Shown in pieces: positions 1-64,000 of a stretch of 64,000 nucleotides of DNA. A program made the position numbers and the translations under genes. The DNA comes from Lama guanicoe (taxonomy: Eukaryota): positions 5,444,439 through 5,508,438 of the forward strand of contig MU053561.1 in the NCBI GenBank assembly GCA_013239625.1. The letters are read 5' to 3'. The notes beneath the pieces were generated by a model. That model saw nothing but the letters and a program-made list of their open reading frames with translations, searched no databases and had not been told where the DNA came from. Each line of letters opens with the position of its first letter. The first letter of the stretch is position 1.

Positions 1-29
1 TGATCCTGTGACCCCTTCGTGGAAATCTG

Positions 30-760
30 GTCAAGAACAAGCTTTAGAGAATCACAATTATCGAAAAAACAACAGCAGGAGGGCTGATGGTTGGATTAAA
101 TAGCTGTTTACCCATAGAACAGAGAATAAATGAGGTTTATAAAGGGGAGAGTGCAGTATGTAATGGCTGTTTGCATTCCAATCTAGATAAAGCTCAAGAA
201 TCAAAAAACAGTGAGAATGAGAAAAGCATATGCAAAGCAGAATAAGCTTGCTGATTACCTTATGTTTGTGGGGAATAAAAAGATATTACTTCAAGCCAGA
301 AGATGGGAGAAGGAAAGGAAAGGGGGAAGAAGAAATGACTAGACAATTTTAATATTGCTCATACATAAAGGAACAAAAAGAAAAAAAAGATGGAGGAGGA
401 ACAAAGACCATTTATAAAAGTATAAAGGTAGCCATCAGAATAAAGATACAAATCTTCCTAAAAAGAGAAATCAAGTAAAATAGACTATATAGTGCAAGGC
501 TTTTTATATAGAAGACTTGTATATGGGTAAAATAGAAAAACATGACAAAACTGAGACTAAACATACAGATCACATCAATAAATATAAAGTTTTACATTGG
601 CTACAAAGTTCGACACTTTTTAAAGCAAAGAAATTCGGAAAGATAAGAGAATAAAAAGATGGATAAAGATTTGTCAGGCAAATGCAAAGAAAAGAAGGTA
701 GGAGTTGCAATTCTAAAATCTGACAAGGTAGATTTATGGGAGAAAATCATAAGGAGTCAG
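30..760 (+). mobile_element. Old L1 (L1M-type) fragment spanning the inter-ORF region and start of the ORF2 endonuclease
   Basis: ~657-735 translates, with one frameshift, to RWIKICQANAK../VGVAILKSDKVD. This resembles L1 EN GWKKIYQAN..KKAGVAILISDKIDF. The plus strand is A-rich. Confidence 0.7.
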
Positions 761-934
761 ATTTTTAAAACAAAATATTTTATAACATGTTAAGGAATCC
801 AGATTTGCAGTCAATAGGAGTCTTGAAGGCTTAACCATAGATGGACAAGAATCAGACGTGCACGTTAAAGATGGACTAGACTGATGTGACATGAGAGGCA
901 AGGGGTACAACTAGAATCGGGCAAGGTGACAATT

Positions 935-1165
935 ACTGCTTAAATATCTACACTAGACCAAGTGGTTTACACTCATGTTCTCACTTTAATTCTAATAATT
1001 GTATGAAGTGAGCCTTATTATTCATATTTCATATACAGAGATTCTGAATCTTCCTAAGCTTCAGAATCTACATATACGAACCTGCCCAAGTGAACCAACT
1101 AGTAAAATGCTAGAATCAACATTTTAAAGTCAGTTGTACTTAACTCTTTGCCACCATACAATGCT
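935..1165 (-). mobile_element. MIR SINE (degraded)
   Basis: Matches the reverse MIR core: ctcactttaattct...ttattattcatatttcatatacagag...cctgcccaag...ctagtaa. Confidence 0.6.
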
Positions 1166-2014
1166 ATTTGTTTTTTTGTTTTTTAAGGTCCGTAAGAAAG
1201 AGTGAGGGTCTACCACAGTGCAGAGGGATAGGTATTTAAGAAACATAATTAGGAAGTTTGGTGATGGACTAGACATTGTGAGAGACTAACTAATAATAAC
1301 AAAACAAAAGAAATCAAGAATTCCTGAGGCATATAATATAAAAGCTAGTATCCACAAGGAGTTACAAAGACACCAAAAAGTAACCAGAATGTCCTTTTAT
1401 GCCCTTTTATTGTTTACTGCTTTTATTCTTCCCCAGACCTACACTAATTAAACCAAGTACACATCATTTGTTATGCGTCTTTTAAAAAAAGCCCCAAACA
1501 CGATTACAACAATAACCAGGTCCTGAAGAAAACTATTAAGACTGGAATAAATACACCAACATTCAGATAAAAATTCAAAATGGATTACCACAAAGGTGGC
1601 ACTGCATGCTTCCTTCTTTTTCCCTTTGGGGAAAGGGCAGATTTTTAAATTAGTAACAGCCTCATACTACCAAAATGTTTATTTTCAGCGTACAAGGCAT
1701 TGAGAGCAAAAAAGTCTTCTTACTGCACAGGCTTCAGAAACTGATTTACAGGAATAAAAGCTAGTTAGCAACACGTACATTTAAATTCTTAAAGTCTTAC
1801 GACTTGTTACAAAGTCACAATATAGAGTCTTCTCGTTTTTCTATTTTTAAAAACAAAACCCTTGAAAATCCTCTGAAAAATTTTCTCTTCATCTAATTTT
1901 TGTTTCATTCTATGGCTCCAACTTAGTCTTCACAATTTCATACAAGATACTCTACTGAATTATTTCTAGATGTTTGATTAGTTAAATAAAGATATTCTGG
2001 ACTCATTTCTTTTA

Positions 2015-2209
<195 letters not shown>

Positions 2210-2419
2210 CTAGTGAATGAATAGCTTTAAAACATTTAGCTATAAATGGGAAAAAGAAATAAAAATAGTTCACCAAAAGCAAGATAACTAATACCAAATT
2301 ATTATAGGTACTATAATTAAAACATAAACCTGCAATACACAATGTGGACATAATTTTACATGGTAGGAGTGGGAGGAGGTGTAAGGTCAGAAAATATAAC
2401 AAATATTCAAGTTAATTTC

Positions 2420-3170
2420 ATTCAGTTCCATGATTTTAAATGCGATCTATATGCTGATAAGTTCCAAATTCTTATCATATCTCTATCCCTGACCTATCTC
2501 CACCAGGCTCCAAACTCATCTAACTCCTTCATATATATTTCAGATATATTTGTAAGTCAAATAAGCACCTCAAATTTCAGATAAACAAAAGAGAACTCTT
2601 AACTCTATCCTCCTCCAATATTTCCTACTCTTCTAGTTTTCCCTGTTTTAAAAAATCACCACCACCCATCTAAAAGAACAAACGCAAAAGCTAGAGGTCA
2701 TCTCCAATTTCTCCTTTTGACTTTTATCCCCTGAAGCAATTTATTAGCAACTTTTGTCAGTTCTCCCTCCAAAACATATCCCACACTGCCCACTTCTCTC
2801 CACTTCCATTGCCACCACCCTAAGCTAAGCCACCATTTCTTATGTGGAATTCAGCAACAGCCTTCGAATTGGTCTCACTGCATCCACTCTTGGCTCCTTC
2901 CTGCTCCCACCATTCACACAGAAGCCAAAATGAGATTTTAAACATAAATCAGATAATCACTACTCTGTTTAGAGCCACCCAATGACTTCCTGCTGCTCTT
3001 GGAGTGTAATACAAACTTCTAAACAGGGCCTAGGAGGCCCTACCTGTTCCAGCTCCGGCCATCTCTGACCAGGCTCCTTCACCCTTCCCCTGTCAGTGTC
3101 CCACCCACACTGGCCATCTTTCTCATCTCTAACAGGCCAAATGGGCCCTACTCAGAACCTTCCGTGTATC
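2420..3170 (+). mobile_element. L2 LINE, 3' part of ORF2 (RT YADD region onward)
   Basis: ctatatgctgataagttccaaatt (LYADK), cacctcaaattt, ttctccctccaaaacatatc, gccaccaccctaagctaagccacc and aacagccttcgaattggtctc are collinear with the L2 consensus. Confidence 0.85.
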
Positions 3171-5589
3171 ACTAGAGTGAATGGGCATTTTCTATCCACT
3201 TGCTTGACTCCTAGATACAATGTGAATAAAGAAGAGTGAAAGATTTTCTTATTTATGGGGAAATAAGAGGAGTATTAGGGATCTCAAAGAAATACTAAGC
3301 AGAAAAAAACAGGGGATCACAGAAGTCTGATAGCAGTGGATTTATAGTAAGGGTTGAACTTTAAATGAACATCAAAGCAATCCAACACTGTTCCTTAGAC
3401 AAGACTTCAGATAATTAGAAAAGAACAATGCTAAAACAGACTAGATTATCTTGTTGAATTAGAAATGACTAGTCGATTAAAATATACTCTTGTTTATTTG
3501 GAATAGTACAGTTATGACCAGATTAGATAAGCCAAAAGGTTACTGCAGATCAGTTCATGCTTTTAACTATTATTCCGTAACATAGCATTTCTAATCCCCT
3601 CTTTTGGTCTCTTCTCACATATATATAAATAAACATTGCCTATAGAGAGAGTGTTTAAAAAAGCAGGAAATCACAGTGCTTCTAAAGTTTAGAGATAACA
3701 TTCAGCTCCTTAAACTAATAAACATAAACCAAAAAGTCCCTGTTTCGCCTTGTCAAAAATAGATGCGGAGGAAGGGGGGAAACTCGTGATCAAAGAAGAA
3801 AACTTGAAAGACATTTACAGGTAGAACACAGAACAATCTGTGGTCTCAGAGGCTGCTTCTGCCAGGCTTTTAGGGGTCCCACCAACCCAAGGCCAATTTA
3901 GATGGAATCATATTATTTTATTCTTTATTTACACCACAATACTTGTTCATTGCTAGGTAGAAGAAAAACCTAATTCATAATCAATACTGTCCAGTTTCAT
4001 TGCTTATTGAACAAAAACATACCCAATAATAAGTTCAACTAAGTATTTTAAAAGTTAGGTAAGGAGTGTTTCAAATGCATTGTAATTGTAATCATTATAC
4101 AATAACTTTGGTGGATTGTTACATAGATGCTTAAAAGTGTTGTGATGTTTGCAGGGTTTTTGGCTAGACAGAGAATGCATTATTTTTTTCTTTTTAAAAG
4201 AACATTATCTAGGCTCCAATGTCTAAAAGCCTACTATCGAACAGATTTTAAGGAATAGATTTAATATGGATAAAGGATAATGCCTGTTTTATTAAAGAAG
4301 ACACTCTGAATCAACACTTAATTCAAGCTTTTCTGTTTTGTTTTTAATTTGAAGCTTTACTATAAAATGTGGTATAACTCAGAGAGATAACTATAAGATG
4401 CTAAAAACCCAGACTAGGTTTTAATCTATAAAAACAACAGCCATTAAATTAGATATAAGGAAAGACAAAGCCATAATACAAATCAGAGATTACAAATTAT
4501 AGCATAAGGGGCTCTCTTAAGGGAAAAGGAAGTTAAACAACTCAATTCCTGTTTCAAGGGCCCACAGAGCTTACAGCTGAGAGAACTGTTAAAGCAGAAA
4601 GAATTAGATTTGAAGAACAACATTGAGAATTATCAGGGCAGGAATAACTTCTTCACCCTCAACTTCTACTGGGATTCCAGATGCAACGCAGAGATAAACA
4701 GTTACAAAGAAGAGGTGAAGTACAATTTCTTAAATGGGATATTTTATTTAAAACGTGCAACTATTCAAAGAAGTCCTCACACTTTTCTGAGGTTGGTGAC
4801 AAAATATTACAAGTATCAATGAAATGCCAATTATAAAAGATTAACAAATTATATGGGTTGGCATTCTTTAAGATGAATAATAATAAATAATAAAATACAT
4901 TGGATATGGTAGTCATCATGGACTTCCTTGCTTTAAGAAACCAAAATATCTTTTTTAAGGGGACAGAATATTATGGTTCCCTCTTTGATGTGATTCCAGG
5001 GAATTTCTTAAAAAAAAAAAATGTAAATATCCTGAAAAGGCAGATGGCTGTGGAATTACCAGAAGGCCAACAGAAACATTAGCTCACAAAGACACTGCTG
5101 GGATTATCTATTTAATCGAATTGTATATGAACTTCTGCCTCTTGTTTAGGGAGAGTTTCACAGAAACTTGACATTTTAAGAGTATGAAAAACATCTACCT
5201 GGGGTTAATGCAGTTGCTTTTCAACAAATAAGAAGAAAAGATTCTTCAGATTTGCATTCGTACGTAGCCAACCTTTGCTTTTAAGTGTTAAGATTATTTT
5301 TTGACTTCTAAATGATGTGTAAGTCAAGTTGATTTATGAAACTTAAAAACAGGTCTATAAATCTTACAAACATAGCTCAGGTGGGGAAGTCTCCATCATA
5401 TAAATAAACTCAGGCACTCAAGTTTCATTGTACAAATCCTTAGTCAAAAGAACTCCTCACTCAGATCCATACTTTCTGAACGTGTGCCACTATTCAGCAC
5501 CATTTCCCTCTGAGGAATCAGTAGACAGTCACTGGTTATTATTTAGACAAACACTGGGGCATGCTGGCTTAGGGGTGGCCACCCAGGCA

Positions 5590-6600
5590 GCCATTAACCA
5601 ATCCAATTGCCAACACTGCACTGTCTTTTCCATCAGGAAAATCTAGATTTTGTCAACCACTTTTTAAAGTCAAGATATGACATGTCTTTACTATTGTCTA
5701 ACCCAGAATTATACAATTGAAAAAAAGAAAAAAAATGAGGTCAGTTTGGCATGTCTTGTTCTTATACATTCACACTGATTCATGGGTCACCCCATTCTTT
5801 TCTATACACTTTCAATGTTTTATTTTTTTTTTTTATAATCTCTTTGAATGTTGTTACAATTCAAAGTTAAGGAAGTAGACTCGAGTTTTCACAATCTATG
5901 CTTTTGGGGAAACTGGGACGTTTGGCTTGCCTCAGACCCCTGGTACATCCCACACTCTCCATGATTTCACAAAGAGTATTGACAAGAACCCTGAGATCAT
6001 ATCTGAGAGTCCCTTTGACTCCTGGCAGGCAATTCAGCTGAGGCTTGAAAACTTAATTTTACTTAAAGTGAATACTCTCTTCATCTTTTAAAAACTTAAT
6101 TCCCTCATTTTGAAGTTGTTTTATCTTTCACGACTGGAAAGATAATTCTTCCAGTTCAAGATGATGGAAGCAAAGTAAGAATGGTATAGAACTGATTTCT
6201 GTCTATAAACAGCTAACAAAACACTGTCTTCTGACAGTAAGCCTCTCTCTTCCTTCTCATTACTCTTGCTCCAAACACAGCCTTATAAGTTCTTTCAGCT
6301 CTCTGAAGTATCTCAACTCCTTCTGAGGTTTGACCTATAGTAAAAGAAATTCTTAAATGTTTATTTCTTACAGTCTACTTAGCACTGCACAAATTTGATT
6401 ATGTGCTCCATCCAACTATCAAATCATACACATCTCTTAAAAATTCTGAGCTGCTCAGAACATTCTGTGTACCCATAAGAATTCTTCACATAACTTTTCT
6501 TTTGAAAATCTCTAGTCCTGGAATCACATCAACAGATGCTAATAACTGTTAAAAACCTGTTTCCCTCGAAGGCACAGTATGGGCATCACCATGTCCCACT
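5590..6600 (-). mobile_element. L3/CR1 LINE relic (ORF2 RT region; best supported 5650-6060)
   Basis: Minus-strand translations KNKTCQTDLIFF (~5730-5763) and LFVKSWRVWDVPGV*GKPNVPV (~5912-5977) match CR1 motifs KNKSCQTNLISF and IFEKSWRTGEVPEDWRRANVTPIF. Confidence 0.8.
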
Positions 6601-7579
6601 TCTCTTCCATAATTACTGTGGTGCCCGTGAGATAGCTTGGTGACTTTCCCCAATAAACTGTTCAATGTAACTAGCTCAGCACAGATAATCTTACTAACTA
6701 GTCGTTGCCCATTAGACCTGGACTCTTCCTGTGCCTCCTGAGCTCCACAGCAGTGAGAGAACGCGCCATGGAAGGAGTGGAAAAGATGCCCATAAGCTTA
6801 ACTCCAAACTGGCTCCTTGGTTCAAGGCAGGAGGTCCCTAGAACAAAATAAACCAAACTCCACTTGTTTGTGAAACTGTAAGTGGGATTTAAGCAAGACT
6901 TTTCCAGATAATCAGTATCTACATATTTCATAGTAAAATATATCCTATGGCACAAACAGTCTTAAAAAATATCTTACATAGTTGTTAAACATGAAAGTTT
7001 GTCAGCTCTCGCAGGGTCAGCACGATGGTTTGTTTTTACAGATTTAGTCCCAGGGTCTAGCACATAGAGGGAGGAAATCAGCTAAATTTGGTATTTTCAA
7101 CTGTTCATGTGACCCTCCACATTCTCTAATACGTAAAATTTTAGGATACTGACTTAACTGATACAGTATTCTTTCACAGTCTATCTACAGCTTTATTTTA
7201 AACTGTGTGTCTTAAACAATGAAATTAACTTTATTTGGATTCCATCATAAAGCTAAAATAAATCCTTCATTGACAAGCAAGCTCTGTATCTTTAAAAGTA
7301 AGTTTTAATTATAGTTTATATGTCAATTCCTCAAATTCTGTTCTTTATCCATTAATATAAAATAAGGCTAAATTAGCTAATCAAGTCTATTGTCTTCTAG
7401 CTCCAATGGGGATAACAAGTCTAGAACAGGGGAAAAAAAAAACCCCAAACCCTTCTTCCACTTCTTCTGGAGGGGGAAGATGTAAGAATGAAAAGAAAAC
7501 AGGAAATAGAGAACACTGATGACCAAGACTGTTATTTTATAGTAATTATTATATTATATATATATTATAGGCTATATCT

Positions 7580-7762
7580 TTTCACTCACTTTTCATGAGA
7601 ACCTTTAAGGTAGGTATTATTATTATTTCCAGTTTGTAGACAAGGAGTTGAGGTATAGAGAGGTTAAGTAACTTGGCCAAGGTACATCAGTAAAAGTAGC
7701 AGACCTGGGATCTGAACCCAGTCAGCCTGGCTCCAGAACCTGTACTTTAAGCACTGTGCTAG
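7580..7762 (-). mobile_element. MIR SINE
   Basis: aggtaggtattattatt...gagaggttaagtaacttggccaaggt...gggatctgaacccagtcagcctggctccaga. Confidence 0.9.
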
Positions 7763-7804
7763 AACACCTGCCCCCCTCTCTCCTTCTTTCTTTCCTCTCT
7801 TCCT

Positions 7805-7824
7805 TCCATCCATCCATCCATCCA
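7805..7824. repeat. (TCCA)n microsatellite after a CT-rich tract
   Basis: tccatccatccatccatcca. Confidence 0.85.
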
Positions 7825-7954
7825 CTCACCCATCTACTTATATCTTTTGATGAATTTCTTCTCTTGCACAAGTTTATAAGAATACAAGCTTAGAAGATCA
7901 TCTTTCATAAGACCCTATCCTTCCACGAAATAGTCACATCTATTGGGTTAAAAA

Positions 7955-8410
7955 AAGATTTACTGAGTCCTGAGTAGTAGGTACCTGCGGGTAAAGCAGT
8001 GAATGAGGAGAGTGCACCCAAATAGAACTCAGCTTTCCACACGGAAGATGAATACTGAAGAAGAAATGTCAACTACGAGAGCATCATGGAGGAGAAGTGT
8101 AGAGCACTGGGCGACTCTGTAATCTAGGTCCCAAGTTTAGGGCGTCTGGGAAGACGTCACTGAGTAAGTCACCCTGGAGCTGAAAGGACAAAGAGGACTC
8201 AACCAGACTAAAGAGGGGGTGGGAGGTTGGTGGAGGGAGTGGTACATGCTAAGGCACTTACTGAAGGTGGAAAGAACACAGTGCTTACAGGAACTAAGAG
8301 AAATCCAGTATAGCTGGTTCTTAGAAAGTGAGGAAGAGTTCACACACAAGCTGAGACAAGCGTTCCAGGGGCCAGCGGGCTGAGCAGAACCTCGTAACAA
8401 CCATTTAAAA
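7955..8410 (-). mobile_element. L2 3' region (degraded)
   Basis: atttactgag...aagcagtgaatga...gtctgggaagacgtcactgagtaagtcaccctggagctga resembles the reverse L2 3' end. Confidence 0.6.
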
Positions 8411-8883
8411 GAACTTCAACTAACTCAGGTATGACACCAAGGCCCTTCATAATTGCCATAAGCTGACAACTATGGATATATTCTTACTGGCCACATTTAT
8501 ATTCCATATTTGTGTTCAAATGCCACCTCATTATTTCTCTTCTGTCTTTTATCTATAAGAGTATATTCGAGGTTAGAGAAGACCCTTAGCCACACGGCTC
8601 TTTAAGTATGCCACTCTTATTACAGGTAAGTAGAACTTAATGAATTTTAAAAATAATTTATATAACTAAATTCTTATTCTGGTCCAAATTTGAAAAGACT
8701 AAATCTTCTGGAATCTCTTGAGCCACTTCAGTTTTTAAAACTGGATGGTTTTCAGCACTCTTCTGAGTTACAGCATGAAGAAACACAGACTGAAGCAATC
8801 AAGCACAGAATTCTGCTGCCACCCCACCAGCCAGGACAAGGTCTCCTGCTAACAGAGTCACATTCTATTTTTTTCCCTCAACC

Positions 8884-9293
8884 TTTTGAGATGTTATTGA
8901 TATATAACGCATGTAAGTTTAAGATGGGCATGTGATGATTTGATACACGTATATATCGTTAACCGATGACCACAATAAGGTTAGTTTGCAACTCCACCAC
9001 CTCATATCATTACTGTTTTATGCACGGATGGTGATAACATTGAAGAGCTACTCTCTTAACAACTTTCATGTATTTGATCTGGTATTAGAGTTACCACGCT
9101 ATACATTAGAACCCCAGAACTTAGTCATCCTAGAGCCATAAATTTACAGCTTTTGACCAACATCTCCCCATCTGCCCCACACCTAGGTCCTGAAAACCAC
9201 CACTCTACTCTCTGGTTCCATGAGAATATGAGCTTCTGTTTCTGTCTCTATTACATTCCACATATAAGTGAGCAGATACAGTGTTTGTCTTTC
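8884..9293 (-). mobile_element. L1 3' end (L1MA9-like)
   Basis: tactctcttaacaactttca, ctatacattagaaccccagaactta, accaccactctactctctggttccatgag, ttccacatataagtgagcagatacagtgtttgtctttct. Confidence 0.88.
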
Positions 9294-10416
9294 TTAGGCA
9301 GAGGCCACATTCTTTTATCTGTATTACAAATGATGGCAGTAGTATATATTAAAATGGGAGTGTCCACTCTCCCCTGGGTCTTGGAAGCAGCCATCACAAA
9401 CACGTTGGTCAGATTTCATCTACTGTGCTGGGTCCTACATCACTGGCAGTTTAAGGTCATGTCTGCTGCTGCACAACTGGTTCTTGCTCAGTACAACCAA
9501 GAAAAGTTTTCTCTTCGCCCCTCCCTTTCTTTCCTTCCCTTCTTCCTTCTCTCCCTTCCTTATTATTTTTCATGCATTTGCCATCAGAAGAATTGGGAGC
9601 ATAGCTAGAAAGAACTCTTTGAGGTAATCTATACATTTGAATATCCCTGAACCACACCAAACTAAATATATCCATTCCCAAAAGCCTAACACTGTTTACC
9701 ACATGTAGAATTCAGTCTTAATGCAGCATAGAAATTGCTTCATCATATTCAAATTATGTGTAAATAAAACCTATTATCATGCTTTACACTTTTTTGGGGG
9801 AAAGTTTTTATGGTGTTTATTTGCTTAAATAAAGCAAGTGTTTCCCTGTAAGATGTATCTGCAAACAACAATCATTCCTCTAAAAAATTCTGAAGCTTGG
9901 TCTGGGATCTGAGTTATAAAGAAAAAAGAGTTGGTACCCCAGAGGAAAAGGCTGTTGTGCCTATGTTCGTTCTTCCTACTGAGGCAATTACACCAGTCCT
10001 GTGAACACCCTGTCCCACCCATCTAACCTCCACACCCAACTCTTTCCCTTACTGGTTTCAGTCTTGTGTCTACTCCACCTGGCGCCCCACAGCGTTGTGT
10101 ACGTATAGGTACTACTGGAGAAAAAGACCTGCACATTGACCACTTGTTCACCTGCTCTTTGAAGCCAACACCCAGGCAGAACCCTGAGTCCACATTCAGG
10201 AGGTTCTGTTGTCATCTCTTCTCCCTACTGGTTCTTACTACAAACAGTAGGGTACGTGTTGGCCTCCCTCACTGGATCTTAAGCCTGTGTGAAGTCAGAA
10301 ACTATGTTTTGTTCATCTCTGGTTCTATCCTCCAAAACACATAGCGTAGCACCAAATAAACACTTCTCTTAAACACACCAAAATGACACTTGATAATGTG
10401 ACTGCTACCCTGATAG

Positions 10417-10573
10417 TTTTTTTTTAATTGAAGTATAGTCAGTTACAGTGTGTCTATTTCTGATGTACAGCACAATGTCCCAGTCATGCATATACATACA
10501 TATATTTGTTTTCATATTCTGTTTAATTAAAGGTTATTACAATATATTGAATATACTTCCCTGTGCTATACAG
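10417..10573 (-). mobile_element. Short, young, 5'-truncated L1 3' end (camelid/artiodactyl type)
   Basis: T9-aattgaagtatagtcagttaca...tatacttccctgtgctatacag is the reverse complement of the same 3' terminus seen at ~22795-22950. Flanked by gatag on both sides. Confidence 0.88.
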
Positions 10574-10669
10574 ATAGCGTTTTCAATGGAGTTCATCTCA
10601 GAAAAACACTTTCACTGTAATCCTAACAGAAACCCTTTCATTAAACAGCACTGTTAAGAGTACCGTTTT

Positions 10670-10723
10670 ATTATAACAATGTGGTCAAATGTTTATAATG
10701 ATTATAACAATGTGGTCAAATGT
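10670..10723. repeat. Perfect 23-bp direct duplication (period 31)
   Basis: attataacaatgtggtcaaatgt at 10670-10692 and 10701-10723. Confidence 0.9.
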
Positions 10724-10975
10724 ATTTTAAACGAAAAAAGGGGGTCACAAGACAATATTCAATGTGACCCCATATTGAAATATATCTGAGGATATGCAAA
10801 TTTAACAAAAAAGAGTCAAACATGAAACAAACTCATACTTAACCACTTAGTAATACTTAAAAGTATTATTGCAGGTATAATTATTGGGTGGTTTTTAAAA
10901 ACCTTTTATCTTCATAGTTTTTGTATTTTCAAATTTTCTACAGTGAAGATCTATTACTATAATGAGGAAAAGAAT
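10724..10975 (+). mobile_element. Old L1ME-like 3' end
   Basis: Ends in ...ttttgtattttcaaattttctacagtgaagatctattactataatgaggaaaa, typical of L1ME 3' termini. Confidence 0.55.
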
Positions 10976-13109
10976 TTAAAAACTAGAGAACGTATTTTTG
11001 AAAAACTGTGCCCTCAAAGGTTGTTAGTGGAAAAGGAAGCGTGACCTAGCGGACCATTATGACAAAAAACTTGCAGCAGTTCTATGTGAGAGCTGATACT
11101 ATCTGTGTAGGTTTTCCTTTAATCATTCGTTTTTAATAAGTAGTATTTTCACTATAGCTAGGTTAAACTGCAGCCAATTTGTTTTTAACTGAAACTCTTA
11201 ACTGATAAACAAGCTATAGAATATTAAAACCTACATTTGAAAAATAAGATGAAAATCACGATTCTAGAAAAGACACAACAAAATCACCACAATTTTCCCT
11301 TTAAAAGTCATGTATCGGGAAGACAGAAGTAAGATGAACCTCTCACGTTGAACAGTAGAAAAAATAAGAAATCATCTAAAGTGGGTCTTTTTCTTTTCAA
11401 AGCTTTCATTTGATGGGATCATGTAGATTTAGTCCTTAAAGAAAAACAGTATTTTTAAAGTGCTATCCTGAGGCTATTTACAATTTTTTCTTTGTGGCAC
11501 TCACATCAGGAGTCATTAGCAAACCTGTCATAATGCCAGATAACCAGTGCCTGGATGGCACACCAATAACTGAATCATAGCATTAATGCTTCATCCTTTT
11601 GACAAGAGGGTACAAAGCCATCTATCGTGCCCTGTCACTTTCCCTGAAAACAGAATAACTAGGTTCTGCAGTCTTTGGAAATCAAAGTTACATGCTTCAG
11701 CAGAATGTCCATGACTTGAGGTGGAAGATCTGTTACTGATGTTTCATTATAACAGCTCATAAAAAGATAGCTGAAAGGGAATATAGGTGTGCTTGCTTAG
11801 AAGTCTGACTGGGAAAGTCTGACTATTAGAGAATTCAGATTGTATCTTAAGATGCATCATTATGTAAACAATCTCAGCCTCTAGGTTCAGGATGATATAA
11901 TTAACTGCTATTAAAGAAGCAATTTAATAGCCTCTTTTTCTCTGATAGCTTTTGAAAATAGAAATTTATACTAATCCTGAGAAATTTTCTCAAGTAGATA
12001 GTTAAAGGTCCTAAAAACTGTATTACACATCAAAAGTGATCTGACTCCAGGGAGAGCCAACATTCATTCATTAAAAAATAATTTGCTATTTCCCATTTTC
12101 ATTTCTAATCTCTATGTTTAATCAGTAACACATTTAAAAGGATTTATTCTATTATCCTTACAACAAAATATCAACATTTCAAAAAAACATTTTTAGAGAC
12201 AGATCAGCATTCCTATATCTCCCTATCCAGATTCCTCCACTAAAAATCCTCCCCCTCCTCAACTCATCCCCGCTATAAGGCTGAGTGAATCAGGACCTTT
12301 CAGAGCATGTCAATATAGGTGAAAGTCAGAAGATCTCCAGTCTCCCATTTCCCATTAAAGGATCTTAAACAAACACGCACACATACTGACACAAAAAGAC
12401 AGAGGTGGGGAAGGAAGGGTCGGAGGGAGGTCTGTACCACTAAACTAAACCAATGGAAAGAAAGGAATCTATTTCAAAAGGCAATGGGAATTTCTATAAA
12501 TTCCAACATCCGTAATAACAAAGAAAATGCTCTGTAAGAACCGCAGTCAAGAGTACTAAATGCCTTATCCAACTTGATAGTCCTGAATTTAGGTTCAAGA
12601 ACTGAAAGATAGTCTTCTGGACAACATGACAATATAAGTCACTTTTACAAAAGACTCTCTAATACAGAACAAATTGAGGGGGAATAATCAAAAACAGAAG
12701 GAAAAGAAAGAGTTAATCTCTGTCCACTCAAATATCAACTCCAAAGAATACAGAATAATTTGGAGAAAACTGAGAAAATGCCTGAAGCTGACATACAACA
12801 CTGTAGCTCATAAGCACAGCACATTTTGCAGACTGAGTACAAAATGTTAATATTGAATGTATATGCTGATGTATAAACAAAATGTATATGAGCTGCTGCT
12901 CCCAACTCCTAGAAGCAGGAGACAGAAACATTCAGAGCGAAAGAGTGACAAAGTTCCCAAAATGCAGCTGCCTTGGCCTAACTCCCCCCTCCTAGCTACC
13001 TCCTCAGATATCAGAGTAGCTAAATAGAGGATACATGTCAAGCCGAACAGTTCATGTGCTAATGGTAATCTCCACATGGTACCCAAGTAAATAGGAAAGG
13101 TAGTTAAGA

Positions 13110-13320
13110 CATAGCATTAATGGGTTTAAGCAAAGTAACAAGATTAGGCTGGCATATTAAAAAGGTAACTTTGTGTGGAGAATAAAAGGTAACTGTGTGG
13201 AGAATAAACAAGACCAAGAACAGCTATGGGGCATGCAATGAAAATATGAGGGCCATTGTCCAGGTAAAAGATGATTCAGATCAGTAGCAGCAGTAGAGAA
13301 GTAGACAGATTTGAGATTCA
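13110..13320 (-). mobile_element. L2 fragment containing a local tandem duplication
   Basis: gggtttaagcaaag...tgtgtggagaata...gtccaggtaaaagatga...gatttgaga. The unit aaaaggtaact(t)tgtgtggagaat is duplicated at ~13158-13208. Confidence 0.6.
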
Positions 13321-14194
13321 CTGTACATGCCCATATATATGCAAAGTTTTCCAATACCAAACACTATCCTTAGAAGAGGAAGTTGTCTTATATTTGAACC
13401 TTACAGAGTCTCAGATTACAGATGATCGATAAATTACTTTATTTCGAGAAAATACAAGTACAGTCTGAAGAAGTTATGTTAGTCTGAACCAACAATTGTT
13501 TAAGAGATAATCTGACACAATTGCTGAGAGGAGGAAAGAGGGGGAAGCAAAGTGAAAAAACTTAGTAATTATTCCTTGGGGTATTACTCCACAGCTGCAT
13601 GTGGTAGATGTCACTGTCAAGCAATCTTTCAATGATCACCTTTTGAAAAAAGTGATTCATCCATATTTAGGTTATGAGATCATAAACATAGGCCAACAAC
13701 AAAAGTGGTGTGGGGGGTGGGGGGGTGGAATCTGCCCTAATTGTACTTGTGGCTAGGATAGCATTATACAGATTTAAAAAACACAATATCTCAAACAACT
13801 TAGATGGAAAGGAGGAGGAAGTGATCTGTAAAACTGTGTTAATGACTCATTCCAGTGTTGACAAAATACCAAAGATGTAAGTTGAAGAGTTTGCACAAAT
13901 TTTTACATGAAATAGTGGGAAAGCAGTATTTCTAAATTTCATTTTAAATATACAGGTAATTAAATTAAATATTAGAGGTAGAAATCTGACTATATCCCTA
14001 AAAGTTTAGATTCATAGGGCCTAACTGAAAGGATATGTATTTTTTTAAGTGTTCTTTAAAAAACTGTGGGAGCACTTAAGCTTAACTACAGAGTCTCCTT
14101 ACATTTGGATATCTGTGATACTGTGAATAGAATCCATTAGCCTTCATAATATATTTGACAGGAAGATTCAGGAAAAAAGAGAAACAGAAAAGCT

Positions 14195-14420
14195 CAGTCC
14201 AAGCTTCTAACTTGAACAACCAGGAATGTAAGTTCCATTTAAAGAAAAGCAATAGAAAAGGGAAGAAATAGGTTTGGGAATCAAGGCAGGAAATCAGGTT
14301 ATGGTTTGTGGCATGCTATGTGAGATGCTAGTGAGACAGATACCATGTGAAAATATCAAGAGATCTGAATGTAGACCTGAAAATTGGGAGTCTTCAGCTC
14401 ACAGGGAGTAACTGAAAAAA
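14195..14420 (-). mobile_element. L2 fragment
   Basis: ccaagcttctaacttgaacaaccagg...tgtgagatgctagtgagaca...aattgggagtcttcagc. Confidence 0.6.
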
Positions 14421-14427
14421 TCTGGCC

Positions 14428-14900
14428 TTGGTAGAGATGTGGGGCAATAAGGATTTTCAGGCACTACTGATGGTGATATGAGTTGATACAACTTTTCTGA
14501 AAGGCATTATGACAATGTCTATCAACATATACTTCATGTCTTATGACATAAGAGCTCACTAAAGTCATATTCACACTAAAACATAAAAAAGAACATAAAA
14601 ATGAATGTTCATCATAGCATTATTTATAAGGGTTTAAATGTCCAACTATAGGTAACTGGTGAGTAAATCATAAATGATGAAATACATCTTCAATTACTGG
14701 CATATGATGGAATCAAAACATGTTGAGTGAAAAAGAGGGAGCTATAGAACAGCATTTAGTGTAAAGTGGCATTTATGAAACAGGTACAGTTTTCTTCTGT
14801 GTATTTATGCAAAAATATATTCTAAAAATGCTTATCTATGAGTGGCAAGATGTTGAATTTTACCCTCATCTTTATAATTTTCTATATTGTTTGAGAGATT
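14428..14900 (+). mobile_element. Old L1ME ORF2 end / 3' UTR
   Basis: ttggtagagatgtggggcaat...acaacttttctgaaaggca...gaatgttcatcatagcattatttataa...aaatgtccaactatagg. Confidence 0.7.
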
Positions 14901-15479
14901 AAAGATAACGACAGAAGTATACCATTTTTTGAACTCTATAATATAAGCTTTTATTTTTTCCTTTTTCTTAAGTGTGTAAGAATTAGAGCACAATATAACC
15001 TTGGAGGTAAACCATAAAAACAGGAGAGGAAGACCACCCTGCCTGTACAGCTGGCTTTCACATTTCAGGGCTGCATAACTAGGAACACATTGTCAAAGCT
15101 GGAGTACCACCCCAGGCTTCAGACCAAACACCTAGGCTACAGAAGTCAGTCCTGTCTGACCTAAGCCTGTAATGAGATTACTGAAATGAATGGTGACTGG
15201 GTGTTTCACGGTCACTCACAGAACTGGTTCTTGAGCCCTGACCCAGGGATTGAGCACTATAATGTGATTTTTTTGGACAAGTTACTGTAAGACCACATTT
15301 AAAGGATTAGTAAATCATGCACAAGAAAACACAGACTGCAGAGAAGCAATTAAACAGACTGACTCCACAAAAAATATTTCCCATAAGAAAGAGAAAAAGA
15401 ATAGAAAGATCATATGATAGATATAGGTCAGCCTCTCCCTTAAAGTAAATAAAACCAACAGACAGGAGGGTAATAAAAC

Positions 15480-16130
15480 AAAACAGTAGGCACTGCCACT
15501 GGTGCTGAAGCTATAAAAACCCTAACACAGTACCTGCCCTGGTATTAAGGCGTCATAGACAAGTATGAACAAATAACTATAAAACCCAGTCAAAACTCAT
15601 GCACAAGGCGCACAAGAGCTGAGAGAATATAAATAATTGTGTTTGGTGGGGAAAATCAGTTACTCTGGGCTAGGAGGAAAGATGGAGAGGATGGGATGAG
15701 GAGAGCAGTGGGCATCCCAGGCAGGGGAAGAACCTGTACAGTGGCGTGGGGGCAAAAAGCAGAGTGCTGGTGGCTTATAAGACTAGGGAGAGGTTTAGGA
15801 AGATCAGATAACCCTTATGTCATAAAGAGTTAGAACATTACTCCGTAGTGAAGAAGTGACTAGAAATTTCACCAGGGGAACGACGTACCCAGATTTGTGT
15901 TTTAAATGGATTATTCTGGCAACAATGTGGACCTTGGTGACAAGGAGAACAGTTGGAGGATACTAAGACCAGTACAGAATAAATTTAGCCACAAACCAAT
16001 TAATACTTGCAGTAGAAGCAGTAATAGAAGAATCAATGCAGCAGAAAATTGGATTGGTGAAATAGGAGGCTGACTTGAGAAACATACACAGATCATAAGA
16101 AATTAACTGAGACAGGAAGTGAATGCTTGC
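15480..16130 (-). mobile_element. L2 3' region
   Basis: taggcactgccactggtgctg...gggcatcccaggcaggggaagaacctgtac...agatttgtgttttaaatggattattctggcaacaatgtgga. Confidence 0.7.
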
Positions 16131-18149
16131 AGATTTATAGCATGCTGTAATTCTAACTCCAAGTGATAGGAGTCCTTGAAGGAAAAAAGAATGAACTAAA
16201 CAATAAGTAAGGAGTACAGTTGAAGAAAACTGAAAAATTTTAAAGGAATGAAATTGGAAACTGAAAGGTTTACCAAGTCTCAAGAAAAAGAAAAACAACA
16301 CCATCATAAAGACACAAATTTAACGTCTTTATTTTTTTTTTTCCGGTGGAGGGGGTGGGGTAAGGTAATCTTTAAGTTTTCCCAAAGAAAGACTAGATAA
16401 TATTTAAAAGAGTCAAAATCAAGAGCAATTAAGACAGTAACTCCATGGTTAAAGAGATCACGTGCTTTCTGTACTTCACTGGCTTGGCAATAAAGTCAGA
16501 GTTGTGGTGGCAGTGGCGGTTGAAAAACAAATTTTTTTTCACTGAACTACCTTTTCTTCAGGGAGCAGTGAAAGGAGTAGTTCAAGCCCTATGCCCGCAG
16601 CTAAAACAAAACAAAACAAAAACAACAAAACACCTTGTAATTTAGAGCTGCTGTAGGCAAACCATATAATATTATTACTGTGATAAAAAATAAACAGGTG
16701 ACACATGAGAAAGAAATGAGGCATGGGCAAGGTAACAAGACCAAAAGATACAGGAGGCAGGCACAATCCACAAACCACCTTATTTTTCATGGTAGGAAGT
16801 CAGAAATTACTGCTTTGTAGAAGAATATAAGTTGATCACAATTAGGTTGGAAAAAGTTTGTGGTTAGTTCCAGACTAACATTAATTCTTTGTACCTCCTC
16901 AAAAACATACGCTGTCATATATTATATGCTTGTATCACCTTGTTACTGACATTATGAGGCACTTTTATAACACATAGTTATGATTAATGTTTCTAAACTC
17001 TCAAGAAATAATGATTCATTTGTACCTTAACCTCAGTATACTTCACATAATACTTTGTGGAATTTTAAATCTAAAATTAAAATCAAAGAGCACTTTTGCT
17101 GTTCTTGAAGAAGACCAGCCTATTTAAAAGAGCTAGCAGATGACAAAAACTACCATTGAAAAGAAAAGTATTCTTAGTTATCAAGGGTCTTTAAAGAGTC
17201 AGATGGGAGGATTTTAGACAATATCTTAAAAAATAAGATAAAATGGCAAAAAAGTAAACACTTGCTAGTGATAAGATTATGGGTTACTATGCGTTGCCTT
17301 AAGTTTTTATCTTAAATGTTATCATTTTTACAATTCAAAACAAAGCTAGAAAAATCCCAAACCCAAAAATGTAGGTATACTTTGTTTATAACTATAAAGA
17401 GAAAGAGATACACATTAATACTGACTGAAAGGGAATTTGCAAACTTTATGGAAATAAAGTTTAATGTTCAGTTCTGCTTCTGGGAAGCTGAGTACATTTA
17501 TAATATAAAAATTTAATGAAAAGCAGATCCAAAAAGATTCATAGTTGAACTCTATAAAAATGAAAGATACCATTTTTCGTACAAAGTATGAATAATCTTT
17601 AAGTGGTAAGGCTTTATTTATGTGATAACAATTTTAATTAAGTTACCTACTCAACTCAGCGAAGAACAAATTTAACTGACTTTATTTGTTAAATTAATGA
17701 TTACTAATTGTTTGGGTTATAATTATATATCTGTCATTGAACAACCTCATATTATGAAATTTAAAATAACTCCTACTTTATAGTAGAGGTTTAAAAAATG
17801 TTATAAGAACAGAATTCTACCTTCAAAGAAATTTTATGAGGAATTCAAATGTACAAAAACAGATAAGACTGCCAAGTCCAATTTAAAAACAATGCTTCAC
17901 CAGTCACAGGTTTACCAGGTTAATACATAGGAGATTGTTTTAGTTCCTCAGTTCGGCTACAGTATGCATCAGTCACCTTCAAGGGGGAAACAGGGATATC
18001 TGTTAATATCGTGTTATATACTAAGGCCTCCACAAGCATCATCAATTTAGTCACTGATGATGCCCTGCTTTCTTCCTTTTTTTTTTTAATCCAATACAAC
18101 TTTTGTTTAAATGTGTAAGTCTTCTTTTATAAACTGAAAAGAGAGGAGG

Positions 18150-18390
18150 AAAAACCACTAGGAAAAAGGTGGCAAAAATTAATGACTGGACAGTTCACAG
18201 AAAAAGAAATGCAATGACCTTTAAACATAGAAAAAGATTCAACTTCACTCGTAATAAGATAAATGCCAATTAAAACAACACTGAGATACCATTTCTCACT
18301 CATCAGACTGATGAAATATTCAACATCATTGATGAGGGTGTGAAGAAGCAGGCATTTGTATAAATTGGTGGGTGCAGTAGCAAACCAAGA
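18150..18390 (+). mobile_element. Old L1 ORF2 C-terminal fragment
   Basis: ggacagttcacagaaaaagaaatgcaatg...aattaaaacaacactgagataccatttctcactcatcagact. Confidence 0.8.
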
Positions 18391-19499
18391 GTGGGTGATG
18401 GAAATAGACCATGGCAGGTCCCACAATAACGGGGTACACTGTCCATAGAGAATTTACAAACTAAAACTAAAAGCTGATCTCTTTCTTATCATCTGCCAGC
18501 AGTTTTTTCTAAATGTCAGCAACAAAATGCTCTCACAAAAAATTCTTTTGCTGTTCCAAATTCTAAGTAATTGTTGTGATTGCTGTTGAGTTTTAAAAAC
18601 ATGCAAGTAAGCTTCAAATTAGACCTAGTAATTTTTCTTAAACACTGAACTATATAGAGAAGTTAATTTGGAGAATTCCCAGTTTGGCCTCTGATTTACA
18701 TGGACTCAGTTCTACACATTCATTTCAGAAGTTAAGTTTGTAATGTTCTGAAATGGTTCAAACTCTGCTTGAGCACAGTTTGTCTCTAGCCCCTGTGATA
18801 TACAACAAATTCCTGCATTTAAACAATAGGTTCCAAATAAACAATGACAGCTGTATGCTATTTCTCTTTTCTAGGTTATCTTTTTTTTTCCTGATGGGAT
18901 GTTTTAGATGAGTTAATCAGACAAATATACTTGCAGACAGCTGGAATCAGCCTCGAACAATGACTAGTAAAACACAACGCTTTAAAAACAGTTATTTAAA
19001 GAACAGTGCACGGAAACCGTGATTAAGGTCGTTAACTATACAACAATAAAACATAAGGAAATGGACATTCCAATAGAAAAAAGAATCAAATTTTTAGAAT
19101 GCTAAGCTGCTCTTACATGACCAGAGGAAACAAAAGGGCGATGTTTATTTGAATGCCTGGTTATTAACTAGTGGATCAAATAATGTCAATGTTTGCTATC
19201 ATTCCATCATTTTCTCTTGATTTTCCAGAAAAAGAAAAATTTTAGGAGTTATTTTTAGCCAAATATAATAAAATTCAAGATGAGTTTTCTAGTGAAGATA
19301 TTTTAATAAACAGTTTTCTATTATGTACTCTTTGTTTTAAAATGTATTTTTACTAGCATGACTGCATGTTCAAAGGTTCAATAAAAGGAAATATTTAATG
19401 TATATAGTTTGTTTATATCATTATTTTATTCCATGGTCATTACTGAAAATACTTTGATCATACAGGAGAGGATGTATTAAAAAATTACCTTCACTGAAA

Positions 19500-21485
19500 T
19501 ACAGTAGGTATATCCCTGTGGAGTATAAAATGACACAACCAGTGTGGAAGAATAAATGGAGACAGTTAGAGTTGTAGTTACATAATAATAAACAGAAACA
19601 CTGGGAAGCTAAGCCAGAAATTAATAAAAATGGTTGCCTGTGGTGGAGGTGGTGAAAGGACCAAGGTAAGGGGTAGACGTAGAAAAAAGAAGCAAAAGTA
19701 TACTGAATACAGTTTGACTTCTGAAACATACAAATGTTTTACACATTGAAGAGAATAAAACTAAATTTAAAAACCTAAATAAGCAAACCTGAACACTAAA
19801 AACAAATGGAAATAAATGAACTTGACTGCACATCATGCTGGTAATATAACCACATTGAAGATAAAAAAATATTTCAAGTCACAATTGAACTTAGTACTCC
19901 GACTTGCATCCTTACTGGGATATATTCTAAGGATAACTAAAATTGCAAAGAAATTTTAAACCTCATATAATGGTTGTGGTACTAATATGAATATTAGTTC
20001 TTATAATTTTGAACCTATTTTATTTGCACTGTAGGATAAACAAATAGGTAATTATGTAGATGATATTAGAAACCAAGGTGTGCAATGGAAGACAAAAGAT
20101 ACAATTAGAACTGTAGTGTTAAATTTGTATAGCTATCAACATGAAGCCATGACTTCAAAATATATACATATAGAAAAACGTAAGTAGAATATATATATGT
20201 ATATATATGCATCCTAACTGTATCCACTAGAGGTAATAACATTCCAAAAGTAATGAACATCTTTATGTTCAGATCTTGCTTTCTAAATACCCTTTTCCAT
20301 AAAAGGAACCAAGGTTTCTTGGAGAAATGACTAGTTCCAGATCCAGGGCAGGGAAAATGTAAGTGAACCTAGGTCATTACATTTTTCTAGAAAGTAATAG
20401 AAAAACTAATGAAGGGTTGTCAAAAGGGTATCTGAACCAACTCTGAGAGGCTCTCACCAGTCGTTTGAGAGACTGAGCATTAAAAAGAGTAACAGTTATA
20501 ACTGATTATAACTAATTGAATAAATAAAAATCCATGAGTCCACTATGATATTCTAAAAAGAAAGAGGGAAAAAGGATTTCACCTGTAACCATTGGAGGGG
20601 ACTTTAACAACAAACTTCCTGTTCTCGAAACTTCTCATTAAAAGTAAAGAATTAAGCATTTATTCTGCCTTTTGGGGAAAGAACTGTTGTTCATCTCCAG
20701 GAGCAGAGGAAAAGTTCTTTACCTAAGAATGCCAGTTAATAGATGTAGAAGGAATGATAGAATTATCAATGAAAAAATTACCTCACAGATTACTTGCTAA
20801 TTTCAAAGGGGAAAAGTATATTTTATACAGAAAAGATCACATTTAGTATTGCTTGCAGTATGACAATCTGACATCCTCCTGATGCAATACAATATGAAGT
20901 ATCACCTATGACATGTTCTTGCCAAAATTTTTCATCTGATAAGCCTTTAGACCTATATTCCAGTTTACAAGAATTACAAAGGATAGAGGAACAAGATAAA
21001 AGATGCTACGAGGAAACAGACAAATATAGAATTTAGAACATTCTGGTTTCTTAAAAAGTAAATGTTCCCCTCCCCCTCCAAAATTTTCCAGAATAAAAGA
21101 GATTAAAGAGGTAAACCCAAAGGCAACATATGAACCTTGACGGGATTCTTTTTAAGAGGGGGAAAAATCTATAAAACATTGAGATAACTGGCAAATATGA
21201 ATATGGCCCAAACAGTAAGTGATAGTAAGAAATTATTGTTAATTTTCTTAGGTGTGATAATAACACTGAAAGGTATAATACTGCAAGGTGTAACAGGAAA
21301 TACATGCCAAATAGTTTAGGAATGAGGTATCATAAAGTTTGCAATTTCATTTGAAATGGTTTAGCTAAACATACACAACTCACTCAAAGGTGAGTATGGA
21401 ACCTAGGTGATGGTTATATCATACATATATCCACTGCCCTATTCAAGTTTTTTGTGGGTTTGAACATTTTTCATAACAAAAGGAT
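19500..21485 (+). mobile_element. L1MC-type long 3' UTR (L1MC3/4-like)
   Basis: gggatatattctaagga, aaaggaaccaaggtttcttggagaaatgactagttccagatccagggcaggg, ataattgttaattttcttaggtgtgataat, ending tttgaacatttttcataacaaaa. Confidence 0.75.
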
Positions 21486-21598
21486 GAAAAATAGAGAATT
21501 CTTTAGTAAGCACAATATTAACTAATCCTAGCAATATGTACTTCAACAGGACACATAATTCACAAAAAGACATGACTCATTCTATGTTCTCTGCCATT

Positions 21599-22960
21599 CA
21601 GTCTCCTCAGCAAGTGGTGTTGGGAAAACTGGCCACATATAAATTGATGCACTTAGAACACTCTCTCACACCACACACAAAAATAAACTCAAAATGGCTT
21701 AAAGACTTCAACATTAGACAAGATACTATAAACCACCTAGAAGAAAACATAGGCAAAACATTTTCTGACATAAATCTTTGCAATGTTCTCCTAGGGCAGT
21801 CTACCCAGGCAGTAGAAATAAAAGCAAAAATAAACAAATGTGACCTATTAAATTTTATAAGATTTTGCACAGCAAAGGAAACCAGAGACAAAACAAAAAG
21901 ACAACCTACAGACTGGGAGAAAACATTTGCAAATGATGCAACTGACAAAGACTTAACCTTCAGAATATATAAACAGCTCATAAAACTTAGTAACAAAAAA
22001 ACAAATAACACAATCCAAAAATGGGCAGAAGACCTAAACAAGCAATTCTCTGATGGAGACATACAAATGGCCAGTAGGCACATGAAAAGATGCTCAATAT
22101 CGCTAATTATCAGAGAAATGAAAATCAAAACTACCATGCAGTATCACTTCACACCAGTCAGAATGGCCATCATTAAAAAGTCCACAAACGATAAATGCTG
22201 GAGAGGGTGCAGAGAAAAGGGAACCCTCCTACATTGTTGGTGGGAATGCAGTTTGGTGCAGCCATTATGGAAAACAGCATGGAGATTCCTCAAAAAAACT
22301 AAAAATAGACTTACCATATGATCCAGCAATTTCACTTCTGGGCATATATCCAGAGAAAACTAATTCGAAAAGATACATTCACCCCAATGTTCATAACAGC
22401 ACTATATACAATAGCCAAGACATGGAAACAACCTAAATGTCCATCGACAGATGACTGGATAAAGAAGCTGTGGTGTATTTATACAATGGAATACTACTCA
22501 GCCATAAAAAATAAAATAATGCCATTTGCAGCAACCTGATAGACCTGGAGATCATCATTCTAAATGCAGTAAGCCAGAAAGAGAAAGAAAAATACCATAT
22601 GATATCATTCATATGTGGAATCTAAAAAAAAAAAAAGACACAAATGAACTTATTTACAAAACAGAAACAGACTCACAGACATAGAAAACAAACTTATGGT
22701 TTCCAGTGGGGAGAGGAGGTGAGGAGGGATAAATTGGGAGTTCAAGCTTTGAAGATACTAACTACTATATATAAAAATAGATAAACAAGTTTCTTCTGTA
22801 TAGCACAGGGAACTATATTCAGTATCTTGTAGAAACCTATAATGAAAATAAAAAGAAGATAAAAACAAATACATGTATGTATATGTATGACTGAAACCTT
22901 ATGCTGTACACCCGAAACTGACACATTGTAAACTGACTATACGTCAACTAAAATATAATA
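21599..22960 (+). mobile_element. Relatively young 5'-truncated L1 (~1.36 kb; ORF2 C-terminus plus 3' UTR)
   Basis: ORF 21536-22321 gives [18 protein letters not shown]...[19 protein letters not shown] (CCHC region). After frameshifts it continues as FTPMFITALYTIAKTWKQPKCPSTDDWIKKLW. The 3' UTR ends gtaaactgactatacgtcaactaaaa. Confidence 0.97.
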
Positions 22961-23369
22961 ACTCTGAAGTAAAATTTTTTTAAAAAGGAATCAATGTTGT
23001 ATCTTTTATTTCACTCAGTCAGAAGCAAAACAGCAGTCAGCAACATCTTCCCTATGATAGCAAACTGACTTCTCTACAGTCCTAGGTTTTCTCAACAGAG
23101 GAGAATTTTCTTCCACCTGACTGCCACTTGACCTCAGCTCAAAATCCTCTGAAGCCCAAGTTAACATAAATGAAGCTGCACTGAATGCCAAAAGCCTTTT
23201 AAACCTTCCACTTGGCACCAAGTTTTATACCTAGGCTTATGGCCTAAATAATAAATTCTTACAGATAACACAGCCTTTATACCTGCTCCTCCCTGATTAA
23301 CATGCACTACACCAGCATGGTCTTATCTACTCCCACAACATCTCCAATGATCACCAATATTCTAATAAT

Positions 23370-24640
23370 TTCCTGAAGGACAGCCCTACCTCTATCTTTC
23401 TCCCTGCTTCCAGACTCTCCTGCCTACTGAATGTTTTCACCTGGGTGTCCCAGAAGTCCCTCAAAAACAGCAAGCCCAAAGGTGAATTCATCACCTCTCC
23501 TCCCCTATTAAAAAAAAACTTCTATCATAATTTGCCTCAGCAGCCAAATGAAACCCGGGCATCAATCCTGGGTCTTCTCTCCCCTAATGACATACCAAAT
23601 TAATAGTAATAATAATAATAAATTGCAACAATAACTATTATAGTAGGTAACACTTACGTGTACTTACTATGTACCCGGCACTGTTCTAAGCTCAGTATAT
23701 ATACATTAATTCATTTAATCTTCACACAATCCTATGAGATAAGTATTGTGTTTCTTCTCATTTTACACATGAGGCACAGAGAAGTTCAGGAATTTGCCAA
23801 AGCACACAAAGCTACTAAGTGGCTGAGTTAGGATTCGAATCCAGGTGTTTTGGCTCTAGATTCTGTTTTCTTTAATTAATACATTATACCTCCCCCTCAA
23901 TAACCAAATACTATTGATTTCATCTTCTGAGTATTTCTCAAACTCATTCAGTTCTCTCCATTTTAACGACGACTATGCTAATCCAGGTAACCATCATCTT
24001 CTGCCTGGCTAAGCCAATAGCTTCCTAACTGGACTCCTGCCACTAGCCTTGTTGTCCAATGCAGTAGCCAGAGTGGTTTTCCTAAAGCACAAATATGATT
24101 ACATCAACCTCTGCTTTCATATATAACCTTCCAGTGGTTTCCAACTGAACAAAGAACAGCATTCAAGCCCCTCAGTATGGCTTGCAGAGCCTCCAGCTTT
24201 CCTCTTCAGCCTTACTCCCAGCCTCAACTCCTCTGTAGTTCCCTCTCCATACTCCATCACCACTGTAATTCTTACACTCCTCAAATCTTAGTTTTTCTGC
24301 TAGGGTTTGGTATGCGATGCTCTTTCTCTCTGGAACACTCTTCCTCCAACCCCTAGTCTGGCTATTTCCTATATACTCTTTGCATCTGCATTCATGTCTG
24401 TACATGGAAGTCATTTCTTTGGAGAAGACTCCTGATCTCCCAACTCTAAGTTAGTTGCCTCTCTTATTTAATTCCCTAGTGCCCTGTAATACTTTTATCA
24501 AATATACATACCCATATGCTTTCTCACACTGTACTGTAACTGCCTATTACTTGTCTGTCTCACTCCTGAGACTGCAAGCATTTAGAACAGGGACAATATA
24601 ACAAAAGCAAAAGCTCAATAAATACTGAAAAATTAATAAA
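23370..24640 (+). mobile_element. L2 (ORF2 3' part to terminus), split by a MIR
   Basis: ctgcctactgaatgttttcacctgggtgtccc, atccaggtaaccatcatcttctgcctgg, gtagccagagtggttttcctaaagcacaaatatgat, ending gctcaataaatactgaa. Confidence 0.85.
23640..23890 (-). mobile_element. MIR SINE inserted in L2
   Basis: tacttactatgtacccggcactgttctaag...tcatttaatcttcac...gaggcacagagaagtt...ggattcgaatccagg. Confidence 0.92.
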
Positions 24641-24768
24641 ATGCAAAAGAACAACTTAAAGCCTTTGTCAAATAAAACAACCTTCTTGGTCTATTTCTAT
24701 TTTTTTCTTTATAAATCTAATAATTCTTATCTCCTGGAATATTCTACTCACAACATTTATCTCATCTG

Positions 24769-24815
24769 ATTTTATTTTACTGAAGTATAGTCGATTTACA
24801 GTGTTGTGTAAGTGT
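24769..24815 (-). mobile_element. Terminal ~45 bp of an L1 3' end
   Basis: Minus strand reads acttacacaacactgtaaatcgactatacttcagtaaaataaaat, the L1 3' terminus. Confidence 0.75.
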
Positions 24816-24817
24816 TC

Positions 24818-24910
24818 TTTTTTTTTTTTTAATGGAGATACTGGGGATTGAACCCATGAACTCATGCATGCTAAGCATGTACTCTACCACTGAGCTATAC
24901 CTTCCCACCC
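24818..24910 (-). mobile_element. Camelid tRNA-Ala-derived SINE (Vic-1-like)
   Basis: Minus strand reads gggaaggtatagctcagtggtagagtacatgcttagcatgcatgagttcatgggttcaatccccagtatctccatt-A13, with pol III A and B boxes. Confidence 0.9.
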
Positions 24911-25069
24911 TATTTTATTTTTAATGATCTCTCATATCACTCAAATTATCTCCATTATTCATTTATCCTCTCAAAACTCTGAACTGTAATAATTAAGTGA
25001 AAACTACAGAGAGAAAATATAGTTTAACAAAATCCTGCTATCTTTTCATCTCTATATGCAGTCTTCAAA

Positions 25070-25128
25070 AGATCATTTTACAAAGCGATTGCCCTAGACT
25101 CTTCAAAAATGTCAATGTCATGAAAAGA

Positions 25129-25171
<43 letters not shown>

Positions 25172-25610
25172 AAAGAAAAAGGTCAAGAAGACTGCTCCAA
25201 ATTAACAGACTGACAGGTCAGGGCAAGTAAAGCAAATGTGATTCTTGTATGGACCCCAGATGTCCCAAAAGACAGAGTTAGAAAAAGGGAAAAAAAGAAA
25301 AGCTATAAAGGACATTTTTGGAACAACCGGGGGAAATCTGAACACAGCCTATATATTAAGTACTTCTACCATCTCACCCTTATATTTCTTAGGTGTGAAC
25401 ATGGTACTGTGAGTACGTAGGAAAATGGCCTCATTCTTAGGAGATACATACTGAAGTATATAAGTATGTGTGCCACTTGGCTTTCAAGTAATTTACCTAA
25501 AAAATCACACATACAAGAAAGAGAGAAAGCAAACTTGGCATTGGCTGCAAATTAGTCTGTCATTGACTCTTCTTTTCCCATTTTTGTAGGTTTGAACTTA
25601 AAAAGTTGGA
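25070..25610 (+). mobile_element. L1MC/L1ME 3' end fragment
   Basis: ctcttcaaaaatgtcaatgtcatgaaa, ataaaggacatttttggaacaaccgggggaaatctgaa, cttaggagatacatactgaagtat. Confidence 0.75.
25130..25169. repeat. A40 homopolymer
   Basis: 40 uninterrupted A residues. Confidence 0.95.
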
Positions 25611-25619
25611 GAGAAACAG

Positions 25620-25810
25620 CTGATATTTATTGAGTGATTTAAATGGGCTGGACACCAGTCTAAAATATTTACATGTATTAACTCACTTAATCCTCACAAG
25701 ACCCCTGTGAGTCTTACTATAGTATTTAATATTATTACTCCCATTTTATGGACGAGTAGCTTGAGGCATTGAGAGGTTAAGTAATTTACCCAAAGTCACA
25801 GCTAGTTATA
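25620..25810 (-). mobile_element. MIR SINE
   Basis: atttattgagtg...tttacatgtattaactcacttaatcctcacaa...gagaggttaagtaatttacccaaagtcacagctagt. Confidence 0.92.
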
Positions 25811-26150
25811 CGTATGAAGTTAAAAAAGAAAGAAAAACACAGCCTCCAAGAGGATATAACGTGAAGATAAACACATAAGAAACTATTAAATAAGGTACAA
25901 TAAACCAAGAAATGCACATATGGCATCACAGGAATTTAAGTGAAGGAAAGAAGAGTCAGTAAAGTCCAAATCCAGAGCCCATGCTTTCTGGTTTCTCATC
26001 CTGTGTCCTTCTGTGGAGCTACAGACATGACGGAAGTATCTGTCACCAGATTAGAAGACAGACTGGAACAACCACCCTAGAGAAATGTAAACTGCAGGAC
26101 AAATTCCAAACCTATTATGTTAAGGTGGCCAAATCAACAAGGGAAATGAC

Positions 26151-26275
26151 CTGGGGAGGTGGGGAATAACTCAGTGGTAGAGCGCATGCTTAGCATACAT
26201 GAGGTCCTGGGTTCAATCCCCAGGGCCTCCATTAAAAAAAAAAAAGAAAATAGACTTTGTAAAAAAGAAAGCAAA
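26151..26275 (+). mobile_element. Camelid tRNA-Ala-derived SINE (Vic-1-like) with target-site duplication
   Basis: ggggaataactcagtggtagagcgcatgcttagcatacatgaggtcctgggttcaatccccagggcctccatt plus an A-rich tail. TSD aagggaaatgac (26139-26150) / aagagaaatgac (26276-26287). Confidence 0.92.
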
Positions 26276-26636
26276 AAGAGAAATGACATGAAAGAAAGCA
26301 AAGTTAATTAATAAGTTGGTAGTTCAGGATTAAAGGTGGAGTAAAAAGGCAGATGACATGACTGAAACAGGAAACAACAATAATTGATTTTTTTTCACAT
26401 AAAATTTTGCATAAAATTAAAATTTGACTACTGTTAGTTCTAGACCTTAAAGATTAGCACTAAATGCAAAATTTTTCTTAAAATAAAATTATCAGTTACT
26501 AAAATGCTGGTGGTGACCATAAGCAGGCAGAGAGCATAAACAGGTTCCACTACAGTGGTTTATCACAGCCCAGTCTCTACAATTCAACATAGCCCCTCCT
26601 TCTCCAGCACAAAAATCCAGAAGTCTGAACAGACAC

Positions 26637-26677
26637 TAAATAAATAAATACATAAATACATAAATACATAAATAAAT
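26637..26677. repeat. (TAAA)/(TACA) compound microsatellite
   Basis: taaataaataaatacataaatacataaatacataaataaat. Confidence 0.9.
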
Positions 26678-26809
26678 GCCTTAAGATTACACAGTAGTGT
26701 CCACAAGAATACACAGACACATCAACAGCATAAGGAAATATATTTTAAAACTTCTTACAAAATACAACTTGATAAGTAAAATAACATTCCCTATGTTAAT
26801 TTATAAACA

Positions 26810-26945
26810 TTTATTTGTCTACATCGCTATCACCTTTGCTAAACTATGAGTTTCTTCAGGGCAGGAACCATGCCTTCTGGTTCACTTCTATATCCTTACA
26901 ATCTAAAACAGGTACACAAGAGGCACCCAAATGTTTGCTGAACTT
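26810..26945 (+). mobile_element. L2 3' terminus
   Basis: ctaaactatgagtttcttcagggcaggaaccatg...ggcacccaaatgtttgctgaa. Confidence 0.8.
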
Positions 26946-27235
26946 CCATCAGTGTGTGGAACTTATGTGTGAAGAATTGAGAATAAAAGTCTCAGTATAG
27001 TCATTCATATTATGATCATTTTGTAACATGTGATTTTTATTTCTATTAAAAACAACATCAGATCCAAACATTGATATGCTTTAAGGATTAAAGTCTGAAC
27101 TGATCATGTTTATATTTATTTCAAACCATATATATTAGTTATCATAAAACAGACATGGATTTATTATTACCTTCCAGAGCAATAATAATTATGACAGACA
27201 AACCTCACCCATAGCCATCCACATTACTGCGCACA

Positions 27236-27718
27236 TGCACAGAAAAGAGTTAACACAGCAGACCTGAGCCTGGACCTTGGCTCACCTCCATGAACTTGGA
27301 TTTGTTGAGAGTTCCCACCATTCCCTAGTAAGAATGTCTCGCTCTGCCTCAACTGTTTGTGAAAACAATGTGGTTCATGCTGAGTATCTACTTTCCCTCT
27401 GGGAGTCTGGAATTCTGGTACGTGCTAGGCAGGGGATGCCTACGTGACCAACCCCCATAAAAACGGGGCACTGAATCTCTAACAAGCTTCCCTGGAACAC
27501 AATATTTCACACGTGTTGTCGTAACTCAGTACTGGAGGAATTAAGGGCATCCTATGTGACTCTACTGGGAGCTTGAGCTCAGTTTCCTCAGGCCTTGTAC
27601 CATGTGCCTCTCCTTTGGCAGTAATGAATCACATCTATGCGTACAACTCTGTGCTAGGTCTCAGGTGTCCTCCTAGCTATGACCAAACCTGCAAGTGGTC
27701 TTGGAGACACCTGACACA
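27236..27718 (+). mobile_element. MER68 solo LTR (ERVL)
   Basis: Starts TGcacagaaaagagttaacacagcag, contains ctgggagtctggaattctggtacgtgctaggcag and cctacgtgaccaacccc, ends gtggtcttggagacacctgacaCA. Collinear with the recalled MER68 consensus. Confidence 0.88.
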
Positions 27719-29224
27719 GGTGTGCTTTATCAGATCGTAAGTAGCCCCAGTGTTTTGGGATAATGAACATTATCAAACGTAACACATTTCCATAAAAAAG
27801 TTACAACAAAAATCAATGTAATAGAAGCCATCAAGATTTTTACTTTGGACTGTGTTTTACAATAATTACTTCTATCTAATGGTTAATATAGGCTTCCCAC
27901 ATGGGATAAGGAAGCAAAAAGATAATTAATTATAAGAAATTCAATCATACTTTAAGCTCTGAACCAGGTCCCAAGTCTCCAAAGTAATGCAATTATTCCT
28001 AGGAAATCTCACTTCCATCTCACTCTACTCTCAAAAAGTTCATATAAAGCCCAACAGACGTACCTCTAGAACGGGCGTCTGGAGCTCAAAGGTTACATTC
28101 TAAAAAAACCCCTGAGGCTTCTGTTTCTGTTTACATAGACAGGATTAGGGTTATGTCAGAAAGCATCAAAGCTCCTCCTCCTTTTCTTCCTATAATGATG
28201 TATAGCTCATAATAATGGATGAAACAAACTATTATTAACTCCTCTGATGAAGTAAAATTTGGAGACAGCATATATTCAAAAATCATTTAGTTGCTTCCAG
28301 CATTATATATTTCCATTTATATACAGGCACTGACAAGAACTCTTAAACATTCATTGTCTTGGAATAGACATATTTTATATAAAACTTTGAATAACATTCT
28401 AAATGAACATCATTACTTTTTAAATTAGAATGGTTAGACTAAGATCCCTTTAGAGACAGTACACAATACTCATTTTTATTTATCACAGAAGAATGTATTT
28501 GACATAGCAAGCTTTATAGAAATTCTACTTTGAAATAATTCTGCTAGCTACAGAAGAATTAGGTACTTTATCAAAACTCGAAACTTTAAGTCACTATATG
28601 AATGAGGCAACTTACAAATAGGAATGGATGTGGGGGGGTAGGAGATTTGCTATCCTGATTATGGGTGAAATGCTTCAATACCTCATCAAACAGCCAAGTT
28701 TAAAATATAAATAACCATATTTTTATTGTACTACATGTAGACATTTAAGAAAAAGAAAAGTTTCTTTTTGATATGGTTTTAACTACTCAGCTTTTCCCAA
28801 CTGCTGAAGTGAAATTAAGTATGAGGCCAATCATCATGTTCAATGGAAAGCCATTATTTATATAAATAAAAAATGACTACCATTGAATTTATGAAGCCAT
28901 ACTGTAAGACATCAAAACACAAGAAACCAGTTAAGTTGAACACAGTGAATAAAAACAACAGCCATAAATCTAAAACTTCATTCATTCACTTATTCAGTCA
29001 ACATTAACGAACCATCACTGGGGACAGAAAAATGTGGTCTTTCCTGGTGTTTTTACAGAAACCAGTAAGATAGATTTGGGGGCAAAAAAGAGGAGGTAGT
29101 CAATTTTAGAGGTATTGAAGGATATGACAGTAGAGGAAAATCTTCCTGGCAGGCACTGAAGAACCACTAAAGGGTTAAAAGAAAGGGCACTAAAAGGGTC
29201 GAATTTCTGTTTCACACCACGCTG

Positions 29225-29460
29225 TACAGTAGAGATACACTGGGAGGAATCAGACAAAACCTGATTTTTGAATCCCTGTCATTTACTTACCAGCTGGGTA
29301 CGAGGCCTTGAGCCATTTTCTTATCGCTGGCACCTCACTTTCCTTATCTATAAATGAAGCTCATACCTACTCTGCAGGGTTGTTTTAAGGATTAAACGAG
29401 ACAGTGAGATTATCACGTACAAGGTTTGGCACACTGGCAGAGTATGCGTTCAAAAATGTC
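29225..29460 (+). mobile_element. MIR SINE
   Basis: ttgaatccctgtcatttacttaccagctg...cctcactttccttatctataaatg...gggttgttttaaggattaaacgaga. Confidence 0.85.
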
Positions 29461-31661
29461 AGGTCGCTTTTCGAGGTCTTATATGAACAACTTTAATTAA
29501 TTTGGAAAATTTAACTGCTTCTTAATGTTAAGAAGTTCTTGACTAATTTTAGAAAAAACATTTGAGAGGAGGTAGTAAAATTTATTTCCTAGTCTTCATT
29601 CTCTCATTCTTTTTAATCAAAACTCTACATCAAGCCAGGCCACTACCACTTTACAGATTAGATTCCATTGCAACGAATGTCATGTCACAAAAACGGAACA
29701 GTCCCGAACATTACTCATGTCAGTCAAATATTACAACAAAATGATGAACATCAGTCGCCTTTGGGAGTTTGTTGCAATGAGATCAGAATTTTTTTTTTTT
29801 TTTGCCATTTCTACTGAAGAAATGGTTTTCTCTTCCTCATACTTTCATTTTGCCACTGCAAAAGTCTACAGAGGAGAAACTTTTATTCAGAGATCCAAAT
29901 CAACCTCTGTCTGAAAAGCTCTGTTGTATCCTCATCAGATTTACTTATAAAGACATATAGTATATGCCTTCAAATACCAGGCAGAGGTGGGCACTCAGGG
30001 CACTGACTCAGAACTACGAGGTGTCAGCATGTATCACAGTATGGAAATTCCTCTCTTACTTGTCCTTCAAATTTTACATTTTAGCCTTATTCTTTCATAT
30101 CCTGGAGGTAAATTCTATGTTTGGAATCTGGATCTGTGGCTTAAGAGAGCTACAAGGGCACAAATGCTTTGCCTTATCATGAAGCAGGCCACTCTGAAGA
30201 GGACAAAACAAAAAGAGCGGGTTGTAAAAATCTCATACGTTGTGCCCCCCAAATCATATTTTTATTCCTCTTCCTTACGCGTGTAACAAACGCAACTTTC
30301 TGAAGGGAAAGAATAAAAAGAACACAGGGCTGTGGATGGCTTAGAGGAGAGTATTTCTCCCCATCATTTTCAAACTGAACACTCAAAGCAGTTAGCTCCG
30401 TGTTTGCCACAGTAATAGAGTTAATTATGCTCTCTTCAAGGCCTGCAATTTACAATTAAACCCAAATACAGATCTTAACATTTCATTTTTAAGTCTTTTA
30501 GTTTTCAGAATGGAGGATTAATATGCTTAAACATCTGCAAGACATACTATGACTCTGATTTAGAAATCTAACACTTGACATATATAAAAAATTTTTTTCT
30601 TTATGATGATTCCCTTAGTCCCACAAATACATATGAAGCATTTTTAACCATTCTGTCTCACCCTAAGAATCATTATTTTATTGATTTTAAATGTGGGATT
30701 TTTTTTTGTTGCCATTTAAGTATTTTCAAATTAAATTACTGTCTTTTCCCCCTTAAACTACTAAATGACCTCCAAATTTAAAGAGAAATAAGATGACAAA
30801 AGGGGAAACTTTTCCATTTTTTAAATTTATCACCCATACAAAACAAGAGAAGACCAGGAAAATCTGAGCCAGGAATTTCAGCCTCTTCTACAGTTATGTG
30901 AGGGGTTTGGGAGACAGTGTAATGGAGGCAATAATTGGCAATGATTCTATCACAATTATAAATCATGCTTTCCCCATTCACATCAACTCTCCCATTACAT
31001 TTCAAATGATTGAATCTTCTTCCATGCTTGTAATTCATTAATTCTAACTTTCATGTGAGAAAGTAGTTTATACTTCACTATAATTATGCTACTTTTACAG
31101 TTCCAATTTGCTGCCAGCTGAGAGCAATGCTCCTCAAAGGTGACTTTTTCCTCAATTATTCCAACTTCCATTGCGTCAAAACCATTTAAGTTAAAGTCCA
31201 CTTTCAGCTTCATTAAGTATCCTTTCTTATTAACTTTCATAAAACTACTATCTAGCCACTCATAACCACGGTAAGAAATCTTTCCATTTTTTGTTTTTGG
31301 ATTCCTGATTCAATCTTTTAACAGTATAAAGAAACTGAGGCACAGAGAAGATGAAGGACCTGCTCAAGTTTGCCTAGAAAGTTAACACATGACTTTCTTA
31401 CGAACTTATTTTCATGCCACTTCCTGTTACTACCTAAAACAATTTAAAATTCAAATAAAAGGTTTTAGAGGTCTTAAACTAAAAGAAAATATTTAGAGCA
31501 AAACAACTACAACAAAACAAGTAAAACTATCCTGACTTCAGGTAAGAGAACATCCCTATAGTTTAGCAAAAACTGGGGAGATAGTAAGTGGGAATGGTAT
31601 TTTTGCTATTAAAATACTCTAAAATCTCAGACATATATTCATTTAAACACATACTGAGTAT

Positions 31662-32595
31662 ACCAAAAAAACAAACAACCCAATCAAAAAATGGGCAGAG
31701 GACCTAAACAGACATTTCTCCAAAGAAGACATATAGATGGCCCACAGGCACATGAAAAGATATGCAAAATTGCTAATTACCGGAAAAATGCAAATCAAAA
31801 CTACACTGAGGTATCATCTCACACTGGCCAGAATGGCCATCATTAAAAAGTCCACAAATAATAAATGTTGGAGAGGGTGTGGAGAAAAGGGAACCCTCCT
31901 ACACTGTTGGTGGGACTATAAATTGGTGCAGCCACTATGGAAAACAGTATGGAGGCTCCTCAAAAAATTAAAAATAGATCTACCATATGATCTAGCAATC
32001 CCACTCCTGGGCATATATCTGGAAAAGACAAAAACTCTAACTGGAAAAGATACACACACCCCAATGTTCCCAGCAGCACTATTTACAATAGCCAAGAGAT
32101 GGAAGCAACTTAAGTGTCCATCGACAGATGAACCATACAAAGAAATGTGATACACACACGCACACACACACACACACACAGGAATATTACTCAGCCATAA
32201 AAAATGAAATAATGCCATTTGCAGCAATATGGATGGACCTAGAGATTATCACACTAAGGAAAGTAAGAAGAAAGACAAATATTGTATGATAGCACTTATT
32301 CGTAGGATCTAAAAAACAGTACAAATGAACTTATTTACAAAACAGAAATAGACTCACAGACATAGAAAACAAAATTACGATTACCAAAGCGGAATGTGGG
32401 AGGAAGGGATAAAAAGGGATTAACAGATACACACTACCATATAAAACAAACAACAAGGATTTACTCTATAGCACAGGGAACTATATTCAATATCATGTAA
32501 TAACCTATAATAGAAAAGAATAAAAAAAGAATATATATAATATGTATAATATATATAACTGAATCATTTTGCTGTACATCTGAAACATAATATAG
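31662..32595 (+). mobile_element. 5'-truncated L1 (~0.93 kb; ORF2 C-terminus plus 3' UTR), laurasiatherian/camelid type
   Basis: ORF 31737-32150 reads [12 protein letters not shown]...[18 protein letters not shown]...[13 protein letters not shown]...[11 protein letters not shown]. The 3' UTR resembles that of 22600-22960. Confidence 0.96.
32152..32180. repeat. (CA)n microsatellite inside L1
   Basis: acacacacgcacacacacacacacacaca. Confidence 0.9.
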
Positions 32596-33559
32596 GCTGC
32601 TGGTGGGGTGGGGGGTTCTTCCTTTTCTCCTTCAATACTATTTGTAACACTCAATTTAACTTGATTTTACTTAAGTAAAGATGTTTTGGTCTTTTTGTGT
32701 GTGTGGGTGGGGGTAAATATTAGTACAAATATTTCTCTGATGGATGCAATTATTCAATATAGTGACAGGCCAAATTTTTATGCAGTGATAGGCATATTTT
32801 TATGCAGATATGAGAACATAAAAATGTAATCAACCTGTAATTAATTACCTTGTTGAGGCAGGGAAGACATCTGCCATTTCATGAATCAAAATCTTCTAAA
32901 CTAATCACATAGAGACATAAAACTGAAGTACACACCTATAACATTCACATAGCAAATACTGAAGTTCAGTCATATTTACGCTTAAATTTGAAACTGATCT
33001 GATGCTGGCTGAAAGGAGAGAAACAACAAACTTAGACAACAGAAAGCAAAACTGATTTTTCTCCCCCTTCTAAGAATGCACACAAGCTTAGAAGGAAAAA
33101 TCCAGCTGCTTCACTGACAAGTTTCCAAGTAATCAACATTTGGTACTCTGAACCGACCACTATTTTCCGTTCAAGCGAAAACAAAACACACTACCTGGAT
33201 AAGCACAAAGTCAGATATAATTTAAGACTTTGCACAATTAGAAAATGACTATCCCCACATTCTTTCCCAACTTGTGTTCATATACGATCTCTCTCCTGTA
33301 ATATTTATTAACTCAGTTTAAAAAATTTATTACCAGGCAAATTTTAACAAGGTTTTACAGATCATACTTTAAGGATACCTCCTGCCATCTAATTACCAGA
33401 ATATTCTGAACAGGTCTTACTTTGAGAGAATGTGATGGTGAAAGAGGATACTATATTCCTCAGACATTTTTACAGCTGAAAAAATTTCAGGGGAAAAAGT
33501 GTTTAAACCCTACATCCGTACCCAATTCAACATCCAAAGGCATAGAAACACCTACAACA

Positions 33560-34160
33560 TGTCAGGTACCCCAGTGGGCACAGAAGGCAGGACTGACAAA
33601 AATAATGACTGGCCCACACTTTAAGAGTCCCGAATCTAGTGGGAAAGACATAAACTATTAATCATAACATGTTAATGTTATAACGGATCTAGACACATGT
33701 TATAAGGATGCAGAGTTCTAGAGAAATCAAAGGACGTTTGAGCAGCAAAATGAGAGAATGACTGAATGCCACTCCAGGGCAAACAGTGCATGTGACGATG
33801 GAAAGCAGGAAGGCAAGTTTGGAAACAGCAAGTTAATTCGATATGGTTTCATGACTGGGGGAGGATCATGGTGAAGATTCTGAAACTAGTAAATGAATCT
33901 AAGGCCAGAAAGTTGAGGGATTTATATGTCATGCAAGAGCTTAGAATTTTTCCTCTTCACAATTCAAGACGTTGAAGACATTGAAGTAGGAGTGTGACAT
34001 GACCAAAACTTCGCCTTTAGAAAGACAACCTGGCAACAGTGTGAAAGAGGAAGTAGTTGAAGTTGCAAACGTTTCAGGGAGAGATCCCAATTAAGGTTTA
34101 TTTTTAGTCTTGGTGAAAGACAAAGTTATAAGCAGAAGAGACAGACTCAAGAATAATATT
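33560..34160 (-). mobile_element. L2 3' region (degraded)
   Basis: tgtcaggtaccccagtgggcac...tatgtcatgcaagagcttagaatt...gtaggagtgtgacatgacc...tttagaaagacaacctggcaacagtgtg. Confidence 0.7.
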
Positions 34161-34780
34161 GAAAAGAGCAAACAGACATCTTTGATTTGAATCATGTGCA
34201 CATTTACATACTTGAAATGCCATGATGGTAGATGACACTATCTCAAATGTAAAAGAAAACAAGTCAGTCAAGGCCTAGGATTCAGTTTATTTTACATCTC
34301 TGTTTATTTTAGAAGTTGATTGCTCTTCTGTGTAATGTTTGGAAAGTACCTTATCAAATACTTACTAAATTTCTGTTACCTAAGTAGCAGTTACAATACT
34401 AGCAATATGCAAGAGGTATGGTTTACAGATATTTGGTTTAAAAAAAAACTTAATAATTGCATTTTAAAAAATTTATTAAGAAAAAATAGGGACCATAACT
34501 GATAATGGTACAGAAAGTACCATTCATAGGCATATTTTTAAGAATTATTTTTATGGTGGCTCACTCATTCTCACACACAGAAACTGCATGTATGCAACAG
34601 GGACATAATTTGCATGAAGATAATTGAGTTGTATTCATTAGTGATGACTTAAATTGAAACTTTACCTTAATTTCAGCTGAGAGAATTCACAGTGAGAAAG
34701 CAAAAATAACCATGGAGTTGCTCATTTTAGGGCTGAGAAATATTAGGGTATTTTAAAAATGATAAGTTTTAGAGTTTTTG

Positions 34781-34808
34781 GTTTGTTTGTTTGTTTGTTT
34801 GTTTGTTT
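34781..34808. repeat. (GTTT)7 microsatellite
   Basis: Seven consecutive gttt units. Confidence 0.95.
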
Positions 34809-35149
34809 TTTGCCTGGATATATGCAGTTATTGTTTGGGGTTGGAAAATTTTCTGGATCTCAAAATGGTGACTTAAGGGAAAAAAACCTTTGTATCAAAG
34901 AATTTTAGTAAATATCCAAACATAACAGGAAAGTCCTCACAAAGACCCTCTTGCTTAATGTTAGAGTTGCTTAAGCAAAAATGGAATTGTTTATAAGTAT
35001 ACGCCATAGTTTACTCACTTTGTATAATTTCCTCCCACTCATTTTTAGGAGGAAAAAAAAGCAAGAAAAATACTCTCGCCACATAATTTGTGTATAATTG
35101 TTTTCCTGTTTTGAAACAGCAATGGCAACACTCAAAGGTCCTGAAGTGT

Positions 35150-35700
35150 TTTCTTTTAAACATCAATCATTTTCCGGGTGGGGAGGGGTGATGTAGGGTA
35201 AGCTCAGATCAACAGAGCTTAGATGTTTCCTCTTGCTCTGACTCCACTCTCCCATTAGGGAGTGCTTTCCACATACAGCAAAATGCGGTACAGGCACATT
35301 TAAAGGGACACAGAAGAAAAAAAAAGAGGAAAAAAGAAGGAAAAAAAGGGACAAGGAGTAGCACTGAGATGTTGATCAGTGATAAAGGGAAGGAAAGCTC
35401 GCCAGCACTGACACTCTCCCCTCCCCCACATGGTCCTCCATCCAACTCCTCTGACTTCCTCACACCTTCCCCACAGTCATCAGTAACACGCTTGGCTGAC
35501 AAGGAGCTGTGATCACGGCCCTAAGCAAGTTCAGCTGAACGAGGTGAGTTGTGATAGCTTCAAAGTGCATTTATTTACCACTTTAATGGACTTTTGGGTC
35601 TGTGAGGAAAACGGTGGGAAAATGAGCCAGACCTGCAAAAACAGCCTGGGCTCGCGCCCTCTGACCAGAGAGGAGGACTCCATAGGGAAACTTGAAAAGT
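35150..35700. promoter_or_regulatory. Candidate intronic enhancer (repeat-free, GC-elevated, CpG-retaining)
   Basis: Locally higher GC, several retained CpGs, GGGTGGGGAGGGG (KLF/SP-like), TGATAA (GATA), ACTTCCT (ETS) and a palindromic E-box gttCAGCTGaac. Inferred from motifs only. Confidence 0.4.
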
Positions 35701-35904
35701 GGGATGCTTGCCCTTCAGATTTCCATCTTTCAATCACTTCAGAGTCTCTCCTTCTTCTTCCCCTTAACAAAAATACGAAGATGTGTATGTCCCATGTTTA
35801 CACACCATGATTCTTTTCTTTTTTAAAAATCTGTACTTTTTCACAAATTAGCAGGGGTTAACAGAGAGGAGACTTGTTTGGAATCTAAATTCTAATTAGT
35901 CTTC

Positions 35905-36205
35905 GTGGTGGACAATACGGGTTACCACTTTGGTTTGCTCAAGCTGCCTATACCTTTCCTTCTAGTAACGGAATCTGTCTCCAAGGCCAAGGCTTGGCCA
36001 GTCATAACTCATCTTCTGAGAGTATTAATTGGTCCAAAGGGGCCTGGGTTCTTCAGTAAAGCTGACAGGTGAATAAATACTGGGAGATGGGAGCTCTCTT
36101 TCCACTGGAGTGGCTAAACTGGGGGCAGTAAGTAGTCATTATTTCCCGGTCTCATAGAGCAAACCTGTCTTTAGCAGATAAAAATGATACCACATTACAA
36201 AGAGA
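35905..36205 (+). mobile_element. Old MaLR LTR (MLT1K/L-like), partial
   Basis: ccttctagtaac, ccaaggcttggccagtca, attggtccaaaggg, ctctctttccactggagtgg. Confidence 0.55.
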
Positions 36206-36214
36206 AACTGGTCT

Positions 36215-36320
36215 CTCCATTCAGTCATTCAGTTAACATTTACTAAACATCTGCTCTGTGCTAAGTGTTGTACTGGGCACTGGGGATATAAAAATAAAGC
36301 AGAATGGTGACAATATCTTG
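36215..36320 (-). mobile_element. L2 3' terminus
   Basis: cattcagtcattcagttaacatttactaaacatctgctctgtgctaagtgttgtactgggcactggggatata. Confidence 0.8.
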
Positions 36321-36659
36321 TGAATCAAAAATCAAGACATTATCTGTTGAAAGGTTTTTGTGTATCTTCCGGTTGTGAGATGTCATCTGAGAGACACTGT
36401 TTAGATTGAAAAACATGGTAACTTCGAAGACATTTGGGTAGTCTGAAGATAAAAATATCAGTAAGATACTTGAAGTAGGAAGCATAATAGAAAAAGGCAA
36501 AAATAACAGTTGCCATAATTATAAGGTGTCACCTGGCCCTCATATCTAGTTACAGGTTTTCAAAACCATGTAAAATATAACAATAAAAAAAGACCAGTGA
36601 AATAAGAAAATATAAATGCTATCCCTGCACAAGTAGGGTTGGGGATCCTATAAAATACA

Positions 36660-36840
36660 ATATGATGAAAAGGCTCAGGTCCTGAGTTCATCTGATGCCA
36701 ATTAAAGGACACACAGGCTACTTGTTTCCTCTCATGTAAAACAGGAACAATTCTAGTAGCTCACTGTTTGAGAATGAAAGGATTTCTTACACGAAAAATA
36801 CTTAAATCAACACCTTGCACATGGTAAATAATAAGTGGTT
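36660..36840 (+). mobile_element. MIR SINE (degraded)
   Basis: tcctgagttcatc...gtttcctctcatgtaaaacagg...aaaatacttaaatcaacaccttgcacatggtaa. Confidence 0.65.
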
Positions 36841-37179
36841 TTTGATATCCCAGCTCTTACTACCATTACAACAAAACAACAAAATTGAGGGCCAAAGCCA
36901 GTTCTGAAACAGTATGAAAGGCAAACACTGGAGAGTGATCTACAACCATCATCAAAAAAAGACTGAAATTTGGAGGGGACTTGGGACTGCTCTGAGATTT
37001 ACAGGAAAGGGAAGTTTTAGTCACTCCCCACCTCTTTTAATGTATCTGCTTTGCTTTTTAATACCCTAAAGGGTTCTCCTTTATTAAGGGTGAGGGTACT
37101 AAAATAAATTCAAATTCTAAAATATTTGTTTTATGTGATTCCAAAGTGGACTCAAAATACATCAGGGCTCTCAAGATTT

Positions 37180-37866
37180 TCAAGTTCCATTCCCTCTGCC
37201 TTCAAAATATATCTGAAATCTGACCCCTTGCTCACGACTTCCATTACTATCTTGTTAACAGAAACGCCATCCTCTCTTGCCTACATGAGTGCAATAGTCT
37301 TCGCTCTTGTTTCCTAGAGTCAGTTTTCCACATAGCAGCTTAAGTGAGCTTTCCTAAATCCAAACGAGCACAGCCTCCTTGCTCATAACCCTCTAATCAC
37401 TTCCCACCACAACCAGATTAAGATCCAGTCTCTACATGAGTAAATACGTGCAAACTCATCTATTCACACCCCTCCCTCCCTCTCTACACTTTAGTCACTC
37501 TGGTCCTCTGGGTTCTAGAACTCGCCAAGCCAATTCCGGCCTCAGGGCCTTCTTTCTTCTCTGTCTCACCAAGATGCTCTTCTCCCATATTTCCACTTGG
37601 CTAGATTCTTGATTTCATTCAGGTCTTCCGTCAAATTCACATTCTTAGAGAAAAACCTCTCCTGATTACCCTATCTTATATAGGCGCCTCTCCTCCACTC
37701 ACCTTCCCTGCCCTCTTTGTATCCCTTTACAATGCTTCACAGTATTTATGTGATCTGAATTACATATGCATTTATGATGACAGGGACCTTGCATGTCTTA
37801 TCCTTGTAGGGCCTATAACAATGCTTGACACTTAACAATTGCTCGATAAATATTTGTTGAATAAGT
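37180..37866 (+). mobile_element. L2 3' region to terminus
   Basis: tctgccttcaaaatatatctgaaatctgacccct...gcctcagggcct...cagggaccttg...gctcgataaatatttgttgaata. Confidence 0.85.
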
Positions 37867-38149
37867 TAAAGCTTCTTACAAGCATCAATTAGTGCATCTT
37901 TACGTAAGCCGATTGAAGCTTTAGAAAATATTATAAAACCTATGGCTGAGCTCTTGTCTTACTAAGGTGAAGCAGCTACTGATAAAAATACATGGCAAAA
38001 AAATACAGATGCATGTTAAGAGGTCAGCCGTGGTCTTTGCTGGCAGCTAATATCACCTCTATAGTGGACTCTCAAGTTTAGATCTTGGATCTTGACGTCC
38101 TTCTTGAGTTCTGCTCTCACATCTAATTGCCTGGTAATGCACCCGACTT

Positions 38150-39110
38150 CTTTCTTCTTCCTATTCCTGCTGTGTTATTATTGCTCCCCCAAAACATGTT
38201 AACCCTCTGGTATGCATTCTTTTATGCTGTTACTATTATATGAATATACACATGTACAGGCACACATACAATTACATAAACCCATCCAAAGGTTTCCTGG
38301 CCACTGTTCTATAAAAGAACAGAATATATTAAGACATATTTCTGTACCTATTTTTTTCCTCATTCAACTATACCTCACAGAAAGTCCCACTAAGTTAGCT
38401 CATATAATGCTGTTTTTGATGGTAATATAATATTCTATGCTGCTATATACAATAATTTATTTATCCATTCCATTGTTTACAGAAATTTAGTTTGTAATTT
38501 TTGCTATTATTAGGAGTGCTTAAGTAAACATCCTTGTACATATCAGTACTTTAATTCTGATAGACTCCCTTAAGTGAAATCATTAGGGCACAGAATATGT
38601 CTATTTTAAATTTTAATATATATTGCCAGACTACCTTCCAAAAAGGCAATAACAATTCATATTTCTATCAGTAGTGTTCAAAAAACTTCCCACATCCCTA
38701 CTGCAAGTAACAAGTGTTTTTGATCATTTTAATTTTTGCCAGTCTTATGGCTATAAAGTGATAGTTTGGTGTTATTTTAATTTGCATTTCATTGACTGCT
38801 AATAAGTCTGATCATTCTTTGAAATATTATTGATCATCTGAATGCTCTTCTAAAATGGCCTATTCATACCCTTTGCCCATTTTCCTATTTGGTTTTTTTG
38901 TCTTCTTATCAAATTGTAAGAGCTTTCTGCATATTATAGATACAAATCCTTTTATCTGACATCTCTATTGTGGATATTTTATTTTCCAAGTTTGCTGTGG
39001 ACTACTAATTTTATATATGTTCTGTTTTGTCATAAAAGTTTAGACTTTTATATAGCCAAATTCTTTTTTTACCTTGTCCACCTTCCAGATTTCCTGTTTA
39101 ATAAAGAAGG
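38150..39110 (-). mobile_element. Old L1ME ORF2 end / 3' UTR
   Basis: aatttatttatccattcc, taaacatccttgtacat, tattgccagactaccttccaaaaagg, gttattttaatttgcatttc, tttgcccattttcctattt. Confidence 0.85.
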
Positions 39111-40999
39111 TTCTTTAGAGGATGATTCCTACTTAAAATATCAAAATATAATACAAAGATATGAGAAATTTTACTTTCACATAAAATATGAGAAATCCTC
39201 TTTAAACTATGTTGTTCAGAACCACCCCCACACTTTTTCTTTTTTACACTTTATTCTTTTGACTCTCTAGTTACTATAGTGCAAAATCTTGACATTATAA
39301 TTATTAAATAAATAGACTTCCCACAAAAATTTGAATAGAAAAGATACTAGATATCACCTTAAGCTTTCTGTCCATTAAAGGGACTCTCCTCTGCAGTATC
39401 ACTGCCAAAGAATAATCTAACTTCTGCTTGCTCCTTTCCAGTAATGAGACACTTATTACTTCTCTAGACCATACCATTTCATTTTCATTTCATTCAGAAT
39501 CACCTATATTTTTCATATTCCTGTTTAAACAACCAAACGAAGCAAATATGTAAGAGAATGAGAATCAGACTCAGTAATTCAACATTGGTACCTAAAGATT
39601 ATTCATTTTCTTTTCCCTTTCCACCGATGAATATCTTCCTTATGACAAATATTAGAAATATAACTATAAGCAAAGCACAGCTTCTGACCTTAAAGTCATA
39701 GAAAAGTAGCATATATATAATTAAATATGCATATTATGAACATATGAATTACATAGAGAGAAAATTACTGTACAATGAAAATGCTACTCAAGATCTATTT
39801 TAAGGAATTCTAGTGCATACAGTTGGTAATAACTGGGATAATTGCAAATTATAGGAGTTAACCAAGCTGAAGATTGAAAAAGACATTTACAGTATTGAGA
39901 AAATTAAAATTTAGCACTGTTTTCTTGAATCTGGTTCAATCAATTAAGCTCTAATTATATTGTTTTACACAGATAATATGTATTCATGTCAGGCAATATA
40001 ACACACTTTACAAGAGATCTAAGGAGCCCCAGGCAGTATATCACATATCTTGAAGGGTAATTTGGCCTAGATAAAAATTAATTTTAAAAGAAAGCGTCCA
40101 GCTTGTAAATTTATTTGCTCATTAAGGTCAGGTTTTTTTAGTAATCAGTACTATCCCAAGACTGAGCAAAAAATTTACAAAACTATAAACACAAACACTT
40201 AAACATCTTGAAATTTTAAACAATTAAAAATTGGTTCAATATGATGGAAAAAATAGTCAAAATTCTCTAATAAAATGCAATCATGATAATACTAAGAAAT
40301 GAGCAAATTGATAAATAGATAAGATAAACAAAATGCTTTCAGTATACAGAAGAAACTGATTATCAGAGATTTGCTCCTGTGATATTCTAAGAGACTTTAC
40401 AGATCCTTACTTGGGGCTGAAGAGTAACTTGCTTACTAATCTATACTCAGTGCTGACAGTCACATTTAACAAATGCATGCAGGACTTCACAGGTAGTGAG
40501 TTATCACAAGCATTTATCCAACCATCCATCAATTGGCACAATCAATTTCTAAATCAAACCTAACACTCAAAACCATCCAACCTTTCTGGAACAGAGACTC
40601 AAGACACTACTGTTCATACTGACCAGAAACTCTACCCTTGGAAAAGACAAATTTCAGCAAATTTTAAATTGAAGTAGTGATCAACTAAAGTATAATATCT
40701 ACCTGAAAATATGTTTACTCTTCAATATTAAAGTTGAAATACTTGAAAATCATAAAAAGCATTAACAGCAGCAAACAAGTAGCAAGTTAAAGCACAATTT
40801 CTTTATTAGACTAAAAGGCTAACATAAGTATCAGGTAAAGGTAAACAAATAAAATACAAAGTTGACAAAAAGATTTTAACCACTAAATCATGAGTCAGGT
40901 TCATCTAGCACATTCAAGAAAACCCAGGCATGTTGTAGGACAGCACGACTACCTGCCAAAGACAGACTTCTATAATTAATACAGCAGTTGGCTGAGCTC

Positions 41000-41165
41000 T
41001 CTGCTGTTTTTATTTCCTACAATGCATCATTATAGATACTTCATTGTAAGTATTTGTTTATACCTCTGTCTCTTATGTTAGTCTGTAAGCTCCTAGAGAT
41101 AATAGTCTTCATATCCCTAATAACAAACACAAACTTTGGCCCTAATGATTATTGAGTTTGTTAAA
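41000..41165 (+). mobile_element. L2 3' terminus (degraded)
   Basis: tatttgtttatacctctgtctc...tagtctgtaagctcctagag...cttcatatccctaa. Confidence 0.6.
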
Positions 41166-42139
41166 TTAACAATGCTGCATAAAAAGGACAGTCTTAATCA
41201 GGTTTATTTCCTACTATGTATATCTCACCTTCACAGACTTATGAAATTAGAAGTTCAAATACACATTATAAGCTAGCATTAAAAGAAAGATAAAGGTACA
41301 GCGTCTTCAAAAACTAAATCAAACCAGAACCCCATATTCTTTGTGAAGTCTACAAGCTAAATATCTTGAAATCTTGAATTCTAAAAAAGCATGTGGGACT
41401 TGCTCTATTAAGTGTTACATTTATTTGAGAGATTGGTAAATGGGTTTTAAAAATATTTAGCTCCTCTATGATTTTCTTCGTCTGTGTATTCAGCATGGTG
41501 TTGAATCACTTAGTAGTTTTACTGGCTCCAACTGTTTCTCATCTCTAAGTAAATGGAGCATCTACCTGCAGACAATAGAGTCTAAAGTGATGCCTTGTAA
41601 GAGTTAATTCCTATGGAAACATGGAAAAATTAAAGCATTAACAAAAAACTATTAAGGTTCTTTCCTCCAACTTAAATGTCCTGTTTTTGTTTTTGTTGTT
41701 GTTTAATGTGTGGCCTTATTTTGAGGATACATTTAAGTTAGCATAGCAGAGTGGAATCAATCATTTTTAAAAATAACAAAAAGTAAGTAAACAAAATCTA
41801 GCCAGTTTAAATCATTATTAACAAAACCAATCAATTTGTATTAAGTATATAAAAGTACCCACATTGGCTCTCACTAAAGGGCCTCAGGTTGAGCAATTCA
41901 AATTCAAGAGTAAAGACCCCTAACTAAAATAGAGTTGTTTGTGGACATGTTAACTGAGTTGCCAGTGACTCAGACATAAAACAGGAACAATACTTCTGAA
42001 TCCTTCCCTTTGAAATACTCCAGTACTAGGAAATGATTTGAGTTTCTGCCAGGTTTTATATTTCAGAGAAAGAGACATCTTGATACAGCTTTTAACATGT
42101 ATGAACTATTACTAATTCAGAGATTATAATTCTATAAGC

Positions 42140-42800
42140 ATTTTCACCTTAATCAAATGATCAAACACAACCTCACCAATGAGACAAAATGACTTCTCGA
42201 TATATTCTTGCCAAAAATATTTAATACAAAACTAATTATGAGAAAACAACTAGATGAATCCAAACTGAAGAAACATCCCGCAGAACAGCTAGCCTAGAAC
42301 CTACACATGTCAACGCCTAGGAAGATCACCTTTACCCTCCAAAAACAGTCTGGGAAACTACTCCAATTTAAAGGAGATTACACCATATTATAAATACAAT
42401 GTGTGATCCTTGATGGGGGTGGATCAGCTGTAAAGGATTTTATTGGGACATTTGGAAAATTTAAAGATGGACTCTATATTACATAAAGTGTTATATTCAT
42501 AGTAAATTCTAGAGTATAATAATTACAGCAGGTTTATGCAGTAGAAGTCCTCGTTCAACGGAAAAACATGCCAAAGTTTTTAGGAGGAAAAATTATGAAA
42601 TATTTAAGAAAGAAGGGTCCCAATGTCTGCAGTTTATTCTCAAATGGTCAGGGGGAGAAAGATTTTATATACAGAGATAAAACAGATGTGGCAAAATGTA
42701 TTCAACTAATAAATTCAGATAGAATATATGAGCATTGATCTCTTCTTTAAATAGAAATTTTCAAATTTTGAAAATTTTTCACAATAAAAAGTTAGAGGGA
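42140..42800 (+). mobile_element. L1MC/L1ME 3' UTR fragment
   Basis: caccttaatcaaatgatcaaa, atattcttgccaaaaatatttaa, aatacaatgtgtgatccttga, ending gaaaatttttcacaataaaaagtt. Confidence 0.8.
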
Positions 42801-42819
42801 ATAATCAAATATAATTCTA

Positions 42820-43330
42820 CAAGTGAGAAAGACAGTAACTAAAATTAAGAACTCAACAGACTGGGTTCACAAGCAGGTTCAACAGAACAGGAGAACAAAA
42901 TCAGTGAACTGAAGAAAATTCAGAAAAAATTATCCAGACAAAGTGAAAAAAGATTAGCAAATATGGCAATGAGTGTATGAGCATATGAGACAGGGTGAAA
43001 AGGTCTAATAGATGGAAGTGCAGTTCCAAAGAAGAGAAAGAGATTGTAGCAGAAGCAATAAATGAAGGTACACCAGCCAAGAACTTCCCAGAACTGGCCT
43101 AGACATCAAGCTATAGATTCAAGAAGCAATATGGACATCAAGAAAGACAAACAATATAAAGAAAATCACACTTTTAGGCATATCATAGTTAAAAACTGCT
43201 AAAAAGAGGTGGAGGAACTCTTAAAAGCAGCTGTGCATTACCTTCAAGAGAGCAACTCAGCTTCTACTTCTCATCAGAAAGTAGAAGTCAGAAGACAATC
43301 AAATAAAATCTTTAAAGAGCTGTCTACACT
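42820..43330 (+). mobile_element. Old L1 ORF1 fragment
   Basis: aatcagtgaactgaaga, gtgaaaaggtctaata, gaacttcccagaactg (NFPEL), atagattcaagaagc (IQEA), taggcatatcatagttaaa (RHIIVK). Confidence 0.75.
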
Positions 43331-44009
43331 TATATGTTCTTTTCATTAAAAATCGTAATGGTTATTTTTATTTGCAATATATCACATGAGTTTCCCTCTA
43401 TTTTTGTTCAGTTCATCTGGGTTACATATGCCTTGTGCTTACTAATGTTGTTAATTCCAGTTAAAATTTTGATATAAAATGGAAATTACATTAGAAACTC
43501 TAGATTTCTATTAACATATATTTACTTTCATTCATTTCTTTGTGTACAACTTCTTACTTCCCTTTAATGCTTAGAGATCAAGGGTTATCTTCCACATTTC
43601 CTAGAGTACGCAGCACAATGTTACACGTTTCATAGATTAGTAGTGTTTGCTAAGTTATTGAAAGACACAGAATTTAAGTTAGACGAGAAGTTGACAAGGA
43701 ACCTTCCCCACATCTCAAGACTTTGGAGACCTCCTGTTTTTATCTTCTCAAGAAAGTATGAAAATTATAAGAAAACATTAGCAGGACACACAGTTTAGGA
43801 CCACGTATCATTTATGGGTATTTTTGATGTCCAAAACTCTTATCGAAAATTCACAGCACGAATTCTCTCTGGCTTAGAACTGTACTCCAGGGCATTCTTT
43901 TAGAATTTGCCATGGTCTCCACATGATCAATCTTTAAAACTCCAGATTTTTCAAAGTGGTTTTCAAATTTTCAAAGCAACAAATGCCCCTTTAAAACCAT
44001 TTGCTATTT

Positions 44010-44360
44010 CAGAATCTGAAAACTGGGGAAATCTAAATATGAACTATATAATACATAACAGTATTACATCAATGTTAAATTTCCTGAGTGGGATACATGC
44101 TGAAATATTTGAAAGTGAAATGTCTGTAAACAACTCCCAAATGATTCAGGAAGAAAAAAGTCTACCTACATCTATATAGACAGACAGACAGACAGACAGA
44201 CACACACACACACACACACTTACATATGTTAGACCACGTGCACAAATCCAGCAAAACAGTAACTGTCAGTGAACGTAGGTGAATGGTATACAGGGTTTGT
44301 TGTCCTATTCTTGCAACTGTAGTGAGGTTTGCTACTTCTCAATAAAAAGTTGGAGAAAAA
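44010..44360 (+). mobile_element. L1MC/ME 3' end fragment containing a (GACA)n(CA)n microsatellite
   Basis: aactggggaaatctaaatatgaact, gatacatgctgaaatattt; microsatellite at ~44178-44219. Confidence 0.65.
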
Positions 44361-45225
44361 GAAATAGATTCAAATCCCACACCAACCCCAACAATACTCA
44401 TTTCATGCCTTTAGATCTTTTAGATATTCTTCCAAAAATAGAGCTCTGTGGTGCTGATACTTTTATTTAGTGCACAAGAATTTATGAAAACTTCCCTAAG
44501 AAGAAAAAAAATCAGAAGTCAGTTCCCAGGGAGAGCTCTCCTATGTAAATATCAGTACCAACTTGCTTTCATATCAAAATAGCATTCATGTATGTTAAAA
44601 TATGAGGCACATTTAAATTTCCAGTAATCTTTTAAAACATAGGGAAAGTATGAGAAAAGTAGCCTAGATATTTTTGTTTCTGACAATGATAGAGCAATTC
44701 GATTCAGCAAAGGTTTCACATTTATACCCATGCTGCCAATTCACAAATACATAATCTTTTCCATATAAAGTACAAGATTCAGTTAGAGAATCAGCATATG
44801 GTTTAAAAATGGGTAGAATAATCTGAACTAAAAATGAAACTCATACATCATAACAATTAGGATAATTTTCAAAAGACTACAAGAGAGCTTTTATGTGTAT
44901 GAAAAGGAAACTGAGACCCTCAAAGGTTTAACGTTATAATCACCACCACCATCACTGACAATTTTAAAGCTTTTCTCTCCTGTCTCCTGAGTATCACAAT
45001 TAAATAGAGAATTTAGATAGTGTGATTTAGACAAATGAGATTTAGTCCCTGTCACATAGATTAAGCTCTTCTCAAATTCTAAACTAAATTTCAAATGACT
45101 GAAATCATATTAAAGGAGATGAGAGGGGAAAAAAAAGAGAACTGAGAGTTTGTCTAAATTATTTGTTACTGCTGAAAGCCAAATTATACTTTTTCTATTA
45201 AGAAATATGTAAATATTAGAAATGC

Positions 45226-45809
45226 TGTAATAGTCTGAATAATGTCTCCCCCAAAAGGTGTTCATGCCCCTAACTCCCACTCCTCCCTCAGCCTGGGAAA
45301 ATGCTACTTTACATAACAAAAGGGATTTTGCAGATATGATTAAGAGTTTGAATCTTGAGATATTGAGAGTACCCTGGATTATCCCAGTGGGACCAATTTA
45401 ATCACATGAGTCCATAAAAGCAGAGGACTTTAACTTGCTAGGTCAGAGAGAAATGAAACTGAAGAAGGAAAAGAATTTCAAAGTCTGAGAGCAATTCAAC
45501 CTATTGTTGCTGGCTTTGAAGGAATGTGGGCAATCTCTAGAAGCTGGAAATAGCCCTCATGTGACACCTCACAAGAAAACAGGATCTCATTCCCACCACT
45601 TCAAGGAACTTAGTTCTGCCACACCTGAATAGCAAGGAAAGGGTTTTCTTCTAGAGTCTCCAGAAAGGAAGGCAGCCCTGTGACACCTTGATTTTAGTCC
45701 AGTGAGACCTGTGTTGGACTTCTGAACTACAAAGCTGAAAGATAACAGATGTGTGTTAAACCACTAAATTTATGGTAATTTGTTACAGCAGCAACTGAAA
45801 ACTAATACA
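45226..45809 (+). mobile_element. MaLR solo LTR (MLT1D/E-like) with 5-bp TSD
   Basis: TGtaatagtctgaataat...aaagggattttgcagatatgattaag...ctggattatcccagtggg...ggtaatttgttacagcagcaactgaaaactaataCA. TSD aatgc/aatac. Confidence 0.92.
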
Positions 45810-46899
45810 AATACCGAATTGGGTTTATTGCATAGCTGATTAATGGGATTCTATGGAAAATACTGGGTTTAATCTGAAAAAAAAAAAAAAGAATGAAAGA
45901 TGTGGGTTATATATATTATAAAACTGAGGAATTTGCCAAGTAACAATAACCAAGTATATGCCATCAGCTTCTAAATGAAAGAATTAAAGATGATGGTAGA
46001 AATTTGCTTCTCTTTTTCAAAAACCTAAAGCTAAAAGATATAGTCTTCTTAGTTCAAAGCTCCAGGTTTTATGAAGTGATTTAAACTGTTAACATAACTG
46101 AGTTTATTTTGTTGTGAAACTCATCCATTTGTTTCTTTCAATGTGTGCTGTTCATTATTGTAGAATAACACCTCTACCCAAACAATCAAGATACACAGAA
46201 ACAGACTTAGATGGTGAACTACAAAGGCAGACCTAAGGAGACTTATAACCTTCGGGGGATAAAGTAAGGAGAGATCTTCTAAAAAGTATCTCTGAACCCT
46301 TGTGTAGTCTTTGCTGAGATGCACACTTCTAGAAAGTAACATGCATTATTAAATAGAAAATTAATGAAGGAAGCTAGGAAAATTAAAAACAAAACAAAAA
46401 CAAGCAATCAATTAGAAAGAACACAGCCAGAAAAGGAAAGAAGAGATAAGATGCATATTACTTAAGTAGTATGGGGGTAGTGATTATACCAAACCAGGTT
46501 ATCAGTAGGTTAAGAATCCACATTCAGATTCTGACTGTATTAAACAGCATATTGAGAATGGAGCCCTTTCTTCCCGGCTTTCTGGGGCCAGGTACTTCTG
46601 GTGACACTTCCAACTTCAAAGACAATGGCTGAACATATCCATGATTCTTAGGATGATAAAGGTTTGCTACTGTTGGGTTCAAAGGTTGCATTAGGCAGTA
46701 GAGAGTGGGACATTGTGTTTTTGTGTGCGAAAGGCAGAAACAGAGACACACTAAGAAAGTTGATGAGAGGGATAAAAATTTATCTAAGAAAGCAATCTTT
46801 TCTAATTTCTCTTCACCTCCCAGATTTTTTACAGGTGGAATGTCCCAGAGCACAGTTTTTGAGCCTCATCTCTTCATCTCCACTCACTCCCTTAATTGT

Positions 46900-47150
46900 T
46901 TTAAAACATCGTCTATAAACTGGCACCTACCAAATTGTCTTCAGCCAAACCATTTACCCTGAATTCAAGGCTCACATATACAACTGCCTACTCCTCACCT
47001 TCACTTGGATATAAATAGGGATCTTATATTCAAAATACCCTGAGGTAAATTCCTGATCATCCCACTCAAAATTATTTGATTTTCTTGCCTTCATCAATGA
47101 CAGCATCATCTTTCCAGTTGCTTGGGTCAAATATCTTGATCCTTTCTTCT
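46900..47150 (+). mobile_element. L2 fragment
   Basis: ctcacatatacaactgcctactcctcaccttcacttggata...aatgacagcatcatctttccagttgcttgg. Confidence 0.75.
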
Positions 47151-47177
47151 AATTAATCTAATTAATCTCTCAGGCAT

Positions 47178-47375
47178 GTGTGGTGGAAACATGATCTTTT
47201 GAGAATCTGAGACCATGAGTTCAAATTCCAGCTCTCCTACTCACTTTATGAATGACCTAGCCTTAGATATTTAACCTCTCTGAATCTTAGTCATGAAGAC
47301 TGAATGAGATAATACAGATTACGGACCTTGTACAATGTCTAGCCTACAGGAGGAGCTGAATAAATGGGGATTATT
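47178..47375 (+). mobile_element. MIR SINE
   Basis: gagttcaaattccagctctcctactcact...tttaacctctctgaatcttag...gaatgagataataca. Confidence 0.8.
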
Positions 47376-47377
47376 CA

Positions 47378-47850
47378 CATGGCAGAGACTGATAATCTTC
47401 CAATACTCATTCTTCTCTTTTGAAAATATAACACCTACATTTTCTGATCTCACATGCAGATAGATGTGTCCATGTGACTAAGTTCTGGCCAACAGGATAT
47501 GAGCATGAAATGTTGCATGAAACTTCCAAGTCACATATTTTTTTAAAAAGCTGCTCGCCTTCCACTTGCTTTCTCCCTTGTCCCACAGACTAGAATGTGA
47601 ATGAGGTGGCAGTGATACAGATTCATGTTTGCAGACGAGAGCAACAGCTTCCTTGGGGTTTGGTGGAACAAGATAAGCAGAATGAGGTCCCTGGATGGCA
47701 GTGTGAACAGAGGTGCCCAACTCTCAGAACTGCCAACTCAACTGCCAGCCAACCCAGACTCACCCAAGCAAGGGAAATAAACCTATTTTCTGCACGCAAA
47801 ATGATAATGCCACAAGGAAATTCATTTCACTACCTAGAATCCATTTGAAT
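47378..47850 (+). mobile_element. Old MaLR LTR (MLT1J-like)
   Basis: atgtgtccatgtgactaagttctggccaacaggatatgagca, gaggtccctggatg, ggaaataaacctat. Confidence 0.75.
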
Positions 47851-48624
47851 CTTCTGACAGCATATTTTTCAAGCTAAGTTTTCCAGAATACCCTTATAAA
47901 TGTATGAATTCTCAAAAGGTATGTTACTACTGAAAAGAATCATGTGAACAGGGAAAAAAAAAAAACCCCAAAACTCAACATATATGCGATTTGTAGCAGC
48001 ACATTTAAAATGGAAAAAGTCTTTTCCCTTGAACATTATACTCTATTGCTTCATGACTATTCATTTGATAAGATTTGTTCAGAATAATAGCATACTAGAT
48101 TTTCAATTAGATATGAAATAAAACTTTCAGTGGAAAACACTAACAGAAAGCTGAGAGGAAGTAAACATGTTCTTTTGCTTTTTCATTCACCCCCTAAAAG
48201 TAAAGCGCTATAGGTCTGTCACCAAGCCGTTGATTTGTGGGACCCATATATCAGTGACCATTTTGTTTTCTTGTTTTCCCAGAAGCCAAATGATAACTTT
48301 CACTTACACCCTACCAGTGACAACACTTTAATGTTTTTCTGTGAGATGAAAAAAAGTCACTAAAAATACAATATAAGAGCTCATATTGAATGGACAAAAA
48401 CAAAGCCTTTGATTGCTGAACTTTAATAAATCTTAAAGTAATTAAAAGGCAGATTGCAATTCCTAAGTAAATGTTCTTAATTTTAAGGAAAGCAAAGGAG
48501 TCTAAACACCATGAAATCACCCAAGTCCACTGCTGCCCAGGACTCATTCATATAAATCCTTCCATACCTTGAGAGGAATGAAATAATCATGGGTGACCAA
48601 AATTACATTACTTTACATTTCCTT

Positions 48625-48830
48625 AGAATAGTGTTAATAAGTACAAACTAAGAAGCCAGACTGCCAGGATTCACACCATGGGGCCACCAGTTAATATGCT
48701 TGTATCTTAGGGCAAGTTACTTAATTTCTTGGCCAGTTTCCTGTAAATGGGGATTATTAATAGAACCTGGCTCACAGATGCTCTTATGAGGACTTAATGA
48801 TTCAATTAGAGACAGTGCTCAGAATAAGTG
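48625..48830 (+). mobile_element. MIR SINE
   Basis: agccagactgccaggattc...gggcaagttacttaatttct...ctgtaaatgggga...tatgaggacttaatga. Confidence 0.85.
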
Positions 48831-49128
48831 CTATTACTGTTGTCTTCCTAGGTCTCAAGTTTTTTCCTTCCATGTGCAGGTGTGTGTTCATTATGTATCA
48901 ATCATACATCGAAATATACTATGAAATAGACATACACCTAAAGACCTGCCAAGTCACTTGCTTTATTCTAAAGCTTCAATTCCTCACAAGGCTCATGGTT
49001 GTAACTTCTAAAGACTACTTATTCATTCCACAATTAACATCAAGCACTCACTATATAGAAGGTATGGTAGTAATTGTGATAAAAATGAAAAGATAAGTTC
49101 TTTGCCTACAAGGAGCTCATTATCAGAG

Positions 49129-49628
49129 TAGCACTGTCCCAACAGAAATACAATGTGAGCCACAAAAGTGAGCCAAATGTAGAATTTTAAACTTTCTGGT
49201 GGCTATTTAAAAAACTAAAATGAAACAGGTGAAATTATTTTAAATAATATATCTAATTTAACCCAATATATTCAAACTATATCATTTCAAAGATAATATT
49301 AAAAATTATTAATGACAAGTTTACAGTTTTTAGGTACTATGTCATCAAAATTCAGAGTGTATTTTATACTTACAGCACATCTCAATTCAGAAGCTAAACT
49401 TTTATTGGAAACACCGATCTTTGCACTTGTCTTCCCTTATTCATTCTATCAACACCCTACAGAAGCTGTGAACTATGGTGTCCAACAGAGTAGCTACTGG
49501 CCTCATGTGGCTCCTTACATCTAATTTATATTAAATATACTTTAAAATTCATTTCCTCAGTCGCAGTAGCCACATTTTAAGTGCTCAGTAGCCACTGTGG
49601 CTGGTAGCTACCGTACTGAACTCTGCAG
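49129..49628. mobile_element. hAT-Charlie DNA transposon relic (Charlie5/MER33 end plus MER3-like end) inserted into a minus-strand L2 (~49020-49900)
   Basis: tagcactgtcccaacagaaatacaatgtgagccaca...aacaggtgaaatta...cttacagcacatctcaattcaga; right end tagccacattttaagtgctcagtagccactgtggctggtagctaccgtactgaactctgcag. Degenerate 8-bp flanks tatcagag/gcctagag. Confidence 0.85.
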
Positions 49629-51399
49629 GCCTAGAGAGAAGACAAATGTGCAACAACTACATTGATCATTTCTACAGTGGAAGCACCTGCAAAGTATAGC
49701 AGGAATATTTAAGAGGCCTGCCCAAGGGAAACACACAACAGAGGAGGTGAACTATCCGCAGAAATGTAAAGGATAAGTAGGAATATGCTAGACAGACAAG
49801 TTGAGAGACAGTACTACAGGTAAAAGGAACAAAACCATGAGAAATGGCCCAGGAGCTTCAGAGGGTTTATTAGGAAAACCATAAATAGCTCCAGATTACT
49901 GAAGACATGAAACTGGCCAGGTCAGGGCATGGACCAAACCTGGCCCATTATATAACACTGCAAGATACTAGAGATGTGTTGGAGGAAATCTTTTCTCCCT
50001 AAACCTGTGGTGAAATTAAGGAAGAAAGATGTCAGTATCATAAAGGAAGAAGGAGGGGGATCAAAGAAACTCTGTCTTCAGTCCAAGAGGCTAAAAATAA
50101 ATGTTAAAATACAAAATTTATGAGTATAAACATGTAAAATAATATTTTGGCACATATTACCTCAAATAAGCTTAACTGAGCATTTTGCCATTAATACCAA
50201 AGAATTTTCAAATAGTCAATATTAAGAAATTTTGAGATCTTGTTCCTTTGGAGAGTTCTAGAAACTAGGCTTGGAAATTAGTCTGAAGGGACTTTTGACA
50301 ATGATGCTAAATAATTTCTGCATCCAACAACCTCATATAGTGGAAGCCAACCATGAAAACTTTGAGATCCAAAAGACATCTGTATTGTTTAACTGCCACT
50401 GACTTCCCGGAACATCACTTAGAACTGTTCCAGAAAGTCTTATTTGTCTAAGCAGGCTTACAATATTGAGCTATCACATATAACACAGAGGATTAAGATT
50501 TTTAACACAGAATAAGTAAAATAAAAAATTAAAATGAAAAGTTGTAAAGAAGATATTTTGAGTCCCTTGAAACATAAAATAATGAAGTTGTCACCACTAC
50601 ATATCCCAAACAATTAAATATTTTGTAAAGATCATATTCCTAATCTAAAGCAGATAAATAAGAAAACTTCTAAAGTGAACTTCAGAGTCAACTTCACTTA
50701 CACTCTCTGAAGAAACATTATTTTTTAATGAAACAGAATAGTATCCCAGTTAGTATTTTAAGTATAAGTTCTAACTGCTCCAAACTGGCCCACTCAATAG
50801 ATATTTAGTAAATCTGTTTCTATAGTAAAAGTTTTCAAGATTTTTCCACCATTTTAATTATTTCTCTCAAAACATAAAATATATTTTAAACCTTTGTTCT
50901 TCATAATCCTAAGCAACATTCACGTGAGAAAAAAAGCTAAATTCAAATCTTACGCTATTCTAAATAAAATGCTATTTCAATTCATCTTACCATTTGGATA
51001 GCAATAATTATAATTCAACAAGTCCCCAAAGATAAGGAAATCTAGCAAGCAGGTACATGTCACTTCAAGTATTAATCAAATCCAAGTTTTCTGGGATATA
51101 TTTAAAAAAGATTTCAATTTTTCCCTGTTGATTTGCATCATAAAATCAGACAGGCAGGTCTATTCAATGTTTTCGTCCCCAACAAGCAAAAAGCAAGTAA
51201 CAATCCTAGCAGAATTTTTTAGCATCAAAAAAGAAAGGAGGTAGGGGGAAGAAACTGAGCAAGGGCTGCTCTGCTCTTCCTAGAGAGTATTAGTATGAAA
51301 ATACTAATATGGAGCCTTAATATGTTAAGCTTAAGATACCACTATCTCCCTGGCTCACACCCCCAATTCTAGGTACTCAACCAATTCTTCTCAATCCCC

Positions 51400-51960
51400 T
51401 AACGTGTGTTAAAAAGAAACCCTCACCAACTACCATGTCTCTGCTTCCTCTTCATGGCAAAATCTACTGGAAAATTTGCCTCTACTTTTTATTCCTACTT
51501 CTCACTTCAATCCATTACAGATAGACTTTTGGCCCTACCACTTCATAAAACAGCTCTTCTCTAGGTCATCAGTGATACCTATTTTTTTTAAAAAGCCAAT
51601 GATCAAACCTCTCTGACCTTATTTTAAAATAAAATTCTCTCTCAGCATCCTTTGACTCAACTAATTACTTAAAACACTCGTGTCCAAATATCACAGGTTC
51701 CAGACTCACGTGCATACCCTCTCTGTAGCTTCTTCCTTAACCAGACTTCTAAAGTCCATTGTGCTTGGCTATTTCGTCTTTTCACGTTGTACTCCTTCAC
51801 AGGCGACCCCATCTAGACCCAATGCTTCAAATACCATATATGTGCTAATATCTCTCCAACTGAGATCCCTAGCCTGGATCTCCTCCCAGAGCTCCAGACC
51901 CACAGAGACAACCACTACTACACATCTCCACTACTATGTCTAACAATCACTTCAAACTTA
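51400..51960 (+). mobile_element. L2 ORF2 RT fragment
   Basis: ctctcagcatcctttgac (LSASFD), caatgcttcaataccatatatgtgcta, atctcctcccagagctccagaccc. Confidence 0.75.
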
Positions 51961-52221
51961 ATCCTTGTTAATATCATCAGGATCCATGAGATCCGAGTTT
52001 TGTTTTTAAACATCTTTTTTGAACAGCTCTATTTGTAAGGATTGATACTTTACGACTTTTAATTTTTTTAAAGGTCTTCCAAAGAACAAAGAAAAGTTTT
52101 ACTTTAAAAAAATAGAATAAAAGTCATTTTATCTTGCAATTACTATATGGGTACCACTGGATCCTTTTATAAATCTAGATATTATGGGGCCTCAGTGACC
52201 TTGTTTATCCTTTATCTTGTC

Positions 52222-52565
52222 AGGGGAGAGAGAAATGAATGGGAAGAACACAGAGTATTTTTAAGGCAGTGAAAATACTCTGTATGATACTATAATGGTT
52301 GATACGTGTCATTATACATTTGTCCAAACCCATACAACACACAACACCAAAAGTGAACCCTAATGTAAACTATGGACTTTGGGTGATAATGATGTATTAA
52401 TGTAGGTTCATCAGTTGTAACAAGTGTACAAGTGTAATAAGTGTAATATGTGGAGAATGTTGACAACAGGGGGGGCTACATATGTGTGGGAGCAGAGGGC
52501 TCTGTACTACCCCCTCAATTTTGCTATGAACATAAAATTGGTCTAACAAAAGAGTATTTTTTAAA
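52222..52565 (+). mobile_element. L1MC1/2-like 3' end
   Basis: ggcagtgaaaatactctgtatgatactataatgg...gtgaaccctaatgtaaactatggactttgggtgataatgatg...ctcaattttgctatgaac. Confidence 0.9.
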
Positions 52566-52789
52566 AACTGAGCTTGAGTTTGCTAGGTTTAAAGTCTAAT
52601 TAAGATTTCTAATAAAGATTTTTCATTATTTCTGTATACTTACTTCTACAAATTATTTCTAAGATAACTAAAAAATATAAAAATTGGAAAGTAAAGAAAG
52701 AGTGCAATGGATTAAAATGGCAAATGATGATGACTATTTTTCCTTGTTATACAGAGAGTTATTATGACCCAAAGAGAGAGTGTTCTCAA

Positions 52790-53680
52790 TCTACATCTTC
52801 AAATCCAACCTCAAGACTTGCCCAATTCGGCAAATAGCATCACTATTACTTAATTACTGAGACCAAACAATTAGGATTGTTTTTGACTCCATTCCAACCT
52901 ATCAAGTTCTACTGCCTTTATGAGACTGACGCTCTACCTACCGCGCTAACGAGGCACCTAAGTTCTACTGCCTTTAATCAAAAAAACAAACTGTGAATTT
53001 CCACTACCACCACCTTGAACTAAGCCATCACCATCTTCCCACTAGACTACACAAACGGCATCTTACCTAGTCTTCCTGCTTCCATTTTTGTTTTTCTCTC
53101 GTCTGTCTTCAAAACAGATTATAAACACTTCACTTTGAAAAACCCTCAAAAGGTTTCTACCATTTTAAAAAATCCAGACTCCTTCCTGTGGCCTACTATC
53201 CTCTATGTGATCTGTCCCCTGACTACTTCTACAACCTTCTCTCTTATTCCTCTTCCCTCGTTGGCTCACTGTTCTTCAGCCACAGTGGTCTCCTTTCTGT
53301 CCTTGAACATCACATCCCATTACCTTGTTCTTCAGGGGAGTGCTCTTAGGGCAGGACTTCTCATGGTTTCCTCCTCTTCATCCTTCAGGTCTCAATCCAG
53401 ATATCACCTCTTCAGTCAAAACTTCTCTGACTCTAGCTCAACAGCTCTCACAATACCCCATGCCTTCACAATTGACCAATACCTACTTATCTTCTCCATA
53501 TTTATTGATTTTTGTCTTACTGATAATTAAAATTAATTATGTATATGTCTATTATCTGTCTACCCCCTCTACAATCTTCTTAAGAGTAGAAACCACTATC
53601 TAGTTCACCACTGCATTTCTACCACCAAGAACAGAGCCTAGGCACTTTGTAGGTACTCAGTAAAGGCTGGCCATTTAATC
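52790..53680 (+). mobile_element. L2 3' region to terminus (host of the tRNA-half insertion)
   Basis: ccactaccaccaccttgaactaagccatcaccatc, atccttcaggtctcaat, gttcaccactgcatttctaccaccaagaacagagcctaggcactttgtaggtactcagtaaa. Confidence 0.85.
52918..52955 (-). pseudogene. Tailless retropseudogene of the 5' half of elongator tRNA-Met(CAT)
   Basis: Minus strand reads GCCTCGTTAGCGCGGTAGGTAGAGCGTCAGTCTCATAA, matching 36/38 nt of the recalled mammalian tRNA-Met 5' half and ending in the anticodon loop. Flanked by the perfect direct repeat aagttctactgccttta (52904-52920, 52960-52976). Confidence 0.93.
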
Positions 53681-55464
53681 AACAGAAGGGAATCCATGGT
53701 AGTTACCTTTAACTCCTTGCTGAAGACAAGGTGAGAGGGGTACAGGTCGGCACTTGACCTCCTCTCTCCCACTTACTCAGTATTCCTTACTGGATAAGGA
53801 ATAGAAATGTCTGTATATCAACCCATCATTTTCAAATGGTCTCAAATGCAAATGGACTATCAATATTAATACATTTAATTTGTATGGGTCAAATAGGAAA
53901 CTGCACATGTGTTAAAAAGGAGAATGACATCTCTGTCCTCCTTCAAATTCCTTTCCCTAAAGAAAAGCCTGTTTGCAAATATCAAGGAAATGAAAAACTG
54001 CCAGATTTTAATTGCTCTCAACATTCATGTTGGTTTAGTTCCACTGAAAAGAAATATGGCCCAGAATAATGTAGGGTCTGGTCAGGCTCTTTCTCCTCCC
54101 CTAACTCATGACTGCACACTACAAAGCCAACTTCCAGCAAAGACAGCCCAGTAAGTACAAGAGGGCCTGGAAAGCTTTTGAAAAATCAGCTCAAAAACAT
54201 CTGTACTATCAGAAAAACAACCTACAGCATGTGCTCTACTGACTGTGAATAAGTGATACTGGGTCATTATTATGGTTTTAATTTTCAACATAATAGCTGT
54301 TTAAAATATCAAGGTATTTCAATAAAACTACAGTAGTGTACTGAAAATATTCAAATATTCTTTTGAACCCTTGATGGGAAAGCAACATAAAACATAATCC
54401 TGTGAAGCCTATCCATTAAAAAGTGATGCATTAATTAAAACCCATCATTAACACTAGCATTTTATGCTTCCCCAGATTAGTGAGACAAGAACTGATGTAA
54501 GTATAAGCGAATGAAACTAGTTACATTCTTAAAAGCAAGCATGGCTAAAATACAACAGCTGTAACCCAATTCTCATTACCACCTTGACATTTAAAACCAC
54601 CAAAAGAACTGCCATTTTAGATAACAGAAAAATTTTAGCATATTTTTTGTTTGAATCTTCACTTTTCAGTAAAAGGACACTTTCTTTTAAGCACTGCCTT
54701 CTTTTTAAGATAGCGCCCGAAGGAGTAAGAGCTGCATCTTCTGCATCTTTTTTTTTCAAATCCACCTATATACAGGACAAAGCCATCGCTATTTATAAAA
54801 TGTAGCATATCAAATTCTACTTTCTCTCCTGACTTAACATTCATTATTTGAAACCAATTTCTAGGGCATAACACCTATTAAATTCCTCAATTGGTAAACA
54901 AAGGAAAAATTATGTCCAAATTCTTACTCTGATTACATTCTGGCCATGCTTAGTCATTTGAAACTGTTTTTTCCCCTCTCCAACCAGCTGCTGAGACGAA
55001 CTCTGGTCCCATGAATTACCATCCTTTTTCTAGTGTTAACCTCTTCCTTGCCAAACTCTGGGTTCCAGAGTTTTGTGGATTTTCTAAAAGGAATAAAAAG
55101 GAATAAGGACTGAATGAAATAAAGGCACTAATATCTCTATCTATAAAGAGAAACCAAAGGAGAGTTTCTCAGCATCCCCAGACCACAAGGGTTCAGGTTA
55201 AAAGGGTCGCAGACTTCGAAAAGAAAAAGGAAGTCTAGGCATCATTTGGTCTACCTACTTCCTTTTACAAACTAGGAAACAGAAAGTACTACATGTCAAA
55301 TTAATTCCCTAATTTAGCAATTCCCTTAAAGTCCATATTTTAGATGAAGAATATCTACTGGACAATGTAAAGAACAGAAATATTACAATCATTGTTCCAG
55401 AAGCTTCATGTATTCAGTGAAATTGATTTTGAGCTTGATTTGCATGTAGTACAAAGTGAAAGCA

Positions 55465-56270
55465 CTTCATTCATTCCACAAATATATACTGAGCACCTAC
55501 TATGTGAAAATAGCTGGAGTGGGAAGATGTACAAAATTCCCTGTGCTCATCAAACTTCCATACCAGAGAGGGGGAGGGAAAGACAATAAGCAAAAGAAAT
55601 AGGCAATAAGTAAAACACAGTATGTTAGCTGGTAGTAAATGCTGTGGAGAAAATAAAACAGGAAAGGGAGATATGGAGTAGGGTCCAAGTCGGCAGGGAC
55701 TTACCCAGTAGTCACGGAAGACTCCCTGGGAAGGTAACATGTAAGTAAATATATGAAGGAGGTAAGGAAATAAGCCATGTAGACATCTGGAGGAAAAATA
55801 TTACAGAGAAGGCAACAGCAAGGACAAAGGTCCCGAAGCAAGGGCATGTCAGGAATGCTCAAAGGAAGGCAAGGGAGGTAATGCAGTTGGAATGCAGGAG
55901 GCAGAGAACAGTAGGAGATGAGGTCAGAGAGGTATTAGGAAGCCAGATCTTGTAAGTTCTTCTAGGCCATCAAAAGGATTCTAGTAAGATGGACTTACTC
56001 TAAGTAAGATGTACATCATCCGAGGTATTAAACAGGAGAGCAATGTGGTCTGACTTATGATTTAATAGGATGACTCTAGCACCTGCTAAACTGAAGCCAG
56101 GTGTAGCATCTGAGGACTAGTTAAAACTCTAGAACAGTTCCCCAAACAGAAGATCATGGTGCGCTAGACTAGTAGGGTGACACTAGAAATGAGAAGTCAC
56201 TGAACTCTGGATACTTTCTGAAAGTGCAGCCAACAGGATGTGCTGACAAGCTGAATGTAGTAGATGAGAG
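55465..56270 (-). mobile_element. L2a-like 3' region
   Basis: ttcattcattccacaaatatatactgagcacctactatgtg...agccatgtagacatctggagg...gtaggagatgaggtcagagagg...aggatgactctagc. Confidence 0.9.
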
Positions 56271-56702
56271 GAACACACAAACACACATATATTACAATAC
56301 AAACACAGATACATAATACACTGCATCTTTTCAGAATTTTGCCAGACGTATATACCTATGAAACTACTGCCACAATCAAGACACAGATCATTTCCTTCAC
56401 CCCTAAAAGATTTCTCACACTCCTTCTCAGCACCCCGGGCAAACACTGATCTGCTCTCTCTGACAGTATACATTAGTTTGTAGTACTTAGAATTTTGTAT
56501 AAATGGAATCTTATAGTATGAAGTCCAGTGTCTGCCATCTTTCATTCAACATAATGAGTCTGAGATTTATTTACACTGTTGCATGTATCAGTGAATCATT
56601 CTCTTTTATTACTGAGTAGTGGCATATCCCCTACACAGATACACCACTTTTTGTAAACCATTTACCTTTTGATGGACTTCTAGGTTGTTTTCAGTTTGGG
56701 GT

Positions 56703-58135
56703 TGTAATATTGCCGTCTAAGAAATGTATATTTTGAAGACATGGAAGCAACCTAAGTGTCCATCAAACGATGAATGAATAAAGGAAATGTGGTGTGTGTA
56801 TATATATACACAATGGAATATTGTTCAGCCATAAAAAGGAAGGAAACCTTGCCATTTGTGACAATAGGAACAGACCTTGAGGGTATTATGCTGAGTAAAA
56901 TAAGTCAGAGAAAGGCAAATACTGTATGATCTCACCTATACATGGGATCTAAAAACAAAACAAAACAAAGTATCAAGATCATAGATACAGAGAACAGAGT
57001 GGTAATTGCCAGAGGTAGTGAGTAGTGGTGAGCAAAATGGGTAAAGAGTGTCAAAAGATGCAAATTTCCAGTTATAAAATACTGTATTGTATATTTGGAA
57101 CTTGCTGAAAGAATAAATCTTAAAAGTTCTCATCATAAGAAAAAAAATTCTGTAACTATGTGTGGTGATGGATTTTAACTAGACTTACTGTGGTGATCAT
57201 TTTATAATATATAAATATCAAATCACTGTGTTGTACAGTTGAAACTAACACAATGTTCTATGTCAATTATATCTCAATTTAAAAAGCATATGGACATTTG
57301 TGTGTTGGTATATATTCAGCCTTGGTCTTCCTCCTGATTCCTGGCACAGAGCTCCTAAAACCCTCGGAATTCCCTGAGTGACAAGGGTGAGAGGATCACC
57401 TTTTGTTAGTCATAATAAACTCCTTTCAATCATACCAGAGTTTATGTTAATGAGATGACTGTCAATGGGCCCCTTAATACTTATAGGATGGGGGCAGGTT
57501 GTCAGAGGAACCAACCATGTGACTAGCGGGTTGGAACTTTCAGCCCCGCTCCTTACCTCTAGAGGTAGAGAATGAGCACAATCAGTCATGCAGTCATGCT
57601 TACATCATGGAACCTTTACAAAACCCCTCAACGATAGGGTTTAGAGAGCTTCTGGGTTGGTGAAGACATCCTTGTGCAAGGAGTATGGTGTACCCAAACT
57701 CTCCAAGGTCAGAAACTCCTGCACTTGGGACCCTTCCAGATCTTGCCATGTGTCTGACTTCATCTGACTGTTCATATGGATTCTTTATAACAGCCTTTAT
57801 AACAAACCAGTAATAGTAAGTGAAGTGTTTCTCTGAGCTCTGTAAGCCATTATGTAGCAAATTATCTAACCTGAGGAGGGTTTTAAGAACCCCTGATTTG
57901 TAGCCAAGTCAGACAGAAGTGTGGGTAACCTGGGGATCCAGTACATGTGGCATCTAAAGTAGGGGGTGGTCTTGTGAGACTGAACCCTTAACCTGCGCTA
58001 ACTTCAGGTAGCGTCAGAACTGAATTAATTCGTACGATACTCGTCTGGTGTCTGCAAAGAATTAGAGAACTGCTTGATGTGGAAAACTCACATTTGGTAT
58101 CAGAAGTGGTGTGAGTGAAAAACAGATCTCAGTAG
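56703..58135 (+). mobile_element. MER21C-like LTR, split near its 5' end by an L1 insertion
   Basis: TGtaatattg...aagaaatgtatattttg, then after the L1: ttggtcttcctcctgattcctggcacagagctcctaaaaccctcggaattccctgagtg...gagtttatgttaatgag...catttggtatcagaagt. Confidence 0.85.
56736..57285 (+). mobile_element. L1MA9/10-like 3' end inserted in the LTR
   Basis: aagacatggaagcaacctaagtgtccatc...atcttaaaagttctcatcataag...tatgtcaattatatctcaatttaaaaa. Confidence 0.92.
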
Positions 58136-58282
58136 TAGGGGGCTAATGTGGATAAAGCCAGTATGAACATTTGTGGATCAGTCTCTGAGTGAACATATGT
58201 TTTCATTTCTCTTGGGTAAATAACCAGGAATGGAATGGATAGGTTGTATTGTTAGGTGTATGCCTGACTTTTTAAAAGAAAC

Positions 58283-58780
58283 AGCCAAGCTTTGGAAGCA
58301 ACCCAAGAGCTCATCAACAGATGAATGGATAAAGAAGATCTGGTGGAATATTACTCAATCATAAAAAGAATGAAACTCCACCAACTGCAGCAATATGGAT
58401 GGACCTACAGAATATAATATGTAGTGAAATAAGTCAGACAGAGAAAGACAAATACTGTCTTACATGTGGAATCTAAAAACTAATACAAATGAATGTATAA
58501 TGCAAAACAGAAACAGACTCACATGTGTAGAAAATAAACTAGCGGGTTACCAAAGGGGAAAGAGAAGAGAGGAAGGGCAAATTAGGGGTATGGGATTAAG
58601 AGATTCAAAATACTATATATAAAATAGATAAGCAACAAGGATACACTGTATAGCACAGGGAATTATAGCTGTTATCCTAACAACTTTTAATGGACTGTAA
58701 TCTATAAAAGTACTGAATCACTATGCTGTACACCAGAAACTAATATAATATTGTAAATCAACTATACTTCAATTACAAAT
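58283..58780 (+). mobile_element. Younger laurasiatherian/camelid-type L1 3' end inserted in L1MB
   Basis: tggaagcaacccaagagctcatcaacagatgaatgg...tatagcacagggaattata...ttgtaaatcaactatacttcaatt. TSD aaaagaaac at 58274-58282 and 58856-58864. Confidence 0.92.
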
Positions 58781-59199
58781 AATCAACATCCCTGGTTTCT
58801 AAGAAAAGAGGGGAGGAGACGAGAGAGTTTGAAAGGAGGGGAGGGGAGGGGAGAGAAAAGAAACTGTTGAGCAGTATTCCAAAGCAGCTGTAACATTTTA
58901 TATTTCCACTACAATTTATGAAGAGTTTCTACATTCTTGCAACACTTGGTATCATCAGGCTTTTTAACTCAGCCATTCTAATGAGTATATGGAGGTAATA
59001 TCTAATTGCAGTTTTAATTTGCATTTGCCTGATGATTAATGATATTAGCTTTTCATATGCTTATTGGCCTTTCATATATCTTTTGTCTTATGACACTAAG
59101 TGCCTGATTTTCAAGCTTCTTTTTAAAAACATGTATTAATTTCTTACATACAATGAAATCTGTTTCTCGGCTTATTCAGTTGTGTTTGTCTATTCTTTA

Positions 59200-60600
59200 C
59201 TAATATACTGTTTCAATTATTGTTTTACAAAATGTGTACTTGGTTATGCTATTTCCTCCTAATTACCATTCACTGAAAATTTTGTCTTTATCACTTGTTT
59301 ATTTTTTCAAATAAACTTACATTTTCTGGTTAAACTTCAAAAGAAATATTTTGAGATTTAACCACAGTGACTATTAGCCAATTTTGAAAGCACTCACATC
59401 TTTATTGTTATCCCATTCACGATCATGATGTGACTTTCCATTTAAATTTTCTTTTGTCTCTTTCAGTAGAGTTTTACAATTTTCTTCATTTATTTGCTTT
59501 ATTTTCTTTCATTAAAGTGTTCCTTGATGTTACAGTAAATGGAGCACTTTTCTACTACATAATCTAATTTGTTGTTATAGAAAAGTCACTAACCTTATCT
59601 TTTATCCTACATACATTCATATTCATATCTATTAATTCTAATAGTTTTCCACTTTCTCTTTGGTTTCTAGAAATACAAGCATAACTCAGAGATACTGCAG
59701 TTTGGTTCCAGACCACTGCATTAAAGTGAATATCTCAATAAAGTGACTCACCCCAATTTTTAAATTTCCCAGTGCATATAAAAGTATGTTTACACTATAC
59801 TGTAGTCTATTAAGTTCAATAGCATTATGTCTAAAAAAAATAATGTACATACTTAATTTAAAAACAGTTTATTGCTAAATATGCTAGTCATCATCTGAAA
59901 ATGCAGGGTTGCCACAAACTTTTAATTTGTAAACACTGTAATATCTGTGAAGCACAATAAAGCAAACACAATAAAATGAGGTAAGCCTGTAATGGAAGCT
60001 GTATCTTTTTTTCTATAAGTCCTGCTTTTCATTTCTGTTACGTTTTTTATTACACTGTCCAGAACTTAGCAACAACAACCAAAAAAAAAAGTGGTATTAC
60101 TGAACCTTTGTTTTATTCTGTTTTCACAGAAATGTATCTAGCATTTCATTATATCAATATGCATGATATTGGCTATTAATTTGTATAGAAATTCTTCCCC
60201 CAACTAAAGTAGTCTTCATCCTATTAAAGACTCAAAAAAGAAGGAATGTTGAGTTTATAAAACTCTTTTCTGACATTAAGATAACCATGTAGTTTTTCAT
60301 ATTTGACCTAATACCCACTCAGCAATTTTTTTATTCAATGGATAAATTCTATCTAATTATGACACATTGTTCTTTAACATTCTGTTGAATTTGATTTGCT
60401 AAAATTATAAATTGGCTTTTCCCGCGACTGAACTAGGACTATAATACTGCCTTTTGACACTTTGTCAAATTTCATATTGGGACAAAATGAGCTAGACAGC
60501 TTTCCATTATGTATACATGTGTACTATGAAAGAGTTTAATATAGAAAATTGTTTCCTAGAAAGCTTGGACGAATGTGTCCATAAAACCATTTAGATTTTG
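59200..60600 (-). mobile_element. Very old L1 (L1ME-type) ORF2 relic, interrupted by a Tigger1 derivative
   Basis: T-rich; tacactgtccagaactt, atgtatctagcatttcattat, ggaatgttgagtttataaaactcttttctg, ttctgttgaatttgatttgcta. Confidence 0.6.
59676..59989 (-). mobile_element. Tigger1-derived non-autonomous element (314 bp, both ends present, TA TSDs)
   Basis: ta|caagcataactcagagatactgc...ggttccagaccactgca...tcatcatctga joined to gcagggttgccacaaac...aataaaatgaggtaagcctg|ta. TIRs resemble CAGGCATACCTC. Confidence 0.92.
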
Positions 60601-60679
60601 GGTTTGTTTTGTTTTGAGAGAATGAGTCTATAATTCTCATATATAAAGAAGAAATGAAAAAAAGCTGTTTGGCTATGGA

Positions 60680-61200
60680 GATACTTAGTCACTCAGCATC
60701 TACTGAGTAAGTACCCATCTACACACCACTGGAGTTCCAATGGTGCGCCAAAGAGCCATCAATGCTACCCTCAAAAAGAGTACAATCTAGTTGGGGGAAA
60801 AGAGACACAAATAATCAGAAATCATTGTTAACAATGTTAAGTGTGAAGAAAAGATACAGGGAACTATGAGAACATATGGCTTGGGGACCTAAATCGAGTC
60901 TGCAAAGATTAAGGGACAGTTTCCCCATAGATGTGAAATTCTGAGTTGAAACCTAAAGACAAATAGAAATCAACTGTTCAAAACAAAGGTAACAGCATTC
61001 CAGGTAAAACAAACAGGATGTGGAAAGGTCCTGTGTGAAACAGGACAGCGTCTGGTAGATGAGCACGAAGATCAGTATGGCTGGAGTCCATGAGCCAAAG
61101 GAGTAAAGGCACAGAAGGCAACATGAATGTCTGTATCTTGAGAACAACTGGGAGCTATTTAAGGGGATTTCAAACAGGGGTGTCACATAACCAGATCTTT
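60680..61200 (-). mobile_element. L2 3' region
   Basis: catctactgagtaagtacc...acaatctagttggggga...gcattccaggtaaaac...gtatggctggag...gatttcaaacaggggtgtcacataaccagat. Confidence 0.8.
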
Positions 61201-61423
61201 TTACTTCTCTAGTTGATTTTTACAACTTATATTTCCTAGGAAATGTTAGGTTTCATCAGGATTTGCAAATGCATTATCACATTATTATGCATATAAGTCT
61301 TACAGTTTTTAAGATCTCCTTCCAACTTAATGGTATCCCTTTTTTGTTTTTAAAACCATTTCTCTCTCTCTCCCTTTTTTTCCTCAATTACAGATTTTAT
61401 TGGGATTTTTCAAAAAGTCGACT

Positions 61424-61750
61424 CTGGCTAGGGGTTGGAGGTTGAGGGAATATTGGTCAGGGAGTACCAAGTTTCACTTATGCAGGAGGAATAAGTTCTG
61501 GAAATCTAATGTATAGCATAGTGACTACAGTTAATAACATTATATTGTGTACTTGAAATGTGCTAGAAGAGTAAATCTCAAATGTTTTCACCACATACAC
61601 AGAATTACAGCCATGCGAAGTGACAGATATGTTCATTAGCTTGATTGTTGTAATCACTTCACAATGTATTCATTCATATATTGAAACATCACATGGTACA
61701 TCATTAATATGTACATTTCATCAATTATACCTCAGTAAAGCTGGAAAAAA
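61424..61750 (+). mobile_element. L1MA9/10-like 3' end
   Basis: aataagttctggaaatctaatgtatagcatagtgactacagttaataa...tcaattatacctcagtaaagctggaaaaaa. Confidence 0.88.
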
Positions 61751-62074
61751 TGTTTAACAGTCATTCTCATGTTTATCCCATTATATTTCTATTGTCTAAC
61801 TTATCAATTTCTCTGTCATTTTTATTATATCCTTTTTTCAGCTTTTTTTTCTTTACTTTGAGGCAGTATTTCTCTTTCAATGAATAAGAAGCAGAGCTAC
61901 AAACTACGGTTAAGTATTCTAGACAGCATATTAATTCTTCACTGATGCCTTTTCTGGTTCTCCTACTTCTTGTTTATTTCTGCACCTAACCATCAATATT
62001 GCATGTCTGAGGGGCATCTCCCAGGGCACATTTTCAACAACCTCATTATTCTCCTTCAGTGATAAGGATAATGG

Positions 62075-62310
62075 TAGCTATAGTTTATTGAGCACTTGCT
62101 ATATACCAGGCACTTCTAAGAACTTCCCATGAATTAATTTATTTAATCCTTATAGAAATCCTGTGTGACAGATACTAATCCCTATTTTATAACGATGTAA
62201 CTGAGACAAGGAAGGTTAGGTAACTTGCCCACTGTCACACAGCTACTTAATGAAATAAAAATGTGTGGGCTAGACATTATTCGTTAGTCTGACTTCAGAG
62301 CCTAAACCAT
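62075..62310 (-). mobile_element. MIR SINE
   Basis: tttattgagcacttgctatataccaggcac...tttaatccttat...aactgagacaaggaaggttaggtaacttgcccactgtcacacagct. Confidence 0.9.
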
Positions 62311-63139
62311 GTAGCCTCTGCATACAAGGTAGCTATCCTTCCTTCTCTTCAGGAACTGAACAGGTTGAAGACCAGGCTGAAAATACCACCCACAACGAAG
62401 AAGACTCTGATACCTAATCTAAAATAAGCAAAATATTCCTCCCAAATAATAAGTATCAACCAAATGGGTTTTAAGTGTTGTTATTAATTCATAGTTTTAT
62501 TTGTATCTTGTCTGCATAAATGGTTTGCATAATTTATGTTCTTACTAATTTACTGACATGGTGCTATCCTAATATAAGAACGGTTTCGGTAATTCTTCTA
62601 GAGATATTTGAAAAGATAGTATACTCTGTTTCTTGAGTTCATTTAATATAGAGAATAGATCAAATTATTATATTATTTTCTATGCTTCATTTCCTTCTTA
62701 CTATGTCAAAGACAGAGTAAGCTAATACCTCCCACAAGGGGACGCTGTAGAGAGCATAGGTTAAGTTCATGAGCTCTCAACTCAGACTGCATGTTGCTCT
62801 CTCATGTATATTTAGCTCCTTAACAACTCTCCTCCTCAAAGACTGTTGGTAAAGGTCTTAACCGTAAAGGCCTATCATAGCTAACTGTCCTGACAGAAGA
62901 ATACAGGCAGCAGCTAAATTAAACACAGAAGACATTCCCCAGGTGGGTTGGTCTCTGCTGTATTTATAGGCTAGCTCTACATTTCCTCTTTAAAACACAC
63001 AGTTGTCCAGAGCAAGCTAAATGCTCAAGGCAAATAGACTATTCAATTAGCAGTATATTGTCACATTCTGTTTTCCCAAGTTAAAATATTATGCTTGTGT
63101 TCATTCTCATTCATTCTATGAGTTTGTGATTATATAATT

Positions 63140-63560
63140 TAATATTGAATTAAATATTGTGAAAAAAGGGTGTTTCCATGAAAGCTAAGATAAATGTTTC
63201 AGGGAAAGTATTGAAATCTCTGGAGAGGTAAATCTCTAAAAATTAGAAAAGAGAAATTACTATAAAAAATGAAAAATGAAGTAGGATTCTGTACAAGTTT
63301 GATTTGCAGATGTCTGAGTTCTTGTTCTACTTTATGGAACTTGGAATTGGAAACCGTAGATAAGCATTATAGGTTATTTATGGAAGAAAGATGACAGCAG
63401 TCTCCAGTCAGTGGACTCACACTCACTGAAAACAAAACCTGCACTTCATTTCAGAAGATTTTAAAGTATAATATATGCTTTAAATTAAAAACAAAATGTT
63501 TACAGAATGTATATGGCAATTTGTAATTCTCTACCTTAATTAGCATTTTCAACTCATCCT
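63140..63560 (+). mobile_element. Ancient TcMar-Tigger relic (Tigger15-like, CENP-B-type HTH region)
   Basis: ttggaaaccgtagataagcattataggttatttatggaagaaaga...ctccagtcagtggactcacactc resembles the transposase segment LEIVDDAL..WFMQER...PISGPIL. Confidence 0.6.
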
Positions 63561-64000
63561 ACATGTATAGGAGAGCACCGGGTAATATTTCAGCAAGGCT
63601 GGCTGGGTTGCCTTCCCATAAGGAATCTATAACTTATACCTGTATTTATGCTTACTCACATGTAATTTATAGCATATACCTGCCTACTGATGAGGCCCTG
63701 ACCATGCGTGCAAGACAGAATGTATCAATTTGCCAACCATCTACTGATTCCACTTTTACTTGCTTGAAAATGAATAATCAAAGTAAGAATTCCTGCCATA
63801 CATTTTCTTTGGGGGTAGTGAGGAAGATAATCTCTTCACGTCTTTGGGTAAAATTTCTTCACGGAATCTTTCCAACCTTGGGTTTTCTTTTGTCCTATTT
63901 TCCTTGTTTCTCCCTCATCTTACTTTAACCTCCTTAATTTCTGGCCTGTACCATTTGCTCAATAGGTGGTTCACCCTAGAGTTTGTTTAATCCTCCTCAA

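Follow-up and report, generated by a model that had tools for sequence, protein, structure and literature searches.

A tailless tRNA-Met retropseudogene in a MAGI-family gene of the guanaco, and the leaders of its sibling copies

Tailless retropseudogenes of tRNA were reportedly described by Schmitz and colleagues in 2004. In the accessible text of Noll 2015 (PMC5322556), members of this class are defined as 5'-complete RNA copies at least 30 nt long and more than 69% identical to the RNA, with up to 20 nt of precursor sequence in the case of tRNA. Their 3' side lacks 10 nt or more, the end falling within a loop or another single-stranded region, and they have no oligo(A) tail. They are also flanked by target site duplications (TSDs) of 8–35 nt with at least 70% identity, and lie at TT/WAAAA targets complementary to the terminal 2–18 nt of the RNA. 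Both processed and unprocessed tRNAs are named there as templates, with reference to Schmitz 2004, and supplementary file 2 of that work holds 60 human MetCAT copies, many of them 35–45 nt long.

Three further systems are close to this class. The snRNA pseudogenes made by L1, as far as presented in the available text of Doucet 2015 (PMC4476161), involve recruitment of a nuclear RNA, truncation at single-stranded purine-rich segments and microhomology at the junction, where a T that precedes the purines is assigned to the TSD; retropseudogenes of pre-tRNA are cited in the same paper. The tRNA/LINE-1 chimeras of a 2025 preprint (10.1101/2025.02.02.635956, accessible part) contain half-length tRNA pieces (nt 1–37) inserted by L1 with TSDs, but these pieces are fused to L1 sequence, are mostly antisense and are read as mature tRNA halves. 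Finally, simple tRNA-derived SINEs, for instance the vic-1 family of camels in the SINEBase entry consulted (PMC3531059), are mobilised by L1 as full-length elements with box A, box B and an A-tail.

The locus considered here lies in a window of 64,000 nt, that is, the whole stretch of Lama guanicoe DNA that was analysed. Judged by its letters, the insert is an ordinary tailless retropseudogene and belongs to a class already described in mammals. It shares with the human tRNA copies the complete 5' part, the truncation in a loop, the missing A-tail, the type of target and the short pairing between RNA and target, and differs from them in genome and locus; moreover, the source of each copy is assigned here through its leader. 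Unlike the snRNA pseudogenes, it would derive from a pre-tRNA. Unlike the chimeras, it stands alone and bears a pre-tRNA leader. It differs from vic-1-type SINEs, being derived from a tRNA-Met gene, ending before box B and having no tail.

Anatomy and identity of the insert

The borders of the insert are set by an exact direct repeat of 17 nt at 52904–52920 and 52960–52976, with 39 nt between the copies, as the initial annotation of this DNA had described. For 64 kb of sequence, the chance expectation of two identical 17-mers no more than 100 nt apart is about 0.0016. When the entire window was searched for exact repeats of at least 13 nt within 700 nt, three that are not of low complexity came to light, and this repeat is the only one of them whose copies are separated by more than 8 nt. 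Two short exact tandem-like duplications are also present in the window, one at 10670–10723 (unit of 23 nt, gap of 8 nt) and one at 13172–13208 (unit of 15 nt, gap of 7 nt).

On the minus strand, the insert consists of AGGT and tRNA-Met(CAT) nt 1–35, and it runs into a TAA that is common to the downstream repeat. The upstream (5') TSD copy (52960..52976) starts at the T of a TT|AAAG site, which agrees with the earlier notion of a target resembling L1 endonuclease sites. The 4-nt pre-tRNA 5' leader AGGT (52956..52959) follows and equals positions −4 to −1 of the source gene, L009. Next comes the tRNA part (52921..52955), which covers the 5' strand of the acceptor, the D arm with box A, the 5' anticodon stem and the loop up to A35. 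The downstream (3') TSD copy (52904..52920) is identical to the upstream one, and its first three bases, TAA (52918..52920), coincide with tRNA nt 36–38 and form the putative priming site. The target may be written AT|TAAAG or TT|AAAG, with a microhomology of 3 nt, and is one base off the consensus A-run. Poly(A) is absent, and the copy stops at nt 38 of 73, so it is indeed tailless and ends in the anticodon loop, as first proposed.

The TSD measures 17 nt only when the T common to tRNA U36 is included, and the canonical nick at TT|AAAG gives 16 nt. Since such a T is counted into the TSD in the snRNA pseudogenes (Doucet 2015, PMC4476161, available text), the true duplication is probably either 16 or 17 nt long.

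When the insert was used as a query against its own genome (2.05 Gb), at least 27 matches were obtained. One locus, listed as both L005 and L009, is an intact tRNA-Met(CAT) gene from which the insert differs by two substitutions, A14G (52942, minus strand) and C23A (52933, minus strand). The earlier reading as tRNA-Met(CAT) nt 1–38 with two substitutions is thereby borne out. The identification depends on this match within the genome because neither ARAGORN nor Rfam calls the fragment as a tRNA; the weak hits of these programs to SraB, HIV-1 SL4, nuoG and others (E 0.3–7) were rejected as chance. The source gene has four CpGs in nt 1–35. The insert keeps three of them, so the earlier statement that the CpGs are retained holds for these three and fails for the fourth, lost through C23A, while A14G creates a new one. 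None of the CpGs in the insert has been deaminated.

Source genes and leaders in the tRNA-Met family

The insert is not singular, for this genome contains at least 62 tRNA-Met copies of its kind. The heads of three isodecoders, searched as patterns with up to three mismatches allowed, gave at least 42, 45 and 28 matches, respectively, and no match with the reversed controls. Every fragment locus listed by these searches and by those with the insert and with the L009 gene as queries was taken, apart from L082, which was dropped as a duplicate of L077. The result was at least 62 distinct 5' fragments, the insert included, all of which stop in the anticodon loop. A TSD of at least 11 nt flanks 60 of the 62 copies, and in 46 the TSD is perfect. 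Because the searches were limited to about three mismatches, old copies are missing from this family. The two loci counted as one, L077 (C1724:718245) and L082 (C16505, 206 nt), show the same copy with the same flanks twice, which is probably an assembly duplicate or a haplotig.

The family also bears on the question of whether the insert is a retrocopy at all. The element is short and goes uncalled by the tRNA and RNA-family programs, as might be the case if a fragment had been captured during a duplication of DNA, if the tRNA match were accidental or if the assembly were faulty. However, the repeat alone has the very low chance expectation given above, the tRNA pattern matches the genome at least 42 times and its reversed control never, and the same architecture recurs at 61 other loci at unrelated sites. 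An origin without retrocopying is thus left with next to no probability.

A search with the L009 gene as a query gave at least 41 matches, including 11 full-length loci that represent 10 distinct intact genes (L019 was dropped as the same gene as L017, and L001–L008 as repeats of loci among L009–L032). The tRNA-Met genes found are 73 nt long and intronless. L009 is located on contig C55226, near 20227288–20227360 on the minus strand; its 5' flank ends in AGGT and a T-run follows the gene. The leaders of the other genes are AGTT in L010, ATCT in L011, L015, L017 and L018, ACCT in L012, AGT in L014 and AAC in L016. Among the 10 distinct intact genes found, L009 alone has either the body type of the insert or an AGGT leader. 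The initial annotation had proposed that AGGT is a pre-tRNA leader that names the source locus, and this proposal has been substantiated. The shared flank, together with the matching body, argues that the template was a pre-tRNA and not a mature tRNA half. No gene with the bases of the insert at A14G and C23A was found in the own-genome searches.

L009 is the source of 29 of the 62 copies, which indicates uneven use of the genes, in counts that may be biased by the design of the searches. L013, which has an A at neither −4 nor −3 and is alone in this among the intact genes found, has zero copies. Calls of tRNA-Leu(AAG), tRNA-Lys(TTT) and tRNA-Ala(GGC) occur within 1 kb of the tRNA-Met genes L010, L011 and L016, and contigs C5820 and C3348 bear tRNA gene clusters.

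The leaders of the copies follow their source genes. In 56 of the 62 copies, a leader of 3–4 nt is exact to a gene with the best-matching body, where ties in the body match permit up to four genes per copy and the rule for the leader (from an A at −4, otherwise at −3) was fixed after the data had been seen. Shuffling of the leaders in 10,000 trials gave a mean of 22.6 exact matches and a maximum of 36 (p < 1e-4). AGGT is exact in 25 of the 29 copies of the L009 type and in none of the 33 copies of other body types; in the first set, the comparison was 25/29 against 0/10 (Fisher p 1.6e-6). The six misses are L036, L052, L053, L054, L056 and L061. Two of these, L054 (C7048:1406865) and L056 (C8876:19884515), are of the L009 type and have the leader AGAT, which they may owe to separate mutations, or to a source allele that is older or missing from the assembly. 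A leader longer than 4 nt was considered and rejected: T at −5 is present in 9 of the 29 L009-type copies, which is about the chance level. Since the match to the flank of the source stops at A(−4), this A probably marks the start of transcription by Pol III.

RNase P removes the leader from pre-tRNA, and mature tRNA, as well as its halves, begins at nt 1. The presence of leaders in the copies therefore implies a template that had not been trimmed by RNase P. This is the point at which the view of the insert as a record of a germline tRNA half, also put forward at the outset, loses its footing. The length and the end point of the insert do resemble 5' halves of 30–40 nt as presented in the accessible part of the 2025 preprint (10.1101/2025.02.02.635956), and a mature half of the angiogenin-type stress response or a sperm fragment could have served as a template. 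However, the insert starts with the −4 to −1 bases of its source gene rather than at nt 1, and 59 of the 62 copies carry the exact leader of some tRNA-Met gene. Only L052 (C4216:20874083) is plainly without one; its TSD abuts tRNA nt 2, and the copy is either 5'-truncated or derived from mature tRNA. A mature half as the template of the insert is thus very improbable.

A broader idea can be formulated from these leaders, a pattern seen for one tRNA in one genome; that it is true, general and new at the same time is rather doubtful. L1 might take up tRNA-Met nearly always in the nascent state, with the leader still attached, and the tailless copies would then preserve, gene by gene, a fossil record of germline Pol III starts (A at −4 or −3) and of the genes active there. 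If such a rule were general, it would speak against interpreting half-length tRNA insertions as copies of mature halves, and it could be mined in any mammalian genome. The pattern may already have been reported, because copies of pre-tRNA are said to have been described by Schmitz in 2004, in a work that may already contain an analysis of leaders. No camelid report and no study linking leaders to sources were found in the open-access literature, and the accessible text of Noll 2015 (PMC5322556) has no breakdown of leaders by source. In practical terms, the family is more useful than the single copy, for it is through the leaders that copies are traced to single tRNA genes and start sites are located.

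Template and route of insertion

The 3' junctions are as uniform as the leaders. In the first 39 copies, T36 is included in 38, A37 in all 39, A38 in 29 and U39 in only 7, so that the ends cluster at nt 36–38. A TSD that begins at nt 36 is present in 29 copies; it is preceded by a T in 26 of them, and TT|TAAA is the commonest target among these 29 (13 copies).

These features are best explained by target-primed reverse transcription by L1, begun in the anticodon loop of a nuclear pre-tRNA-Met and performed in trans in the germ line, a reading to which we assign a probability of roughly 85%. To judge from the target, the ORF2 protein of L1 would have nicked the bottom strand at TT|AAAG in an intron of a MAGI-family gene. 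The freed T-rich 3' end could then have paired with A37–A38, or with U36–A38, in the open loop of a nuclear pre-tRNA-Met, which by its leader and body would be a transcript of L009 untrimmed by RNase P. Reverse transcription would have run to the first base of the RNA, A(−4), and would thus have yielded AGGT with nt 1–35 or 1–36. Eventually, a staggered second nick would account for the TSD of 16–17 nt that is seen as the product. The source gene, the leader, the end point in the loop, the microhomology, the L1-type target and the TSD are directly visible, and the nicking, pairing and copying steps would connect them.

The same ends might also be produced if the pre-tRNA had already been cut in the anticodon loop, and the resulting leader-bearing 5' half had been primed at its own 3' end; internal priming and a pre-cut RNA of this kind are not directly told apart by sequence. 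The sharp clustering of 3' ends at nt 36–38 and the scarcity of pairing beyond the loop fit such a template, and the accessible part of the 2025 preprint (10.1101/2025.02.02.635956) makes the case that the half-length tRNA parts of tRNA/L1 chimeras may have been cut first and reverse-transcribed afterwards. However, the clustering is equally well explained by A37–A38, an A-run in an open loop that is able to pair with the nicked T-tract. In the available text of Noll 2015 (PMC5322556), neither truncated copies with oligo(A) nor truncated cDNAs corresponding to them were found for 5S and U2, and internal priming was concluded from these two RNAs, tRNA not being tested there. A small excess of similarity between the TSDs and the tRNA 3' of the loop (mean local score 3.82 against 3.55, p 0.032 in 500 shuffles) also leans towards a longer template. 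Splicing can yield tRNA fragments that consist of the leader and the first exon; this route does not apply here because the tRNA-Met genes are intronless. A pre-cut template is therefore regarded as quite unlikely, and priming within the loop of an uncut pre-tRNA is preferred.

Three copies have TSDs that look like tRNA-Met 3' of the loop, as if the pairing had run past it, namely L040 (C1866:12429751), L035 (C2354:1101651) and L055 (C8461:493710), with uncorrected p values of 0.006, 0.054 and 0.021. The first of these is the best single similarity among the 39 copies compared, and none is significant after correction.

The use of unprocessed pre-tRNA as a template for tRNA-Met bears on a disagreement in the literature, in which internal priming (Noll 2015) stands against pre-cleaved halves (the 2025 preprint).

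Age and genomic setting

The insert had been considered young, and possibly polymorphic, on account of its perfect TSDs and its CpGs. Taken alone, both are compatible with a young copy, but neither sets it apart from its relatives. Perfect TSDs are the rule in the family, and they persist in 14 of the 20 copies that have at least two substitutions; likewise, zero CpG deamination is found in 7 of the 28 siblings from the same source. Nor do the substitutions mark the insert as young. In 35 nt, the 29 copies of the L009 type show no difference in 4 cases, one in 7, two in 6 (the insert among them) and three in 12, so that 11 of the 28 siblings have fewer substitutions than the insert.

For the age estimate, the set of 29 copies of the L009 type was used minus the insert itself, and only TSDs of at least 11 nt contributed to the TSD mismatch rates. 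A mean sibling is expected to have 2.1 changes over the same sites, where the insert has 2, which gives a relative age of 0.95 (95% interval 0.12–3.4). At 2.2e-9 substitutions per site per year, equal to 1.1e-8 per 5-year generation as given in the part of PMC7305198 that was available, the non-CpG divergence of the family (0.018) corresponds to about 8 My, and the age of the insert would be about 12 My (95% interval about 1.5–45 My), a value that depends on two substitutions and assumes that both arose after insertion. Within this breadth, the insert would be of middle age among its detectable siblings, that is, roughly several million years old.

A very recent or polymorphic insert is nevertheless conceivable if the two differences are errors of reverse transcription or come from a variant allele of the source. 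The identical TSD copies and the undeaminated CpGs would suit such an event, as would the lower end of the interval, 0.12 of the sibling mean. On the other hand, neither A14G nor C23A occurs among the 28 siblings that stem from L009, the one other copy with C23A, L070, comes from a different gene, and the own-genome searches gave no gene with these bases. In the tRNA, A14G alters a conserved base of the D loop, and C23A affects a pair of the D stem. Four siblings are free of errors, so copying is usually faithful, and a 39-nt copy aged 1 My would have two or more substitutions with a probability of 0.003. Very recent insertion is therefore unlikely, and middle age remains the favoured estimate.

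Public data fit either state of the site. Of 24 public runs listed, 20, with five organism labels and from seven studies, hold 0.89–0.95 of 141 words sampled from 52300–53600, shares that cannot resolve an insertion of 56 nt or separate a filled from an empty site. The insert contributes about 5% of the words in this interval (about 69 of 1271), and the shares are also lowered by variants private to a run or by words missing from the index. Human MAGI3 presumably lies at about 114 Mb on chromosome 1, and we take it that no MetCAT row of the human table falls inside it. In its accessible form, that table (Noll 2015), which covers only cases with clear TSDs, has four MetCAT rows on chromosome 1, at 17.5, 111.5, 147.0 and 190.6 Mb, and no string 'MAGI3'.

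The host gene can be recognised from an exon of 117 nt with AG/GT ends at 2148–2032 on the minus strand; read in the sense direction, this exon follows the insert at a distance of about 50.8 kb. The only match of its peptide in PDB is MAGI2 residues 97–136 (E 5.8e-18), which identifies a MAGI-family exon. Since this exon is on the minus strand, the insert is in the sense orientation of the gene, in line with what had been annotated. The paralog is presumably MAGI3, with the exon as its exon 2 and the insert in intron 1. The insert adds two AG|GT motifs to the sense strand, at 52959 and 52939, and neither is a full consensus donor as judged by eye. As box A is present and box B is not, the insert is not expected to act as a Pol III gene. 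Most likely it is neutral, with no function indicated.

This single insertion is consequently of little importance, as a neutral-looking intronic copy, one of at least 62, from a class already catalogued in human. If it proves to be specific to a species or tribe, it would provide a clean presence/absence marker for camelid phylogeny.

Other retroelements are present in the same window. Two A-tailed elements resembling tRNA-Ala lie in opposite orientation about 1.3 kb apart, at 24833–24904 (minus strand) and 26160–26231 (plus strand), with Rfam tRNA scores of 51.6 and 32.4 bits, and ARAGORN calls the first a tRNA-Ala AGC; both are presumably simple SINEs of the vic-1 type. Open frames at about 21488–22681 on the plus strand resemble what we take to be the C-terminal part of the L1 ORF2 protein and the L1 3' end, and similar L1-ORF2-like fragments are found near 31650–32290.
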